DNA of 63,836 bases, counting the filler, from Pelomyxa schiedti (lineage: Eukaryota; Protista; Evosea), in assembly GCA_020536535.1 (NCBI GenBank). It is 7 parts of 7 records of this genome, joined end to end, with 100 filler letters (N's around TTAATTAATTAA, not from the genome) between each part and the next. Parts side by side here need not be neighbours in the genome. Positions count along the whole stretch, not along the records: positions 27,832 to 49,090 come from JAHLWZ010001075.1; 6 more parts are not named here. One strand, written 5' to 3'. The translations under genes were made by a program, and so were the position numbers. A model generated the notes under the pieces. The model saw only the letters and a program-made list of their open reading frames with translations. It ran no database searches and was not told the DNA's origin. How positions within the stretch are numbered: position 1 is the stretch's first letter; each line of letters opens with the position of its first letter. Below are positions 1-63,836 of the stretch, in pieces.

Positions 1-343
1 CCAAATCGTAGTCCAACTTCAGGTCCAACACGCCGTGTTCGTGCGCCGGGCAACAATAAGTAGTCGCGTTTGGTTTCTCGGCCGGGAGCTCGGCGCCACA
101 AACGCTGCACTGGAACCCCACTACAGCCGTTCCATTTCTCGTCGCCGACGTGGGCGAGGAGGAGGACGAGGATTTCTTCTTGCCGCTGCCGCTGTTGCTG
201 GCGGCAACGGCCGCGGCCGAGGAAGTACCCGAGGCGACGGAATCGGGCAACGACGGGCGATCGCGCGGCGACCCATCAGTAGTAGCAGTAGCAGTAGCAA
301 CCGAGACTGTCACCGGTGTCGCCTTTGTCGTAGACACGGTCAT
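1..343 (-). CDS. Probable threonine synthase (class I type, N-terminal Zn-ribbon-like region); 5' part only, runs off the window
   Basis: Open frame from ATG at 343 to the window edge: MTVSTTKATP...GFQCSVCGAELPAEKPNATTYCCPAHEHGVLDLKLDYDL. This resembles the CxxCG...YxCP...LxLxxDY N-terminus of class I threonine synthases. The catalytic core is not visible. Confidence 0.55.
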   Translation of the reverse strand, partial: MTVSTTKATPVTVSVATATATTDGSPRDRPSLPDSVASGTSSAAAVAASNSGSGKKKSSSSSSPTSATRNGTAVVGFQCSVCGAELPAEKPNATTYCCPAHEHGVLDLKLDYDL

Positions 344-590
344 TGTGAGTCTCCGTCCCATCGCAGATCGCATTTTGGTTTGGCAAAATGAACTTTGTAA
401 AGAAAGAGACGCAACGAACGTACGCCCCGGCACTTTACAGTCCTCACACGCCAACCCGAGTGACCAATTTGGGTAGCGCAAACATGGTGTATAGTGACAC
501 CAACGCACCGTGACCCCAGATAGGGAGGATCCCCCTTGCGGCGCATTGTCGTCTACGTCGGTGTCGTTGCTGTTCTTGGTAGTTTGCCGA

Positions 591-1086
591 ATGTCAGCAA
601 CAAAAATTGTGGGTGACGACGATGAGGAGTATGTGGATGAGGAGGGATTTGTGGCTGAGCGACGCGCTGAAATGCGACTAGTTGGGGTGCACGTGACCGA
701 CTCTGATGACGACGAAGAGGACGAGGACGAGGAGGAGGAAGAAGAGGAAGCTGAGGTGCCAGTCCGAACGGCAACCCAAAACACACATGGTGCCGCCAAT
801 TATGGCGGGCCTGTGAGTGCCCCCACGGAGCTCAATCCTGAGGATGTTGAGAGCGATGTTGATGACGGGGAATGGGTCTCGGTTGCTGTGCCTGTGGTGC
901 AAGATCGCACAAAGAAGCAGGAGCCTCTTCCAGGTCATCCGAATCGCGGCAACTCTTTTCTCCACAACTAACAACATGAAAGGTTTTTCAGCTTCAACTA
1001 TGGTTCAAGGAATTCTTGATGACCTCAATGACTACGAAAGCCAGCAACAACTCTATACTAGAGGAAGACAACAATTGGCTGAATAA
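591..1086 (+). CDS. Small acidic hypothetical protein, 2 exons
   Basis: ATG at 591, poly-D/E tract, and a 49-nt GT-AG intron at 934-982 (CTAAC branch-like motif) joining ...QEPLPG to FSASTMVQGILDD...QQLAE*. Confidence 0.7.
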
Positions 1087-1165
1087 AAAAAACACCAGAC
1101 CACCGAGCCTGAGCGACGATAACGAAAAGTACAGCGTTCCGGTCTGTTGATTATTTTATTCAGCC
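1077..1165. mobile_element. 89-bp MITE, copy 1
   Basis: TIR GGCTGAATAAAA...TTTTATTCAGCC flanked by AATT on both sides (1073-1076, 1166-1169). Its reverse complement matches 31018-31106 at 83/89 positions. Confidence 0.85.
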
Positions 1166-1326
1166 AATTATTGGAATCACACAACACAGACTTTGAATCA
1201 CCTCAACCTGTAATTTACAAGCGTGAGCACACTTTCCAAAAGAGCACAAGGTCTTCACTGGTGGTTTTCTGTTTTGTTGAGCACAACAAACAACAAATTT
1301 CCGCGTGGCTTTATTGTTGGATTGTG

Positions 1327-4300
1327 TTATAGCACCTTTTGGAGCTCAAACAAGTAGGTAACCATGCTGAGCTTCTCTGGGACTGACATGTCTAAAATGT
1401 CCTGTTCGTCCAGCTGTGTTTATGTATTGGGTTGGTGGGAGGGAGAATTAAGGTGGTGGAGGGATTTGTACAGACCAACTTGGGAACGCCGAGGGTCTCA
1501 GCAGCATCAAATGCGAGCTTGAGGTTCTCTGCTGCGTTTTCTTTTTTGAGGGAGTTAAAGTCCACAAGCTCCGGGTGCTTCTTGTGGATCAGAGCGCAAA
1601 AGGCAAGTCCGTCTTTGAAACTCTACCGGTGTATTTGAGTGAGTACAGAGTTTATTGGAGTTTATTTTGTTGTGGGATTTGAGTAGAGTGGGGTTGGGTT
1701 TGTGGGAAGGAATTGATACCGTTGTGGCATTGGTAATATTAACATCCCGGTATCCAGTTGTTTCGTCCTGGCACCATCGGATAAGTTGTCCAACCTGTCA
1801 ATTTTGTAGTGGAGTGAGAGGCGTTGTGCAGTGTAATCGGGGTGGAACCTTATCAGTTGGCGCCGGTTTCTAGAAAAAGAATGAGTTGGAGGAACGTAGA
1901 AATAGTACATACTCGAGATGGAGTCGGGGGTACTGTGTTGGGCGGCACAGTCTGCGTTGGGCCTACTGATATAGTGGTAGAAATAGCCGGCACTGGGGAA
2001 GGCGGTGTAACTGGTTTCTTTCCTTCTTGTGAAGTCAGTATTGTTGACTGCACGATTTTCTGGGTAGTCAGAGCTGACGGCAAAGGTGACGGAGTTTTGG
2101 TTGGTGCTTTTGGTGTTGCTGCTTTCCTTGGTGTTGTTGTTTGGGAAATGGAACTGTTGTTTGGAGAGGTGAGTTTACCAGTTGGCTTAGCTATGGCCGT
2201 GTGTGGTTGGGTAATGTAAATATCGTTGTGCTGGAACCCTTTTTGGGTGGCCTGCCAGCGTGGTAGTGTTGTTTGTTGATGCAATTTGATTGCTTGGTCT
2301 GCTCTTCTAGTAGAAGGTGAGTAAGTCGGATGGTTTTCGAGAAAGAGAAACTACTGTTGAAGTGCCAGCTCTCGGCGGCTCTCGTAAACAGAAGTTGTTG
2401 CAGTTAGCCTCCCTGGGATGGGCATTGTAGAAGAAAGATCAGAAGATGGTGTTGTCCTGGTTGGTCGCGGAGTAGAAGTGTGTGGATGTATATTGGTTGT
2501 GGTAGGGCGTGGTGTCATTGCATTTCTCGTTGTTGTGGGTAGTTGAGCTCTGGGAGTTACACTTGTTCTGTTAGTGGTGACATGGGGTGTTGTTATAGTA
2601 GTTCTTGTGTTTGTTGGGGTTCTTGGAGTTGCAGTCGATGTTCTTGGTGTCGTTGTGGGTGTTCGTGGGGTTGCTGTTCTTGGAGTCACTGTGGGTGTTC
2701 TAAAGGTGGTCGTTGGTGTTCTTGTTGGGGGAGTGGTTGTTGGCGTTCTGGTTAAGGTGGTTGTTGGGGTTCTTGTTGGAGGAGCTGTCCTTGGAGTTGT
2801 TGTGGGCCTTGGTGTTGGAACTGTGGTTCTTGGAGTGTTAACTTGCCTTGGTGTCACTTCCGGTCTTCTTGGCGTCGACGTGGTTACCGTAGGTGATGAG
2901 GTTACTCTTGTCGATGGTGTTATTCTTGGGGACGGTACTACCCTTGGAGTAGTTGCGGGTGTTGAAACCGTTCTGGATGTGGGGGTTCTAAATGTGGAAG
3001 TGGTAGTTCTCGGTGTAATGGTGGTTCTTTCCAGTGCAGTTACTGTTCTTTGTGATACAGTGGGTGTTCTTGGTTGAGTACTTGTAAGTGACCTTTGAAG
3101 GGTGGTTGTGGTAACTCGCTGTGTAGTTACTGTGGTTCTTGATGCTGGGGTTGTGGGAGGTCTCACCAATGTTCTGGGTATTGGACTTCTAGGTGTAGTT
3201 GTTTCCCGCAGTGATGAAGTTCCCGGTGATGGCCTTGGGGTACCCACTGTGTGTACTGGGGGAGCAGAGTGCGGAGTATTATTGATAATCGGCCTTGCGG
3301 GTGTATGTGGAGAGGCTGCTGTATGAGTTGGGGTTGGGAGCTGACTGTTTGGAGGGCGACGTAAGGAAAGAAGAGAGGAAGGGTCTTTTCCGCGAGTAGG
3401 CGTAATGAAATGTGGTACGGCAGTGGGAGGACGCAGGTGCGACGGTGTTGTAGAATTGAGAGAGGTAGGAGTTCTTGCTGCTGGAGTAGTTCTCGTGGAA
3501 ATGGAAGGGTGCTTTGGGGGAATATGTGGAGAAGGACTACTGGGACGGGGTCTTGGTTCTTCTGAGCTATCCGAGTCTTTGGAGCCGACTTTAGGTTTAA
3601 CTAGGGGAGTTTTTGATGTTCTTGCTGAGGGTACAGTGTGTGCTGCAGTGACAGAACGTACAGGAGGTGATACCTTTGGGAAGTAAGAGAAGCGGCATTT
3701 GCGTTTGTTCACATACCTTGGTTGGTTTAGTAGGGGAACTTAACGTAACAGGGGGAGCCAATTTCTTTGCAGCGTGGATACAGAACTCATCAAACAGGAT
3801 AAATCCTCCATGATTTACATCAATCAAATCGAAAGTTCTTCTTAACGAGTCCCCTTGAAGCGGCTCTAATCCAAGAGTGGTGTACAGCTGATTGAACTCT
3901 TCAAAGGAAATTCTCTTGTCGCTGTTCTGTGGCGTGTCAAAATTCATGCTGCGAGTGTGGGAGGGTACGGTGTCCAGCTGTCTGAATAGTTTTCCGATGT
4001 AGTCGAAATACGCAAGAAGCAGGAGTAAGTGCTTGAACTCACCGCGCTGTACATATCCGTCTCCACTCAAATCTGCTGCTTTGTATGCTCTCATTATTGC
4101 AGCTTTATTTTTTGCATACTGACAAAGTTTGATATGGTTTATTTTTGTTGGATGTAAAAAAAACCTGGGGCATTTCAGAAATGATGACTTTGTCAATTTC
4201 TGCCAAGGACAGGATGTTATTGTGGTTGAAATCTGCGGACTCCCAAAGGCGATTGAGTTCTTCATCAGAGATGACCGGCAGAACAAGGGGTGATCTGATT

Positions 4301-7300
4301 GCTGCTTTGGAGCTTTTTGTAGCTGAGGGGGCAACAGCAACAGAAGAACCCTTTGCTGGAGGTGGAGGAGCAAGTCTCTTAGCCATATGGATGCAAAACT
4401 CATCAAAAAGGATATATCCTCCATGATTGATATCAATGGAATAAAATAAGTTCTCCAATGATTCATCTCCAGTTGTAAAGCCCAGTGATTTGTAAGTTTG
4501 TATGAATTCTTCTAATGAAACCCTCTTATCGGCATTCTAGAGATAATGAGGAAACGTTTGGGGAAAAAGGTACCTTGTCGAGATGTTTGAAGAGTTTCCC
4601 AATGTGATCAAAGTATGAAAGCAACGTCATGAGATACTCAAACTCACACCTCTGGATGTAACCATCCAAGGAAATGTCTGCTGCCTTGTACGCTCGCATC
4701 ATTGCCGCCTTGTTGCTGGCAAACTTACAGAAAGGAAATTAGCTCGGTGTTGAAGGACAGCCAGTCGAACCTCGGGCAACTCGAACACAAGGAGTTTGTC
4801 TATTTCAGCCAATGACAGCTTTCCGTTTTTGTTGACATCTGCCAGTGTCCAAAGCTTCTCAAGGTGCTCCTTAGTGTATATTGGAATTTCCATTCCACGT
4901 AAAATTGCAGTGGTTTTCTGTAACCATTTAAAAGGAGATAAACTAGGAATTATGTAACCTTGAAATAAGGTAATTTCACTGTATGACGTTCAGCCTCCTG
5001 GTTTCTAATAATTTCCTGTAGTTTTACTCGATCCTCGGCCGGCGGTTGAGGTGGAGCAAGTTGTTTTGCCACATGCATACAGAACTCATCGAAAAGTATG
5101 TATCCCCCATTATTTGTATCAATTGAATGAAATAGATCTTCTAATGTTTGCTCTTCCCTTGCCAGCCCCAATGTGTCATAGGCCTCTCGAAATTCTTCAA
5201 AGGATATTCTTTTGTCCACATTCTTTATTATTTGTTTTAGTGTTGAAAGTAGAGTTCTGGTAGAACTCTACCTTGTCCATGTGCTTAAACAACTTTCCCG
5301 CATGATCGAAGTAAGCTAATAAGAGCATCAGATGCTTGAACTCGCACTGCTGGACATATCCATCCCCACTCAAGTCCGCAGCTTTGAATGCCCTCATTAT
5401 TGCTGCCTTATTGCTTGCATACTAAGGAAAGTTACATAATGCCGAAAGGCGTTCTTAAAAGTAGTTCACACTTGGGGAAGTTCGAAAACCAGAAGCCTGT
5501 CGATTTCCGCCAGCGAGAGGAGGTGATTGTGATTGACATCGGCAAGAGACCACAGTTCATTTAATCTCTCATCTGTGTAGGAAGGAAGCGCCAACTTACC
5601 GGCAAAGACCTGTGTTGCATGAGGGGTTAATTTAACATTCTTGGCACATTACATTGTTCTTGGGTTTTGCAGAAGGTTTGGAAATAGTGGGAGCTGGTAC
5701 AATTTCTTTAGGCGGTGGTGGAGGAGCAAGTTTCTTGGCAAGAAAAATGCAGAATTCATCGAACAGTATGAAGCCACCATGGTTTACATCGATAGATTCA
5801 AATAAACTAGCAATTGATTGCCCCTCAGATGAGATATGAAGTGAGTTGAAGGCATCTTGAAACTCTTCAAATGAAACGCGTTTGTCCATGTTCTAATTTC
5901 CGAATAGGTGGCTCATCAAGTGTCTTAAAGGTTACCTTGTCCAGATGTTTGAATAATTTTCCCAGATGATCAAAGTACGAAAGAAGCAGCATAAAGTAGT
6001 CAAACTCACACCGTTGTATATATCTGTCCCTGGAAAGATCTGCAGCCTTGTATGCTCGCATAATAGCAGCTTTATTACCAGCCAACTTGGGGAGTTAGGG
6101 TGAGGAAATGGGTGCTTTTCTGGCGAACCTCAGGCATTTCATATACAAGAAGTTTATCAATTTCAGCAAGAGACAAAATGCCGTTTTTGTTCCAGTCGGC
6201 GATTGACCATAACTTGTCTAGGTGCTCTTGGGTGTAGACTGGAATCTCTAAACCCTTGGAAATCAAGTTGTAGGCCTGCACAAGTAATGTCAGATAAGGG
6301 TAAAATTTGGGGATCTGCAAACTTTCACAGTATGAATAGGTTTCGCAGACTTCGAGTCTCGTTGTTGTAACATTTGTTCCTTAAGTCTTGCCCGTTCCTC
6401 TTGGGGTGGTGGAGGTGGGGCTAACTTCTTGGCAACGTGCCCGCAGAATTCGTCAAACAGTATGTAACCCCCGTGATTTGTGTCAATAGAATTAAATACG
6501 TCTTGCAAGGACCCCTCCTCCTCAAGGGATAGTGTACTGTAAGCTTCCTTGAACTCTGGGAAAGACACTCTCTTGTCCATGTTCTGAATGGGGAGCAGTT
6601 GGTAAGAATATCGACATAGGAAACGATACCTTATCAAGATGCTTGAACATTTTGCCAACGTGCTCATAATAGGCAATAAATAGAAGCAGGTGTTTGAATT
6701 CACACCTTTGAACATATCCGTCACCACTCAGGTCAGCTGATTTATATGCCCGCATGAGAGCAGCTTTGTCGCTGGCAAACTTTGAGAATACTTAGGCTGT
6801 GCTTATTGTACTTGGGTATTACCTGAGGTAGTTCAAAAACAACAAGTTTGTCAATTTCTGCAAGAGAAAGCATGTGGTTCCCATTGACATCAGCAAGGGA
6901 CCATAACTCGTTGAGCCGCTCTTCAGAGAAAGCAGGTAAGTTCAGTGTCTCTCTAAATTGGGTGGGCACCTTTTTTTTTGGTGAGGATGAATATCGTTGG
7001 AGCAAATCAAACCGTTGAGCTTTCTCTTGCAACTTTATGAGTAGTCACAGAAGCAGGATGCTCCTTTGGTGGGGGTGGGGGAGCAAGTTTTTTGGCCATA
7101 TGAATACAAAATTCATCAAAAAGAATGAAGCCTCCGTTATTAGTATCAATCAGCCTAAACTCAGTTTGAAGATCCTCTGAAGGAAGTCCTAGGGTGTTAT
7201 ATGACTCTTGAAACTCCTCGAGTGATACACGTTTGTCCATGTTCTACAGAGCGTAAATGAACTTATATTCATCAGAGAAGCCACCTGGTCGAGATGTTTG

Positions 7301-9105
7301 AAGAGTTTCCCAATGTGATCAAAGTATGAAAGCAACGTCATGAGATACTCAAACTCACACCTCTGGATGTAACCATCCAAGGAAATGTCTGCTGCCTTGT
7401 ACGCTCGCATCATTGCCGCCTTGTTGCTGGCAAACTTACAGAAAGGAAATTAGCTCGGTGTTGAAGGACAGCCAGTCGAACCTCGGGCAACTCGAACACA
7501 AGGAGTTTGTCTATTTCAGCCAATGACAGCTTTCCGTTTTTGTTGACATCTGCCAGTGTCCAAAGTTTCTCAAGGTGCTCCTTGGTATAAATAGGAATTT
7601 CCAGTTTTGATACAGTCACAACTTCTTTCTTTTGGAGATTAGTGTTAGGCAACATAAAGTGAAAGCACACTCTGGGGTTGTTTATGGGTGCTGGTAGATT
7701 GATTGCGTGAGTAGGAACTGGTTCTACATGTTCGGGAGGTGGAGGTGGAGCAAGTTTCTTTGCCATATGAATACAAAATTCCTCGAACAAGATGAACCCC
7801 CCAGCGTTGGTATCAATAGAAGAAAAAATTCTTTCCAGGTCCAAGCCTTCAGTGTCAACCCCAAGGGTACAATATGCCTGTCTGAATTCTTCAAGTGTAA
7901 CTCGTTTATCTAAGTTCTTGTAATATGAGATATAGAAATCGAGTTTCAAACTGTGACCTTATCCAAGTGTTTGAACATTTTTCCGATGTGATCATAGTAG
8001 GCAAGTAAAAGCATAAGATGTTTGAACTCACATCTCTGAACATATCCATCCCCACTCAAGTCTGCTGACTTGTATGCCCTCATCATTGCAGCTTTATTAC
8101 TCGCGAACTTCGTTGAAATGCCATTATTTACAAAAAAAAAAAAAAAAAAAAAAAAAAAGAGAGAGAGAGAAAAGAACCTGGGGCATCTCAAATACTATCA
8201 GTTTATCTATTTCAGCAAGTGATAGGAGGTTGTTGTTGTTAACATCAGCTAATGTCCAAAGTTGTGAAAGTCTCTCATCAGAAAAGGTCGGTAAAGCTAG
8301 CTGATTTACAAATGGAGTAGCCTGATGCATCATCAAATCAGGTTGATAGGTAATAGGAAATATATACCTCCGGGGAAAGGGCGGGGACTTTTTCCTTTGG
8401 AACAGTGTCATCACCCCACGTGTGCACGGGAGGGGGAGGAGGGGCAAGTTTTTTGGCCATATGAGCACAAAATTCGTCAAAAAGGATGAAACCACCGCCA
8501 TTTGCATCAATCCGATTAAAAAGATCTTCAACTGGTTCAGCTTCAGCAGAAAGCCCCAGAGATAGATAGGCCTGCGTGAATTCCTCAAGGGAGACACGTT
8601 TGTCAACGTCCTGCCAAATTCGTAACGGAGTGCGGTTAAAGAACGAAATATAAAATACTTTGTCAAGGTGCCTGAACATTCGCCCGATATTATCAAAGTA
8701 GCCAACTAGTGTCATCAAATACTTAAACTCGTTCTTTTGAACAAAGCCATCGCGGTTCAAATCTGCAGCTTTGTATGCTCTCATAAGAGCTGACTTATTT
8801 GAAGCAAACTTTGGATTGGTCAATATCACAAACAGGAAGAATAGGAAAGTAAACTTGTGGGAATTCAAGTAGAATGACTTTATCAATTTCTGCCAAGGAA
8901 AGCATGTTGTTGTGATTGTTGTCAGCCTCCAGCCAAAGTTCCTTCAGCCTTTCATCAGATAGCTCATCAATCTTGATGGGAACTGCCAGACTCTGCATTC
9001 ACAAAACCAGGAATAAGAAAACCACGGAACGGCCCCGCGTCCCAAAGCCAATAAAGAAAGAAGTGATCGTAGATCCGTTCGTACTTGGTCTTGTGTTGTT
9101 GTCAT
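1327..9105 (-). CDS. Giant multi-exon protein: 8x calflagin-like four-EF-hand units + Pro/Thr-rich linker + C-terminal calponin-homology (CH) domain
   Basis: Eight repeats of LWxxADxNxNxxLSLAEID / [28 protein letters not shown] / DKRxSxEEF / [27 protein letters not shown] at ~3740-9000. In-frame splices lead into ORFs 2351-3712 and 1853-2284, then [44 protein letters not shown]...[15 protein letters not shown] (CH domain, stop at 1327). The start is uncertain: ATG 9105, or an extra exon up to ~9250. Confidence 0.85.
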
Positions 9106-9366
9106 CTTTGCTATTTACTATTAGCCCTGTGCCCTTTGTGCCACACACCAACGGCCAGATCCTCTCTTTGTTTTTTCTTATGTTTCTGCTGTATGATTTC
9201 TGCGTATTCCGAAACGATCAAAGAGGCACCAGTTCCCGGCTCAATCTACATCAACTCAGACTGACCCACCCGTGGGGCTACAAGTGGGTTCCAGACGAGA
9301 GCACGGCATCATTCCCCTGCTTCATTATCCACTCATTCCTGTGTGAAAGTAAAAATCATTAAATAA

Positions 9367-10468
<1,102 letters not shown>

Positions 10469-10702
10469 AACGAAAAAAACCAAACCAATCTCATTCACCC
10501 AATAAACACTCACACTCTTCCCTCCCTGTCATGTATCATGACAATGATACTATCCGATCCATTCCTGTTGGTTATCACCACCTCAACAAACGCGAAACGA
10601 ACCCAAAACCAAAATAAAAGACGAAACGCCCGTTCTTCCGAAACACGAAACAAAAAAAAAAAAAACCCCTAGCACGACTGTAGTACCACCACCAACGACA
10701 TC

Positions 10703-13700
10703 ATGTCGAGCACGAGCATAACGCAGAGCGACTTTGAGCGAGGGATGGAGTTCGTGACCAAGTACAAGCAGCAGCTCGAGGACCCGACCGTGCCGCTCGT
10801 GCACATCAAGGTGATGACCAAGGCCCTGGGGTCCAGGCAGGACAGCGACCCCGTCGCCAGGAGGCTGTACAAGACCGTCGAGGCCGCCTTACAGGACGGT
10901 GTGTGTGTGTCCGTGTGTGCCTTTTGGTGGCGACGTCGCTTGCCTCGTGTGACCATTATGGGTGCCTTTGTTGAATTTGGACGAATAAGTTTTGCCACTT
11001 GTGTTTGTTTTTTTTTTTGTTTTATAAGTGATTCCTATGCCTCGTTTTTTGCCTGGAGACGTGTGAGTTGTTATGTCTGGTGTGGAGATGTTGTTATGTT
11101 GGTTAAATTCTTTTCTAGGGGAAAGTGGAGAGGCCCCAGTTGCGGCTGCAGGAGGAAAACCTGTTAAAAAAACAGGAACTACAAGGCAAGCTACTGAGAG
11201 AATGGCCAAACTGAAAGTGGCTTTCAAAATTTTGAGTGTGGACCCAAGAGTGGCAAGAATAGCAGTACGAATGAGCTTTCGAGGGCGAATTAGACTAATC
11301 TTTGTAATGTATTAGATTCTTCAGAAGAGGGAAGGACGTCTCTCCTACGAGGATGTTTTGTGGGCTGTTGGGCCAAATTTCTTATCTCCCAGTACGTTTC
11401 TTTTCTTCTGGGTGCTGTGTGACTTGAACTAGAAAAAAAACCAATGTTGACAGAGCTCCTAAAAGTAAAGGGGCTTATCTCTGCAGCTGCTACACAGAAA
11501 GCTTATGAACTGGTATTTCGATTCCCTCTAACTGTCTCAAATGACATATTTCCCTCTTACCCTCAAGGCTTTGAATTCTCTTCCCCATGTTTCTCCTGAC
11601 GCGACTCCTTTGACCCCAGCTCAGCTTAAAAAACTTCATGAGAAGCAACTTAAAGAAATTACCGAATCTTCCTCGGCTGCCGCAATTACTGGTACAAGAT
11701 TCACCATTGTCTCAGAGTTGCTAATGGAAACAGGAATGAGCCCTGAACTTCTGGAAAAGATTACAGCTTGCTTCACCAGGCTTAAAACAACTGAACTCAC
11801 GAAAGAAGACTTTGGTTTGCTACTACCCCTGGTAAATAGTACCTACATTCTTCATCTCTATCTGATTGACCTTCTACAGCTAAACTTCCGTGCCCACGCT
11901 CTTTGTCACCGGTTCTTCAACAAGTTGGACACTGAAGGGAAGGGCTCTGTGTCCCTTCAAAAAATCGTTGCAATTAAGCTTCTTTCTTCCCTTTCAGACC
12001 AAGATCCCGTTGCTGTGAAGGAGAGCCTTATAAAAGTTGGCTCTGTATTATTTGACGTTGCGGATATTGATAAATCTGGCATGGTTCCCGAAATACAAAA
12101 TATCTCTAACATCGCCCTAAGGAACACTTGAAAAATCGGAGTTCAAGTTGATGCTCAAAAATAGTGGCCGACAAGACTTGGTGCAAGCTGTTTTCCATCA
12201 TAAAAAGTCACTCACAAAGGAAGAATTTTTAGAAGCGTTGAGGAATCTAAAATTCGAAGCCCCAGGTACATTTTCATATCACCAGAATATAAAAGGCTTA
12301 CTTTCAAAAAAGCACCAGCCCCAGAAAAGCCAAAAAGCCCTGCAATAAGCACAGACGACATAAGCGCCGTATCATCAAAACTCGCCGAAAAAGTTCCAGA
12401 GACACAAGTTTCGCAAACTCCAATACCTGCAAACAAATCTTCACCAGGAGCCAGTGGGAGTGGTGAGGCTGTGCTGACTGGCAAAAAGGCCTCTTCCTCT
12501 TCATCCTCTTCATCGTCTGCATCACCAAAACTTAAAGTTGTTGTGAAAGAGTCTGCCACTGCAACACCAATACCAACAATTAGCAGAGGTAGTGCACCTC
12601 CAACTCCAACTCCCACACCCACACCAATGCCAACTATTTCTAGAGGCGCACCTTCCACCCCAACACCAACACCAACGCCAACTCCAACTCCAACGCCAAT
12701 GCCAACAATTTCCAGAGGGTCGCCAACTCCCACCGCAGCTCCAGTTACACCCACTGTGGAGGTAAAAAAACCAGAGAGTTCTAGCTCTAGTTCGAGTTCC
12801 AGCTCTACTCCAAAAGCGGCTACACCAGTTACTCCCGTAACTCCCCCAGTTACTCTTCCCGTAATTTCCCGAGGAGCACCCAATCCGCCTGCAGTAGTTC
12901 CCCCTGTTGTTGCCAAACCTGAATCAAGTTCCTCGAGTTCTTCAAGCTCTTCTTCCAGTTCAGAACCAGCTCCCAAGCCAGCTGCTCCAGCAACCTTACC
13001 ACCTGTTACCATGCCAGCCAAGCCAACCCTCAATTTCCCAGTAATCGCACGAGGATCTGCACCACCAACACCCACACCCACTCCCACGCCCACCCCTACT
13101 CCTACACCTTCTCCAGCATTCCCTACAATTGCCAGAGGAGGTGCACCTCCCACTCCAACGCCTACTCCAGCTGTATCCCCAACTCCAACACCCACACCCT
13201 CTGCCTTCCCTACCATTTCTAGAGGAGGGCCCCCACCCACTCCCACACCCACAGTCACCCCCACACCTACCCCAACTCCTACACCAACTCCATTTCCTAC
13301 AATAGCCCGTGGAGGTGCTCCGCCAGTTCCCACTCCCGTAACACCCACTCCAGCTCCCAAAGAATCCTCTTCTTCCTCCAGTAGTTCGTCCTCCTCTTCA
13401 GAACCAGCCCAGGTGAAGCCTGTAGTCCCAGCAGTGCCTGTACCCGTAGTGACTCCTGCACCAGCAGTTGCTCCTGTCCCTGCTAACAAAGTTTCTAGCT
13501 CAAGTAGTTCCTCCTCTAGTAGTTCCTCCAGCTCAGAGACCCCAGCCAAACCTGTGGTTGCAACACCTACTGCTGTAGTTGTTCCAACACCGGCTCCTGT
13601 ACCCACTCCTGCGGCTAAGCCTGCATCTTCGTCTTCTAGCTCTTCTTCTTCCTCGGGTTCTTCCTCTGAATCCCCAGCTCCCACTCCGGCTCCAGCTCCC

Positions 13701-15716
13701 ACAGCACGTCCCGTTGTCGTTCCAACTGCAGCAGCAAAAGCGGCTTCCTCCTCTTCCTCTTCTGGTTCCAGCTCCTCTGGGTCTGGATCCGAGAGCTGTG
13801 AGTAACACTTTTCTTTCAGTATCACACAAGCACAATTGACTTTTCTCAGCTTATACACCTCCCCCTGTGGCAAAACCGCTGGTGATCCAAGTACCCTCAA
13901 GTGAATCCTCCTCTGAATCAGAAGGTACACTCCTTTTTATTCCCGAAGTAATGGCTTGGCAGAGGAGGAGCCAATGTGCGATAAAGGGCACATTCTTGTT
14001 AGTGTACCAACACCCCAGTTGCGCCTAGAGAATCCTGGCTACACCCTTGGGTTGATCTATGACATAGAAAGTTAGTGGTTAATGTACAACAGGTTCGGTT
14101 GCAATCTCTGTGGTCAAAATATTCGTATTTCACCCACTACATTCTCCCTGCATTGCCGTGCTTGTGGGTTGTATTTCCAGCCAACTTTCACAAAAATTAA
14201 TTCTCATCAGTTATGATGTATGCTCCCAATGCAAAGATTCCACTGGAGGAAAGAGAGCAGGAAAGATGCCAGCAACCGCATCTCCAGTGTCAATTGCTCT
14301 TCCTGGTCTCCCACCAATAGTTGTTGGTACTGTCTCCCTCTAGCACGAATACCACTCAATTATACTTAGACGAACGAAATCTTCAGTGCGCCTCTGGGCA
14401 CCCTCTTCAATGCAAAACAATAGAGCAACTAACCATGGAACATTCCGCCTATACTTATGGATTCAACTGTGACGAATGTAGATCCGCAAATTCTCGACCA
14501 AACCGTTCTGCCCATTGTACAATATGCCAGTAAGTACAGTTTTTATTTTCTTTCCTCATTAACCTATTTCACAGATATGATTTATGTCCGAATTGTACAA
14601 ACCAGAAGATTGAAGCAATACGCCAAGTTTTACAGCAACAGCAACAGCAGCAACAGCAACAACAAATAATCGCACTACAGCAACAGCAACAGGCGCAAGC
14701 GCAAGCACAGGCACAGGCACAAGCACGTGCACCTTCACAGGCACACAAGAAACCAGCTTCCAGTCTTTCTACTTCCAAGGCTGGCCCAGCCCCAGTTGCC
14801 TCTGGCTTCAGGACAACGGAAAAGACCATTTTCGCCCATTTGTCATTTTCACCTAGCAAGCAGTTCCATTTGGTTTGTACCTACCGTCACCAAAATGTTG
14901 CCTTATTTCACTTCACAGAATGGAGCAGCCAAGATAGCGGAGGGTAAAATTATTCTCACACCGGATGTGAGCAACCAAAAAGGTTCATGCTGGTTGGAAG
15001 TGCCTGCAGCTCAAGTTCTTTCTGGATTCTCCACGACATTCAAGTTATACTCATCGTTTTTGCCTGCTACATATTCATATTCTCATCTTTTATAGAACAA
15101 GAGTTAAAGGATTTGGAGCCGACGGCATAGCGTTTGTTATACAAGCGGAGGGTACAGCTGCCATTGGAACACCTGGTTGTGGCCTTGGAGCAGGTTTGTT
15201 CTTCCCTTTTTTAGTCCCTTCTCACCGCAATATCCAGCTGGTATTGAAACTTGGTAATACAATTTTTTCTTCCTCGAATTCTTTCCCTAACCCGATTCAG
15301 TTTCATGGTTGAAATGGATATGTATTGCAATGCCGGTATGGGAATCCCCATTAACCAAAAAAAAAACCTATTTCTTACATTTTCCAAAAGATTTCTGTGG
15401 AGATCCCAACGGAAACCACATTGCTGTATTTTTGGACATGTATTCCATATCCAACAACCACGAGGATTGCATCGCTGTCACCCGGCAAATTCCAGACCTT
15501 CACGGAGACCACGAAGTGAGCATATCTTACAACCCGGCATCACATACTCTCAATGTATCACTTGATGGCCGGCCTGTTATAGCCAATGCCTCTGTTGACC
15601 TGGAGAAAATAGCCCCTGATGGTCCCTCAGGGAACCTCTGTGTGGGATTCACGGCCGGAACCAGTGGCCTATCTCAGGCACATATGATTACTGCCTGGAA
15701 ATTCGACAAACTATGA
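10703..15716 (+). CDS. Multidomain protein: EF-hand region + Pro/Thr/Ser repeats + two Cys/His Zn-finger-like modules + polyQ/QA + L-type (legume-like) lectin domain
   Basis: EF-hand-like loops DTEGKGSVSLQK and DIDKSGMLEKSE. In-frame GT-AG splices link to ORF 12471-13805, to two CxxGHxL...CxxC...HCxxCxYDxCxxC modules (~13970-14600), and to GADGIAFVIQ / VEMD / DPNGNHIAV / VGFTAGTSG...HMITAWKF lectin motifs. Confidence 0.75.
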
Positions 15717-16087
15717 TAGTAACATCAGCACCATTATTCGGATATTTTCCTTTCCTGTTTTGTTTGTTTCTCTTAGAATTAGAAATAGAACAACGCCATG
15801 TCGATCACAGTTGCAATTCCTTTAAAATCTTCAACGACAACTGCGTACCGAAAGAGGACTCCTTTTTTTTTTAAATTGTCTCTATAGCCTCGTCGCCGCA
15901 CGACCGATCTACCGGTACGTCGAGATCCACCCCGTCACCATCGCCCTTGTTTTGTTGTCGTGGTTCGCATATGGCGATACATATTTTTTTTCCTGTCACG
16001 CGACCGTTTGCGTGTTTACGCCTCGTTCATGTTACTTTGCATATGTTTTTCTAATTTACTGTTTTTCTCTTTTGTGTTGTGAAGAAG

Positions 16088-17082
16088 ATGGTCCTGTCCC
16101 ACAAGAAAAAATCGTCCGCCATTAATGGGAAGCCCACCACCTGCGCCATTGGACGCAGAGGAGAGCGTGGCCACCATGTAACCAAGCGCCAGCCACCAAT
16201 GCGCCATAACCGCAGAAAGGCTGTATGTTTTCCATCCCTTAAACTGACTCTAGTGCTTATTGCAAATATTATATTTTATCTATTTATAATGTACTGGTGT
16301 CATGACACTTACCTTTAAAAATACACTAGCACAACGGCCCATTCCGCAAATTGGTCAAGGAGGTTATTTTCGATATCACAGGCCGTGCCCCTTACGAGAA
16401 GCGAGTAATGGAGCTTCTTCGAAACGGTTTTGATAAGCGAGCACTCAAGTTCGCCAAGAGAAGGGTAACTCTAACCACCCCACACCCACAAAACCCGTAA
16501 TACACGAATGCTAATCTGAACACAATACAGCTTGGCACTCACCTCCGCGCCAAGTCCAAGAGAGAGGTTCTTGGTATTGAAGTCCAGAAGGTCCGTCTCG
16601 AGCGCCAGAAGCTCCGCGAGGCCCACGACCTTGCCCAGAAGAAGGCAAGGAAGGAGAAGAAGGAGCGTGAGGCCAAGGCCAAGCTCGACAAGAGGGCCGC
16701 CGCCGCAGCCGTCGGCGCCGCCGGAGCCGGAGCAGTCTCTGGTGCCAAGCTCAGGAGGACCAAGCACAAGCTCGCCGAGCAGAAGAAGGAGCAAGAGAAG
16801 AAGAAGGCCGCAGGACCCACATCGGCACTCCCGCTCGCCCCAGCACCCGGCTCAGTGCCCGGAGTTGTCATCGAGAAGGAGAAACCGGCCGCTAAGCCCG
16901 CTGACAAGCCAGCAGCCAAGCCAGCAGCCAAGCCCGCTGAGAAACCAGCCGCTGAGAAGAAGGCTGCCCCGGAGAAGAAGGCTGCCCCGGAGAAGAAGCC
17001 CGCACCCGAGAAGAAACCAGCAGAAAAGAAACCAGCCCCGGAGAAGAAGGCCGAGCCCAAGAAAGATGAAGCCAAGTCATAA
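16088..17082 (+). CDS. RPL36: 60S ribosomal protein eL36 with long C-terminal extension, 3 exons, 273 aa
   Basis: Exons 16088-16222, 16330-16464 and 16531-17082. Motifs [40 protein letters not shown]. Confidence 0.93.
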
Positions 17083-17303
17083 ACAAATACATTCACCCCA
17101 CCACCCTCTGTGTTCATTTTTCCACACTCTTCTAGACGAACGGAACTAGAGATCTGGTTCCCGTAACGATTCTTCGTTTTCCCAAAAAAACAAAAGACAC
17201 AAACGGTGCTTAGCGCCTTGCGAGCCGACAACCCGCAAGAAGGTACAGAGCAGCAATAAACCCACCACTTATCCTCGGTAATAATATCCACCACACCGAC
17301 ATT

Positions 17304-19979
<2,676 letters not shown>

Positions 19980-20206
19980 ATGCTACACCCGTTGTACCAA
20001 CACTAACAAAACAACAACAAAAACAATACCCACACCAACCTATTCCCATTCTTACTGTGGGAGGGGCTCAATGCCCAGAATCCCCACTACCACATCCGGT
20101 AATCCATTCTCCATCAAAAAAAAAAAAAACGAAGGGGCCTGAAACGGCGAACAATCGGCAAGCACAATCAATCAATCAAACAAACAAACGAACAACAACG
20201 GACCCC

Positions 20207-21932
20207 ATGGACGCCAGCACCAAGGACGCCGCCACACCGGCGGCCACGAGCGCGGCGGCGGCCGTAAGCAGCAGGGGGGACGAGGACGAGGAGGGGGAGG
20301 CGACGACGATCGAGCGGGGCCCGCACGCGTGGGGGCTGTCGTGGGGGCAGATAGCGGCGGGGCTGGGGGGGCGGCCCTGGGACCCCGCCCCCGCCCTCGC
20401 CATAGCGACGGGCCTGGTGACCCCCATGATGACGACGACCGCGGCGGCCACAGACGGGGTGCCCAGGAGGCGGCTGGTCGAGTCCACTGACAACTGGGCC
20501 GGATGGAAGCTACAGAAGAGGGTATTGCATTCGGAATATATGTGTGTTGCGGGTGGTTGCGGTGCCCGAATGGGGAGTGGCTGATTTGGTGTTGTTGTCA
20601 ATTATATGCTGTTCTTGTTTTGTATGAGCAACCCAGACTGATATCCTGTGTTTCAGGTACACATGGAACTAATCCGGGAGTACGGGGACTGGGCATGTGG
20701 GTGGTGCTGGACCCTTGGTGAAGGGGGTGAAGCGGGAGTCATCAAGACGTGGTGCTGCAACGTCCACAGCTTCAAGGACAATGCGGAGGAAAATGTTGTT
20801 GCCGCACTCACAGAATGGAGGAGTTGGTGCCTCGAGCTTAGTGAAATCTTCGCCAAACTCAGGTATCTACAAGAAACAAAAAGGGTAAACCTAATATCAA
20901 AAACAGAAAACAATTAGCATGCTATGACCCAGCCCAAGCAACTGCGAGGGCCGCATCCCACTTGTTACCTCTTGTAGTTAAGTGGACTGGAAGCCAAGAT
21001 GCCTGGTACCACACCTTTGCTGTCATTCTGTCGTGGTATCTGTCATCATTCCTGCCCGAGAAGGATGTTCAGGATCTAATATTGACCACAATGGGCGGCC
21101 GGTTTGAGAGCTGGTCCAGCCCCGACAGTGTTACCGCCCAGGCTGTTTGTGAGGACGTAGGACGAGCAGTTGGGGCCAAGCTATCTCAAGCACAAAGAGG
21201 TTAGAATGAACACTCATTTACTGAAGTTCTGACCAAATATAAGAGGCACAATCCAAAGCCAAAGCCGCACAAATAGACTCACTCTCTGACTGGCTTCGAA
21301 TAAGGAACAGCTTCTCGTGGTTAATTCCAGAGAAAAGCACACTACCCACAGCCGGCCGCGATGGCCATGTGGAATACATCACCACGCATGATGCAAAAAG
21401 AGACCCAGCAAGAGCAACAAACATGATGACGGCACTGAGCCAAGCGAGGGAAGCTGCTGCCAGGGGTGTTCCTCTCACATTTGAACTGATATCAACATGG
21501 CAGCAGACAGTTCTAGGGACAGCCACAGTACCGAAGTTCAGAACCACTGATGCTTTTGCCAAAGAGGGTTCTGAGAGGTACCCTTACACAGCAACCACAC
21601 AAGCACAGTTCACATCAGCTCTCTCACAATCAGAAGGCACAAGCAACTCCGCAGAATCAACAACAGCATCCTCAGCATCAGCACCATCACCATCTGCAAG
21701 GCAACTTGGAACCATTGCAGGGGCAGCCAGGGCCTATCTGGATGTGTGTTTCTTCCACCCATTTGAGGATGGCAATGCCAGGTGTGCCAGGCTGGTTCTG
21801 GACTTCATACTGCACAAAGGGGGGCTGAGAGTGACCAACATGGAGCCCCTTGTGATGCCGTGGTACGCATCGGACACCAAGGCACCACCATCGTTCTTGC
21901 AGGCCCTTCTTGCTTCTGTCTGTTCCCAGTGA
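20207..21932 (+). CDS. Fic-domain protein of bacterial (actinobacterial-like) type, about 4 exons
   Basis: Fic motif YLDVCFFHPFEDGNARCARL near 21756. N-terminal YGDWACGWCWT...WCC...VVAALTEWRSW block. Three GT-AG introns (~20521-20657, ~20862-20917, ~21200-21246) restore the frame. Confidence 0.85.
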
Positions 21933-22166
21933 AAAAAAAAACCAATTTTTTTCCTTTTCAAAACCTTTTTTGTTGTGACCGAAGTTCTGTTGTGTTGGAA
22001 AGAACCAAAAAGGAACAATGGACAGGCAGAGACTTGAACACACACTCTGGCAGTAGAGTTTGTCACCAAGGCTCAACCGGTCCGCCTTCCAGCTTTCGAC
22101 GAGCCCTTTCAAAAGACAATCGAAACTATTTCCCAAAAATGAGTTATGGTTTGGAATTTTTTCCTT

Positions 22167-24560
22167 TCACAAGGGAAGGCCAAGCCATAGTTTTACTTCT
22201 GGAGCCAGTGCGGAAGAGTTTCTGCCGGCGAGTGCCTCGCGGCACTCCTGCATTGTGGGAGAACGGTACCTGTGCATGGTGTACGTGGCGATGTGTGGAG
22301 ACATAGTAATCAGCGGCATGAAGTGCTTAAGAATCATGTCCCCGTCAATGGCCGGGTGGTACCGGCTCAGGATAACCTGCCACCCTGCCAGGTCAATGCC
22401 GAAGACCGCTTGGGGGCACCACTTTTGCATCATTTGGATAATCTGTTGCGCGCGGTCAGTGCCGGGTGCCGGGTTTTGGTGTTATTAATAGTAGTACTTT
22501 ATATGTGATACTTGATAGAGTGAAGGGGATTTCATACATCTGTCAAAGGGATGTCGAAGTGATAAAGGAGCCACTGTGCACACCGGTTCTTCTTCCTGGA
22601 TAAGAGGCAGAACAAGAGGTAGTTGTCATGAACTTTGATGTCTGTGTACTGCAGGTTGAACTTGCAGACAACCCACTTAACAATCTTGCTGCAGAATACT
22701 AGGCCCCTGCTTGAAGGAAGGTGTTTTGAAATAAACTCTGGGGTCCACAATGATGCCGCTGAGGAGCCAACACGTCGGTAGAAGTGCTGGAGAGACTTCA
22801 AGTCACTTTTCATGAAGTAATCCACAATTTTCTCATATAACTCTAGGTCGGTATGCAGTTGGTAGGCAGGGAATGCGTCCAGCAGCACCAACATTGAAGA
22901 AGGACCGCGGTAAAATTGATGGAGTGCTGATAGAGCGTCGTGAATAGAGGTGTCACTTATTGCAGAAGGATTTGAGAGGTGTTGCAGGAACCATTTCAAC
23001 CCCGCTGCGCCGATATCGGTATTGAACTCCTGACATACACCCGGCAAAGTGTCGGCACTCTCTGCTGTGAGATTAAGTGTATCCATCACGTGGAATGTAG
23101 CTTCGAGCCACTCGGCAACTTCAATGTTGTTGTACTGGAGTGCTCCAATAAAGGCTATTCTGATGTCCAGTGGCTGGAGAGTGACCCTGGTTGACAACCA
23201 CTTTGCAAATGAAAGCGCCCTTTTATTTGATGTGGAACAAACGGAGGAAAATGTGGCTGGAGTTGGGGTGAAGCTCTTCTCGGTGGTGAGCCACTGAAGA
23301 AATTCCACATCTCCCACTTCTTGGCAGAGACGATTATAAGTATCCTCGGCCGGTATAAGAGGAGAGGTTTTCAGTGCCCACTTGGCAACGTCAGCGTTAG
23401 TAACTCCTGAATTGAGGATGTAATCAGCCACTCCAAACTCAATAATATAATCTTCAAGCCATCGGATATCTTCAACAGAAGTGCAGTGTCTATTTGTCAG
23501 CAGGTTTGCTATAACTCTCTCCCTGTTAAGATCGAGAGAGAATTTCCCAGCAAACCATTGGTAACTTCCCGGACTCAAACCTCTTGCACACACCGCCAAT
23601 AGGGCAGGCCCAACCCCGTTTGGCAGGTTACTCAAGTTGTATTTCTCCAATATCCACTTGAAAACTTCCATGTTCCCGGTAAACATAGCCGACTTCATCG
23701 GCGTGTACAAGAGCCACAGCCCTTCGTTCACAGAATCCCTCTCAGGAACTCTCATCACACACTCCAGGAACCACCTCACCGCCTTCAAATTCCCAGACTC
23801 ACAAACCTTCTCCATGATCCTGTGTGCCCCGGACGAAGACTTAAGATACACCCTCACCTTCTCTGTGAGTGTATTTCCCCTCTCTTCCATATTGTCCATG
23901 TCACTCTCAGACCCACGAGGGAAAGCATTCCTCCACCTCACCACCTCCCGCCCATCCCACAATGCCGGAAGCGACCCAGCGCCACTGCCGGAACCACTAG
24001 CCCCCGCAGAAGAACTCCCATAATCGCCGCCGCCCAGCATAGCGGCGGCCTCATCCACGTGCCCGCCAAGACACAGCCCAAGAACCACGGCGCTCGCCTC
24101 CTTCACAGCCCTCAGCCTCTCGCCCTCCATGTGCCACCCCTCGGCGATCTTTTCGCCCACCAGCCGGTCCCTGTACTTCCTGTTTAGGATCCACGCGACG
24201 CACGCCGGGGCCGGGGCCCTGGCCGCGGTTGCAATCGTGCGGTACGTCCCCGCGTGGGTCTGGTCGTCCTCCTCCTCGTAGGCGTCGGCGGCGGCGGCCT
24301 CGGGCGCAGTCGCCCTGGAGCAGGCGAGGGCCACGAGGGGGAACAGTGCCTCGGCGACGCGGAACAGGCCCAGGCTGCGGGCCCAGGGGTAGTCGCGGCG
24401 GGCCCCGCCGGTCGGGTGGACATGGGGGCAGCTGCAGCCGCAGGGGGCGCTGGCCCTGTCGTCGGCCAGCCACCCGGGCAGCACCACCATGTCCCACACA
24501 ACACGCGAAACATGCAACACGTGGCTGGCGCGCAGGGAGAGTGGTCGCGGTCCCTCTGTT
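22167..24560 (-). CDS. Degenerate ankyrin-like helical-repeat protein of a lineage-expanded family; 5' end uncertain
   Basis: 662-aa ORF with repeated CxxGNLxxxxWL / FLQWL / VAEWL motifs and the VSRVVWDxVV N-terminal motif. An intron (~22446-22540) links it to the terminal exon 22167-22445. Confidence 0.7.
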
Positions 24561-25065
24561 GGTGGTAGGAATTGAGATTAAAACGGTAAGGGACATTTAT
24601 CGTAGGATTAGGCGAATCATGGTGGTCGGTGGTGTGTGTTGGGGGAACTACTACCACACAGGGCCACTAAAGGGCTGCTCTCAGTGGTGTTGGGCCCGAC
24701 CTTCATTTGTGCTTGTTCAAAAAATTGATTTTTCTTGAGAGCCCGAAAAGCACGCACACAAATCAACAAAACTTCGAGCAAGTCACTTTGTTTCAAGTGA
24801 GGTTGCACCATTTGTGAGGTGGCACACCTCTTGGGACTCAACAACATCAATCCATCATCACCCCGGTAGGGTGCTGGGCCGCCTGCGCAACTCGAGTACC
24901 AGAGCAAAAGTCCTGAGGACGCTGGTGGCTGGCACAAACAGTGTCTGATTTGATGGAGTGCGCCCGGACTTACGGGAAACAAAAACGAATTGTCAAGGGA
25001 TAGACGGGGTGACTGTGATGCCACCGTGGCACGGTAACAAAGGGGCCAGTTGTTGTTCTCGAGAA

Positions 25066-26376
25066 ATGGAACCCCAACCAAAGAGGCCAAGGACGACGTC
25101 GTCCGATTCCCAATCGTCGGCGTCGTCCTCACCAGCACAGTCGCAGCAACCTATTTTTGATCCAGTGCCTGGGGTTGTGCCTGTGCCTGTACCTGATGTG
25201 CCACCGGTGGTCCCAAGTCCCAGTCCCAGTCCCAGTATCAGTCTCAGTCGTAGTTACAAGAGTGACGTGGTGTCATCAATTGTGAGGGATGCAATTGCGA
25301 ACTTGGACAGAATGGCTGGTGAGGCTGAAAAGGTAATCCCCCTTTGTTTTTTGGTTTTTCTTTGTTTAACAACTGGCATACCTTAGCGTGCAAATGATGT
25401 GACATTGGAAATTGATGACAAGTTGACACAGATAAGAACGGAGATGGTGACCATGGTTGACGCAAAGATAGCCAAATTGAAAGCGGAAGTGCACACAAAT
25501 CTAGTGGTTTGCTTTTCTTGTCCAATATAGATATGCCTGATCCCTTCAAACAGACCTCATTGAATAAACTCAAGTCCTTCAATTCAGCCGATTACACAGT
25601 CAAACAGAGTGTTTGTCTTCACTTCTTTACAAAATTCTAATGAGAACATAAAATAATCTTTCTCAGTTTATCTGTCCGGGTGACAATCTGTTGAGAGGGT
25701 TGGCACACTCATTGGATGAATTCTATGTGTTGCAAGGTATACACAGATTTCCTCCTCTCTCTATCTTTTTTTTTTTGCCGGAATAATTATCCCCTCAAAA
25801 AACCACAGGAACACACATTTTGGAATTGCCCCCCGATGTTTTGAGACAGATTATTGGCTATTTACCACCAGAGTCTGTTGTTTCAACTCGTGCAGTTTGT
25901 ACTTCTTTTTTGGAAGCTGTTCAGACTGGTAAACAAATTTCCCGCTCAATTATGAACTCAACAACCCACTTTCAGTTTATGCGTGCAAAAGTTGCACGTT
26001 TTCCGTGGAGGCCCGGAGGTCTGGACAAACGTGGATAATAACAGGCAACAACAATTTCGTCACACCGTGCATGGACTTCAAAATGGCACTGGAGCCACAT
26101 CAAGTTGGACTTGGGTTCTTTCTGTACATCACCAAGAAGCGGCTGTATGCACAGGCCAAGGCGGTGCACGTGGAGCTGGACGAGGTGGGCACTGAACGGC
26201 CTGCCACCACTGTGACTGTCAACTATTCCACAACATACTTGTCAGAGATGGCACGGCGCCAATTGGGCCGTGGTGGGAGCATTGCGTTCAGCCCAGTGCC
26301 AAAGAAGCTTCGCATCACCATCACAATCAATGACCTCCACCAGACCCCTTCTTCACGACCAACCAAGGCTCTCTGA
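25066..26376 (+). CDS. F-box-like protein, multi-exon
   Basis: F-box-like motif ILELPPDVLRQIIGYLPPESVVSTRAVCTSF at ~25815-25915. N-terminal MEPQPKRPR (NLS-like) and short coiled-coil exons. Confidence 0.65.
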
Positions 26377-27400
26377 CTGGTTAATCTGTGGACCATTGGG
26401 ACTTCACTGCTATCTGGTGTTCCAGAACAAAGCAAAGGAAGAACACTTTTTAGTGTTTTTGTTCAAGTTGTTGTGTAGCCTTGGAGACTGTGCAATGACT
26501 TGCCTCTTTTGTTTATCTCCACTATCATCAAAAAAATCACTAGCTACGAGGGGAGACCATGCCGCCCTGGGGTGAAGAGAGGAACAAGCGGTACCCGCCT
26601 TGTGTTGTCTATTCCATCACGTCGTTCCATCTAATATCTTCTTGTTTTATTTCTGTACGTGTTTGTTTTCAATTAAATTAAATTAATTTAATTTAATTTT
26701 TAATTGTTTCTTTGTTTTCTTTTTCCCAGTAGATAACTATCATTCCAGCGGGCAAGGTAAATTCCATCTGTTCTTTCAGCACTGGGACACTGGAATGCTT
26801 TTTTTTTTTTTACACTTAGGTGGTCAACTTTTCTGCCGCTGCTGACATGACAACCACTGACGTACATCCTTCTACTTTTTTGTCATTGCTAAACAGTTGT
26901 AGGTACCGGACTGACCAACCCCAACTTCCCTTACCCACTCTCCCGCTTTTCCGCTTTCCATTTACTGTGACGGGTGCACAACCAGGCCCAAATTTCCCTT
27001 CTTACTCTTTCACTCTCATGTGTACCCACAACGCCCACTTCTCTCCAAAATGTGGATTTTTTATACAAGGACTTAAGGGCAGAAAACTTTTTTTTTTTGC
27101 CTGAAGTCGATTTTCGACTTCAGGCTTGTACATAGAGGAGTGAGGTGAGGATGGTGAGAGTGAGTGTGAGGAATTCGGCCTGGTGCCCAGTCTGGTACCT
27201 AGTACTTTGAGTTGGATGACGAGGGGGGAGGGATGTACGTTGGCGGTTGCCATCTGGGCAGGTAAAAAAAAAAGCTACATACCACCGTGCCAGTATAAGA
27301 AAAACCTAGCCAGCTGGGATTACAGCCACCACGTCCGGCACCTAAATTATGCTACGTGAGAAAACGAAGAAAGAAGAAGCCACATACATACTGGCGGAAA

Positions 27401-27469
27401 GCGGAGACTTCTAATACAGGTTGAAAGCGGCGTAAAAACTGGTGTAATGCGGAGACTTCTAATACAGGT
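27401..27469 (+). repeat. 21-bp direct repeat, two copies, period 48
   Basis: GCGGAGACTTCTAATACAGGT at 27401-27421 and 27449-27469. Confidence 0.85.
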
Positions 27470-27831
27470 CGAATGGAAAAAAGAACCGGAGGTGTAATTA
27501 ATAATGTATAATATATAATATATTATTAATTAATACGCATATATAACCATTAAATTTAATTTATTATTATATAATAAATTAAATTTTTAATAATAATGGT
27601 TAATACATTGTAATTATTTAAAATAAATCAAATTTAATTTGTATTTTAATAATAAAATCAAAAACACCACTCCGATAAATAAAATAATAAACAAGCAAAC
27701 AGAACAGTTGTGGCGAAGAAGACAACAAAAANNNNNNNNNNNNNNNNNNNNNNNNNNNNNNNNNNNNNNNNNNNNTTAATTAATTAANNNNNNNNNNNNN
27801 NNNNNNNNNNNNNNNNNNNNNNNNNNNNNNN

Positions 27832-29106
27832 GTCGCTGCCAAACAGATCGACTGACGACGTCGGTGGGTCCATGAGCGTCCAAGTTGGGTTTGATCTGGG
27901 GTCGTTCTTATTTACAATTTAATTTAATCTTGGTGCCGTGGCAAAGGAGGACGGGGCGGCGAGGGGCGGGATGTCTGGGAGGCCGGAGGGGCCCCCGATC
28001 GACATGGACCGGTACCCTCTGCCTATATTCCCTGCTGGCTCAAAGGTGCGAGTGGATCCTTGTTACTTTTATTCTTGTGTATTGAATTCATTATTTAGTT
28101 ACTTTGGTTTTTTTTTTTGTTTTGTTTTTTGTAAAAAAAATATAAACAAACAATACACCTTGTGGTACCTCTAAGTGGGAGAGGTGCTAGAGGGCTTGCA
28201 GTGCACGGCATTTGCTTGTTGCCAAATTGCCATCCATGTGTAACACCCCACTCCGGCACGCAGCCAACACTCTTGGTGGATAGGTCTTCTTGGCAAAATT
28301 TCCTGCCTCTCTTGCTGTTGACGGCAATCAATTTGATAATATGTCTTATGAGGATAATGACAAAAATGCTACCGCACAGTCTGTTGCCAATGTATTGAGA
28401 TGGCGGGTTGTTGTTGATGCCTCTGGAAAAGAGAAGGTTACACTTCCTTTTGTTCCAGTAATTTTTGATCTATTTTTAGAACCAAAGCAATGCTAGGCTT
28501 GTCAAGTGGTCCGATGGGAGTATGCATCTTTTCGTTGGAACTACAGCAATGCCTGTTGATGTTGTAGATGTATGCGTTCAATTACCTTGTATTTGTAATT
28601 GATTTTTTTCCAACTTTTAAAGATGAAAGCAAATCATCAGTACCTGTATGCAAGATGTAAGGGAACCATACAGCAAGTGGCCCCTATTGAAACCAGGCTG
28701 GTTGTCAGGCCACCAACTGTTGTTACGAATAGGTACATATTACATCTTCCTTTCATGCACTAACCTTGGGAAAGAGTGAGACCATTTGGCCAAACAGCAA
28801 GGCCTAAAACAAAAATGGTTTCAACAGAGAGAACCGACTCAAATAGGTTAGAACAGTTGGAAAAGGACAGATCAAATGTAATTTTGTGCATATCATGGCA
28901 TCTCCTTGCTTATCTTCCTTTAGATGAATTCCCAACTCGAATCCAGAGCCCGCCGCAGACAGCAAAAGATTAGTGCCACCTCTGCAGCCTATGACAATGA
29001 TATGGACAATGTGGAAGGAGAAGTGGATTCCAATAGAGATGAGCGAGAACGTTTAGCAGAAGAGAGACTTCTCAAGGCCAAACAAGGCTCAAAAAAAAAA
29101 TCATAG
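27832..29106 (+). CDS. LEO1: PAF1 complex subunit Leo1; 5' end lost in gap
   Basis: ANVLRWRVVVDASGKEK...SNARLVKWSDGSMHLFVG Leo1 signature, then QYLY... and an acidic/basic C-terminus. Confidence 0.85.
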
Positions 29107-29271
29107 TGGTCTTCAAGAAAAAAGAAAAAACCACATTTTTCCATAAATAAGTTTATAAGTAGCAGCACACAAAGGAGACTTGACTCCTTTGATTGTACCC
29201 TAGGCTAGTTGCATACAAGTTTATATGTAAGAGATCAAGGGGATGGTGCACAAGGTCAGGCCAGCATGGAG

Positions 29272-30934
29272 TTAGTAGGATTGAAAGAGCCTTGCATAGA
29301 TAGGAGGCAGATGGCCCTCAGGGACAGCTGTTCCAGTGGAATTCAACCTCCTGGTTGGGTTAACTTGGGCTTGGGCTGGTTTTACAATCATTACAGGGTG
29401 CATGAGGGGGTGTATGGGGGTTGGGGGCCGCCTGTTTCCCGGTGTGGCCAGGTGCCTTGGCGAGGGAGGCGTTGGGGGAGTCCCGGGCATTGTGGGGGTG
29501 GATAAGGGGGGTGACGAAGGGAGGAGCGGCGGGGATACTCTGTTCTCGCCCCGGTGTGGTGGGGTCTTGAGCGGAGGGGGCATTGGGAAGCTGGCTCGCG
29601 GGAGAGAGGGGTCGGCCTCATCCTCGCCCCAGGACAGGAGCGGGGAGCGGGGGATAAGAGGGCTCGGGGTTGGGGTTGGGGCGAGGGGAAGCCCGAGTAT
29701 AATTGATGGAGAGGGTGATTGGGGTGGGGAGAGGGGTGGTAAAGCGAGAGAGCAGGGTGATGTGGAAGCAGTGGTGACCAGGGAAGGCGAGGAAGGCTTG
29801 CCGCCAAGTGGAACAAGTGGTGGAGGAGTAGTTGGAGGGGATTGAGGGGGTGGTGGAGATGGGGAGGATCGCCTTGATAGAATGTTATTTGGAGACTGGA
29901 ACCGCTGCATTGGTGAAGACCCACGCGTTGGCAGTTTTTCCAGTGGAGGGAGTGGCTTGTGATGTGATGGAGGCGAGCAGGACATTGAACTTTGTGGTCT
30001 GTTCATTCCGCAGTGAGACGGGATTTGCAGTTCAGCAGAAACACCCAAACGAGTGGTAGAAATTGCAGGAACACTATTGGAAAGGCAAAGAGACATGTCA
30101 CTCTTTGGAACAGAGGGGTGGAATGTGGCAATCAAGTATTCCAGGTTTACTGTAGAAATTTTTAGCGTAACCGCCTCATACTGCATCAGCTATTGGGTTC
30201 CGATGAAATGAGTGAGTTAAAAAAACCAAAGCGCGAAGCGAATGGATAAACACCTGGTACAAGTATTCCTTGGCTGGTGCAGCGCTAGGACGGCTCCTTT
30301 TCACAAAGCTGGCAGCATCGCGAAGTGGCATTTCGCAGTAGCTTATCAGATAGGCAATTGCCACGACAACCGATTGATTGTTCCCAGTGGCGCAATGGAC
30401 AAGGGTGGAATCCCTCATCTTCTCGTCCTCAGTCCCGCTGTCCCGAGACCACACAGAACACGATAATGGGCCCCCACCCACGCTCTCATTGGCATTTGGG
30501 TATGCACTAGACTTGGCGGCCTTCTTGTTGATGAAGTCCAAGCAGGTCCGCAACGTAGATGCCAAATTGTGCGGCCTGTCACTCCCAAATGCGCCCGTTG
30601 CGCACCGAGCCGTCGCGCCACTTCTTCCACTGCTTGTAGTGCTGCCACCATTGCACGAAATAGGAGGAGGAGGAGGAGGGATGCCGCTGCTACTACTACT
30701 ACAACAGGTTGGTGCATCGCAAGTGGTAGTCGAAGAGGCACCACTGCCCACGGGGCCGTACGACGGCATTGAAATGCGCATGGTGGTGAGGCCCCTGTGG
30801 GCGACAGAGATGAACTCCGAGTCGTCTACGGAGAGAAGCTTCGAGACACGGTGGTTGTTTCGAAGGGCATCGTCGTTGCTTCCTATTAGTAGGACTCGGT
30901 TCACTATTGTGGTGGGTTTTTGTTCGCTGTTCAT
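29272..30934 (-). CDS. Dual-specificity phosphatase-fold protein, probable pseudophosphatase, with Pro/Ser-rich C-terminus
   Basis: DSP-fold motifs LLIGS, LVHCATGNNQSVVVAIAYL, LRDAASFVKRSRP, QLMQYE. The CX5R arginine is replaced by Gln. Confidence 0.75.
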
Positions 30935-31017
30935 TACTGGGTGGTGGGGGTCTGGGTTTGTGTGTGTGTGGTGGGTTGTGTTGTGTGGTTTCCTTTTAGT
31001 TTGTTTGTTGTGTATTT

Positions 31018-31106
31018 GGCTGAATAAAATAATCAACAGACCGGAACGCCGTCATTTTCGTTATCGTCGCTCAGAATCGGCGGTCTGGTGTTTTTTTTAT
31101 TCAGCC
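31018..31106. mobile_element. 89-bp MITE, copy 2
   Basis: Same TIR as copy 1, flanked by ATTT at 31014-31017 and 31107-31110. Confidence 0.85.
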
Positions 31107-31196
31107 ATTTGTTTTCCACCCTTAGCTCTAGCGTTTCGGCTCGATACGTTCCTTTGTTCTTCAATTTTACCCAGTTTGCTGGGACTTTGTCCTTTT

Positions 31197-34100
31197 ATGG
31201 ATCCGACATCCTCTAAAGGTAAGGCATATTCCTACCTATGTATGCGAACATCGAACTTGCACTTGTTTCGATACTTAATTACCGGTCGGGTTCCACATTC
31301 GGCTCTCAAGGAACAAACGTGCCGACCAACCCTCACTCTCTGCACTCCTCTGGAACTCTCCGTCCTCTCCACTGTATCCTCTCCATTGCCCGTTCCAACC
31401 TTTTCATCACCGATGAAGCATTCCCGAAACGCAGACCGAGACGAACGACAAAAGAAAAAGAAAAACCGGCTGGCACCTCCTCACGGGAGCGAGGGCAATC
31501 TAACAGGCAGGAAATTCACACCCGCTCGTCGTCGACGTCATCGTGCGGCGTCGTTGCTGCCGCGTCAGCATCCGCGTCTGTATCTGCATCCCCGACGACG
31601 TCTTCTCGAGACAGCAGGGCCGGGCCCAAAATCGGCAGTGGTGGTGGAGGAGGTGTGATTTCGTTGAGCAGGCATCCTACTTCGAATTGTGCCCCCACCA
31701 ATTCGTCACCCTCATCTACTCCTGGTAAGGTGGCTGTAATATGTCTATTTTTTTTTCTCCAACCAAAAAGCTATTACTGAGAATTTCCTTCTATTTTTAG
31801 GTTTGTCACCAAGAGTAACTCCAACTGTCATTCCTCGGCTCAGAACTCACAGTTCAAGTGTTGGCGCTTCTTCAGGCTCTGCAGCTCCCTCTTCAAATCT
31901 GGGAATGACAGCTTTATCTCGCCGACTCCTTGCAAAGGAATGGAATGTAAGACTTGCGGCCAATGATGAACTGTGTACTTTATTTTCCCAGTTGCCTCCT
32001 CAGGCAACCGAATTCTCGAAATATGGTTTCCTACCTCTTCCTTTGATGTAGGGGTTGACTCATCACACAAGCACCATATTTCAAGAAATCTCTTGAGGAT
32101 CAAAGTCTACCAGTAAAAGAAAGAGCCCTTGATGCTTTGCTCATTTTTATTGACCACTCTGCAATCTCACCAACGTGTGTAGGCCTTGAATTTCTTTGAA
32201 CTGAGCCTTCTCCACTGCTAGATATGCAACTGAGCTCGCTCCTGTTTTGGTCAATAAATGCATTGTGTCTACTCGTGACTCCTTAAGACTGAAATCTATT
32301 GAGGCACTTCTCCTCTTTGTGGAAGTCAATGTACCTGAAGTTATTTTGGTTCTCTTCTTGCATATCTCCCTCCGTCCAACAAAATAATGCCAGGAAGAAC
32401 TTTCTAAGGCCTGTGTCCAAAAAGTGCCAAGACTATCTGCAATGTCGCTTCTTGCCATGAGAGAAATAGTGAGGTAGGCCCCTTCAAGAGTAGAATAAGC
32501 AAACTCTTTCGCATGTTACTCAAGAACAGGCAGTTTGGAATCCCACCCTTACCTGCCGACCCAATACTGAGGGTTCTTCAGCCGTGCTTTGAACACAGTG
32601 CCCAAGAAGTCCGTACTGAAGCTTTTACACTCGTGGTTGCCCTCCACCAGTGGCTTGGAGATTCACTGCGCCAACACATTGCCTACCTCAGGTAAAAGAA
32701 ATAAAATTGCATTTTTCTGATCTTGTTAGACCAGCACAAATGAAGGAATTGGATTCCCTTCTAGCACAAAGTGCTTCTGGTAGAATTTTTCCTTTCTTTT
32801 TTTTTTCCCCCTCTAACTTCCAAAGAAAAACCTCTGAGAACGCAGCGAATGTCTGATAACGATTTTATATTAAAAGTGCTCCTATGCAATACTGGCTATT
32901 TTCTCATTTATCTTAGGCACAGGAATTTCCACTACACGCGTCACACTCGGAAGATGATTCTGATTTTCAAGGCCACACTGAATTATATAGTGCAGAAAGC
33001 TCTTCCGAATCGGACATTTCAGATATTGGTCAGCCCAACGAACTTGAGATTTTCTTTTTTAAGAACTTTTCAGGAAAACCCTTGGGCGAAATCAAACCCC
33101 AAATTACACCCTCAAGCTCATCACAAACACCAGGAAGCACAACCAGCACAACAGTTGAGTCCCAGTTAACACTGAACACAAAAGGTGACATACTTTCCAG
33201 GCTCACTCCAGATTGGTACAAACGTATGGTAATACGCTCTTTTTATTTCAACGGTAAATGATTGAGTTCTTCAATGCCACTAGGAAGAAGGAGGATGGAT
33301 GGTGAGAAAAGAGACGTTAGATTACTTGAATAGTCAATTTCCAGGCAGCATAGACTCCAACAGTGAGGACTTTTCTCGCCTGATCCAAGCTCTCATAAAG
33401 GTACGAAGTCCTGGTCTCCTATCCAAAAGTAAACGCTCGTAGCTGCTGAGTGATTCTAATATCTCTGTCATTGCCTCTGTTACAAAATGTATTGAACTAC
33501 TTGCCTTCAATCTTGGAAAGGTAAAGAAAATCGTGCGTTGTGGGTTCACAGACATGTCAAGGAATTTGGATCACATGCAAAAAAACTCTTACCTGGTCTT
33601 TTGGATCGCTTAAAAGAAAAAAAGCCTGCCATCACTACTACGATTCATAACATTCTTGATGTACTAATTTCTGGTGCTGTACCACTTCCTGACCTAATGG
33701 ATGGTCCGTCACTTCTGATCAACCTCCTATGCTTATTATGACAGCTTTCAACAGGCATCTCAATCGCCCTCAACACCAAAATACCAAAGCTCAGATATGA
33801 AGTACTTCTATGGTTACAACATTGTATGGCTACAGCAACAAAGGAATCCCTGTTTACAGTCGAGCTCATAATGACCGATTCAATCTTGAAGGCTTGTTTC
33901 ACACTCTCCACTCTCAAGTCACATCGTTACAGTGTTTGGATGATGTTAATGTAGACGTACGAAAGATTGGCTTTACTGTGATGGGGTTGGTCTTTCTACT
34001 CTTGTGGTGTAGGTGCCTGCTCAGCCTTTTTATTCAGATCTTTTCTTGATTTACTGGGGGATAACCTGTCCAAGGCCACTGTGGCTGTTCTACTTGAAAA

Positions 34101-36140
34101 ACTGGAAAGAAGTAAAATTGCGGTCTTACGGAAGTATGTGAATTCAGACACCGCAAGACGCTGTCCTTGGCTTGCCCAACTTCCAATTGCAGTTCCATCT
34201 TCCTCTGCGACGGGGAATTCAGCTACACCACTCTCTCCTCAATTGTCAAATTCTTCAACTACGGCACAAAGTAATCCCTCGTCATCACCTGCTTGCATTG
34301 CACCTCCTCCCCTTCCAAATATGTCACCACAATCACCCTTTCCCAGTCCTGTACCTGGAGCAGCCATTAATCAAGATCTTCCCTCCCTTCAATCAAAGAT
34401 TCCTCCTCCTGTAGCCCGAGTTAATTCCTTTCCCAGGTAATCTTTTCCTCACAACAAACTTTTAGTAACGGTTTTAGAAAATCGTCAATCTCAGTAAATT
34501 GTTCGGATTCACCCCTTTCTCCTTCTCAACCTAGCTCAGTAACAACTCTCCCAGAATCTCTACTGCCTGCACCCCAAATCCCTGCATCCGCGTCGCCAAT
34601 CTCACCAAGGGCCAATGCCAGTCCATCCAATATTCTGCCTCAAGGCAATCAAAGGCCACCCCCAACTGCACCACCATTTAATCGGGAAACCCGTGTAACA
34701 CGTTCTGGGCCGAGGCGTTCATCTGTGCGGTCACAATCCCCTCCATCATCCAAACATAGCTCTGGGACAATAACACAACCAAGCTTTTCACCTAAACTTA
34801 CTAGTGTGAGTTCCAATATAACTCATGCCACTCGTGATGATTCTGGGATCCCAAGTACATTAGGTACTTAAACGGCATCTCAACCAACTTACATTGATTC
34901 AAGTTAAAAACGTATCTCCTGGGAACAGAACACCAAATTGCACTGAAGAGACTTCAATCAATCAGGGAACGCCTATGAATCCTCCTCCATCACGCATACC
35001 AGCTCCATCACATAATGACATGCAACGATACTCTCGATCAAGTAACCTAGAAAATAACTGGACCAGTTTTCAAGATAAGGAGGGGTCTTTCCTCTCTAAA
35101 CGCGTGGAAGATGACGACTGCAGTACTGATTCCTTTGACAAGTCACTTTCCCAAGGTATGTCGGAAGCAGAAATAATTTGCTGAGTCTCAAGCCATGTGT
35201 CTGAAGTGTCTAGCATGAAATCGGAACTCGAAAAGCACTATAGTGCAATGAAGGGCTATCTTTTTGGGTTGGAAGCAGAAATCCAGAGCAACAAGGGAAC
35301 CAAGCAAAGTACCAAGATTCTACAACACAAATATGACGAACTCTTACAGTCTCGAAGTTCCTTACAAACCGAAGTTTGTATCCCCCCTCCCGGCCATATG
35401 TGTAAGTGGCTCGCAGAATGCTCGTTTGGAACAAGAGGCTTCATCCGAGCGTATCCTGCGTAGTAAAGCCGAGGAAAAGCTTTCCAATATTGAAATAGGT
35501 ATTCATTTCGCACTTGCAAGTAGCTTAAAACCCTTCTAGAAATGAAAGCAGTTGCCGCAAGTAAAGTAAGCATTAAGGAAAAGATGGAACAACTGGAGGT
35601 ACTTCTGTGGTGGAAGGTTTTTTATTTTGACTTATATTTACCAGGAAACATGTGCAGAGTTAAGAAAACAATTAAAGGGTGCGAATGCCACAGTTGAAAC
35701 AACTCGACAATCTCAAACTTCTGGGGGTGTTTCGGCTTTCCTGTCCTCAGTCAATCTCCAAACCTTTCAACTTCAGGATCTCTGTACAATAGAAAAATCA
35801 GCTGATGAGTTTTTATCCTCTTTAAGAAAAGTCAAGGTACTCCAAATCACGCACTTACTTGAACATACAAACAACCGCAAACGCAACCACCCAAAAACCC
35901 CAATACCTAAACCAAAACAAACACACTAATCAAATGGAAACACAGCAAGAGACGATGGGCAAAGAGCTCGAAATGATGCAGCGAATGCACAAGATGAACA
36001 ACTGCAGCGCCTGCAAAGGTGCACCTCGGCAAGTTGTGGTGCTGCCGTGCCAGCACATGCTGTGTTCTGCCTGTGCCACGGGGCCCACGTGCCCAATTTG
36101 TGGTGAAAGAGTCACCTCCAGGATCAATGTTTTTGTGTAA
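31197..36140 (+). CDS. XMAP215/Dis1/Stu2-like protein (TOG1-TOG2, S/P-rich linker, coiled coil) with C-terminal C3HC4 RING finger
   Basis: TOG motifs LSRRLLAKEWNVRLAANDEL, ERALDALLIF, EVRTEAFTLVVALHQWLG, LRPAQMKEL, WMVRKETL, DSNISV, LLDRLKEKKP. In-frame splices run through the coiled coil to CSACKGAPRQVVVLPCQHMLCSACATGPTCPIC...INVFV*. Confidence 0.8.
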
Positions 36141-36389
36141 ACCTACAACCACCAGCCAAGCCACTCAGCCACAGGTCTCAGCCTCAGCCACAACACCCCT
36201 AAATATCTTTATACCCCAAGCACTCACTGACGAAATGCACCTGTAAGAAAATATCTAAAACGTTCACTATTCCACTTCCATGATTACTTACCTTTTCCAC
36301 CCCTAACCAACGAAAACGAAATCCTCATTCTGCTATTCAGGCTTTTTCGGTTTTTCCCTTCGATTGGTTCATTATCAAAACATAACTTG

Positions 36390-38257
36390 ATGGCTACAGC
36401 ACCCTCCACAACTCCTACTACAGCAACATCAACAGCCACAACTACATCCACTGTAACAGAAACAAGAACAGTGGAATGGTGTATTGTGGGTGCTGGTCCA
36501 GTAGGGATTAGTATGGCACTTTTGTTGGCCAAGGAGCATTCTGCACATGTGTCTGTTTTTGAGGCAAGGGACACCTTACCTCTCACGTTTGACAATAGGT
36601 TGTTCTATTTCTCCTTTCGTTTTCACTTTTTCCTCCTAACTTAAGGTAAAAATACACAACTAGTTATCCTATAGGTATTAATCCTCGGGCACTTCATGCA
36701 CTGCGTAGAATATCTCCTGCGTTGGCTACGAGAGCTGTGGACTCCGGATTGGTTGTTGATGGATGGAGGATAATGGCTAAAACGTGTGTTTCTTGATTGT
36801 TTTCCATACTCTTACGGCTCCTAGAACTCAAATTGCGAGTATTGATTCGGGAAAAGTTATCGGGACAACGAGAGCACTAATAAACAAGCTTCTCTACGAA
36901 GAAGCCTGCACCATCCCCAATATAAGTTTTCACTTCGGACATAGGCTTCTGTCAGTTGACTTTGAGACACACCAGGTTTCTATGTAATTTTACTTCAGCT
37001 TTTTTCTAATGAGATAATAAGCTAAACTTTGACTCCGGAGGTTCGACTGTTGTAGTGTCTGCTACTCGTGTAATTGGTGCGGATGGAGTAAGAAGTGCAT
37101 GCAGAGTATCAATGGAATCAAACACAGACCTTCGAACCCTCATCACTCCTTGGAATGTACACTTTCGTGTGCTCTACTCGAAGTAATTCATACCGTGAAG
37201 TTAAGCGCAAGTTACATTGACAACCAAAAGGAGTGGCGTATCTTCTCCACTGATGGATCCTAGTTACCATTATATCATTTCTCCAATAAGTGCCTACGCA
37301 GCAATAGTAGGAAAAAATATATGGAGCGCAAGCCTCACTGTAAAACCGGCATCTCCAGGTACCCCGTTAGATGCTTTCTGGTCTTGCTGAATCGCGAAAA
37401 GAGGAGGAATTATTAATGTCAAATGAAGCATCGCCAGAAAATATTCGGAAGCTAAAAAAGTGAGCTTATTTTCCTTATACAGTGGAACTAAATTTCCAAG
37501 ATATATTGCTGATGGTGCACCTCAGTTGGTTCCTTTGTTTGATGACGATGAGTACACCAAGTTCTTCTGTAACTTTCCCTCACACCCATTCCATCTGATT
37601 CACCGGAATTCTTAGCTCGGAGGACTTTTACCGGAGCAGTTGTCAAGTGCTCCCACTACAATTATGGGGAGTGGATGCTACTTCTGGGTGATGCTGCACA
37701 TGCTGTAGTACCTCCCACTGGAGAGGTTGGTTTCTAGTTGGAGGTCAACTTGCAGTTTGCTTATCATCAACAAGGGAACTGCAGCAGGGCTTGAGGATAC
37801 AGAGATTCTGTCAAATTTACTTTCCACTCACCCAACAGCCGCATTCACAGAGTACACAGCCCAGCGTCTTCCTGACTTGCACGGCTTGTGGGAAATAGCC
37901 GAGTTTCTCAAAGATGGCCTCACAGCCAGTAGCAGGGTATCTCTATCTCTCGCCACAACCACAAATTCCAATGTAATAACCCACATTAGGAAAAAGCGGC
38001 CCGTGTCATAGTCTCCATTGGACTTGCTGTTGCTAGGAAAGTGGGGATTGTGGGAACCTCCTACGAGGAACTGACCTTTGGGAGGTAAGACTTATCTCCG
38101 CACCCTTTTGAATTGAATTTGTATCAACACTAAAAACAGGCACTCTGAGGACCTTGTGCCCTACAGACAGGTTGCTGATCGTTGGCGTAGTCAGAACAGT
38201 GCTTTGTTATCTATTGCAAGAACTTTGACGTGGAGTGATGGGAAAAAACTACCATAG
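36390..38257 (+). CDS. FAD-dependent monooxygenase (kynurenine 3-monooxygenase-like), multi-exon
   Basis: IVGAGPVG (GxGxxG), SYPIGINPRAL, IGADGVRS (DG motif) and LLGDAAHAVVPPTGEG...GLED (GD motif). Confidence 0.85.
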
Positions 38258-38399
38258 TCTTTTTTTTATTTTGTTTTAGCTTTTGTTGTTTTTAGAGTTT
38301 GTGCTTGGTTTGCTTCGCCAAGAAGGTTGTTTGCTGGTTTATGAAGTGGGAGTTGGGTTGCAAGTGTACACAAAGACTCCTTGGTGTGTAGGAAGGGTG

Positions 38400-40363
38400 T
38401 TATGGGGAATCATGCCTTCTCCTCTTGGGCTTGGTCTCTTCCTCACTGGAGCTGCTGGAGGAAGAAGAGCTGCTGTCACTGTCACTTTCACTAGATGAAC
38501 CGGAGCTTGATGATGAAGACCGGGAACTGGAACTAGAAGAACTTCGGCTTCTTGACTTCCGGCGGGGTCTTTTTTGACCAGCTAGAGAGGCAGTAGTACT
38601 CAGGGGAGTCTTTTCTGTGGGTGGCTCAACCTTTACAGCAGGATCCCGCTCTTTGGGGGGTATTTCAGGTGCCTTATCTCCCTTATCTCCTTCCGCAGCT
38701 CTTCCTGTGTCTCTTGGTCGTTCCGCACCTCTATTACTATCTCGGTCACTTTCCCTGTCCCTGCCTCTGTCTCTATCCCTGTCCCTGTCCCTGTCTCGTT
38801 CAGTTTCTCTGCCTCTTTCCCTTCCATACTCTCGGTCCCGGTTTCTGTCATAGTCCATTCCTCTCTCCCTTCCTCTCTCTCTACCCCTGTCTCTGTTTCT
38901 TTCTCTTTCTCGTTCCCTCTCTCGTTGTTCTCTTTCCCTTTCCCTTTCTCGTTCTCGTTCTCGTTCACGTCCACGGTCACGTTCTGTTTCTCTGTCTCTA
39001 TCTCTATCCACATCCTTCGATTTCTCCCGTGCTGCATTCTCAACAGCTCTCCCTCCTGTCCCTTCACTCCTGCTTGCATTCATTGCATGGCCTTCATTGT
39101 TCCTTTGATTTGGCTCATTTGTTTCTGATTTGATTGTAACTCCTGTTTCTGGTTTTTCCTTGGTACTGTCTTTCTCAATTCGAGGTTGTTCCCTGTCTTG
39201 GTCTCTCTCAGTACCAACTTCTTTGTGTGCATGAGTGTCTCTAGGAGTTCTATCAGGTGATCTCCTTTCTCTGGTATGTGAATGGGATGCAGTGTGGGTG
39301 GATTCAAGCTCAGAGGAATGTTCTGCAGTGGTTTTTTTCGCCATTTTTTCTGCTTTCTTTGCCTCTTTTATCTTTTTTTTTTCTTCTTTTCGTTGTTGCC
39401 TTAGACGATGCTTTTCCATCTATATAACATAAGAATGGATTCTAAACAAGATGAAGGGTATTTGACCTTTTCTGCATGTTTCTTTTGCCTCAATGCTACT
39501 CTCTGGGCCTCTTTTGCCTCCTCCTCCTTTTTCATCAACTCTATTTGCTTTTCTTTTTCTTCCTCCAGGCGCTGTTGAGCCAACTGCAACTTCTTTTCGT
39601 CTTGTAACTTCCTGTTGAAAAAGAAAGAAAAGTCAATACACGAGTGGGGAACATGAACGAAAATAATAAACTGGGGGAGACAACGCCTGTTAAAAGCACT
39701 GCCTTCAACGTAATTATCAGAAATTCCAAGCGCTCGTCTGGCTTTAATGGTCTCCTCTGCCTTGAGCTTCGCTTGAATATGGGTTTCCAACCTGATTTGA
39801 AGTAAGTTCACAAGAATGTATTAAATGGATCCTAGTAATATTCAGAATATATTTTCTTTGTAAATAATGACACACGGACTCACACTTTACGTCGCTCCAA
39901 TTCAGCTGGGTCAATCTCCATACTCTTCAGCTTCTCTACAATTTCAGTTCGCTTTTTATTCATTCTTTCCGTTAGTTCTTCCTCGGGGAGTCTTTGTTTG
40001 GGTTTTAGCGAAAATTGAAGTAGAGTAACAAAAAGCGTACCCGCTGTCAATCAGGCCAGTTGCTTCCGCCCACTGCATGACCTGCAGCTCCACCTGCCTC
40101 TTTCTTTGGTGCTCCAAAATTGCTTCGTCTGCCTTTGCTGTCTTCGGTGGCACCACTGGTTGATCCAACATCGCAGTGTTGTTTGCTCCCGGCGGTTGAA
40201 AACCACCGGCGCCGTAGGCCGCTCCCTGAGGCGCACCAAACGAGGGTGGATTGGGTTTAGATCTCTGAGCCGCAAATGCGTGCGGCACGAACGACAAGTT
40301 GCGCTGCACGTAGCCGTTGGTACCGGAGCCGCGAGGTGTCCGTAGACCGATATTGTTATACAT
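38400..40363 (-). CDS. CWC21: Cwc21/SRRM2-type splicing factor with RE/RD-dipeptide and Ser-rich tail
   Basis: MYNNIGLRTPRGSGTNGYVQRNLS and ILEHQRKRQVELQV (cwf21 domain), plus a long RE/RD/RS low-complexity C-terminus. Confidence 0.92.
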
Positions 40364-40715
40364 GGTGTCTCAATCTTTCCTGTACCAAGCGCGATGCTGC
40401 GGATTTGCGACTTAGGCTCTCGGTGCTGGAGCCCTTTTATTTCTTTTTGGTGTTTGCTTTCTAAAGATAGCCAATGAAAAATCCCTGCCCTGATGGTGCC
40501 CAGAAAGTGGGTCTCCCATCCATTTCTACTGCCCACTGGAGTCACTGAGCCCTGAGTTCTCACTCTGAGGATCAACCTGTTGCATGATGTGACATCTGCA
40601 GATCTGGTTCGGGTTCTTTAAGAAAGGAAGCGTTGTGGTAGGCCTCCACGTGGCCAACCGCCACCGAAGTTTTTGTTTTTAAAGTGCACCCTGCGCACAC
40701 TGCACATGAAAGTGA

Positions 40716-41729
40716 ATGGGGCCGACGCGTTGTAACGTCGCGGTGGTCGCCGTAGTGTTCGCTGCGATGCTGGCTGGGCCCTTGGTGCCGCACGCTGCCG
40801 ACGGGTGGCTGGAGGCCCTGGTGGGGAGCGGCGTGGTGTCCGCCACCGGCGTGGGCGTGCACCAATTATGGGAGCTCCTCATGGTGCCCGTCTTCGGCGT
40901 GACTTGTTGGTCCCTGCTCCTTCTGCTCGCGGACACGAGCACGAGCAGGAGGGCGATGGCGAGGCATGGTTCCCATAATACGGCGCAACGGTTCGCTCCC
41001 GGGTTGCTTGCTCATGGAATCATAGCCGCGGCTCAGGGCTCTGGAATGCACTCTTCGGCGAATTCCATCTACTACGCATTGACAACCGATTCTAGGGCTG
41101 TTCCAAGCAGCCGTGCTTTGGGGGTTGTCTATTTTCAAGATGAAGTTCTGGGTCACCATCTACTGCTCGGCGGAATTGCACTGATGATCCTATCCTTGGT
41201 TTGTTGCTATATTGGCCTTTCCTAATAACACTCTGAAACCTGAATTCTGAAACTGCCCTGTATATCTTTTTCTGATTTTCCTTTTCTTTTCTTCCTCCCT
41301 CAGGTCCTTGCAGACTTACTCGGTGCGAGGAATCATCAACCAACGCATACGCGCTTGTCACACTCGCAATGGCTACACACCGTAGCCCTGGATATTCTGC
41401 TACTACTTCCACTATCCGTTGCCGGCGGCATTGCATGGTTCATGGCAGCCGTTGAAGGCCAGGTTGTGCACACCGTGGGGATTCCCCTGTGCCTCATGGT
41501 CATTGCCAGCACAGCGCTACTGATTCGGAACCAACGCCGGCCGTGCTTGGTTGCTAGGCACTGGTGCATCGTATCCTGCCTGTCTCTGATTCTGATGATC
41601 ACGTGGGGATGGTGGTTTGATTGGCACTGGCCGGAATTCGGGGTGCTTGGATTTGGACCCTTTTCGTCTTGGCCTGGAAAAATCCTGCATCACCTTACAC
41701 AGCTTCTACAGGGCAAAAGCGGAAAATAA
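40716..41729 (+). CDS. Multi-pass membrane protein, CLN6-like
   Basis: Several hydrophobic helices. GSGMHSSANSI and YFQDEVLGH resemble CLN6 GASIHLVGDSV and YYYDEYLGH. One intron at ~41200-41303. Confidence 0.45.
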
Positions 41730-41950
41730 AAGAGGCAGAAACCCCGTCCCCTAATTGTAATCTTGGTGCCGGAATCCCAACAAAAAAAGATATCGGCGGA
41801 AAAGAGTGTTGTCTTTTGATGATTTATGGAATCTCGTCTATTGACCATGAGAAACTATCCACGGCTGATTTTTTTTCCTCCTCAGAGTGGAACGATCTCA
41901 CAAAAGACAGTTTCGTTCATTTGTTTTCAACAAAAAAAGGCACATCAAAA

Positions 41951-43616
41951 ATGAGAGTGGCGTTCATTGGTGAGTGAGACCGTAACTACGACAGTCGTTT
42001 TAACCGTTGGGAACAGGCCTCGGTGTAATGGGCAAAAGCATGTCCATGCACCTTATAAAAGCCGGTCACGAACTTTTCTTGTACTCAAGACGTGACTCCT
42101 CGGTACCGTTTTTTTTTTTTTTTTTTCTTCCCCATCCTTACTTCTTCATTCCTTACTGAGTAAACGCATGCAATTGTAATCGGAATCCTCTTGCCAGCAG
42201 CCACAGCGTCCGTTGCCTAGAGGATTCTGAGTAAACGCATGCAATTGTAATCGGAATCCTCTAGGCAACGGACGCTGTGGCTGCTGGCGGAAAATGGTGC
42301 AACACCATAAAGCAGGCAGTGAGCAATGCAGAAGTTGTGATAACGATGGTGGGATTCCCAAAGGATGTTGAAGAGGTTTACCTTTCCCCTGGAGGTATAG
42401 TGGAGAGTGCTACTCCTGGCACCCTTCTCATAGACATGACTACCACTAAGCCATCGTTAGCTGTGGTATTCTTTCCTCATTTTCATTTTGGTAGGCTCAC
42501 AGTTCCCAACTCCTTAAAGGCGATCAATGAGGCTGCATTGCACAAAGGAATAAAATTCTTGGATGCACCTGTTTCGGGTGGGGATGTTGGTGCTAGAAAT
42601 GCAGCCCTGTCTATCATGGTTGGAGGCGACCAGGTAGATTTACCAAATTCTAGATTATTGTAACAATAACTGTGCACTTAGGCCACTTTCGAACAAGCAA
42701 GGCCAATATTTGAAAAACTCGGTAAAACTATTGTACTCCAAGGTCAGAAGCCTTTGTGTAATTATAATTTCTTTCTAAAACCTTTTTAGGCCCTTGTGGT
42801 AGTGGACAACACACGAAAATGTGCAACCAGATAGCTATTGCCTCTGGGATGATAGGTGTGATGGAAAGTCTTGTTTATGCCAGGAATGCTGGGTTGAACC
42901 CAGAAACGGTTTCCAATTGTCTCTGTTGTACGAATCTTATCCAGACAGGTGCTCAGTTCAATATCAACAGGCGCAGCTGCCAGTTGGTCTCTAGCAAATT
43001 ACACTCCTCGAGTTCTTGCTGGAAACTTTGCTCCTGGGTTCTTTGTTGAGCACTTTATCAAGGATATGGACATAGCCCTCGAAGAAGCCCATAGGTATAT
43101 TAAGTACGTTGATGTACAAAAGCATAACCACAAATAAGGATGGGTCTCGAACTTCCTGGGCTTGCCCTTGCACGCAAAATGTACGAAGATGTTGTAAAAC
43201 TTGGTGGAGCAAAGCTTGGCACTCAGTCTCTGTTCATTGCACTAGAACCCCCATACAAAACACGCGACAAGTTGTGCGCTCTGGCCAACTCCGACTCAGC
43301 GCAATGGGCATCCTACGTTACAAACGCCAAGAATTCCACTCCACCGTACTATCATCAGGAACTTCTGTCAAGTGCACTCGCTGCCTGCATCAGCGCTCGC
43401 GCTAGCGCCTGCCTTGAACACGTCCGCATTATACTGCGTGCTGGCCTGGACGCCCACACAATTGATCCCTACACAGTTCTACGTGCAGCAGAGTCTGATC
43501 CAGCTGCTTTACGCGAGCTATTGACAGCCGGCGCTCCACTCACTGCCGTTGTGCCTGTCTTGGCTCAACTACCAGGCCCTATTGCCTCTATTGTCTCCGA
43601 GTTTTCTTCCCATTGA
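41951..43616 (+). CDS. Beta-hydroxyacid dehydrogenase (3-hydroxyisobutyrate DH / tartronate semialdehyde reductase family, YkwC-like) with C-terminal extension
   Basis: MRVAFIG|[47 protein letters not shown]. About 120 extra residues follow the normal end. Confidence 0.9.
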
Positions 43617-43683
43617 TAAGTAAAAACTCAAGGGTGATTTCAACACCAAAATACTCTTCTTTTTTTTTTTATCTTCTCTGTTC

Positions 43684-45583
43684 TCATACAAACCTCACCA
43701 TGGTGGTATTTGTGGTGTTGTGTAATGAAGGGAAACCTAGAGTATAGACCACAGCCTGTCCCTTGGTCACACAGTTGTTGCTAAGGAGCACAGAGTCCAT
43801 GGAAGCAAGGGGGTCTGTTGGCTCTTCAGACCACCTGTAAGCCATGCAACCTCTGACTAGACACATACGACGGACCTTGTGTTTGGAATATCAGTAAAGG
43901 AAGACAGAGAAGTTAAGTGAAATAGAGTGTACCGTTTGGAGTGACTGAGTGAAGACATAAATGGGGAGCATTGGGCGAGACGTGGCAAGTCGGATAGCCG
44001 CGTTTCCGGTGTCAGATGAGCAGCCAAAAGCAACTGCACCAACCTGCAATTGCATGTTATTTTTAAAGAGGAAAGGGGCAGTATTTTCCTCTTCGGCTAA
44101 TTTTCTGGCTGCACGGCCAATAGAGAACCCAAGGGTAGTCCCACTACTGTCTTTCTGCAAATTTGGGTCGAAGTCTCGATCGTTAAATCGCCGCCTCATT
44201 TGGGGATCACTGCGTAAAAAGTGTTCGGCTTGCAGAATAACTTGGCGCATCATCTGGACAGTTTCGACAGGGAACTCGCCAATAGCAGTTTCACCAGAAA
44301 GCATCACAGCATCCTATGGGTTTTTTTGGTTAACAAACAGCTGAAATAAGAGGGAACTTACAGTTCCATCCCACACTGCATTAGCCACATCAGAGGCCTC
44401 GGCTCTGGTGCAAGTTGGGTTATGTGTCATAGATTCAAGCATCTGTGTAGCGGTGATAACGGGAATTCCCCTTTCTACACAGCATCGGATTATGTGCTTT
44501 TGTAACTCGGGGACTTTTTCATTCCCTACTTCTACACCAAGGTCTCCTCTGGCAACCATAACGGCATCCACAACATCCAAAATTGCAGCAAGATTGTTGA
44601 TTGCTTCAGGTTTTTCCAATTTAGCCACAATCTTTGTTATCTTGCCAGATGCCTTGATAATATCACGGAGGTCGATGATGTCTTGTGCTTGTCTAGATTG
44701 ACGGTAAACTTTTCAAAAGTGTAGGTACCTCCTACCTGACGAAGGAAAGGGCAATGAAATCTGGATTCAGGTTTCCCAAGGCAAATGTTGCATCCTCTGA
44801 ATATTGAAATGGAAGTGAGAGGGGAGTAATAAAAGCAAATAGATAGGAAGCTACCTTTGTCCTTGGGTGTCAGAGCAGGAAGTACACCCAAATCAGTTTC
44901 GGGAAGGTTGATGCCCTTGTGATTCTTCAGGACTCCGCCTTGGATAATTTTGCAGACAAGGTGGTCCTCATTTTTGGCAATCACCTAATACTGACGTTTG
45001 AAGGAATACTCCAAATGACAAATAAGTCCAACCTCCAAACGAAGCAGTCCATCATCAAGGAGTATAGGATCACCCACTTTGCATTTTTCCACCAGAGGTC
45101 TGAACTTGGTGGTAATTATTCCGGGTTCGCCCATGCTCGTCGAAAACCTTTTGAAAAAATAAAATAAAATAAAGATATGTAGCACAACAAGAAAAACACC
45201 AATGAACCCACCAGCGTCACAAGCTAAAAACAACACCAAATAGACAACAAACAATCAAAAGAAAACGGAACCTACCTCATGATGACAGTTCCCCCTCTTG
45301 TCAGATTGATTGAGCCGCCCTCGAAGGGGTTGCACCTGATCTTGGGCCCCTGCAGATCCACCAAAGTGGCGACCTCCTTCCCCTGGCGCTCCGCCGCGGC
45401 GCGCACGGCGCGGTCCAGCGCCACGAGGTCCGCCGCCTGCCCGTGGCTGCAGTTGTAGCGCACCACGTTGACGCCCGCCTCGAAGAGCCGGTCCAGGACG
45501 CCAGGGCGCGTGCTGGCGGGCCCAAGAGTGGCCACGATTTTGACGAGGGGCTTGGCGCCGGGTGGCACTACGTGTTGCTGCAT
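43684..45583 (-). CDS. pyk: Pyruvate kinase, multi-exon
   Basis: [82 protein letters not shown]. Confidence 0.96.
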
Positions 45584-45884
45584 GTGTGTTGGTTGGCCCA
45601 AGGGGTTTTCTTTGTTTGGTTGTTGGTTTTTTTCGTTTGTTGGCGGGTTGCTCCTGGCGTTGTTTTTCGCAGCGAAATTGTTACGCGAAGAGTCAGGCGA
45701 GAATTTCCTAAGATTCGATGTCCTTTGGGGTGAGGGTTAGACTTCCTCTTGAGACAGTCACTATGGAACGCACTGCGCACAAATACACTGTTTGGCTCAG
45801 ATGTACAATGTATTCTGCCCAACCAGAGTTTGAATGAATCAACTGTTCGTTTCCTTTTGGGCTTTTGATCACCGAAGTCTACGC

Positions 45885-48008
45885 ATGCAGCCACTGCTGA
45901 CATCGTTTTTTACGGTTGTATCTGATGGCAGCGCAGGCACCAAGTTGGCGTTAGCGAAGTCCATTGACGACGTGTGGGCAGCGGAGAACAGGAGGCTTGA
46001 AAAAGAGGCGGAAGAGCATGAAAAACGAGAACTCGATCAAATAGTAGCCGAGGTTGAAAGGTTCGTGGGTTTTTTTTGCTTTTTTTTTTTTTTTTTCTTT
46101 TTGGCGTTTTTTTTTTTGTATCTTATTGACTATAAGAGTGAGGGCTGTTAAAACAAGAAATGTTTGTGAGAGAGTACGGAAGGACGAAGAGTGGCGCGAA
46201 AAGCGAAGAGAGGACTTGAGGAGAAGGCAAGAAGGTAGTAGAGTTGCTTCTCTTTGAAATTCCTTCTTTTTTTTAATTTGTGGTTTGTCTAGGCCAGGGA
46301 AGAGAAATTGTACCAGGACTCTATCTTGGAAATGAAGCCTCTGCTTCCAACTTTTCGTGGCTGGCGAATGAAGGAATTACACACATTCTAAACTGCACAA
46401 AGGAGGTGCCTTGCTTTTACGCACCAAAGGGCAGAGTTGCACCTGGCGAGGCTTCAAGTGAAGATGAAAATGACGATGCTGAAGACAAGCTCAAATGTGA
46501 TGTTGCACCAAATGTGATTGATACACCAAATCCCACGGGCTCCACAACCAGCACAACAAATTCGGAACTTCCACCTCCGTCTTCATCAGATGAAGTGGGC
46601 AAAGTAAAATCTGATAGTGAGCAGGCAACAAGCTCTACTTCACCCAGCAAAGTCAAGGAAAAACTCAAGAGTTTTCTTGCCAATCAATGCGACCTCGGCC
46701 ACGAGTCGGAAGATAATTGTGACTCTGAGGAAGACGTGAATGATAGTGGCAAGATTAAAATTGTGTACCACAGAATCCCTGTGGAAGACGCTGCGCACTG
46801 TCGAATCTTCCATTTATTCCCTGAGTCGAATACTTTCATCTCAAGTGCCGTCGCAGGAGGTGGCAAAGTTTGCACCACCCTATGCTTTCTATTAACAAAC
46901 GACACAAGGCATTTCCTTACATTCGAGCAGGTTCTGGTCCATTGCAAGGAGGGTAGAAGTCGCTCTGCCGCTTTTGCAGTTGCCTATTTGATGAACTCTT
47001 CTGGAATCTCTCTACAAGTTTGCATTTATACCCTGCATTCTCCCACCCACTGTTTTTCCAGGAAAGCCGCGATATGGTTGACACCAAGTGTTGGACATCC
47101 AACATCAATCCAGGATTTGAACTCGAGTTAAGCAAATACGAACTTAAGTTGTTTCCTGGTACTTGTGCTTTTTAAACTAATTGCAACTAAGTGCGTCTTC
47201 TAGATAAAGGTGAGACCTCAGTTCACAAAGATAAATCTGAACGAAGTGGTCGCTCTAATGCTGTCGATTTGATTACCGCGGAGGTTGATGCAGAGACTGA
47301 CAGTAGCCGCAAACGGTTTCCATTTAGCTTTAGCTTCTATTAGTTGTTCTCACCTCCTCAAGATCCCCTGCAACTGTCAATAGCAGCAGCCCTAAAAGCA
47401 AACGCAGAAGACTAGTCCGTCACAACTTGAAAGATGATACTGCCAAACCCATCCCCTCCCCACTTTGTGAAGAGGCAGAGGAAACATGCCCCAATTCAGC
47501 TGATGTAGAGCCAACCCGTACTTTGTCAACTCTAAAAGCGGAAGTTCCGGTCACCTCAACGAAGGACATAGCACCCGAACCCCAACCTGTCTCCACCACT
47601 ACCATGACCACCACTCCATCCCAAACACCCCAGTCCAAGGAAGAAAGTTCAACAATGGAAACTTGCAAGGCTACAACAACCAATCTTGCCAACACTGCAG
47701 AACAAAAACCAGAAGTGAAAACACCAGAAGAACCAATACCAAAACCCACAGAAAATCCCAAAACTACAAAAGACAAGACACCTGCTAAGCCGACAAAAGT
47801 ATCAAAACATGTGAAAAAACCCAAACAAAAACCAGTGGAAGCCCAAGTAGTTGAGCAGCCAAAGCCTATTGAAGCAACAACCCCCCAAAAGGCAGAAATT
47901 CCTCAAACAACAGCAACATCGAAGGAACTCAGCCCTCCAAAGCAATCCCCTGGCAAAAGGCCCAAACAAGCAGTTCTTGACAAGTGGTTTGTGTTAAAAA
48001 AGACTTGA
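45885..48008 (+). CDS. Active-type dual-specificity phosphatase with NLS and C-terminal PIP-box-like motif
   Basis: EIVPGLYLGN, ITHILNCT, IPVED, VLVHCKEGRSRSAAFAVAYLM, INPGF. In-frame splices reach PKSKRRRL and the terminal KQAVLDKWFVLKKT*. Confidence 0.8.
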
Positions 48009-48821
48009 AAAGAACTTTTTGTGGGCACGTGCTTCTATTCTCTGTTCAATTGCTTGTTGTTGTTCCCACTCTCTGTGTGGTCCCCCTCCACCTTCTTCTT
48101 TTCTGACATGGCCAGCAGTGTTTGTCTCCCATTCCACCGACTTGCACCCTGTGGTGTCTACGGTCATCAGCAAGATGTCGTCCTCTGGCATGTTTACGTC
48201 TCGTGTTTCATATCTTCCGTCATAGGCGACGCAGAACTTGGTTCCGTTCCCAATTGGGAACAAGTTCCTGACTTCACACCCGGCGCTTTGGACGAGGTAA
48301 GGTGCTGCTGGATTCTTCCCCACGATGGCGTACACTCGACCCGTAGATGACAGTGCCACCACGACTGCGTTGTCGCCCAGGTTGTAGTAATCAGAGGAAC
48401 CAGACCTGATCACAAATGCCCTCGAAATAGTCTCGCATGGCAGGGCCTCGATCCCAGTCACCAGCCACCTCTCGATCTCGTGGAATCGCTTGCTCTCCAT
48501 GGACTCCTTCATGCTCCAGAATATGATCTGGTGCTCTGTTGGTGAGATCGTCGGCTTCATCTTCCGAGAAACGAGGAGCGCCACGTGGGGTTCCCTCTTG
48601 CTCATAGTGACCAAGTGCCTCATCGTCATCTTCCTCCTCCCTCTTGAAAGTTCAACAAGAAGACCTGGGCCTATTGGAAGGGCACGTGATTTCCTTCCAA
48701 TTCGTGGTGTGGGAAGCAGGGCTCCTTCGAAAATGCTGATGTTCTCTGAGCTTTCCCATTTAACCTTGTTTAATATCACCACTCTTTGGAACGGCACATA
48801 AGTCAACGGACCCAATTTCAT
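47994..48821 (-). CDS. Hypothetical protein, beta-strand-rich; 5' end uncertain
   Basis: 275-codon open frame with protein-like composition. Its stop overlaps the 3' end of the convergent DSP gene by 15 nt. No family recognised. Confidence 0.45.
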   Translation of the reverse strand: MKLGPLTYVPFQRVVILNKVKWESSENISIFEGALLPTPRIGRKSRALPIGPGLLVELSRGRRKMTMRHLVTMSKREPHVALLVSRKMKPTISPTEHQIIFWSMKESMESKRFHEIERWLVTGIEALPCETISRAFVIRSGSSDYYNLGDNAVVVALSSTGRVYAIVGKNPAAPYLVQSAGCEVRNLFPIGNGTKFCVAYDGRYETRDVNMPEDDILLMTVDTTGCKSVEWETNTAGHVRKEEGGGGPHREWEQQQAIEQRIEARAHKKFFSSLF

Positions 48822-49379
48822 TGGTTACACATGTCTCTTCCCTCTTCCCTTCACTCACGAAGTCTTGGCATGAAAGGCCACAACCAGGAGTTGAACATTT
48901 TGCCACCAACTCGTTGATGCAAAGCTCCTAGAACATATACACACAGTGGTCTCAATCTGATGTGAGAGGCACTCGCACTAGCTGACCTCACAAGGAGGGC
49001 AGTTTCGGTAGAAGTCGCCGGCTTGTCAGCAGAAAGGACGTTATAATAGACATAAAGGACACTCTGACTTGTAGTTGGTTTTACGTGGAANNNNNNNNNN
49101 NNNNNNNNNNNNNNNNNNNNNNNNNNNNNNNNNNTTAATTAATTAANNNNNNNNNNNNNNNNNNNNNNNNNNNNNNNNNNNNNNNNNNNNGATTCTGCCA
49201 CTCACAATACACAGCTGCACATGTGCCCAAAGGGGAATTCTTGGTGGCCCAATTGCACCCGATTTCTGCCTCGATGTGCCTCCTTCTGTGTAACACACCT
49301 GACACTTTGATGCACTTCTTTCCAAAACAAAAATACAACCAAGACACTTTCTTCTAACCACCAAAAAATGCAAAAAATT

Positions 49380-49451
49380 CGAGCGTTATGGGGGTTGAAC
49401 CCATGACATTCTGATCCGGAGTCAGATACTCTTCCACTGAGCTGAACGCCC
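49380..49451 (-). tRNA. trnR-CCG: tRNA-Arg(CCG), with C at position 8
   Basis: GGGCGTTCAGCTCAGTGGAAGAGTATCTGACTCCGGATCAGAATGTCATGGGTTCAACCCCCATAACGCTCG folds into a cloverleaf with four intact stems, TTCA T-loop, A20, G73 and a T6 Pol III terminator 2 nt downstream. Confidence 0.88.
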
Positions 49452-49692
49452 TTCGCAGAATGTAGAGCCAAAATAAACACCATCAGCCAGAGCGTTCAGC
49501 ACTCCCTTTCCCATAATACAGTGTGGGACAGCCGACACGGAGCTGAAAACCGCGCGATTCTGCACTTTTTTTCGGTTGGTTGAAGTGCATAAAGTGACTT
49601 TACTTCCTCGTATCAACGTTTGTTATTTGAATTAATGAGAAAGAGTAAGCAGCAATTGTGCATCGAGATGTAATGCCATGGCATTCGTCGAC

Positions 49693-52600
49693 TTAGAAAT
49701 TTGACTCTGCTGCAACGGCTGAGGCAGATTTCACCAAACCCTCCCGCACTGTGCTCCTCAGGTCTTGCAAAAGACCAAAGTTCCATGGTGCACTCCTTAA
49801 TAAAAAATTTGTGAAGCACGCGGCCACAACAACCAACCAATTTTTTTATTATTTGTTCTAAAACATTGTGTTGACTGAAACGTTTGGTTTCTTTGCTTTC
49901 TTACATATGTACTCTGGTGGCAGTGGTGTTATGTCAGTCATCTAAATAGGACCAAGGCCAGAACTTAGCTGGGCACTGTTCAGGGTCCCCATAATCATAC
50001 CCAGCAAATATCCATGCAGTGCCAACACTGTATTGGAGAAAAAGAGTGAGCAAGTCAAGAGGAAGCTTTATGAGGATGGGGAAATTTACGGGAACGAGGC
50101 ATAGACCAGCAACACAGAGGCGGTGGTGTAGAGAACAAGTTGCCTCTTCAGAGAACCAGTTATTTTCGGTGGCTTTTTGCATATATAAATAAGCCGAATG
50201 CGGTCAACTAATATTCNNNNNNNNNNNNNNNNNNNNNNNNNNNNNNNNNNNNNNNNNNNNNNNNNNNNNNNNNNNNNNNNNNNNNNNNNNNNNNNNNNNN
50301 NNNNNNNNNNNNNNNNGAGGCATAGACCAGCAACACAGAGGCGGTGGTGTAGAGAACAAGTTGCCTCTTCAGAGAACCAGTTATTTTCGGTGGCTTTTTG
50401 CATATATAAATAAGCCGAATGCGGTCAACTAATATTCTGGGGAGAAAAAGGCATAAGAAATCAGAGGTGTTGGAGGTTGAGATTTCATACTCTAGCAAAT
50501 TCACCAGGAGGGACAGCAGCGCGAGGAGCGGGAAGAATGGAATTCCAAGGAAAATCACAAACTGGCGGTACAGTACTTCAAGGTACTCTTCTGCAATGTC
50601 AAATTCGGGCTGTGCAATAAATCAGAGAACTCTACGAATTGCTGTGGAAAAACATACGCGGTCTGAACGAGAAACCATCAGTGTATCTTTGAGGTCTTCC
50701 GAAGTCAAATCATGACGGGCACCTCTTTTACAACAGCAAGTTTTGATTTTTCCTAATAGCTTAGTGACGAGGGGCCAACCAAGTGGGAAGGCCACTTCGA
50801 TGGCATTTGAGACCTGCCGTTTGGTTACTTGTGATAAACCGTGAGCAAGGCCTAACACACAATGAGATCGATGATAATCAAGCTCAGAAACTGATCGCCC
50901 ATATATACAAGCCCACAACTGTTCTCGGCAGCGAGTGCTGCCGATGTTGAGCCACTGTCATCTTCCCAAGGAAAGTCGGGCAGATCCCAGCTGTAGGAAA
51001 ACCTGAATGAAAATCTATCCATAACAATCCAGCGAGAAATGTACACTCCAATAATATTGAATACCTGTGAAAGGTAACATCACGTAATCGTTGTAACGAC
51101 TTACTTTGAAACAGTACCACTTGAGTAGGAGGTGATTTTTGAAAGCTGACCAAGTTGGGTGTCTCTCGAAACGGGTGAGAATGCCAGCAATTTGTGTCCA
51201 TATGAGACGGACAATCGTAACAACGAGAGAAATTGCAGTTGATGCTCTGTTCATTACTTAGACCATTTGGAATATCATTAAGAAGGCATACAATGTTGAA
51301 TGCATGAAATTTTTCTCCAAAATTGTGAAAGTAAAGGTACAACCAAATGCCACTCCCAACATAAGCCAAAAAACAAAGAGAGAAACCAAAAACCGAAGGG
51401 AGCGTTGGAAGTGTGTAACACTTTCATTTTCCTGAAGGAGAAAGTGAGTGACATAATTAGCTAGACATACTCACTTCAATATCGTCCTCATGGGCGTACC
51501 TCTCCTCTTTGTCAACCTCTTCTGTTGCGAAAAACTTGCCAACTATGAAGTAGTACAGTGGCCTGAGATATTTTGAGAAATCTACATTATTGGACAATAG
51601 GTACCCATAGGTAATCCAAGTCACAGCAAGAATCAAAATGGAAATGAACCTATAGAGCTTAAGTAAAACATTTATTTTCCATATTTTGCTTCTACCAGTA
51701 ATAGAAAGATTCAGTTGTGTATGAGGACAAATAGAGCAACTTTCTTTTTCCATAATAAGAATCAAATGCCGTTATGGAGGCTATTTTCCAATCCTCAGCG
51801 GAAAGGTCCAAGACACAGTGGGGAATAAAGTTTACTAAAACTAAGTCGTTTTAATTATGATATCAAGCGGAAATAAAGAAGTGGAAACATACCACAAGCA
51901 ACAGCAAAAATATCTGTTACAACAATAAAGAGGAGATAACGGAAGTACAGTTCCACTCCTTGACCAAAACTGAAACAGAGGTGAGATTGTATCTTGAGTG
52001 GAAGTAGGTGATACTATTTTCCGATCGTTGCATTCGAAGCTAACAACTTTGGCCGGTTTGGATCACCCTTGAATCCAGCTCCAAAGTCGCGTTCGTCCTC
52101 GTTGTCACCATCCAAGTTGTCTTCTTTATCAGAGTCTTCATCATCTTTAAACTTCTTTTTCTTTATCCTGAGTAAGGCAATGCACAGATCAATAACGAAG
52201 TGGGTGGAAAGGTTTTTATGTGTGGGACTGTACGCACTTTATCAAGTACTTGCATCCTGAGCGAGTAGTTTTAAGAACATAGCCCCGAGGAATTTTTCTT
52301 TTCCTAAGTACTGTGTGAGGAACCGAATGAAGAAGGAACTAAACACTCACCCAGTTTGAGATTTACCAGTGCCAGTAACAAAATCTGTTTCCAAACGCTA
52401 AATAAAACAAAAAAACCCAGCCAAAAGAAGCAACAAACAAAACGAAAAACAAAACAAAACAAAAAAACACAACCCACTTGCATTCAACAACAACTAATTA
52501 ACTAATTACGCACCAGTGAATATTGTGGCAGCGGTGCTCTTTGTTTTCTTGAGAGTGATGGCAGCACTCCCCGGCGCCGCGCACGCGGGCTCGTCCCCGA

Positions 52601-52766
52601 CCAGTGTCTCTTGGTCCTCGTTGTCTTCCTCGCCTTCACTCTTGGTTTTGGTCCCTTCCTCGTCCCCGCCCTCGTCATCGGCGGCGTCCTCGTCAGCCTT
52701 GTCTTTGTCGCCGTCTGTTGTTGCTATAGCCATCGCGCAGGCGTTACTTATGGGAGCGACCGCTCC
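49693..52766 (-). CDS. TMC (transmembrane channel-like) family protein, multi-exon; interrupted by a probably spurious gap, 5' end at or in the gap
   Basis: FGQGVELYFRYLLFIV (TMC FGxxVxxYFxFL), RFERHPT, MGDQFLSLIIID and PEFDIAEEYLEVLYRQFVIFLGIPFFPLL...ICKKPP, which matches the TMC-domain EFDIxxNVLxLIYxQ...GxFFxP...PP pattern. Confidence 0.7.
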
Positions 52767-53084
52767 NNNNNNNNNNNNNNNNNNNNNNNNNNNNNNNNNN
52801 NNNNNNNNNNTTAATTAATTAANNNNNNNNNNNNNNNNNNNNNNNNNNNNNNNNNNNNNNNNNNNNGGAGAGGGGGAGGTGGATTTACCGTGGCGATGAC
52901 AAGTTGCAACACGACCTGATTATAAAGTGTGAGAACTCGAAAAAGAAAAACAGAGAAGATACCTGTAGCTCTGGCTTGGTTCGGAAGTCTGACTGAGTGC
53001 CGCAGGGAATCAGCCCTATGTTGCCGTGAGGAAATGGAACACAACAGTAAGTTTAACACAAGACTAAGGAAGAACGATACAAGA

Positions 53085-53290
53085 CAAACAAAACGAAACA
53101 ACACGAAACAGAGCGAAACGAAACAAAACGAAACGAAACGAAACGAAACGAAACGAAACGAAACGAAACAAAACAAAACAAAACAAAACAAAACAAAACA
53201 AAACAAAACAAAACAAAACAAAACAAAACAAAACAAAACAAAACAAAACAAAACAAAACAAAACGAAACGAAACAAAACAAAACAAAACG
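53085..53290 (+). repeat. Compound pentanucleotide microsatellite (AAACG)n/(AAAAC)n
   Basis: About 40 tandem 5-mers seen directly. These explain the FCFVL / TKQNK shadow ORFs. Confidence 0.97.
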
Positions 53291-54233
53291 CGAATAATAT
53301 AGAGTTTTTTTATAAAAAGCAGACGACAACCTGCTGTAGGCGTGAGTTTGCTCTATATGTCTTCATATGTGATCTGTACGCTTTCCGCCACCGGCCCCCG
53401 TCTGTGTGTTGTTTGTTTTGGTCACGACACCGGGCAACTGATTGTTTTTCCGTTAATTCCGGGGGCTTGGCCAAGTGGATGTGCGAACATTCAGAGGACT
53501 GCCACAGCTGCGGTAACATCCTCTGCAGGGTCCTGGAAGTGCGGGGCGCTGGGAGCCTGTAGAGGGACAGATTCGTTCTTTTCTAAGGGAGAAAACCCCA
53601 AAAAGGTTTCAACAACCAAAAACGGACAGATTTCAGAGAAACTGGTAAATATGGGAAAGAAACCAAGAGGGAAACAGGATGGTACTGAATATTGTTGATG
53701 TATTTTCGAATTGCGGGATTTGCATGCCTGTACCAGATGAGGAGAGTGAAACCACAGCAAGAGTTCTCTAAGCGCGCTCGGCTAATCGGTGTTATAACGC
53801 GCCCAGGATTAATTAAATTAATTAAGTTACACAGAAGAAGAACAAATAAAATTTAATGCCGTTTGGTGGCGGGGGGCCGGCCGGTGTGGTGCGTGTCACG
53901 GGTGGGTGACTGGTGGTGCGACAGACCGCCGCATTTTGGTGCCAGGTCAGAACGTTCTGTTGTTCGGTATCGGTTTTTTTTTTCCCGATGTTGTTTTCTT
54001 TGTTTGTTTTTAATTTCATTGTGGTTTATCGCACCGGTCTTTTGTTGTTGTTTCTCGGTTTTGTTTTGTTTTGTTTTTTTTCCCGAACTGTTGAGGCAAC
54101 GCTTCANNNNNNNNNNNNNNNNNNNNNNNNNNNNNNNNNNNNNNNNNNNNTTAATTAATTAANNNNNNNNNNNNNNNNNNNNNNNNNNNNNNNNNNNNNN
54201 NNNNNNAAGTTCCACACATCAGTCTTTGTGTTA

Positions 54234-57200
54234 TCAGTGTATTCTGGTGGGTCCTGTTCCTCCCGCTGTAGGTTGATTGCTTCTGGGCTCATCACGGTAC
54301 TTTTGCTTCTGGTGGTGGTTGTTGGTTGCCCACTTCCACTGGGTGAGTGGGCAGTTACTTTTGGGTCTGTAATCTTGGCCCATCAATGAGTCCAGTTTAA
54401 AATAAAAGTGAAACCTTTGCACAGATTACTGATCCCCTTACATCCAATGAAGTAATCAAGACAGTTCCTGTGGTTTGGTGTCAATTGAGGTGCAGTAGTA
54501 CAAAATTTGGGGGAAAGGAAACCAATGCGAATGTCGCCGTGAAAAACAGGAGGAATCTGGCTGTGCAAATGCCTCAGTCCCTGTGCAACGTCCCTCAGAA
54601 TCTTCTTCCTCAGCGGCATTGGAAGCATTTTGTCCAACAGCCCTGGTTGCCCTGAAACGAGGCACGCCTTCAACACGTCGGATAGGGTAAACGGTTGGTT
54701 GGGGTCAAGTGGAGTAATTGTATGTGGAGATGGTGAGATCTGTAGCAGTGCAACTTCCTGTAATGCGTTGAGGAGTCCCTTTCTGTTATTGCCAGGAGTA
54801 CAACAGTTTGTGCTAGTGTTACTGGAGAGCTCTGAGGAACCGGCTCCCTCAGAATCATGAGTGAAAGTGTGGAGTAAGAGACCAGGTGCAATGTCATCCA
54901 CTTCAAGAGATCCGTGCTTTTCGCACTCCAGTGTGCTGGGATCACGGCCCGCTGCTTCCGTCATCTGTGTCATGGTGAAGTAGTTTTTGAACTCACTTTC
55001 AGCTGCCGTGGGCATTTGAAAGCCCCCACTTGACTTCAAGTGCATCAAAAAGCACATTGGGCAGATGAACGAGTGCTGCACCACCATTACACCTGTGATC
55101 TTTGAAAGGAAATCAAGTGCTGTGGCAAGTATCTTGAAGCCAAAGGGGGGTACTGCTGTTATTGTCACCTCGACTCTTGTGTGGGGCGCACCCCCCACTG
55201 AAGCGGCCTGATTATGACGAGTCATCAGGAGCCTAGCCTCACCCTGCACCTCTAATTCTTTCACATCAGAGCTGCGTTTCTGCGGCACTGTTGTGTATTT
55301 TGAGAGCAGAATCCCATCTCTCCAACACATCAGAATGTGAACACCAGGGATGAAGCAGAGCTCACGCATAACAGCTGTGAATGACTCACTGGGAAGGAAC
55401 TCAAACTGGAGAACACACCCAGACACAGTCCCATTCTCCCTGAAGCCACTCAGCCCAAGTAATTGATCACCTACAGAGCCAGGAGGAGTGGATGGAAGCA
55501 CGAAGAAAGGGAAGAACTCTGGATTCTTTGGGCTTGTTGTTGTCATCAAGAGACCCAACTTGGAAAGAACCACCCTTTCTGCTGGACCAAGGTGGTCAGC
55601 CATTTTCTTTGTGGTGAAACGTTGCATCAGGGATTCCAATGACTCGGCGACACTTGGATCGACTGCTTTTGGAGGAGTATGGGATGGTACCGATGTTGGG
55701 TTTGTAATTTCCTTGTTCATTGACAGAGTGAGGTTGTACAAGCTGTTGAACCAAGATGGATCCAAAACAACAAGCCCATCATTGTAACCCCTTTGGGAAG
55801 AAGATTCCTGGAAGTACCTGTGCCTGAAGTGGAAAATGGAGCCAATGTCAGACAACCAGTCAAAGCACAGCCTTATTTCATCTCGCTGAGCTGCTTGGCT
55901 AATCTGAGATGTTGTTCTCCCAACACCACAGCTGTGTGCAAGCCTGACAAGCTGTAGCCATTTCAGGGCACCTTTGTTGTTGATGCCGCCTAGACTAGAA
56001 CGAAGTCTGGCCCAGGTTTGTGGAACAACATAGGGTCTGGTGGTGTTCCTCTGCAGACACTTCACCATGCGCTCAAGAACGCTGGAAGAATCACGAAGGT
56101 GGAGGCTCTCACCACTTTCCAAGTTGACTGTATAAAAGTCAAGGAAGTCGATGTTCTTTTCCCAGTGCTTTCTGGCTGTCTGGTAAAGATCATTCAGGGA
56201 AGAAGGTGCATCGGGATCCAATGGATTGCTGGTCTGTATTCCCACAAGAACCACCTTGGGTTTTTGGGAGTGTGGACGGTAGCACGATGCCTTCTTCTTG
56301 TGGTGGTGGCACGAACTGATTTGGTTCAGCAAGAAATGTAGCTTTGGTAGTTCTGGGTGGTGTGCTGAAATTGTTGAGGATGATGCCGATGCATCAAAAA
56401 CGAGCAGGAACACTGAGTCACTGAAAAAGAAACATGGATAGAACGGGTTCCATTCCTCTTGGGTCCCCCCACCTTTTGTTTTGATGTTTTCATTAGAATG
56501 AGAGAGATATCTGTGTGCGCGAACCTAAATCCCATGCAGTCCACTGCTTGTTCGACAACTGGAAGGGTGTGTGCACCTGGACAACTGGTGCAGTGGTTGT
56601 TGGCAATTTCGTGAGTCTCACAGTTGCTTTGGCTTTATTCTCCATCAAGCATTTCAGCAAAGCGGCTCTGTGCAGGTGAGGTCCCCCAAGAGCAACAATT
56701 TGGTGGGTTGGCTCCGAAGGCATTGGCTCCTCCCCAAAGAGTAGGAACAGCTTGATAAATGGCCACTGTGGTGGCGTGTCAGATTTACGGACGAGGTAGG
56801 TAGGCTGGTTTTCCCTGAAAAACACTGCGCCAACTCTGGAGCGAAGCTTCCACTCTGGAATTCCATTGTTTTCAGGTCTGAGGCATCTCAGTACTTGGCA
56901 TGCAAGTCCTTCAAATTGATGAGGAATGACTGTGTTCCACATGTCAACCTCGGCCTTAACAAGGTGATTGGAGAAAACAAGCTCATCCACGGCTGGCCAG
57001 TTCCCAGCTCCAGCCCAGAGTCTCAACAACTTACAGTATGCATGTTCGGTGGCATTAGTCTTAAAGTTAGAGGACAACAGGTGGAGTAATGATCGGACAT
57101 GTGAGCAGCTCATCTTTGAGACTCCAATCAGTCCTTCCTGTGGAAATGTGGCTTCTTCTTCTTCCAGGAAAAGAGAGGAAGTTATCATGCACTCCCGAGA

Positions 57201-58040
57201 GAAATCTATCCCAGAGGAAACTGAGTAAGTGAAACTGTTTCAGCCCCAAAATGAAGTGAAAACAACCAAGACGATAAGACTGTGAAGTAAGAACAATTGC
57301 ATCTATCAGCTTGGTTATAGTCTCTTCTGAAGGCTCACTCAGGCTCTTAAAGACATAGCCGGCTTGAATCTGAGTGTTAATTAATTATTTTTTGTTGATA
57401 GCTTCAACAGAGATCTGCAACATACTCCAACTGCAAGACCCAGCAGTGTGACATTAATAGGGTAGCTGTTTCCAGGCACATCGCATGTAAAAACAGGTTG
57501 TTTTTCTCCAAAGTTTACCAGGATAGGCGACCCACCACCACCCATAGACCCACAAGACTCAAACAACAAATCACACATGTGGGATGCTGTCTTGTACTCC
57601 TCGTACTGCTGGTCCCCAAACGGCGTCATTGCCAAAACCACGGATCCTGCTTCCTTCGCACACCCGTATCTCATCTCTCTGCTGCCGTTCCTGTGAAAAG
57701 CAACATCGACGCCACCGAGGTCATAACCAGAAACTTCACTCGCTGTTGCCTTGGTCAATGGAGAGCACTGATTGCCGTCATTGCTTTTCTGCCCCATAAC
57801 TGTGATCGTGAGCGTCGTCGGGAGTGCCGAGGCCTCGTCTTCATCGGTCATGGCGGGCGATTGATGAGCACTGCCTCCCGCTCCGACAGTGACGGCTCTG
57901 CTGGGCTTGCTGTATTTGCGAAGCAGGTCGAAGAGGTAAGCGTCGGACGATGACTCCCCGACTACAAAACATTTGATGAGTGGCCTCCCCTTTGTGGTGT
58001 CACCACGAGGAGAGGATGCCGACGACTGTTGACGCGACAT
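54234..58040 (-). CDS. Degenerate ROCO-like protein (Rho-like N-domain, Roc, COR, partial kinase)
   Basis: IKCFVVGE (Rho-like start), WTAWDLG and VFLLVFD...VVLVG (Roc), WLSDIGSIFHF...VVLDPSWF (COR), ILRDVAQGLRHLHSQIPPVFHGDIR (kinase subdomain VI). Confidence 0.7.
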
Positions 58041-58098
58041 CTCTCAACCAACAAAAGTTTTTTCAACTTCCTTCGGAGAAAGAAGCGAGATGCAGATC

Positions 58099-58155
58099 TG
58101 GAACAAAATAATCAACAGACGGAATGAATGATCGTCTGGTGTTTTTTTTTTTCAA
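58099..58155. mobile_element. Degenerate, internally deleted relative of the 89-bp MITE
   Basis: Retains AAAATAATCAACAGAC and GTCTGGTGTTTTTTTT. The outer TIR and TSD are eroded. Confidence 0.55.
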
Positions 58156-59034
58156 GTTAGATGGGACAAACCGGCAAACTCGCTGAAGTCATGAACTTAA
58201 CAGCAGCTTGTCACAAAATCTATGCATTGGTTAGCTGGGGAGAAAAAAAAGGGAGAACTGGAATCCTTTAGCTGTTCCACACTGGCTTGTCAGGTTAGTC
58301 GGAAAGAGAGGAGTAAGTTGAGGGCACACCCAAGAGGAGAGCTGCCAAAAAGGAAAGTAGCCCGGAAGCTTGGTGGAACTGCCGATCCAGTTCAACCAAG
58401 CTGTTTGGTAGTTAACGGGAAAAGGGGGGAAAAGGGAAAAAGGGGGAAACGCACCACACTGTGATCAGCCATAAAGGGTGTGGAACATGCAGAGGGGAGG
58501 GAGCGTAGCGACACCAATGCGCGGCCGGCTACACACTACGGCGCTTGGTTTTTGTTTTGTTTTGTTTTTCTCCAAGGCAACTGTGGATTGTTGCTCTCCA
58601 CACACGCCAAGTCAGAGTGGACTCAAGCTGAGAAAAACCCAAGGTGGCTCAGCCATCATTGTGATGTGCAGTGGTGACTAAGTACAGGTACGGTGAGCGC
58701 ACTCTTTGCTCTGGGACACGCCATGAATTCGGTTGTCCTCTGGCGTCGTGTTGACTTCAAAAAAACAAAATAGCTTGTTAAACTTTCCAGAAGTGTGGAA
58801 CCACAACTGTGCCAAGGTAGATTGGGTTTGGATAGTGACCACCACACTGTGAGGTGTGCTGGGGTGTTGATGGTTGTTGTTTTACTTGTGTAGTAAGGGA
58901 GAAAGAAGCCCGAATACAAACACAAGAGTTTATTGNNNNNNNNNNNNNNNNNNNNNNNNNNNNNNNNNNNNNNNNNNNNTTAATTAATTAANNNNNNNNN
59001 NNNNNNNNNNNNNNNNNNNNNNNNNNNNNNNNNN

Positions 59035-59979
59035 NGAGGAGGAAGACGAAGACGAGGACGAGGATGAGGATGAGGATGAAGACGAGGACGAGGACGAGGA
59101 TGAAGAGGAGGAGGAAAGTGAAGATGGTGAATCGGAAGCATCCTCTGATAGTGATGATGAGGACTCCAACAACCGGCCAGGAAAGAATAATAAGCCGGCA
59201 ATGGTTGTGGTGAAGAGGCCAATGTCATCATACATGATATTCGCTTCACAGAAAAGAGAGCAGGTGCGGGAATCACTTGGTCCGGATGCAAAACAGGTTA
59301 CTGTGACGATGGAGCTTGCCCGTTTGTGGAAATCAATGTCAGAGACTGAGAAACAGGTCTGTGTGTTTGTTTGTTTCCCTCTTTCTTTATTAAATATTCT
59401 CTTCTCGCACCTTTTTTTCCCTGACAAACAAACACAGCCATTTGTTGATCTTGCGGAAGAACAAAAAAGGCAATACCTTGCACACAGGAATGAAACAACA
59501 ACTGTCTCAGCACCTGTGGGAAAATCCGATGTTAAAAAGGCACACTCCCCTTTTTTCTTCAGCCTTTGTTCCGGTATCACACTAACAAACCCCAACAGAA
59601 GAAGCCCACAAAGAGGACGCAGGATTCTGAGGAAGACAACAGCGAGAGTGCAAGTAAAAGCAGCGACGATGCTGATTCCGATGAGGATGACTCTGACAAC
59701 AAGAACAGAAGGAAACCGGTAAAGCCCGCAACCCAACCAGAGCAACAACAACAACGAGATTGTGGGAGCAATCCCACAATCGCACGCAAGCCGGGCCGCG
59801 TTTCCGGCTACATGGTTTTCAGCCAGGAGAGGCTGCCGCAGATCATGTCAAGTTTCATTGACTCGCCTGCCAACTTTGGCAAATGTTTGCAGCAAATCGG
59901 AGGTGAGTGGAAGATGCTCTCACAGGCTCAGAAGCAAAGTTATGAGGAAAAGGCGAAGGAGAGAAACAATAAACTATGA
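59035..59979 (+). CDS. Double HMG-box protein with acidic tracts; 5' end lost in gap
   Basis: KRPMSSYMIF...LARLWKSMSETEKQPFVDLAEEQKRQY and RVSGYMVFSQE...IGGEWKMLSQAQKQSYEEKA. Confidence 0.9.
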
Positions 59980-60674
59980 TGCAGAATAAGCTTAAAAGAA
60001 AACATCTCGTAATGCATGACTTTCTTTCCGTATTCATTTCGATCGTATCAAAATGATGGTGGGAACTGTAGTCGCTGTGGGGTGTAGATTCTTATCATAG
60101 TCATCATCAATGGTCACAGTGATGTGGATTGTGTTTCCCAACACTGGTATCTTTGGAAAGGTCAGTTCCAGTGAGGAAAGCGTTTTTGCTGATGTGGTTT
60201 TACTTATTTAAATTTAATTTCTTAATTAAATAATGCTGTAGTACGTACTCTCTGACTTCCTATGTACCCAGCTGTGTTGAGTGACTGGAGTTGACCTATT
60301 TGAATGTAAGGAAACGCATCACTGTGATCTGCCAGGGAACCAAACCCGTAAGTTTGCCTGTATTTCAGCTTTCAATTCCTCAAACCATTTCCCTCATTGC
60401 CGCTCCAATCTTATCGGCTGTGGTATCCGCATCTACAGAGTTATTTAATTATGTATTGTGGGCAAATAACGCAATAAATATGGCGCTCTTTTCTTATGTA
60501 TTATTGGTAAAGATGTGCTGCCGGCGAGAGAGTTGTTTATTTGTTGGTCCGTTCTTGGCCTCTTGGCTGTTGGGGGTTCCACTTGCTGTTCTGCTGACAT
60601 TGCTTTTTTGTTTTTAAATCTAATCTGGTAATAACTGTAGATTGTATTATTGTGAAATTATGACATGATTTGGT

Positions 60675-62088
60675 TCATGACACATCCTCCATTGGGTCGT
60701 TGTTTTGTGGTTCTGTTTGTGTTGGTGCCTCTGTGTTTGTTCCTGTGGTGGGGCTGACTGTGGTTGCTGTGTTTGGTGATGTTGCTGGTGGTGTTTCAGG
60801 CTGCTGCTGTTCCATCTGCTGGTCTGGTGGGATGTGTTGTTCCAGTTGCGGTTGTGGTTGTGTTTGTGTTTGTGGTGGTGGTGTTGTGGCCGATTCTGGT
60901 TTTGTGGTGGTGGTTGCTGATGAATTGCTGGGTTCTGTTTGTGCTGGTGTTGATGTTGGAGGGGAGGATTCCTTTGTTGCGGATGTTTCTGTTCCTGCTG
61001 TTTGTTCCGGCAGTGGTTGCTGTGTCTGGGTTTGTGGTTGGGATTGTGTAGCGGACGAGGAGGAAGCGGTGGTTGTGTTGCTGCTGATGGTGCCGCCGGT
61101 TTCCGGTGCTGTTGGTGGAAGGTTTGTTGTTGTTGTTGCGGGAGGAGCGGTGGATTTGGTGGGTGATTGTTTGTTTGTCAAAACGTAGAACAGAACGTAG
61201 GCCGACGGACCCCTCACGTCATGTGCGGCAACTGGTGACGTGGAAGAATCGTTGAACAGGTACCACCGGCTTGTCTCGCTGTGCCTGCAGTAAGCTGTGT
61301 AATGCCCTCCTCCAAGCCCGCCAGAGTGGCTCTTTATTTGGAGTTAGATAGGGTGAAAAGAGAAAAGCACCATACTGAAACAGCGTAAAGGGAGTAGACT
61401 GCCTGATCACTGTGACGGGCATGTGGAGTCAGGTCCCACTCCTGAGGAAAATCTACATTTGTACATATCTGTGCTTTCATTTCAGTGATGAAAATTATTA
61501 TCTTATTATTATTTGAAACGGAAGGAGAAAACCTTTTCTCTCCAAGCACCTTCGTAAACAAATCGTTTCAGGTGCACAACAAGAACCTGTTTTGATCAGT
61601 TGTTGGTTTTCCTTTTTTTTCAATTTTTCTCCTGTACCTTTGGTAGACGCCAGACATCGAGTTTTTTGAATGCCTGTTTGTGTTCTTTGCAGTGTGGGCA
61701 ATACCTTCAAGTGCACGTAAAAAAGTAAATCGTCGTGAAGAGGACAAACACACCACATGTTTTGCTGGTTGAGTTTCTCGTTCCTTGTGAAGAGTTGAAG
61801 ACAATAATCAAGGGAGAGACTGCTTGTTGCTTCTGCTTGTGTTTCCTTGCAAGACGGGTGTGGAATGACCATCTGTTTTAAAATAGTGTGCTCAATGATA
61901 AAGTGAAAGCACAACAAGTTCAACCCACCATTGAGTTCTCGATGATTGGAGTTGAGTCAATGGCTGCTTGCTTCCATGTGACTGCAAAATAAACCGCAGA
62001 GGAACCAAAGTTGGGTGTGAAGGTTTTTGGTGGTGCTGGTTCATCTGTTGGTTGTAAAGCGCAACCCCAGCAATCGCTCTTTACGTCA
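60675..62088 (-). CDS. Ubiquitin-specific protease (peptidase C19, USP4/11/15-like), 3' part; 5' end lost in gap
   Basis: CLQLFTRNEKL..WYCPHCK..AFKKLDVWRLP..LVVHLKRF, YSLYAVSNHSGGLGGGHYTAY, WYLFNDS, AYVLFY, followed by a T/Q/P-rich tail. Confidence 0.93.
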
Positions 62089-62422
62089 NNNNNNNNNNNN
62101 NNNNNNNNNNNNNNNNNNNNNNNNNNNNNNNNTTAATTAATTAANNNNNNNNNNNNNNNNNNNNNNNNNNNNNNNNNNNNNNNNNNNNAATTTAATTATT
62201 AATTAATAAGAAAGAAGTTAATACATATAATTATTTAAAAATAAATTCGTTAAATAATAAAATCTAAAACACTCCGATAAATAAAATAATAACAAGTTGT
62301 TCAGAAACCAACAAACCAGTTTTTTACTTATGGGTTTTCGGAAAGAAGCACACTCATGTGAAAGAAAGACAGGGACTAACAAGTGAGGAAATTGGAAACC
62401 ACAAAAGTGAAAGCCACCACAT

Positions 62423-63562
62423 TTAAAAAAAGAAGTGATTAGGAACATTGAAGTTACCAAAGTGAAGGCCAGTGATACCATCATGAAGTGAAAAAACCAC
62501 ACATGGTGGCAGCTTGCTGCATTTCAAGTTTTGTGTTGTGGAAAAAAGGAGCCCTGATTTTGGGTAGCAACCTGGTGATGCCCACGTGGCTGGGAGGGAA
62601 AGTACAGGTGGCAGCGGGCTTCCAGTGTGGTACACACTGAACTGGAGCCTAGTACTGCCTGTAAACCATGGTGCAGAAAACACGTGATTCTCACTGATTG
62701 GTATCACTTGATTGGTTTCTTCTTTGAGTGCATTTCTAGCTTTCTGCGGCAATACAGAATTGATAACCAACGAGCCTGCCTTGAAGCTTGAATCTAAGTC
62801 AACAACTGTGATGGAACCTCCTGCAAGCGGGAACACCATGACGAAGTCTTGGCCAAATGGTGTTGAGACCCCTGACTCCAGTTTTTCTGCTTCGAACCCC
62901 AGTTCATACACGCTCACCTGCTGGTCCCCTGGGGTTCCATCCCCCACAACCTTCCAAATGTGCAGTTCCGTGCTGCCAGGAACCAAAACCACAATCCACT
63001 TCCTGTTGCAAACCACACTCGGGGAGTGCCCACACATCATGAGTTGAGCTGACCACACCGACCTGTCAAAAGGATTCCGCTCTTTTCCAGCACCACCGTC
63101 TTCCTCCATACTCACATTCAGGACCCTGCAGTATCCCCTCCACGACTCATCAAGACACAGGGAGCTGCACAGAACCCTGTCATTTCCCACACACCCGCAC
63201 ACAGTGCTGTTCGAAGAAAACTTGAACACGGACCAGTGTAGAATACCAAGCGTTGGTGACACACTCACATACAAAGCGGTAGACCTCAATGGGTGGCAGT
63301 GTCCCACAATTCGGCCGGTCCACCAAGGCACCCCGAACACGTCTTCCCTGGCGGGCCTGAGCACCCAGTCTTTGGCCCACTTCCTGACGAGGCTCGGCGA
63401 TTGCACCCATAATTTCAACGACGGGCAGCAGCTTGCGGAGCACCTCGCGACGCCACAACAACACAGTGCAACCACTTGTGACTGAGCCGACGTCGTCGTC
63501 GTCGTAGTCGTCGTCATGCCTTTTTGAATGGCGTCACCGTCCCGCGATCGTGTCTGACCCAT
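62423..63562 (-). CDS. Intronless hypothetical protein of a lineage-expanded family
   Basis: Long ORF with the AQSQVVALCCCGVARC...LVRKWAKDWV N-terminal motif followed by beta-rich segments (CNRKWIVV, LHIWKV). Likely start is MGQTRS at 63562. Confidence 0.7.
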   Translation of the reverse strand: MGQTRSRDGDAIQKGMTTTTTTTTSAQSQVVALCCCGVARCSASCCPSLKLWVQSPSLVRKWAKDWVLRPAREDVFGVPWWTGRIVGHCHPLRSTALYVSVSPTLGILHWSVFKFSSNSTVCGCVGNDRVLCSSLCLDESWRGYCRVLNVSMEEDGGAGKERNPFDRSVWSAQLMMCGHSPSVVCNRKWIVVLVPGSTELHIWKVVGDGTPGDQQVSVYELGFEAEKLESGVSTPFGQDFVMVFPLAGGSITVVDLDSSFKAGSLVINSVLPQKARNALKEETNQVIPISENHVFSAPWFTGSTRLQFSVYHTGSPLPPVLSLPATWASPGCYPKSGLLFSTTQNLKCSKLPPCVVFSLHDGITGLHFGNFNVPNHFFF

Positions 63563-63836
63563 TTCTCCGAAAAAGTTTGATTGTGTGAAAATTAGTGATT
63601 CCGGAATCGTACTTCCCAGGGGAATTGTGCCAAAGGAGTCAAACTCTTTGGTCAATCTCTTGCCATTCTAATTCATTCGCGATCTAGCTGGGGGACAGAC
63701 TGTACACCGGGGGGCGAGTCAAATGAGAAAAACAGAATTTTTTAGTGAGCAAGGCAGGGTGAAGCGGCCCGATTTTGCCGGGATTTGTTGATGTTTTGTG
63801 CCGCGGGGCGGTTGGCGCGGCGCCGCGGCGGCAGCG

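Follow-up and report, generated by a model that had tools for sequence, protein, structure and literature searches.

The gene at positions 10703–15716 (plus strand) of the archamoeba Pelomyxa schiedti is a single expressed gene with 19 exons, here called the lectin-adaptor gene. Its product joins an L-type lectin domain to Ca2+- and zinc-binding modules without a secretion signal, suggesting that the protein probably reads sugars inside the cytoplasm, an activity that, to our knowledge, has so far been described for an L-type lectin only in PNGase. Positions are counted in the window, the whole stretch of 63,836 nucleotides of DNA that was analyzed.

A single expressed gene of 19 exons

When joined, the exons give a coding sequence of 4002 nt (1333 codons) that runs from the ATG at 10703 to a TGA ending at 15716, the terminal stop being the only one.

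10703–10898, 11119–11264, 11316–11391, 11433–11512, 11568–11831, 11880–12078, 12122–12265, 12313–13797, 13850–13924, and 13963–14050, plus strand: exons 1–10, by in-frame joining
14093–14167, 14211–14326, 14370–14529, 14575–14872, 14919–15043, 15096–15193, 15238–15253, 15301–15335, and 15391–15716, plus strand: exons 11–19, by in-frame joining
10703–10898, plus strand: exon 1 with the start codon, by translation; the intron that follows, 10899–11118, is an RNA joint
15238–15253, plus strand: micro-exon of 16 nt coding A-GIET-C within the lectin domain, from RNA and frame

RNA contigs of three single-cell libraries show 13 of the 18 introns as joints, including the GC-AG intron 12079–12121, and the micro-exon is also among the RNA-supported features. 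Three RNA runs carry 15 additional letters, CTGGTATTGAAACTT, between joints 15193 and 15300, and the micro-exon is required in the model because the reading frame survives only with it included. One spliced contig leading from 14210 to 15719 covers zinc module 2, the Q tract, and the lectin domain; further contigs chain from 12879 to 14508, and exon 8 is covered at 12418–12625 and 12879–13797. Intron 14168–14210, in zinc module 1, was kept unspliced in one contig. Together, these data bear out the first-pass annotation, which had proposed that in-frame splices make this one gene.

The other five introns (11265–11315, 11392–11432, 11513–11567, 11832–11879, and 12266–12312) were predicted from their GT-AG ends and the frame only, and the evidence that the EF-hand part is physically joined to the remainder of the gene consists of frame and splice signals. 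Two neighboring genes wrongly joined by the model, one on the 5′ side with the EF-hands (10703–12265) and one on the 3′ side encoding linker, zinc modules, and lectin, would agree with the lack of RNA contigs across 11264–12022 or 12216–12417 and with the purely predicted status of intron 12266–12312. We consider such a fusion highly improbable: the frame is open through all 19 exons to one stop, no in-frame ATG precedes 12645 in exon 8, no RNA 3′ end is listed between the two parts, and the five predicted introns are all GT-AG and of the local size (41–55 nt).

No counterpart of the EF-hand, zinc-module, and lectin architecture was found among 81 detectable relatives. No ortholog was detected either, and conservation therefore lends no support to a function of the protein.

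The lectin domain retains its predicted ligands

14828–15713, plus strand: L-type (legume-type) lectin domain, tail of exon 14 and exons 15–19, from Pfam, local profile, and PDB matches
15115–15135, plus strand: GADGIAF motif with the predicted sugar-binding Asp, by alignment
15308–15419, plus strand: metal-binding stretch VEMDMYCN-A-D-FCGDPNGNH, with intron 15336–15390 inside and the signature Cys two residues before DP, by alignment

The last exon by itself matches Pfam Lectin_legB (PF00139) with 34.7 bits against a cut-off of 26.3, and the other lectin exons give weak Pfam matches in the expected order. Matches to PF18483 are partial because the domain is divided over five exons. We also used a local L-type profile of 218 positions, built from 17 homologous domains, to which exons 15, 16, 18, and 19 map in order (positions 19–57, 65–92, 101–109, and 113–216). 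The PDB sequence matches of the domain are legume lectins, and its highest-scoring relatives are bacterial surface proteins.

In the alignment, the segments GADGIAF, GCGLG, and VEMDMYCN-ADFCG-DPNGNH agree with the family consensus. From knowledge of concanavalin A and legume lectins, we take the metal ligands to be the Glu and Asp of VExD, the Tyr, the Asn, the Asp-Pro, and the His, and the sugar triad to be the Asp of ADG, the Gly loop, and the Asn. All six metal ligands and the Asp/Gly/Asn triad are retained at canonical spacing. By alignment, then, the lectin domain is complete, with every predicted metal and sugar ligand motif intact, and the earlier description of a legume-type lectin with ADG, VExD, and NH motifs holds.

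Zinc modules, linker, and Q tract

12313–13797, plus strand: exon 8, predicted disordered Pro/Ser/Thr/Ala linker of 494 residues, from composition and translation
13963–14232, plus strand: zinc module 1 (CDKGHxL ... FGCNLC ... HCRACG/YDVCSQC), exons 10–12, by alignment with paralogous modules; its introns are RNA joints
14370–14596, plus strand: zinc module 2 (CASGHxL ... FNCDEC ... HCTICQ/YDLCPNC), exons 13 and 14, by alignment with paralogous modules
14623–14725, plus strand: Q and QA repeat tract, from sequence and translation

Each zinc module has eight Cys/His ligands in the pattern C..GH.L ... C..C ... HC..C.YDLC..C, with two predicted zincs, and the intron within module 2 has the same position and phase as that in module 1. 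Assignment to the Pfam ZZ family (PF00569) was rejected: the YDLCPNC knuckle (ZZ positions 28–39) scores 13.3 bits and a contiguous paralog of the module 8.7 bits, against a cut-off of 21.4. Unlike ZZ domains, whose second zinc is held by a C-terminal His/His (or Cys) pair, the modules lack a His pair after the last CxxC and have an N-terminal Cys-x3-His instead. The scores for C1_2 (PF03107) are 15.3 bits for module 1 and 19.1 bits for the paralog, against a cut-off of 26.

The AF2 model of the contiguous paralog (pLDDT 85.6), which is 36% (alignment) or 41% (other comparison) identical to exon 13 and stands in for the gene's own module, has the KKT2 central domain as its best structural match (TM 0.64–0.69). 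The next Foldseek matches are the C1 domains of RAF1, PKC, and Munc13, DC1 (1v5n), and the ZZ domains of p300 and p62, the top matches (KKT2, C1, and DC1) all having E > 0.01. A profile of the zinc module matches KKT2a (6tlx) by sequence at E 0.043. These comparisons point to modules of a C1/KKT2-like type. Of the two ZZ/C1-like Cys-His modules announced earlier, the number stands and a C1-like character is plausible; both the ZZ and the C1_2 cut-offs are missed.

The zinc-module family is expanded in the P. schiedti genome. A module directly follows the start Met in three signal-less serpin genes, and an array of modules precedes a C3HC4 RING in another Pelomyxa gene. These fusions point to an intracellular module, and its expansion and its joining to lectin, RING ligase, and serpins suggest that it may be an undescribed targeting domain.

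The linker in exon 8 (P 24%, S 22%, and T 14%) contains seven poly-Ser runs flanked by K/E and eight [MFLI]P[TV]I[SA]RG motifs, seven found by pattern search and the eighth being MPTISRGAPS. Both the PT/poly-Ser region of ~500 residues and the Q/QA tract had been recognized correctly in the first pass.

Some of these features would also suit a protein that has kept the lectin fold and lost sugar binding, that is, a scaffold of the nucleus or cytosol whose β-sandwich serves to bind proteins, as in bean α-amylase inhibitors. The best PDB sequence matches of the last exon are indeed these bean lectin-like inhibitors, proteins that have no sugar binding. The zinc module is similar to the KKT2 kinetochore domain and to the p300/p62 ZZ, and the Q-rich tract together with the zinc modules would suggest transcription or chromatin. 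Sugar-inactive lectin-like proteins have typically lost metal ligands and sugar triad, and the full set kept here makes such a scaffold quite unlikely.

The EF-hand region

11568–11831, plus strand: exon 5, a segment of four predicted helices, perhaps a degenerate EF-hand pair or an EH-like domain (a lead only)
11880–12265, plus strand: EF-hand pair, exons 6 and 7, split by the GC-AG intron 12079–12121, from subthreshold Pfam matches and PDB neighbors
12063–12141, plus strand: canonical 12-residue Ca2+ loop DIDKSG/TLEKSE, read across the RNA-confirmed splice 12078/12122

The loop DIDKSGTLEKSE, which spans the GC-AG intron, agrees with D-x-D-x-[DNS]-G-x-[ILV]-x-x-x-E, and the adjoining loop DTEGKGSVSLQK has Lys at position 12. 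Exons 6 and 7 match Pfam EF-hand_6 with 17.9 and 16.9 bits. Because the EF-hand matches on separate exons (17.9, 16.9, and 15.7 bits) are all below the cut-off of 25, the EF-hand assignment rests on one loop. The nearest PDB sequences to exons 6 and 7 are EF-hand proteins (among them CaBP, GCAP1, and calcineurin B; E 0.016–0.5).

The region had been called calcineurin-B/recoverin-like. We defined that family (NCS) by Gly2 for myristoylation and four EF-hands within about 170–200 residues. The protein starts MSSTS (or MTKAL) and has no Gly2, Pfam finds no EF-hand in exons 1–5, and the matches to calcineurin B and GCAP1 are weak (E 0.04–0.5). We therefore rejected membership: one canonical Ca2+ loop stands, and the family likeness is unproven.

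Exon 5 has EH-domain clusters as its look-alikes in a protein atlas (language-model score 0.93), and its single-sequence AF2 model shows four helices (pLDDT 57.6). It was rejected as an EH domain (PF12763), with no Pfam match at E ≤ 10 and the locus absent from a genome scan for PF12763.

Probable kinship with PNGase

A legume-lectin domain is carried by the PNGases of Dictyostelium and Naegleria (PMC3502110). We found an L-type lectin domain also in the PNGases of Heterostelium, Tieghemostelium, Balamuthia, and Pellita, with PUL present or absent, and at Pelomyxa's own PNGase locus, the PNGase core of which lies on a different contig. The first-pass statement that characterized L-type lectins are secretory or luminal thus fails, as the cytosolic PNGases of Amoebozoa and Naegleria, including that of Pelomyxa, have the domain.

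Two cysteines mark the PNGase-type domains. The Cys two residues before DPNGNH is present in 8/8 of them versus 1/69 others, and the Cys of GCGLG in 5/8 versus 0/69; the lectin-adaptor domain has both. In a tree of 78 rows and 103 columns, the nearest row by path is a PNGase, and the domain is set with three dictyostelid PNGases, a grouping whose 83% SH-aLRT is not significant; the PNGase rows fall into two groups. We infer that, among L-type lectins, the domain descends from the PNGase-type branch of the cytosol. The gene itself is no PNGase, since no exon matches Transglut_core or Rad4. The ERGIC-53/VIP36 family (PF03388) was rejected as well (19.5 bits on one exon against a cut-off of 24, and no signal peptide or TM helix); at least five PF03388 loci elsewhere in the Pelomyxa genome encode luminal lectins of that type.

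Given this probable kinship, a role in ERAD would fit at least as well as damage sensing. The protein could be a cytosolic ERAD adaptor akin to the F-box lectins of the Fbs group or to PNGase's lectin arm; it would bind high-mannose N-glycans of retro-translocated proteins, or free oligosaccharides, and pass them to ubiquitin/proteasome factors, Ca2+ being incidental. The signature residues common to both lectin domains and the nearest row of the tree favor such an adaptor, as do the zinc-module family on a RING E3 and, as a weak negative, the failure to detect an FBA-domain gene in the genome. We nevertheless regard it as rather unlikely, since the Pfam search of the exons gave no ubiquitin-, p97-, or proteasome-binding domain, Pelomyxa PNGase already has a lectin domain of its own, and the EF-hand and the long multivalent linker would be left without explanation.

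Cellular location

A hydropathy scan of the 1333-residue protein revealed no hydrophobic N terminus and no TM-like window; the Kyte-Doolittle mean over 19 residues peaks at 1.61, within low-complexity sequence of Pro and Val. A second in-frame ATG lies at 10814, giving a protein of about 1296 residues, and the N terminus is hydrophilic from either start. These data agree with the earlier claim of no signal peptide or TM helix.

Proteins that are secreted and O-glycosylated typically have PT-rich and poly-Ser linkers. The product could still be secreted or luminal, through an overlooked first exon, a different start, or an unconventional export route, and would then act as a lectin outside the cell or in the phagosome, on an O-glycosylated mucin-like stalk. 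Apart from the stalk-like linker, this would suit most L-type lectins and the top-scoring relatives, which are extracytoplasmic. We judge it very unlikely. Beyond the hydrophilic N terminus and the lack of a TM helix, only ~220 nt separate the end of the upstream gene's RNA, at 10479, from the ATG at 10703; an RNA contig marking a cDNA 5′ end starts at 10766, and the letters GTACATGGG in front of it resemble a template-switch oligo remnant; and the two-zinc modules are otherwise fused to RING and signal-less serpins.

The argument that EF-hands and zinc fingers place the protein in the cytosol was half right: the zinc modules are of an intracellular type, whereas EF-hands alone are no argument because luminal EF-hand proteins exist. 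With one gene, a real lectin domain, no signal peptide or TM helix, and intracellular-type zinc modules, the cytosol is the best reading.

Proposed function

P. schiedti houses prokaryotes in vacuoles as well as loose in its cytosol (PMC10579272), and in other systems, cytosolic lectins and also EF-hand sensors have been described at damaged vacuoles (PMC7564661; bioRxiv 10.64898/2026.06.18.733164; bioRxiv 10.64898/2026.01.30.702722). A Ca2+-regulated sensor of cytosol-exposed glycans is a plausible candidate role. The lectin end would bind glycans that become reachable from the cytosol. Possible ligands are glycans from the lumen of ruptured phagosomes or symbiont vacuoles, those on the surface of symbionts living in the cytosol, and glycoproteins after retro-translocation. 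Partners would be recruited by the zinc modules and by the repeated motifs of the linker, and the EF-hand would couple glycan reading to Ca2+. With somewhat less than even confidence, we favor a cytosolic glycan-reading scaffold with a PNGase-type lectin, most likely for Ca2+-coupled marking of damaged or microbe-containing compartments, the task that galectins and their adaptors perform in animals.

A fuller version appears doubtful to us. It would be a one-piece cytosolic surveillance device in which the lectin sees luminal or microbial glycans exposed by a ruptured phagosome or symbiont vacuole, or carried by symbionts free in the cytosol, the EF-hand senses the accompanying Ca2+ signal, and the C1/KKT2-like modules and eight F/M-P-x-I-x-R-G motifs bring in machinery for repair, autophagy, or tethering.

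We know of no treatment of L-type lectins, outside PNGase, other than as secretory-pathway or cell-surface proteins. A ligand-intact domain in a signal-less signaling or scaffold architecture suggests that the cytosolic branch has been reused beyond deglycosylation. P. schiedti is an anaerobic amoeba dependent on three prokaryotic partners in vacuoles and cytosol, and a cytosolic glycan reader would be a concrete candidate for how the host distinguishes partners, prey, and damaged compartments.

Comparison with known systems

The PNGases of Amoebozoa and Naegleria are cytosolic, with a C-terminal β-LL domain and in many cases PUL, and have GADG, VEFD, DPNGNH, and both cysteines in common with the lectin-adaptor protein. 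The latter lacks their transglutaminase core, Rad4, and PUL and has EF-hands, a disordered linker, and two zinc modules instead. ERGIC-53, VIP36, and Emp46/47 share the fold family and the Ca2+-dependent sugar-binding residues; in contrast to the lectin-adaptor protein, they span the membrane as type I proteins, with a signal peptide, the lectin domain in the lumen, and a C-terminal TM anchor.

The zinc modules are like C1, DC1, and ZZ two-zinc domains and the KKT2 central (Znf1) domain of kinetoplastids in their eight-ligand Cys/His pattern, and differ from the Pfam families in scoring below the cut-offs (C1_2, 15–19 versus 26 bits; ZZ, 9–13 versus 21.4 bits). ZZEF1, an intracellular protein, likewise pairs EF-hand and ZZ-like zinc fingers; it also has DOC/APC10 and CUB-like domains and is not known to have a lectin.

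No galectin or FBA-domain gene was detected in the Pelomyxa genome, a weak negative. The proposed logic, in which a cytosolic lectin spots misplaced glycans and recruits machinery, is that of galectin-3/-8/-9 with autophagy adaptors, Fbs (FBXO2/6/27), and Dictyostelium discoidins (PMC7564661; bioRxiv 10.64898/2026.06.18.733164). The lectin folds of those proteins are unrelated to the L-type, and recognition and recruitment are divided over several proteins. If true, the one-piece surveillance device would parallel the galectin-adaptor axis in function while using another lectin fold.

The lectin gene is a single expressed unit

The window DNA is eukaryotic, with short introns. Contigs of three single-cell RNA libraries, which were prepared by in vitro polyadenylation (PMC10579272), and of one DNA run were aligned to positions 10400-16100; the RNA contigs carry no strand or level information. 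Thirteen introns appeared as joints in contigs from the three RNA libraries, and another five, each 41-55 nt long with GT-AG ends, were predicted from the frame. When joined with a local script, the 19 exons gave 4002 nt in frame with a sole stop at 15714-15716, in exact agreement with the gene coordinates of the first-pass annotation (10703-15716).

Introns and exons with RNA support in the lectin gene
10899-11118, 12079-12121 (GC-AG), 13798-13849, 13925-13962, plus: introns, joints in RNA contigs
14051-14092, 14168-14210, 14327-14369, 14530-14574, 14873-14918, plus: introns, joints in RNA contigs
15044-15095, 15194-15237, 15254-15300, 15336-15390, plus: introns, joints in RNA contigs
12079-12121, plus: GC-AG intron dividing an EF-hand loop, RNA-confirmed
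15238-15253, plus: micro-exon of 16 nt inside the lectin domain, between introns 15194-15237 and 15254-15300, RNA-confirmed

A single RNA contig is spliced through 14210-15719, and further contigs chain 12879-14508; none spans 11264-12022 or 12216-12417. The gene is boxed in on both sides, because the RNA of the upstream proteasome-alpha gene ends with an A-run at 10479, an RNA contig preceded by the letters GTACATGGG starts at 10766, and the 5' exon of the downstream ribosomal protein L36 gene ends at 15914. An artefact that merges two genes is the less likely reading, and our results show that 10703-15716 is one expressed gene. Intron 14168-14210 (43 nt) is spliced in run X2, but a contig of run X1 still contains it; its retention, which would shift the frame, could reflect unspliced precursor RNA or regulated retention.

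Several other open frames were noticed in the window. Just past the L36 gene lies a Lys/Ala/Pro repeat ORF with AAPEKK repeats (16855-17082, plus) that resembles a histone H1 tail. A putative coding frame of 453 residues (2351-3712, minus), rich in Thr/Pro/Arg with TPRT and TTTP repeats, has a strongly GC-skewed region opposite it. An ORF at 21369-21932 (plus) contains the motif HPFEDGNARCAR, by eye a candidate resembling the Fic-domain signature. The single-exon ORF of 662 residues at 22532-24520 (minus) is Pelo_15611 of Pelomyxa schiedti (100% identical); it has a recurrent helix motif, x-x-W-[LF]-L, and its family comprises at least 13 Pelomyxa paralogs, some with ankyrin-repeat Pfam matches.

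EF-hand region and linker

Searches, family scans, and folds were run per exon; the joined protein was used for the stop count and hydropathy only. No Pfam match was obtained for exons 1-5. An EH-domain look-alike for exon 5 was not borne out: the exon lacked a Pfam match, its PDB sequence matches were unrelated, its AF2 model had a pLDDT of 57.6, and the fold search with that model was meaningless. The genome holds no paralog of this exon. Exons 6 and 7 gave EF-hand matches below the Pfam threshold; in the PDB they matched CaBP, GCAP1, and calcineurin B, though weakly. Read from the sequence, the DIDKSG/TLEKSE loop is canonical and the loop before it has Lys at position 12; one canonical EF loop is present. 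Exon 8 encodes the linker, a 494-residue stretch of P/S/T/A/V in which the motif [MFLI]P[TV]I[SA]RG occurs eight times and poly-Ser runs occur seven times.

Separately, at least four EF-hand genes with a common motif stand in tandem in the window (3597-8886, minus), for which a large protein database gave just three short EF-hand proteins.

ORFs of the EF-hand array
3597-4466, minus
6290-6727, minus
7410-7949, minus
8338-8886, minus

The zinc modules belong to an expanded intracellular family

Both modules follow the pattern C-x2-GH-x-L ... GF-x-C-D-x-C ... HC-x2-C-x-YD[LV]C-x2-C, and we regard them as a tandem duplication because they have an intron in common, at one position and in one phase.

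Zinc modules of the lectin gene
13963-14232, plus: module 1
14370-14596, plus: module 2

Their Pfam scores stay under the ZZ and C1_2 cut-offs, and exon 13 gave nothing in the PDB sequence search or the protein atlas. A contiguous paralog modelled with AF2 (pLDDT 85.6) came nearest to the KKT2 central domain, C1 domains, DC1, and ZZ, and the family profile also matches KKT2a by sequence (E 0.043). The earlier description of these modules as ZZ/C1-like is fair, although membership in ZZ did not hold. A genome scan with the module found nine further loci at E<=1, six with E<0.03. In three of the nine, a serpin gene carries the module behind its start Met, and in one an array precedes a C3HC4 RING.

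Zinc modules in other genes of the genome
Contigs C1020 (locus L017), C837 (L019), C1037 (L021): serpin genes with the module directly after Met, without signal peptide
Contig C821 (L018:331-2109): array of at least four modules, followed by a Pro/Thr/Lys linker and a C3HC4 RING (zf-C3HC4_3, 53.9 bits)

The three serpins would be intracellular proteins with an N-terminal zinc domain, an unusual fusion, and the array-RING gene is likely an E3 ligase built on the module. Together, these data show that the two two-zinc modules of the lectin protein belong to a genome-expanded intracellular family.

The lectin domain is complete

The last exon alone scored over the Pfam Lectin_legB cut-off (34.7 bits versus 26.3), and exons 15 and 16 gave weak in-order matches to PF03388 and PF18483. 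A 218-position profile was made from 17 homologous domains; on it, exon 15 covers positions 19-57, exon 16 covers 65-92, exon 18 covers 101-109, and exon 19 covers 113-216. A PDB sequence search with the last exon returned legume lectins together with lectin-like inhibitors. All metal ligands and the Asp/Gly/Asn sugar triad are retained in the motifs GADGIAF, GCGLG, and VEMDMYCN-ADFCG-DPNGNH and are spaced as in concanavalin A, with residue roles as established for legume lectins. These results show a complete L-type lectin domain (14828-15713, plus) with its predicted ligands intact; with the sugar triad kept, a scaffold inactive toward sugars is less likely.

Relationship to PNGase

A full HMMER pass with the last exon over 1.84 billion protein representatives (E<=0.001) matched 81 proteins, with best identities of 33-46% and none above 46%. 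No ortholog was among them, and all 81 lack both the zinc module and canonical EF loops. The majority are surface proteins of bacteria, with multiple lectin domains. Eight are eukaryotic PNGases, including those of Heterostelium, Tieghemostelium, Balamuthia, and Pellita, in which a transglutaminase core is joined to an L-type lectin domain and often to a PUL domain; this lectin-bearing architecture had been published earlier for the PNGases of Dictyostelium and Naegleria (PMC3502110). Pelomyxa's own PNGase (contig C590, L015:5300-7500, minus) carries lectin exons downstream of the transglutaminase core that retain GADGFAF, VEFDTYCN, and DPNDNH. Because PNGases of Amoebozoa, Naegleria, and Pelomyxa itself carry this domain, the initial premise, which restricts L-type lectins to luminal or secreted proteins, is incorrect.

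Two PNGase-marking cysteines, both found in the studied domain, occur in 8/8 PNGase-type domains versus 1/69 others and in 5/8 versus 0/69, respectively. They are the best evidence for an origin in the cytosolic branch, and we infer from them a PNGase-type ancestry. A tree built on the last-exon region (C-terminal half of the domain) covers too little sequence to place that origin.

Among other searches, a JGI metagenome scan gave just four matches, weak and partial. P0046, a protein from the lectin search (1488 residues, without signal peptide), was rejected as a counterpart, its architecture being unrelated. Exon-wise genome scanning is insensitive, since scans with PF00139 and PF18483 missed or barely found the lectin locus. 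Galectin and FBA genome scans were blank, as were the control scans, so they carry little weight.

Predicted location and function

The N-terminus is charged and hydrophilic whether translation starts at ATG 10703 or ATG 10814. The maximum 19-residue Kyte-Doolittle mean, 1.61, lies within a Pro/Val-rich stretch and was not counted as a transmembrane helix because such a stretch cannot be helix. These values bear out the first-pass annotation's absence of a signal peptide or transmembrane helix. ERGIC-53/VIP36-type genes are separate, on at least five other contigs of the genome. Secretion is less likely for this protein, and its location is probably cytosolic. As a targeting signal, the C-terminal FDKL was discarded on sequence reading, being neither KDEL-type nor SKL-type.

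P. schiedti, an anaerobic archamoeba, forms an obligate consortium with one methanogen and two bacterial partners; these reside in the cytosol, around nuclei, and in vacuoles (PMC10579272). We infer that the protein is a glycan-reading scaffold. In the favored reading, it would recognize glycans exposed on compartments that are damaged or contain microbes, and couple this to Ca2+. The main rival is that it would serve as an ERAD adaptor.

Neither the 81 detectable relatives nor the JGI metagenome scan yielded the combination of EF-hand, linker, C1/KKT2-like modules, and lectin, which is apparently lineage-specific. The cytosolic L-type lectin domain, as a kind, is already known from PNGase.

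What the first reader, a model, noticed from the sequence alone, without database searches (positions are those of the whole stretch)
31197..36140. Stu2/XMAP215-like TOG-TOG protein carrying a RING E3 domain
The reconstruction gives two TOG domains (~31900-34140), a Ser/Pro-rich linker and a coiled coil, which is the fungal Stu2/Alp14 dimeric layout rather than the five-TOG layout of ch-TOG/DdCP224. It then ends in an IAP-like C3HC4 RING (~36000-36140). I know of no characterised TOG-family microtubule polymerase with a RING. Inference: a tubulin- or plus-end-targeted ubiquitin ligase that could couple tubulin sensing to degradation.
Basis: partly seen in the sequence, partly recalled or inferred. 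Interest (0 to 1): 0.76.

Follow-up and report, generated by a model that had tools for sequence, protein, structure and literature searches.

The report
Two-TOG microtubule regulator ending in RING
An anaerobic amoeba (Pelomyxa schiedti) has one spliced gene that joins a Stu2/XMAP215-type tubulin-binding protein to an IAP-like RING ubiquitin-ligase domain, a combination I found in no other protein or paper; whether the RING works as a ligase is untested.

Summary
The piece is NCBI contig JAHLWZ010001075.1 of Pelomyxa schiedti (Archamoebae). One + strand gene of 22 exons and 21 very short introns encodes TOG1, an acidic linker, TOG2, a 299-aa Ser/Pro-rich basic linker, a coiled coil of about 170 aa and a C-terminal C3HC4 RING.

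A spliced contig in run X4 runs from the first TOG1 exon to beyond the stop codon. It crosses the 35836|35946 junction in frame, and its length matches my exon model to the base. The RING exon therefore belongs to the same mRNA.

The TOG domains are XMAP215-type: Pfam PF21041 scores 147 bits, Msps TOG2 matches at 4e-27, and the TOG2 fold has TM 0.83 to Stu2 TOG2. The tubulin-contact Trp, Lys and Arg are kept. The RING is closest to BIRC7, cIAP and XIAP. All eight zinc ligands are present, but Gly replaces the usual cationic linchpin and Ala sits at the first E2-contact slot.

The coil is predicted to form a parallel, in-register homodimer. The nearest relative, from Physarum, has TOG-TOG-coil and no RING. 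An exhaustive search with the RING exon found no second TOG-RING protein.

NCBI names the protein only "alp14". Ligase activity and substrate remain inference. I rate it a new variant of a known kind, of moderate interest.

The parts
31905..36140 (+). Coding region of the TOG-TOG-coil-RING gene: 22 exons, 1072 aa, from ATG 31905 to stop 36138-36140. Exons: 31905-32025, 32072-32174, 32222-32348, 32394-32473, 32530-32691, 32730-32779, 32826-32875, 32917-33028, 33074-33228, 33284-33400, 33443-33520, 33562-33703, 33755-33891, 33933-33985, 34038-34436, 34478-34863, 34904-35155, 35207-35373, 35417-35498, 35540-35598, 35645-35836, 35946-36140.
   Evidence: Spliced contig (record 24, 3168 nt) of run X4 laid from about 31979 to 36169, with GT..AG joints. 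The model's spliced length 32072-36169 is 3127 nt; minus the 6-nt allele at 34611 this is 3121, exactly the contig's arithmetic. The model is identical to database protein P0001 residues 207-1252 except at the exon 1/2 junction.
31238..31724 (+). Annotated N-terminal extension. Together with 31801-31904 it adds 206 aa to P0001, joined through intron 31725-31800. It is doubtful.
   Evidence: It is present in P0001. X4 has no depth here. The Physarum relative starts directly at TOG1. Both SNPs in this stretch are second-codon-position changes, against 4 synonymous of 6 in the confirmed CDS.
31905..32775 (+). TOG1 (model residues 1-213), with the HEAT-repeat A loop Trp at 31941-31943 (KEWNVR).
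   Evidence: PF21041. Aligns to Alp14 TOG1 in 6mze/6mzf and Stu2 TOG1 in 4ffb. W (repeat A), K-x-P-R (repeat D) and V-R (repeat E) are kept; the repeat B motif D-S-N is changed to D-Q-S.
32776..33183 (+). Acidic Ser/Asp/Glu-rich inter-TOG linker (residues 214-305, pI 4.6).
   Evidence: Composition; no Pfam match.
33184..34173 (+). TOG2 (residues 306-541), with the HEAT-repeat A loop Trp at 33296-33298 (GGWMVR). Contains the GC-AG intron 33892-33932.
   Evidence: phmmer to Msps TOG2 2qk2 at 4.3e-27. Invariant W, R, D-x-N, K-E-K-K, K-x-P and R columns are kept in a 10-sequence alignment. The AlphaFold model has pLDDT 89.9. Foldseek top hits are 2qk2, 6mze/6mzf, 2qk1 and 4u3j (TM 0.75-0.83), ahead of CLASP and Crescerin TOGs.
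34174..35151 (+). Ser/Pro-rich basic linker (residues 542-840): 50 Pro, 16 S/T-P sites, pI 9.5. It carries an in-frame 6-nt indel polymorphism at 34611.
   Evidence: indel table 4.
35152..35996 (+). Proline-free helical region forming the coiled coil (residues 841-1025), including the pre-RING helix. Introns: 35156-35206, 35374-35416, 35499-35539, 35599-35644, 35837-35945.
   Evidence: Homodimer prediction on P0001 1015-1252: ipSAE 0.41 against a best control of 0.17. Contacts are in register (residue i with residue i) in a 3-4 spacing from 1022 to 1195; runs agree in at least 95% of contacts; partner pLDDT at least 81. The five introns sum to 290 nt, as the RNA contig requires.
35837..35945 (+). 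Last intron: 109 nt, phase 0, twice the length of any other. It separates the coil from the RING exon and carries a 6-nt insertion polymorphism behind 35916.
   Evidence: The contig piece resumes at 35944 with a 2-nt ambiguity that matches the exon end AG at 35835-35836. Read-through would stop at 35927-35929, giving a RING-less product.
35946..36140 (+). RING exon (64 codons plus the stop codon): pre-RING helix, C3HC4 RING (C1028, C1031, C1043, H1045, C1048, C1051, C1057, C1060 in model numbering) and the C-terminal tail SRINVFV.
   Evidence: PF13920 at 1.9e-9. phmmer to the BIRC7 RING 4auq at 2.5e-8, then cIAP and XIAP RINGs; all ligands and the tail Phe align. Ligand spacing.

Best explanation
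This is a real, expressed Pelomyxa schiedti gene. It encodes a homodimeric, two-TOG member of the XMAP215/Dis1/Stu2 family that has acquired a C-terminal IAP-type RING on a separate last exon.

Shown here:
- one mRNA carries all the domains;
- both TOGs are XMAP215-type and keep the tubulin-contact residues;
- the RING has a full set of zinc ligands and an IAP-like tail.

Predicted in silico:
- the coil of about 170 residues forms a parallel, in-register dimer that runs into the pre-RING helix, so the two RINGs would sit side by side, the arrangement IAP-type RINGs need.

Inferred:
- TOG1 and TOG2 bind curved alpha/beta-tubulin, and the basic Ser/Pro linker binds the microtubule lattice, which places the dimer at growing ends or organising centres as for Stu2/Alp14;
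- the paired RINGs there recruit an E2~ubiquitin and modify the protein itself or a neighbour (tubulin or another microtubule-associated protein), tying turnover or signalling to where tubulin is being handled.

My odds: the architecture is real, 0.9; it belongs to the XMAP215 family, 0.9; the RING is catalytically competent, about 0.5; tubulin is the substrate, about 0.15-0.2.
For: - Spliced contig of run X4 joins TOG1 exons to the RING exon. The exon model fits the contig length exactly and stays in frame.
- Three unspliced genomic contigs (X1-X3) cover the locus without a break.
- Pfam PF21041 at 147 bits plus PF13920 on P0001.
- PDB sequence hits to Msps, Stu2 and Alp14 TOGs at 4e-27 to 2e-6, against CLASP at 5e-4.
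- The TOG2 model matches XMAP215-family TOG2 structures best.
- Conserved W, K and R contact columns. Their roles are described in PMC4142611.
- The RING is closest to BIRC7, cIAP and XIAP.
- Parallel homodimer prediction: 0.41 against a best control of 0.17. That mark was reached by 21 of 30 solved homodimers and 0 of 23 solved monomers.
- The Physarum relative has the same TOG-TOG-coil layout and is sister to this protein at 100/100 support.
- SNPs in the confirmed CDS are mostly synonymous.
Against: - There is no functional data of any kind.
- The RING has Gly where most active RINGs have a cationic linchpin directly after the last Cys (role described in PMC12326332). It has Ala where IAPs have Val in the first zinc loop.
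- Confident dimer contacts stop at residue 1195, before the RING.
- The fusion is seen in one species only. Conservation of the RING could not be tested.
- Transcript support is one low-depth contig, from a run whose kind is not on record.
- The fungal C-terminal segment PF21042 is absent.
Confidence: 0.6

Rival explanations
1. The fusion is real, but the RING is not a ligase. It serves as a zinc-stabilised dimerisation or docking module that caps the coiled coil, and the protein is simply the amoeba's Stu2-like regulator of microtubule growth.
For: Gly sits at the linchpin slot (CPICG) and Ala at the first E2-contact slot (CSAC) in the alignment to BIRC7. The linchpin is normally cationic and tunes transfer (PMC12326332). 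IAP-type RINGs dimerise through the same helix and tail that are kept here (their role is from my own knowledge of the BIRC7-UbcH5B~Ub structure).
Against: All eight ligands, the CP-x-C proline and the tail aromatic residue are kept. RINGs with non-cationic linchpins can still be active at a lower rate (PMC12326332). The coil already provides dimerisation, so a second dimeriser adds little.
Confidence: 0.22
2. The RING-bearing mRNA is a minor or recent, selectively neutral product: an exon captured from a neighbouring small RING gene, or read-through splicing. The main product would lack the RING, for example by retaining the 109-nt intron and ending 31 codons later.
For: The last intron is twice as long as any other and open in frame for 30 codons before a stop at 35927-35929. 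The RING lies on its own exon. No relative with a RING was found. RNA support is a single contig at depth about 11.
Against: The only transcript contig seen is spliced in frame, and no retained-intron form was reported in X4. The NCBI gene model, built independently with the authors' RNA data (PMC8887013), includes the RING. No SNP falls in the RING exon, while the introns carry four SNPs and an indel.
Confidence: 0.13
3. The join is an artefact: a chimeric assembly or a wrong gene model fusing two genes.
For: The genome comes from amplified single cells (PMC8887013). The annotated model does contain errors: a wrong exon 1/2 junction and a doubtful N-terminal extension.
Against: Three separate genomic contigs of 5.3-9.5 kb are collinear with the window across the whole gene. 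The spliced contig crosses a precise GT..AG junction in frame, and its length agrees with the model exactly.
Confidence: 0.03

Closest known systems
Stu2 / Alp14 / Dis1 (fungal two-TOG members of the XMAP215 family)
   Same: N-terminal TOG1-TOG2 pair with conserved tubulin-contact residues, a basic Ser-rich linker and a parallel homodimeric coiled coil. The best PDB and fold matches are Alp14, Stu2 and Msps TOGs. The nearest ESM Atlas clusters are fungal Alp14 families (score 0.82, a lead only).
   Different: It carries a C-terminal RING in place of the fungal C-terminal segment (PF21042 absent). The coil is longer (about 170 residues, against the 15-nm coil described for Stu2 in PMC5996958). 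In the tree it is not nested among ascomycete Alp14 proteins but sister to a Physarum protein.
Physarum polycephalum transcript Phypoly_transcript_02039.p1 (P0101, 933 aa)
   Same: The closest relative found: 45% identity over TOG1 and 32% over TOG2, with the same TOG-linker-TOG-linker-coil order.
   Different: It ends after the coil and has no RING.
MEKK1 / MAP3K1
   Same: The one characterised protein I found that combines a tubulin-binding TOG domain with a RING-type E3 domain on one chain (PMC7474687).
   Different: MEKK1 has a single cryptic TOG, an N-terminal SWIM and RING, and a kinase domain. It has no TOG array and no coiled coil, and it is not in the XMAP215 family or a polymerase.
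IAP C-terminal RINGs (BIRC7/ML-IAP, cIAP1/2, XIAP)
   Same: The best sequence matches for the last exon, covering the pre-RING helix, the C3HC4 ligands and the C-terminal tail with its aromatic residue.
   Different: This protein has no BIR domains. Gly replaces the linchpin Arg and Ala replaces Val in the first loop.
Microtubule-associated TRIM ligases (MID1 and relatives). Recalled from memory, not tested here.
   Same: Dimeric coiled-coil RING ligases that sit on microtubules.
   Different: Their RING is N-terminal and followed by B-boxes, their coil is antiparallel, and they bind microtubules through a COS box, not TOG domains.

Membership tests
XMAP215/Dis1/Stu2 family | N-terminal array of TOG domains recognised by the family profile | tested here: met
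   PF21041 at 7.4e-43 (147 bits, 2 stretches) on P0001. Single exons reach 30.8 and 35.4 bits.
XMAP215/Dis1/Stu2 family | TOGs closer to XMAP215-class than to CLASP- or Crescerin-class TOGs | tested here: met
   phmmer: Msps TOG2 4e-27, Alp14 3e-20 and Stu2 2e-9, against CLASP at 5e-4. Foldseek ranks 1-11 are XMAP215-family TOGs.
XMAP215/Dis1/Stu2 family | Tubulin-contact residues on the intra-HEAT loops: repeat A Trp, repeat C Lys, repeat D Lys, repeat E Arg | tested here: met
   In TOG2 all are kept in invariant columns. In TOG1 the W, K-x-P-R and V-R are kept, while the repeat B D-S-N is changed to D-Q-S. Residue roles are from PMC4142611.
XMAP215/Dis1/Stu2 family | Basic linker that binds the microtubule lattice | tested here: inconclusive
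   The linker has pI 9.5 but only 24 K+R in 299 residues and is dominated by Ser and Pro.
XMAP215/Dis1/Stu2 family | Two-TOG subclass: homodimerisation through a parallel coiled coil | tested here: met
   In silico only: ipSAE 0.41 against a best control of 0.17, with in-register contacts from 1022 to 1195.
XMAP215/Dis1/Stu2 family | Fungal Stu2 C-terminal segment (PF21042) | tested here: not met
   No PF21042 hit on P0001, whereas the fungal relatives carry it.
XMAP215/Dis1/Stu2 family | Microtubule polymerase activity | not testable with these tools
   Needs a TIRF or bulk tubulin assay.
RING-type E3 ligase (zf-C3HC4_3, IAP-like) | Eight zinc ligands in cross-brace spacing | tested here: met
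   C-x2-C-x11-C-x-H-x2-C-x2-C-x5-C-x2-C. PF13920 at 1.9e-9.
RING-type E3 ligase (zf-C3HC4_3, IAP-like) | C-terminal position, with the pre-RING helix and aromatic tail used for RING dimerisation | tested here: met
   The alignment to BIRC7 4auq covers the helix and tail, and the tail Phe aligns. The role of the tail is from my own knowledge.
RING-type E3 ligase (zf-C3HC4_3, IAP-like) | Cationic linchpin residue directly after the last zinc ligand | tested here: not met
   CPICG in this protein against CPICR in BIRC7. Role from PMC12326332.
RING-type E3 ligase (zf-C3HC4_3, IAP-like) | Ubiquitin transfer with an E2 | not testable with these tools
   Needs an auto-ubiquitination or E2~Ub discharge assay.
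IAP family | At least one BIR domain | tested here: not met
   No PF00653 hit on P0001. Only the RING resembles IAPs.
MEKK1-like TOG+RING kinases | SWIM finger and a Ser/Thr kinase domain | tested here: not met
   Neither was found by Pfam.

The most novel reading that the evidence does not exclude
The protein is an active dimeric E3 whose substrate is what its own TOG domains hold or sit next to: curved tubulin dimers, or partners at plus ends, kinetochores or basal-body microtubule cones. An XMAP215-class polymerase would then directly couple tubulin capture to ubiquitination, a form of tubulin or plus-end quality control not described in any organism.
Probability: 0.15. Interest if true: 0.8.

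Novelty: new variant of a known kind. Interest (0 to 1): 0.55.

Why it matters
XMAP215/Stu2 proteins are the universal microtubule polymerases. Their known C-terminal additions are docking motifs, not enzymes.

A natural fusion to a dimer-dependent RING raises two possibilities. A cell might wire tubulin or plus-end recognition directly to ubiquitination. Alternatively, it might control the level of its polymerase by self-ubiquitination at the site of action. The fusion gives a compact construct (coil-RING, or TOG2-linker-coil-RING) for testing this in vitro.

The finding also shows, together with the Physarum relative, that the two-TOG dimeric layout usually called "fungal" occurs in Amoebozoa.

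The limits are clear: one species, no conservation data, no biochemistry, and an atypical linchpin position.

Tried and rejected
1. My first intron enumeration allowed only GT donors and fixed the first coil intron at 35156-35192. It gave wrong local solutions (33824-33864, and 4- or 13-nt micro-exons). I replaced these after P0001 and the Physarum alignment pointed to GC-AG 33892-33932 and to 35156-35206. Only that set gives the exact contig length.

2. The three word-indexed homologue searches returned only 10, 6 and 2 proteins. They are not a survey of TOG+RING architectures. They also cannot show whether P. schiedti has a five-TOG paralogue; that question stays open.

3. The exhaustive search used the 64-aa RING exon only. 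Its long hits were IAPs or multi-RING proteins, not TOG proteins.

4. The metagenome scan with the RING exon found nothing.

5. Rfam and tRNA scans of the piece found nothing.

6. No run on record as RNA holds the locus. I take X4 for cDNA only because its contig lacks all 21 introns and because the study made Smart-seq2 libraries.

8. The Atlas search gave scores of 0.82, which are leads only.

9. Exons were searched by reference and the database protein P0001 stood in for the whole. P0001 differs from my model at the exon 1/2 junction and by the N-terminal extension. The joined model was used only in local scripts.

10. RING-RING contacts were not confidently predicted, so I make no claim about them.
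Full report
**What the piece is.** The 21,259-bp piece (window 27832-49090) is eukaryotic and intron-rich. A database protein identical to the last exon carries the NCBI name "Spindle pole body component alp14 [Pelomyxa schiedti]". It is encoded on contig JAHLWZ010001075.1 of assembly GCA_020536535.1, at contig positions 3407-8309, which is window 31238-36140. P. schiedti is an anaerobic archamoeba. Its genome and transcriptome were made from single cells, using whole-genome amplification and Smart-seq2. The authors report 7.4 introns per gene and 1.6% GC-AG introns (PMC8887013).

**Is the RING on the same transcript?** Four runs of one study hold the locus.
- Runs X1-X3 give unspliced contigs of 5.3-9.5 kb that are collinear with the window.
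- Run X4 gives one 3168-nt contig on the + strand that skips a series of GT..AG introns. It is laid from about 31979 (TOG1) to 36169, 29 nt past the stop codon.

I rebuilt the exon chain from the reported joints, open reading frames and the contig's own coordinates. I corrected two places with the database protein and its Physarum relative. The final model has 22 exons and 21 introns. Twenty are GT-AG and one is GC-AG. Lengths are 38-56 nt, except the last at 109 nt.

The spliced length from 32072 to 36169 is 3127 nt. X4 carries the 6-nt deletion allele at 34611, which gives 3121 nt. That is exactly what the contig's coordinates require. The frame set by TOG1 runs without a stop through junction 35836|35946 into the RING and ends at 36138-36140. 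The caveat is that this rests on one contig of modest depth, from a run whose kind is not on record.

**Gene-model details.**
- The annotated protein P0001 (1252 aa) equals my model except at the exon 1/2 junction. There the RNA joint (32025|32072) restores 18 residues of TOG1 (CTLFSQLPPQATEFSKYA) that align with the Physarum sequence.
- P0001 also has a 206-aa low-complexity N-terminal extension. It has no X4 coverage and no counterpart in Physarum, and both SNPs in it are non-synonymous. I take ATG 31905 as the likely start, giving 1072 aa.
- In the confirmed CDS, 4 of 6 SNPs are synonymous and the one indel is in frame. Four SNPs and one 6-nt indel lie in introns. None lies in the RING exon.

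**Are the HEAT repeats TOG-type?** Yes.
- Pfam PF21041 (XMAP215/Dis1/CLASP TOG) scores 147 bits in two stretches, and CLASP_N also covers the second domain.
- Against PDB sequences, the second domain matches Drosophila Msps TOG2 (2qk2, 4.3e-27). Both domains match Alp14 TOG1-TOG2 (6mze/6mzf, 3e-20). Stu2 TOG2 (2e-9), ch-TOG TOG4 and Stu2 TOG1 follow. CLASP TOGs reach only 5e-4.
- An AlphaFold model of TOG2 built on a 10-sequence alignment has pLDDT 89.9. Its Foldseek hits rank XMAP215-family TOGs first (2qk2, 6mze/6mzf, 2qk1 and 4u3j, TM up to 0.83), then CLASP and Crescerin.
- The residues that contact tubulin in solved complexes are the repeat A loop Trp, repeat C Lys and repeat E Arg (PMC4142611). 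All are kept in TOG2, in invariant columns. In TOG1, W13, K-x-P-R and V-R are kept and only the repeat B D-S-N motif is altered.

The second refutation condition is therefore also not met.

**The rest of the protein.**
- The inter-TOG linker is acidic (pI 4.6).
- After TOG2 come 299 residues with 45% Ser/Thr/Pro, 16 S/T-P sites and pI 9.5.
- Next come about 170 proline-free residues with heptad character.
- Two copies of P0001 1015-1252 were predicted to pair. The score was 0.41 against 0.17 for the best of three controls. Runs agreed in at least 95% of contacts and partner pLDDT was at least 81. That mark was reached by 21 of 30 solved homodimers and 0 of 23 solved monomers. On eukaryotes without an older solved relative, only 1 of 7 reached it.
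- The contacts are residue i with residue i, in a 3-4 spacing, from 1022 to 1195. This is a parallel, in-register coiled coil that runs into the pre-RING helix. The RINGs themselves are not among the confident contacts.
- This supports pairing but does not show it.

**The RING.** The last exon matches PF13920 (1.9e-9). Its best solved relatives are the C-terminal RINGs of BIRC7 (4auq, 2.5e-8), cIAP2, cIAP1 and XIAP. The alignment covers the preceding helix and the C-terminal tail, including the tail Phe. The eight ligands have canonical spacing.

Two positions are atypical:
- the first zinc loop reads CSAC, where IAPs have CKVC;
- the residue after the last Cys is Gly, where BIRC7 has Arg.

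That second position is the linchpin. It is usually cationic and sets the rate of ubiquitin transfer (PMC12326332). There are no BIR domains. The module is IAP-like in type only, and its ligase competence is about even odds.

**Relatives and distribution.**
- The nearest relative found is a 933-aa Physarum polycephalum transcript product. It has 45% identity over TOG1 and 32% over TOG2, followed by a linker and a coil, and it ends without a RING.
- In a tree of the TOG1-TOG2 region, Pelomyxa and Physarum are sisters (100/100). They lie outside the ascomycete Alp14 clade. The TOG part is therefore amoebozoan, not a fungal contaminant, and the two-TOG plus coil layout is not confined to fungi.
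- An exhaustive phmmer search of 1.84 billion cluster representatives with the RING exon found only this protein below 1e-30. The long proteins among the other 99 hits are IAPs or multi-RING proteins without TOGs.
- The word-indexed searches were too shallow to survey architectures, or to say whether P. schiedti also has a five-TOG paralogue.
- A metagenome scan found nothing.

**Literature.** A full-text search for TOG together with RING or E3 ligase returned one relevant case. MEKK1 has SWIM, RING, a cryptic TOG that binds curved tubulin, and a kinase domain (PMC7474687). I found no XMAP215-family member with a RING, and the P. schiedti papers do not discuss this gene.

**Mechanism.**
- Most likely (0.6 for the package): a Stu2-like dimer whose TOG pairs and basic linker take it to tubulin and microtubule ends. 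Its coiled coil holds two IAP-type RINGs together so that they can engage E2~ubiquitin and modify the protein itself or a neighbour.
- Rival 1 (0.22): the RING is a non-catalytic cap or docking module.
- Rival 2 (0.13): the RING-bearing mRNA is a minor or recent product. Retaining the unusually long last intron would give a RING-less protein that stops at 35927-35929.
- Rival 3 (0.03): the join is an artefact.

**Verdict.** The structural interpretation is supported and the functional inference is open. This is a new variant of a known kind, so far lineage-restricted, and of moderate interest.

Noticed in passing
window 31017-31108: A miniature inverted-repeat element of about 92 nt with perfect 12-nt terminal inverted repeats (GGCTGAATAAAA). 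It lies between the phosphatase gene and the TOG gene. Summed contig depth over it is about 15,000, against about 19 for the flanks, in runs X1-X3. Dozens of contigs diverge at its two ends, so it has many hundreds of copies in the genome. It has no tRNA or Rfam match.
   Followed up: partly
window 30176-31036, - strand: The neighbouring dual-specificity phosphatase gene (PF00782, 2.7e-10) has the active-site loop HCATGNNQS, with Gln where the C-x5-R signature needs Arg. It may be a pseudophosphatase. A second phosphatase-like ORF at 46280-47131 has the canonical HCKEGRSRS.
   Followed up: no
window 32026-32071 and 31238-31904: The NCBI gene model P0001 mis-splices the first intron, losing 18 residues of TOG1 that the RNA contig and the Physarum relative support. 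It also starts 206 codons upstream, in a low-complexity stretch without RNA support.
   Followed up: yes
window 33892-33932: This is the only GC-AG intron of the gene (41 nt). The species is reported to have 1.6% such introns (PMC8887013).
   Followed up: yes
window 35837-35945: The last intron is 109 nt, while the other 20 are 38-56 nt. It is in phase 0 and open for 30 codons before a stop, so retention would give a RING-less isoform. It carries a 6-nt insertion polymorphism behind 35916.
   Followed up: partly
P0101 (Physarum polycephalum, EukProt transcript): A two-TOG plus coiled-coil XMAP215-family protein of 933 aa in a myxogastrid. The dimeric layout usually described as fungal therefore also occurs in Amoebozoa.
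   Followed up: partly
window 38400-39419, - strand: A long ORF encodes an Arg/Asp/Glu/Ser dipeptide-repeat protein (RD/RE runs and a poly-Ser tail), resembling splicing-associated RS/RD proteins.
   Followed up: no
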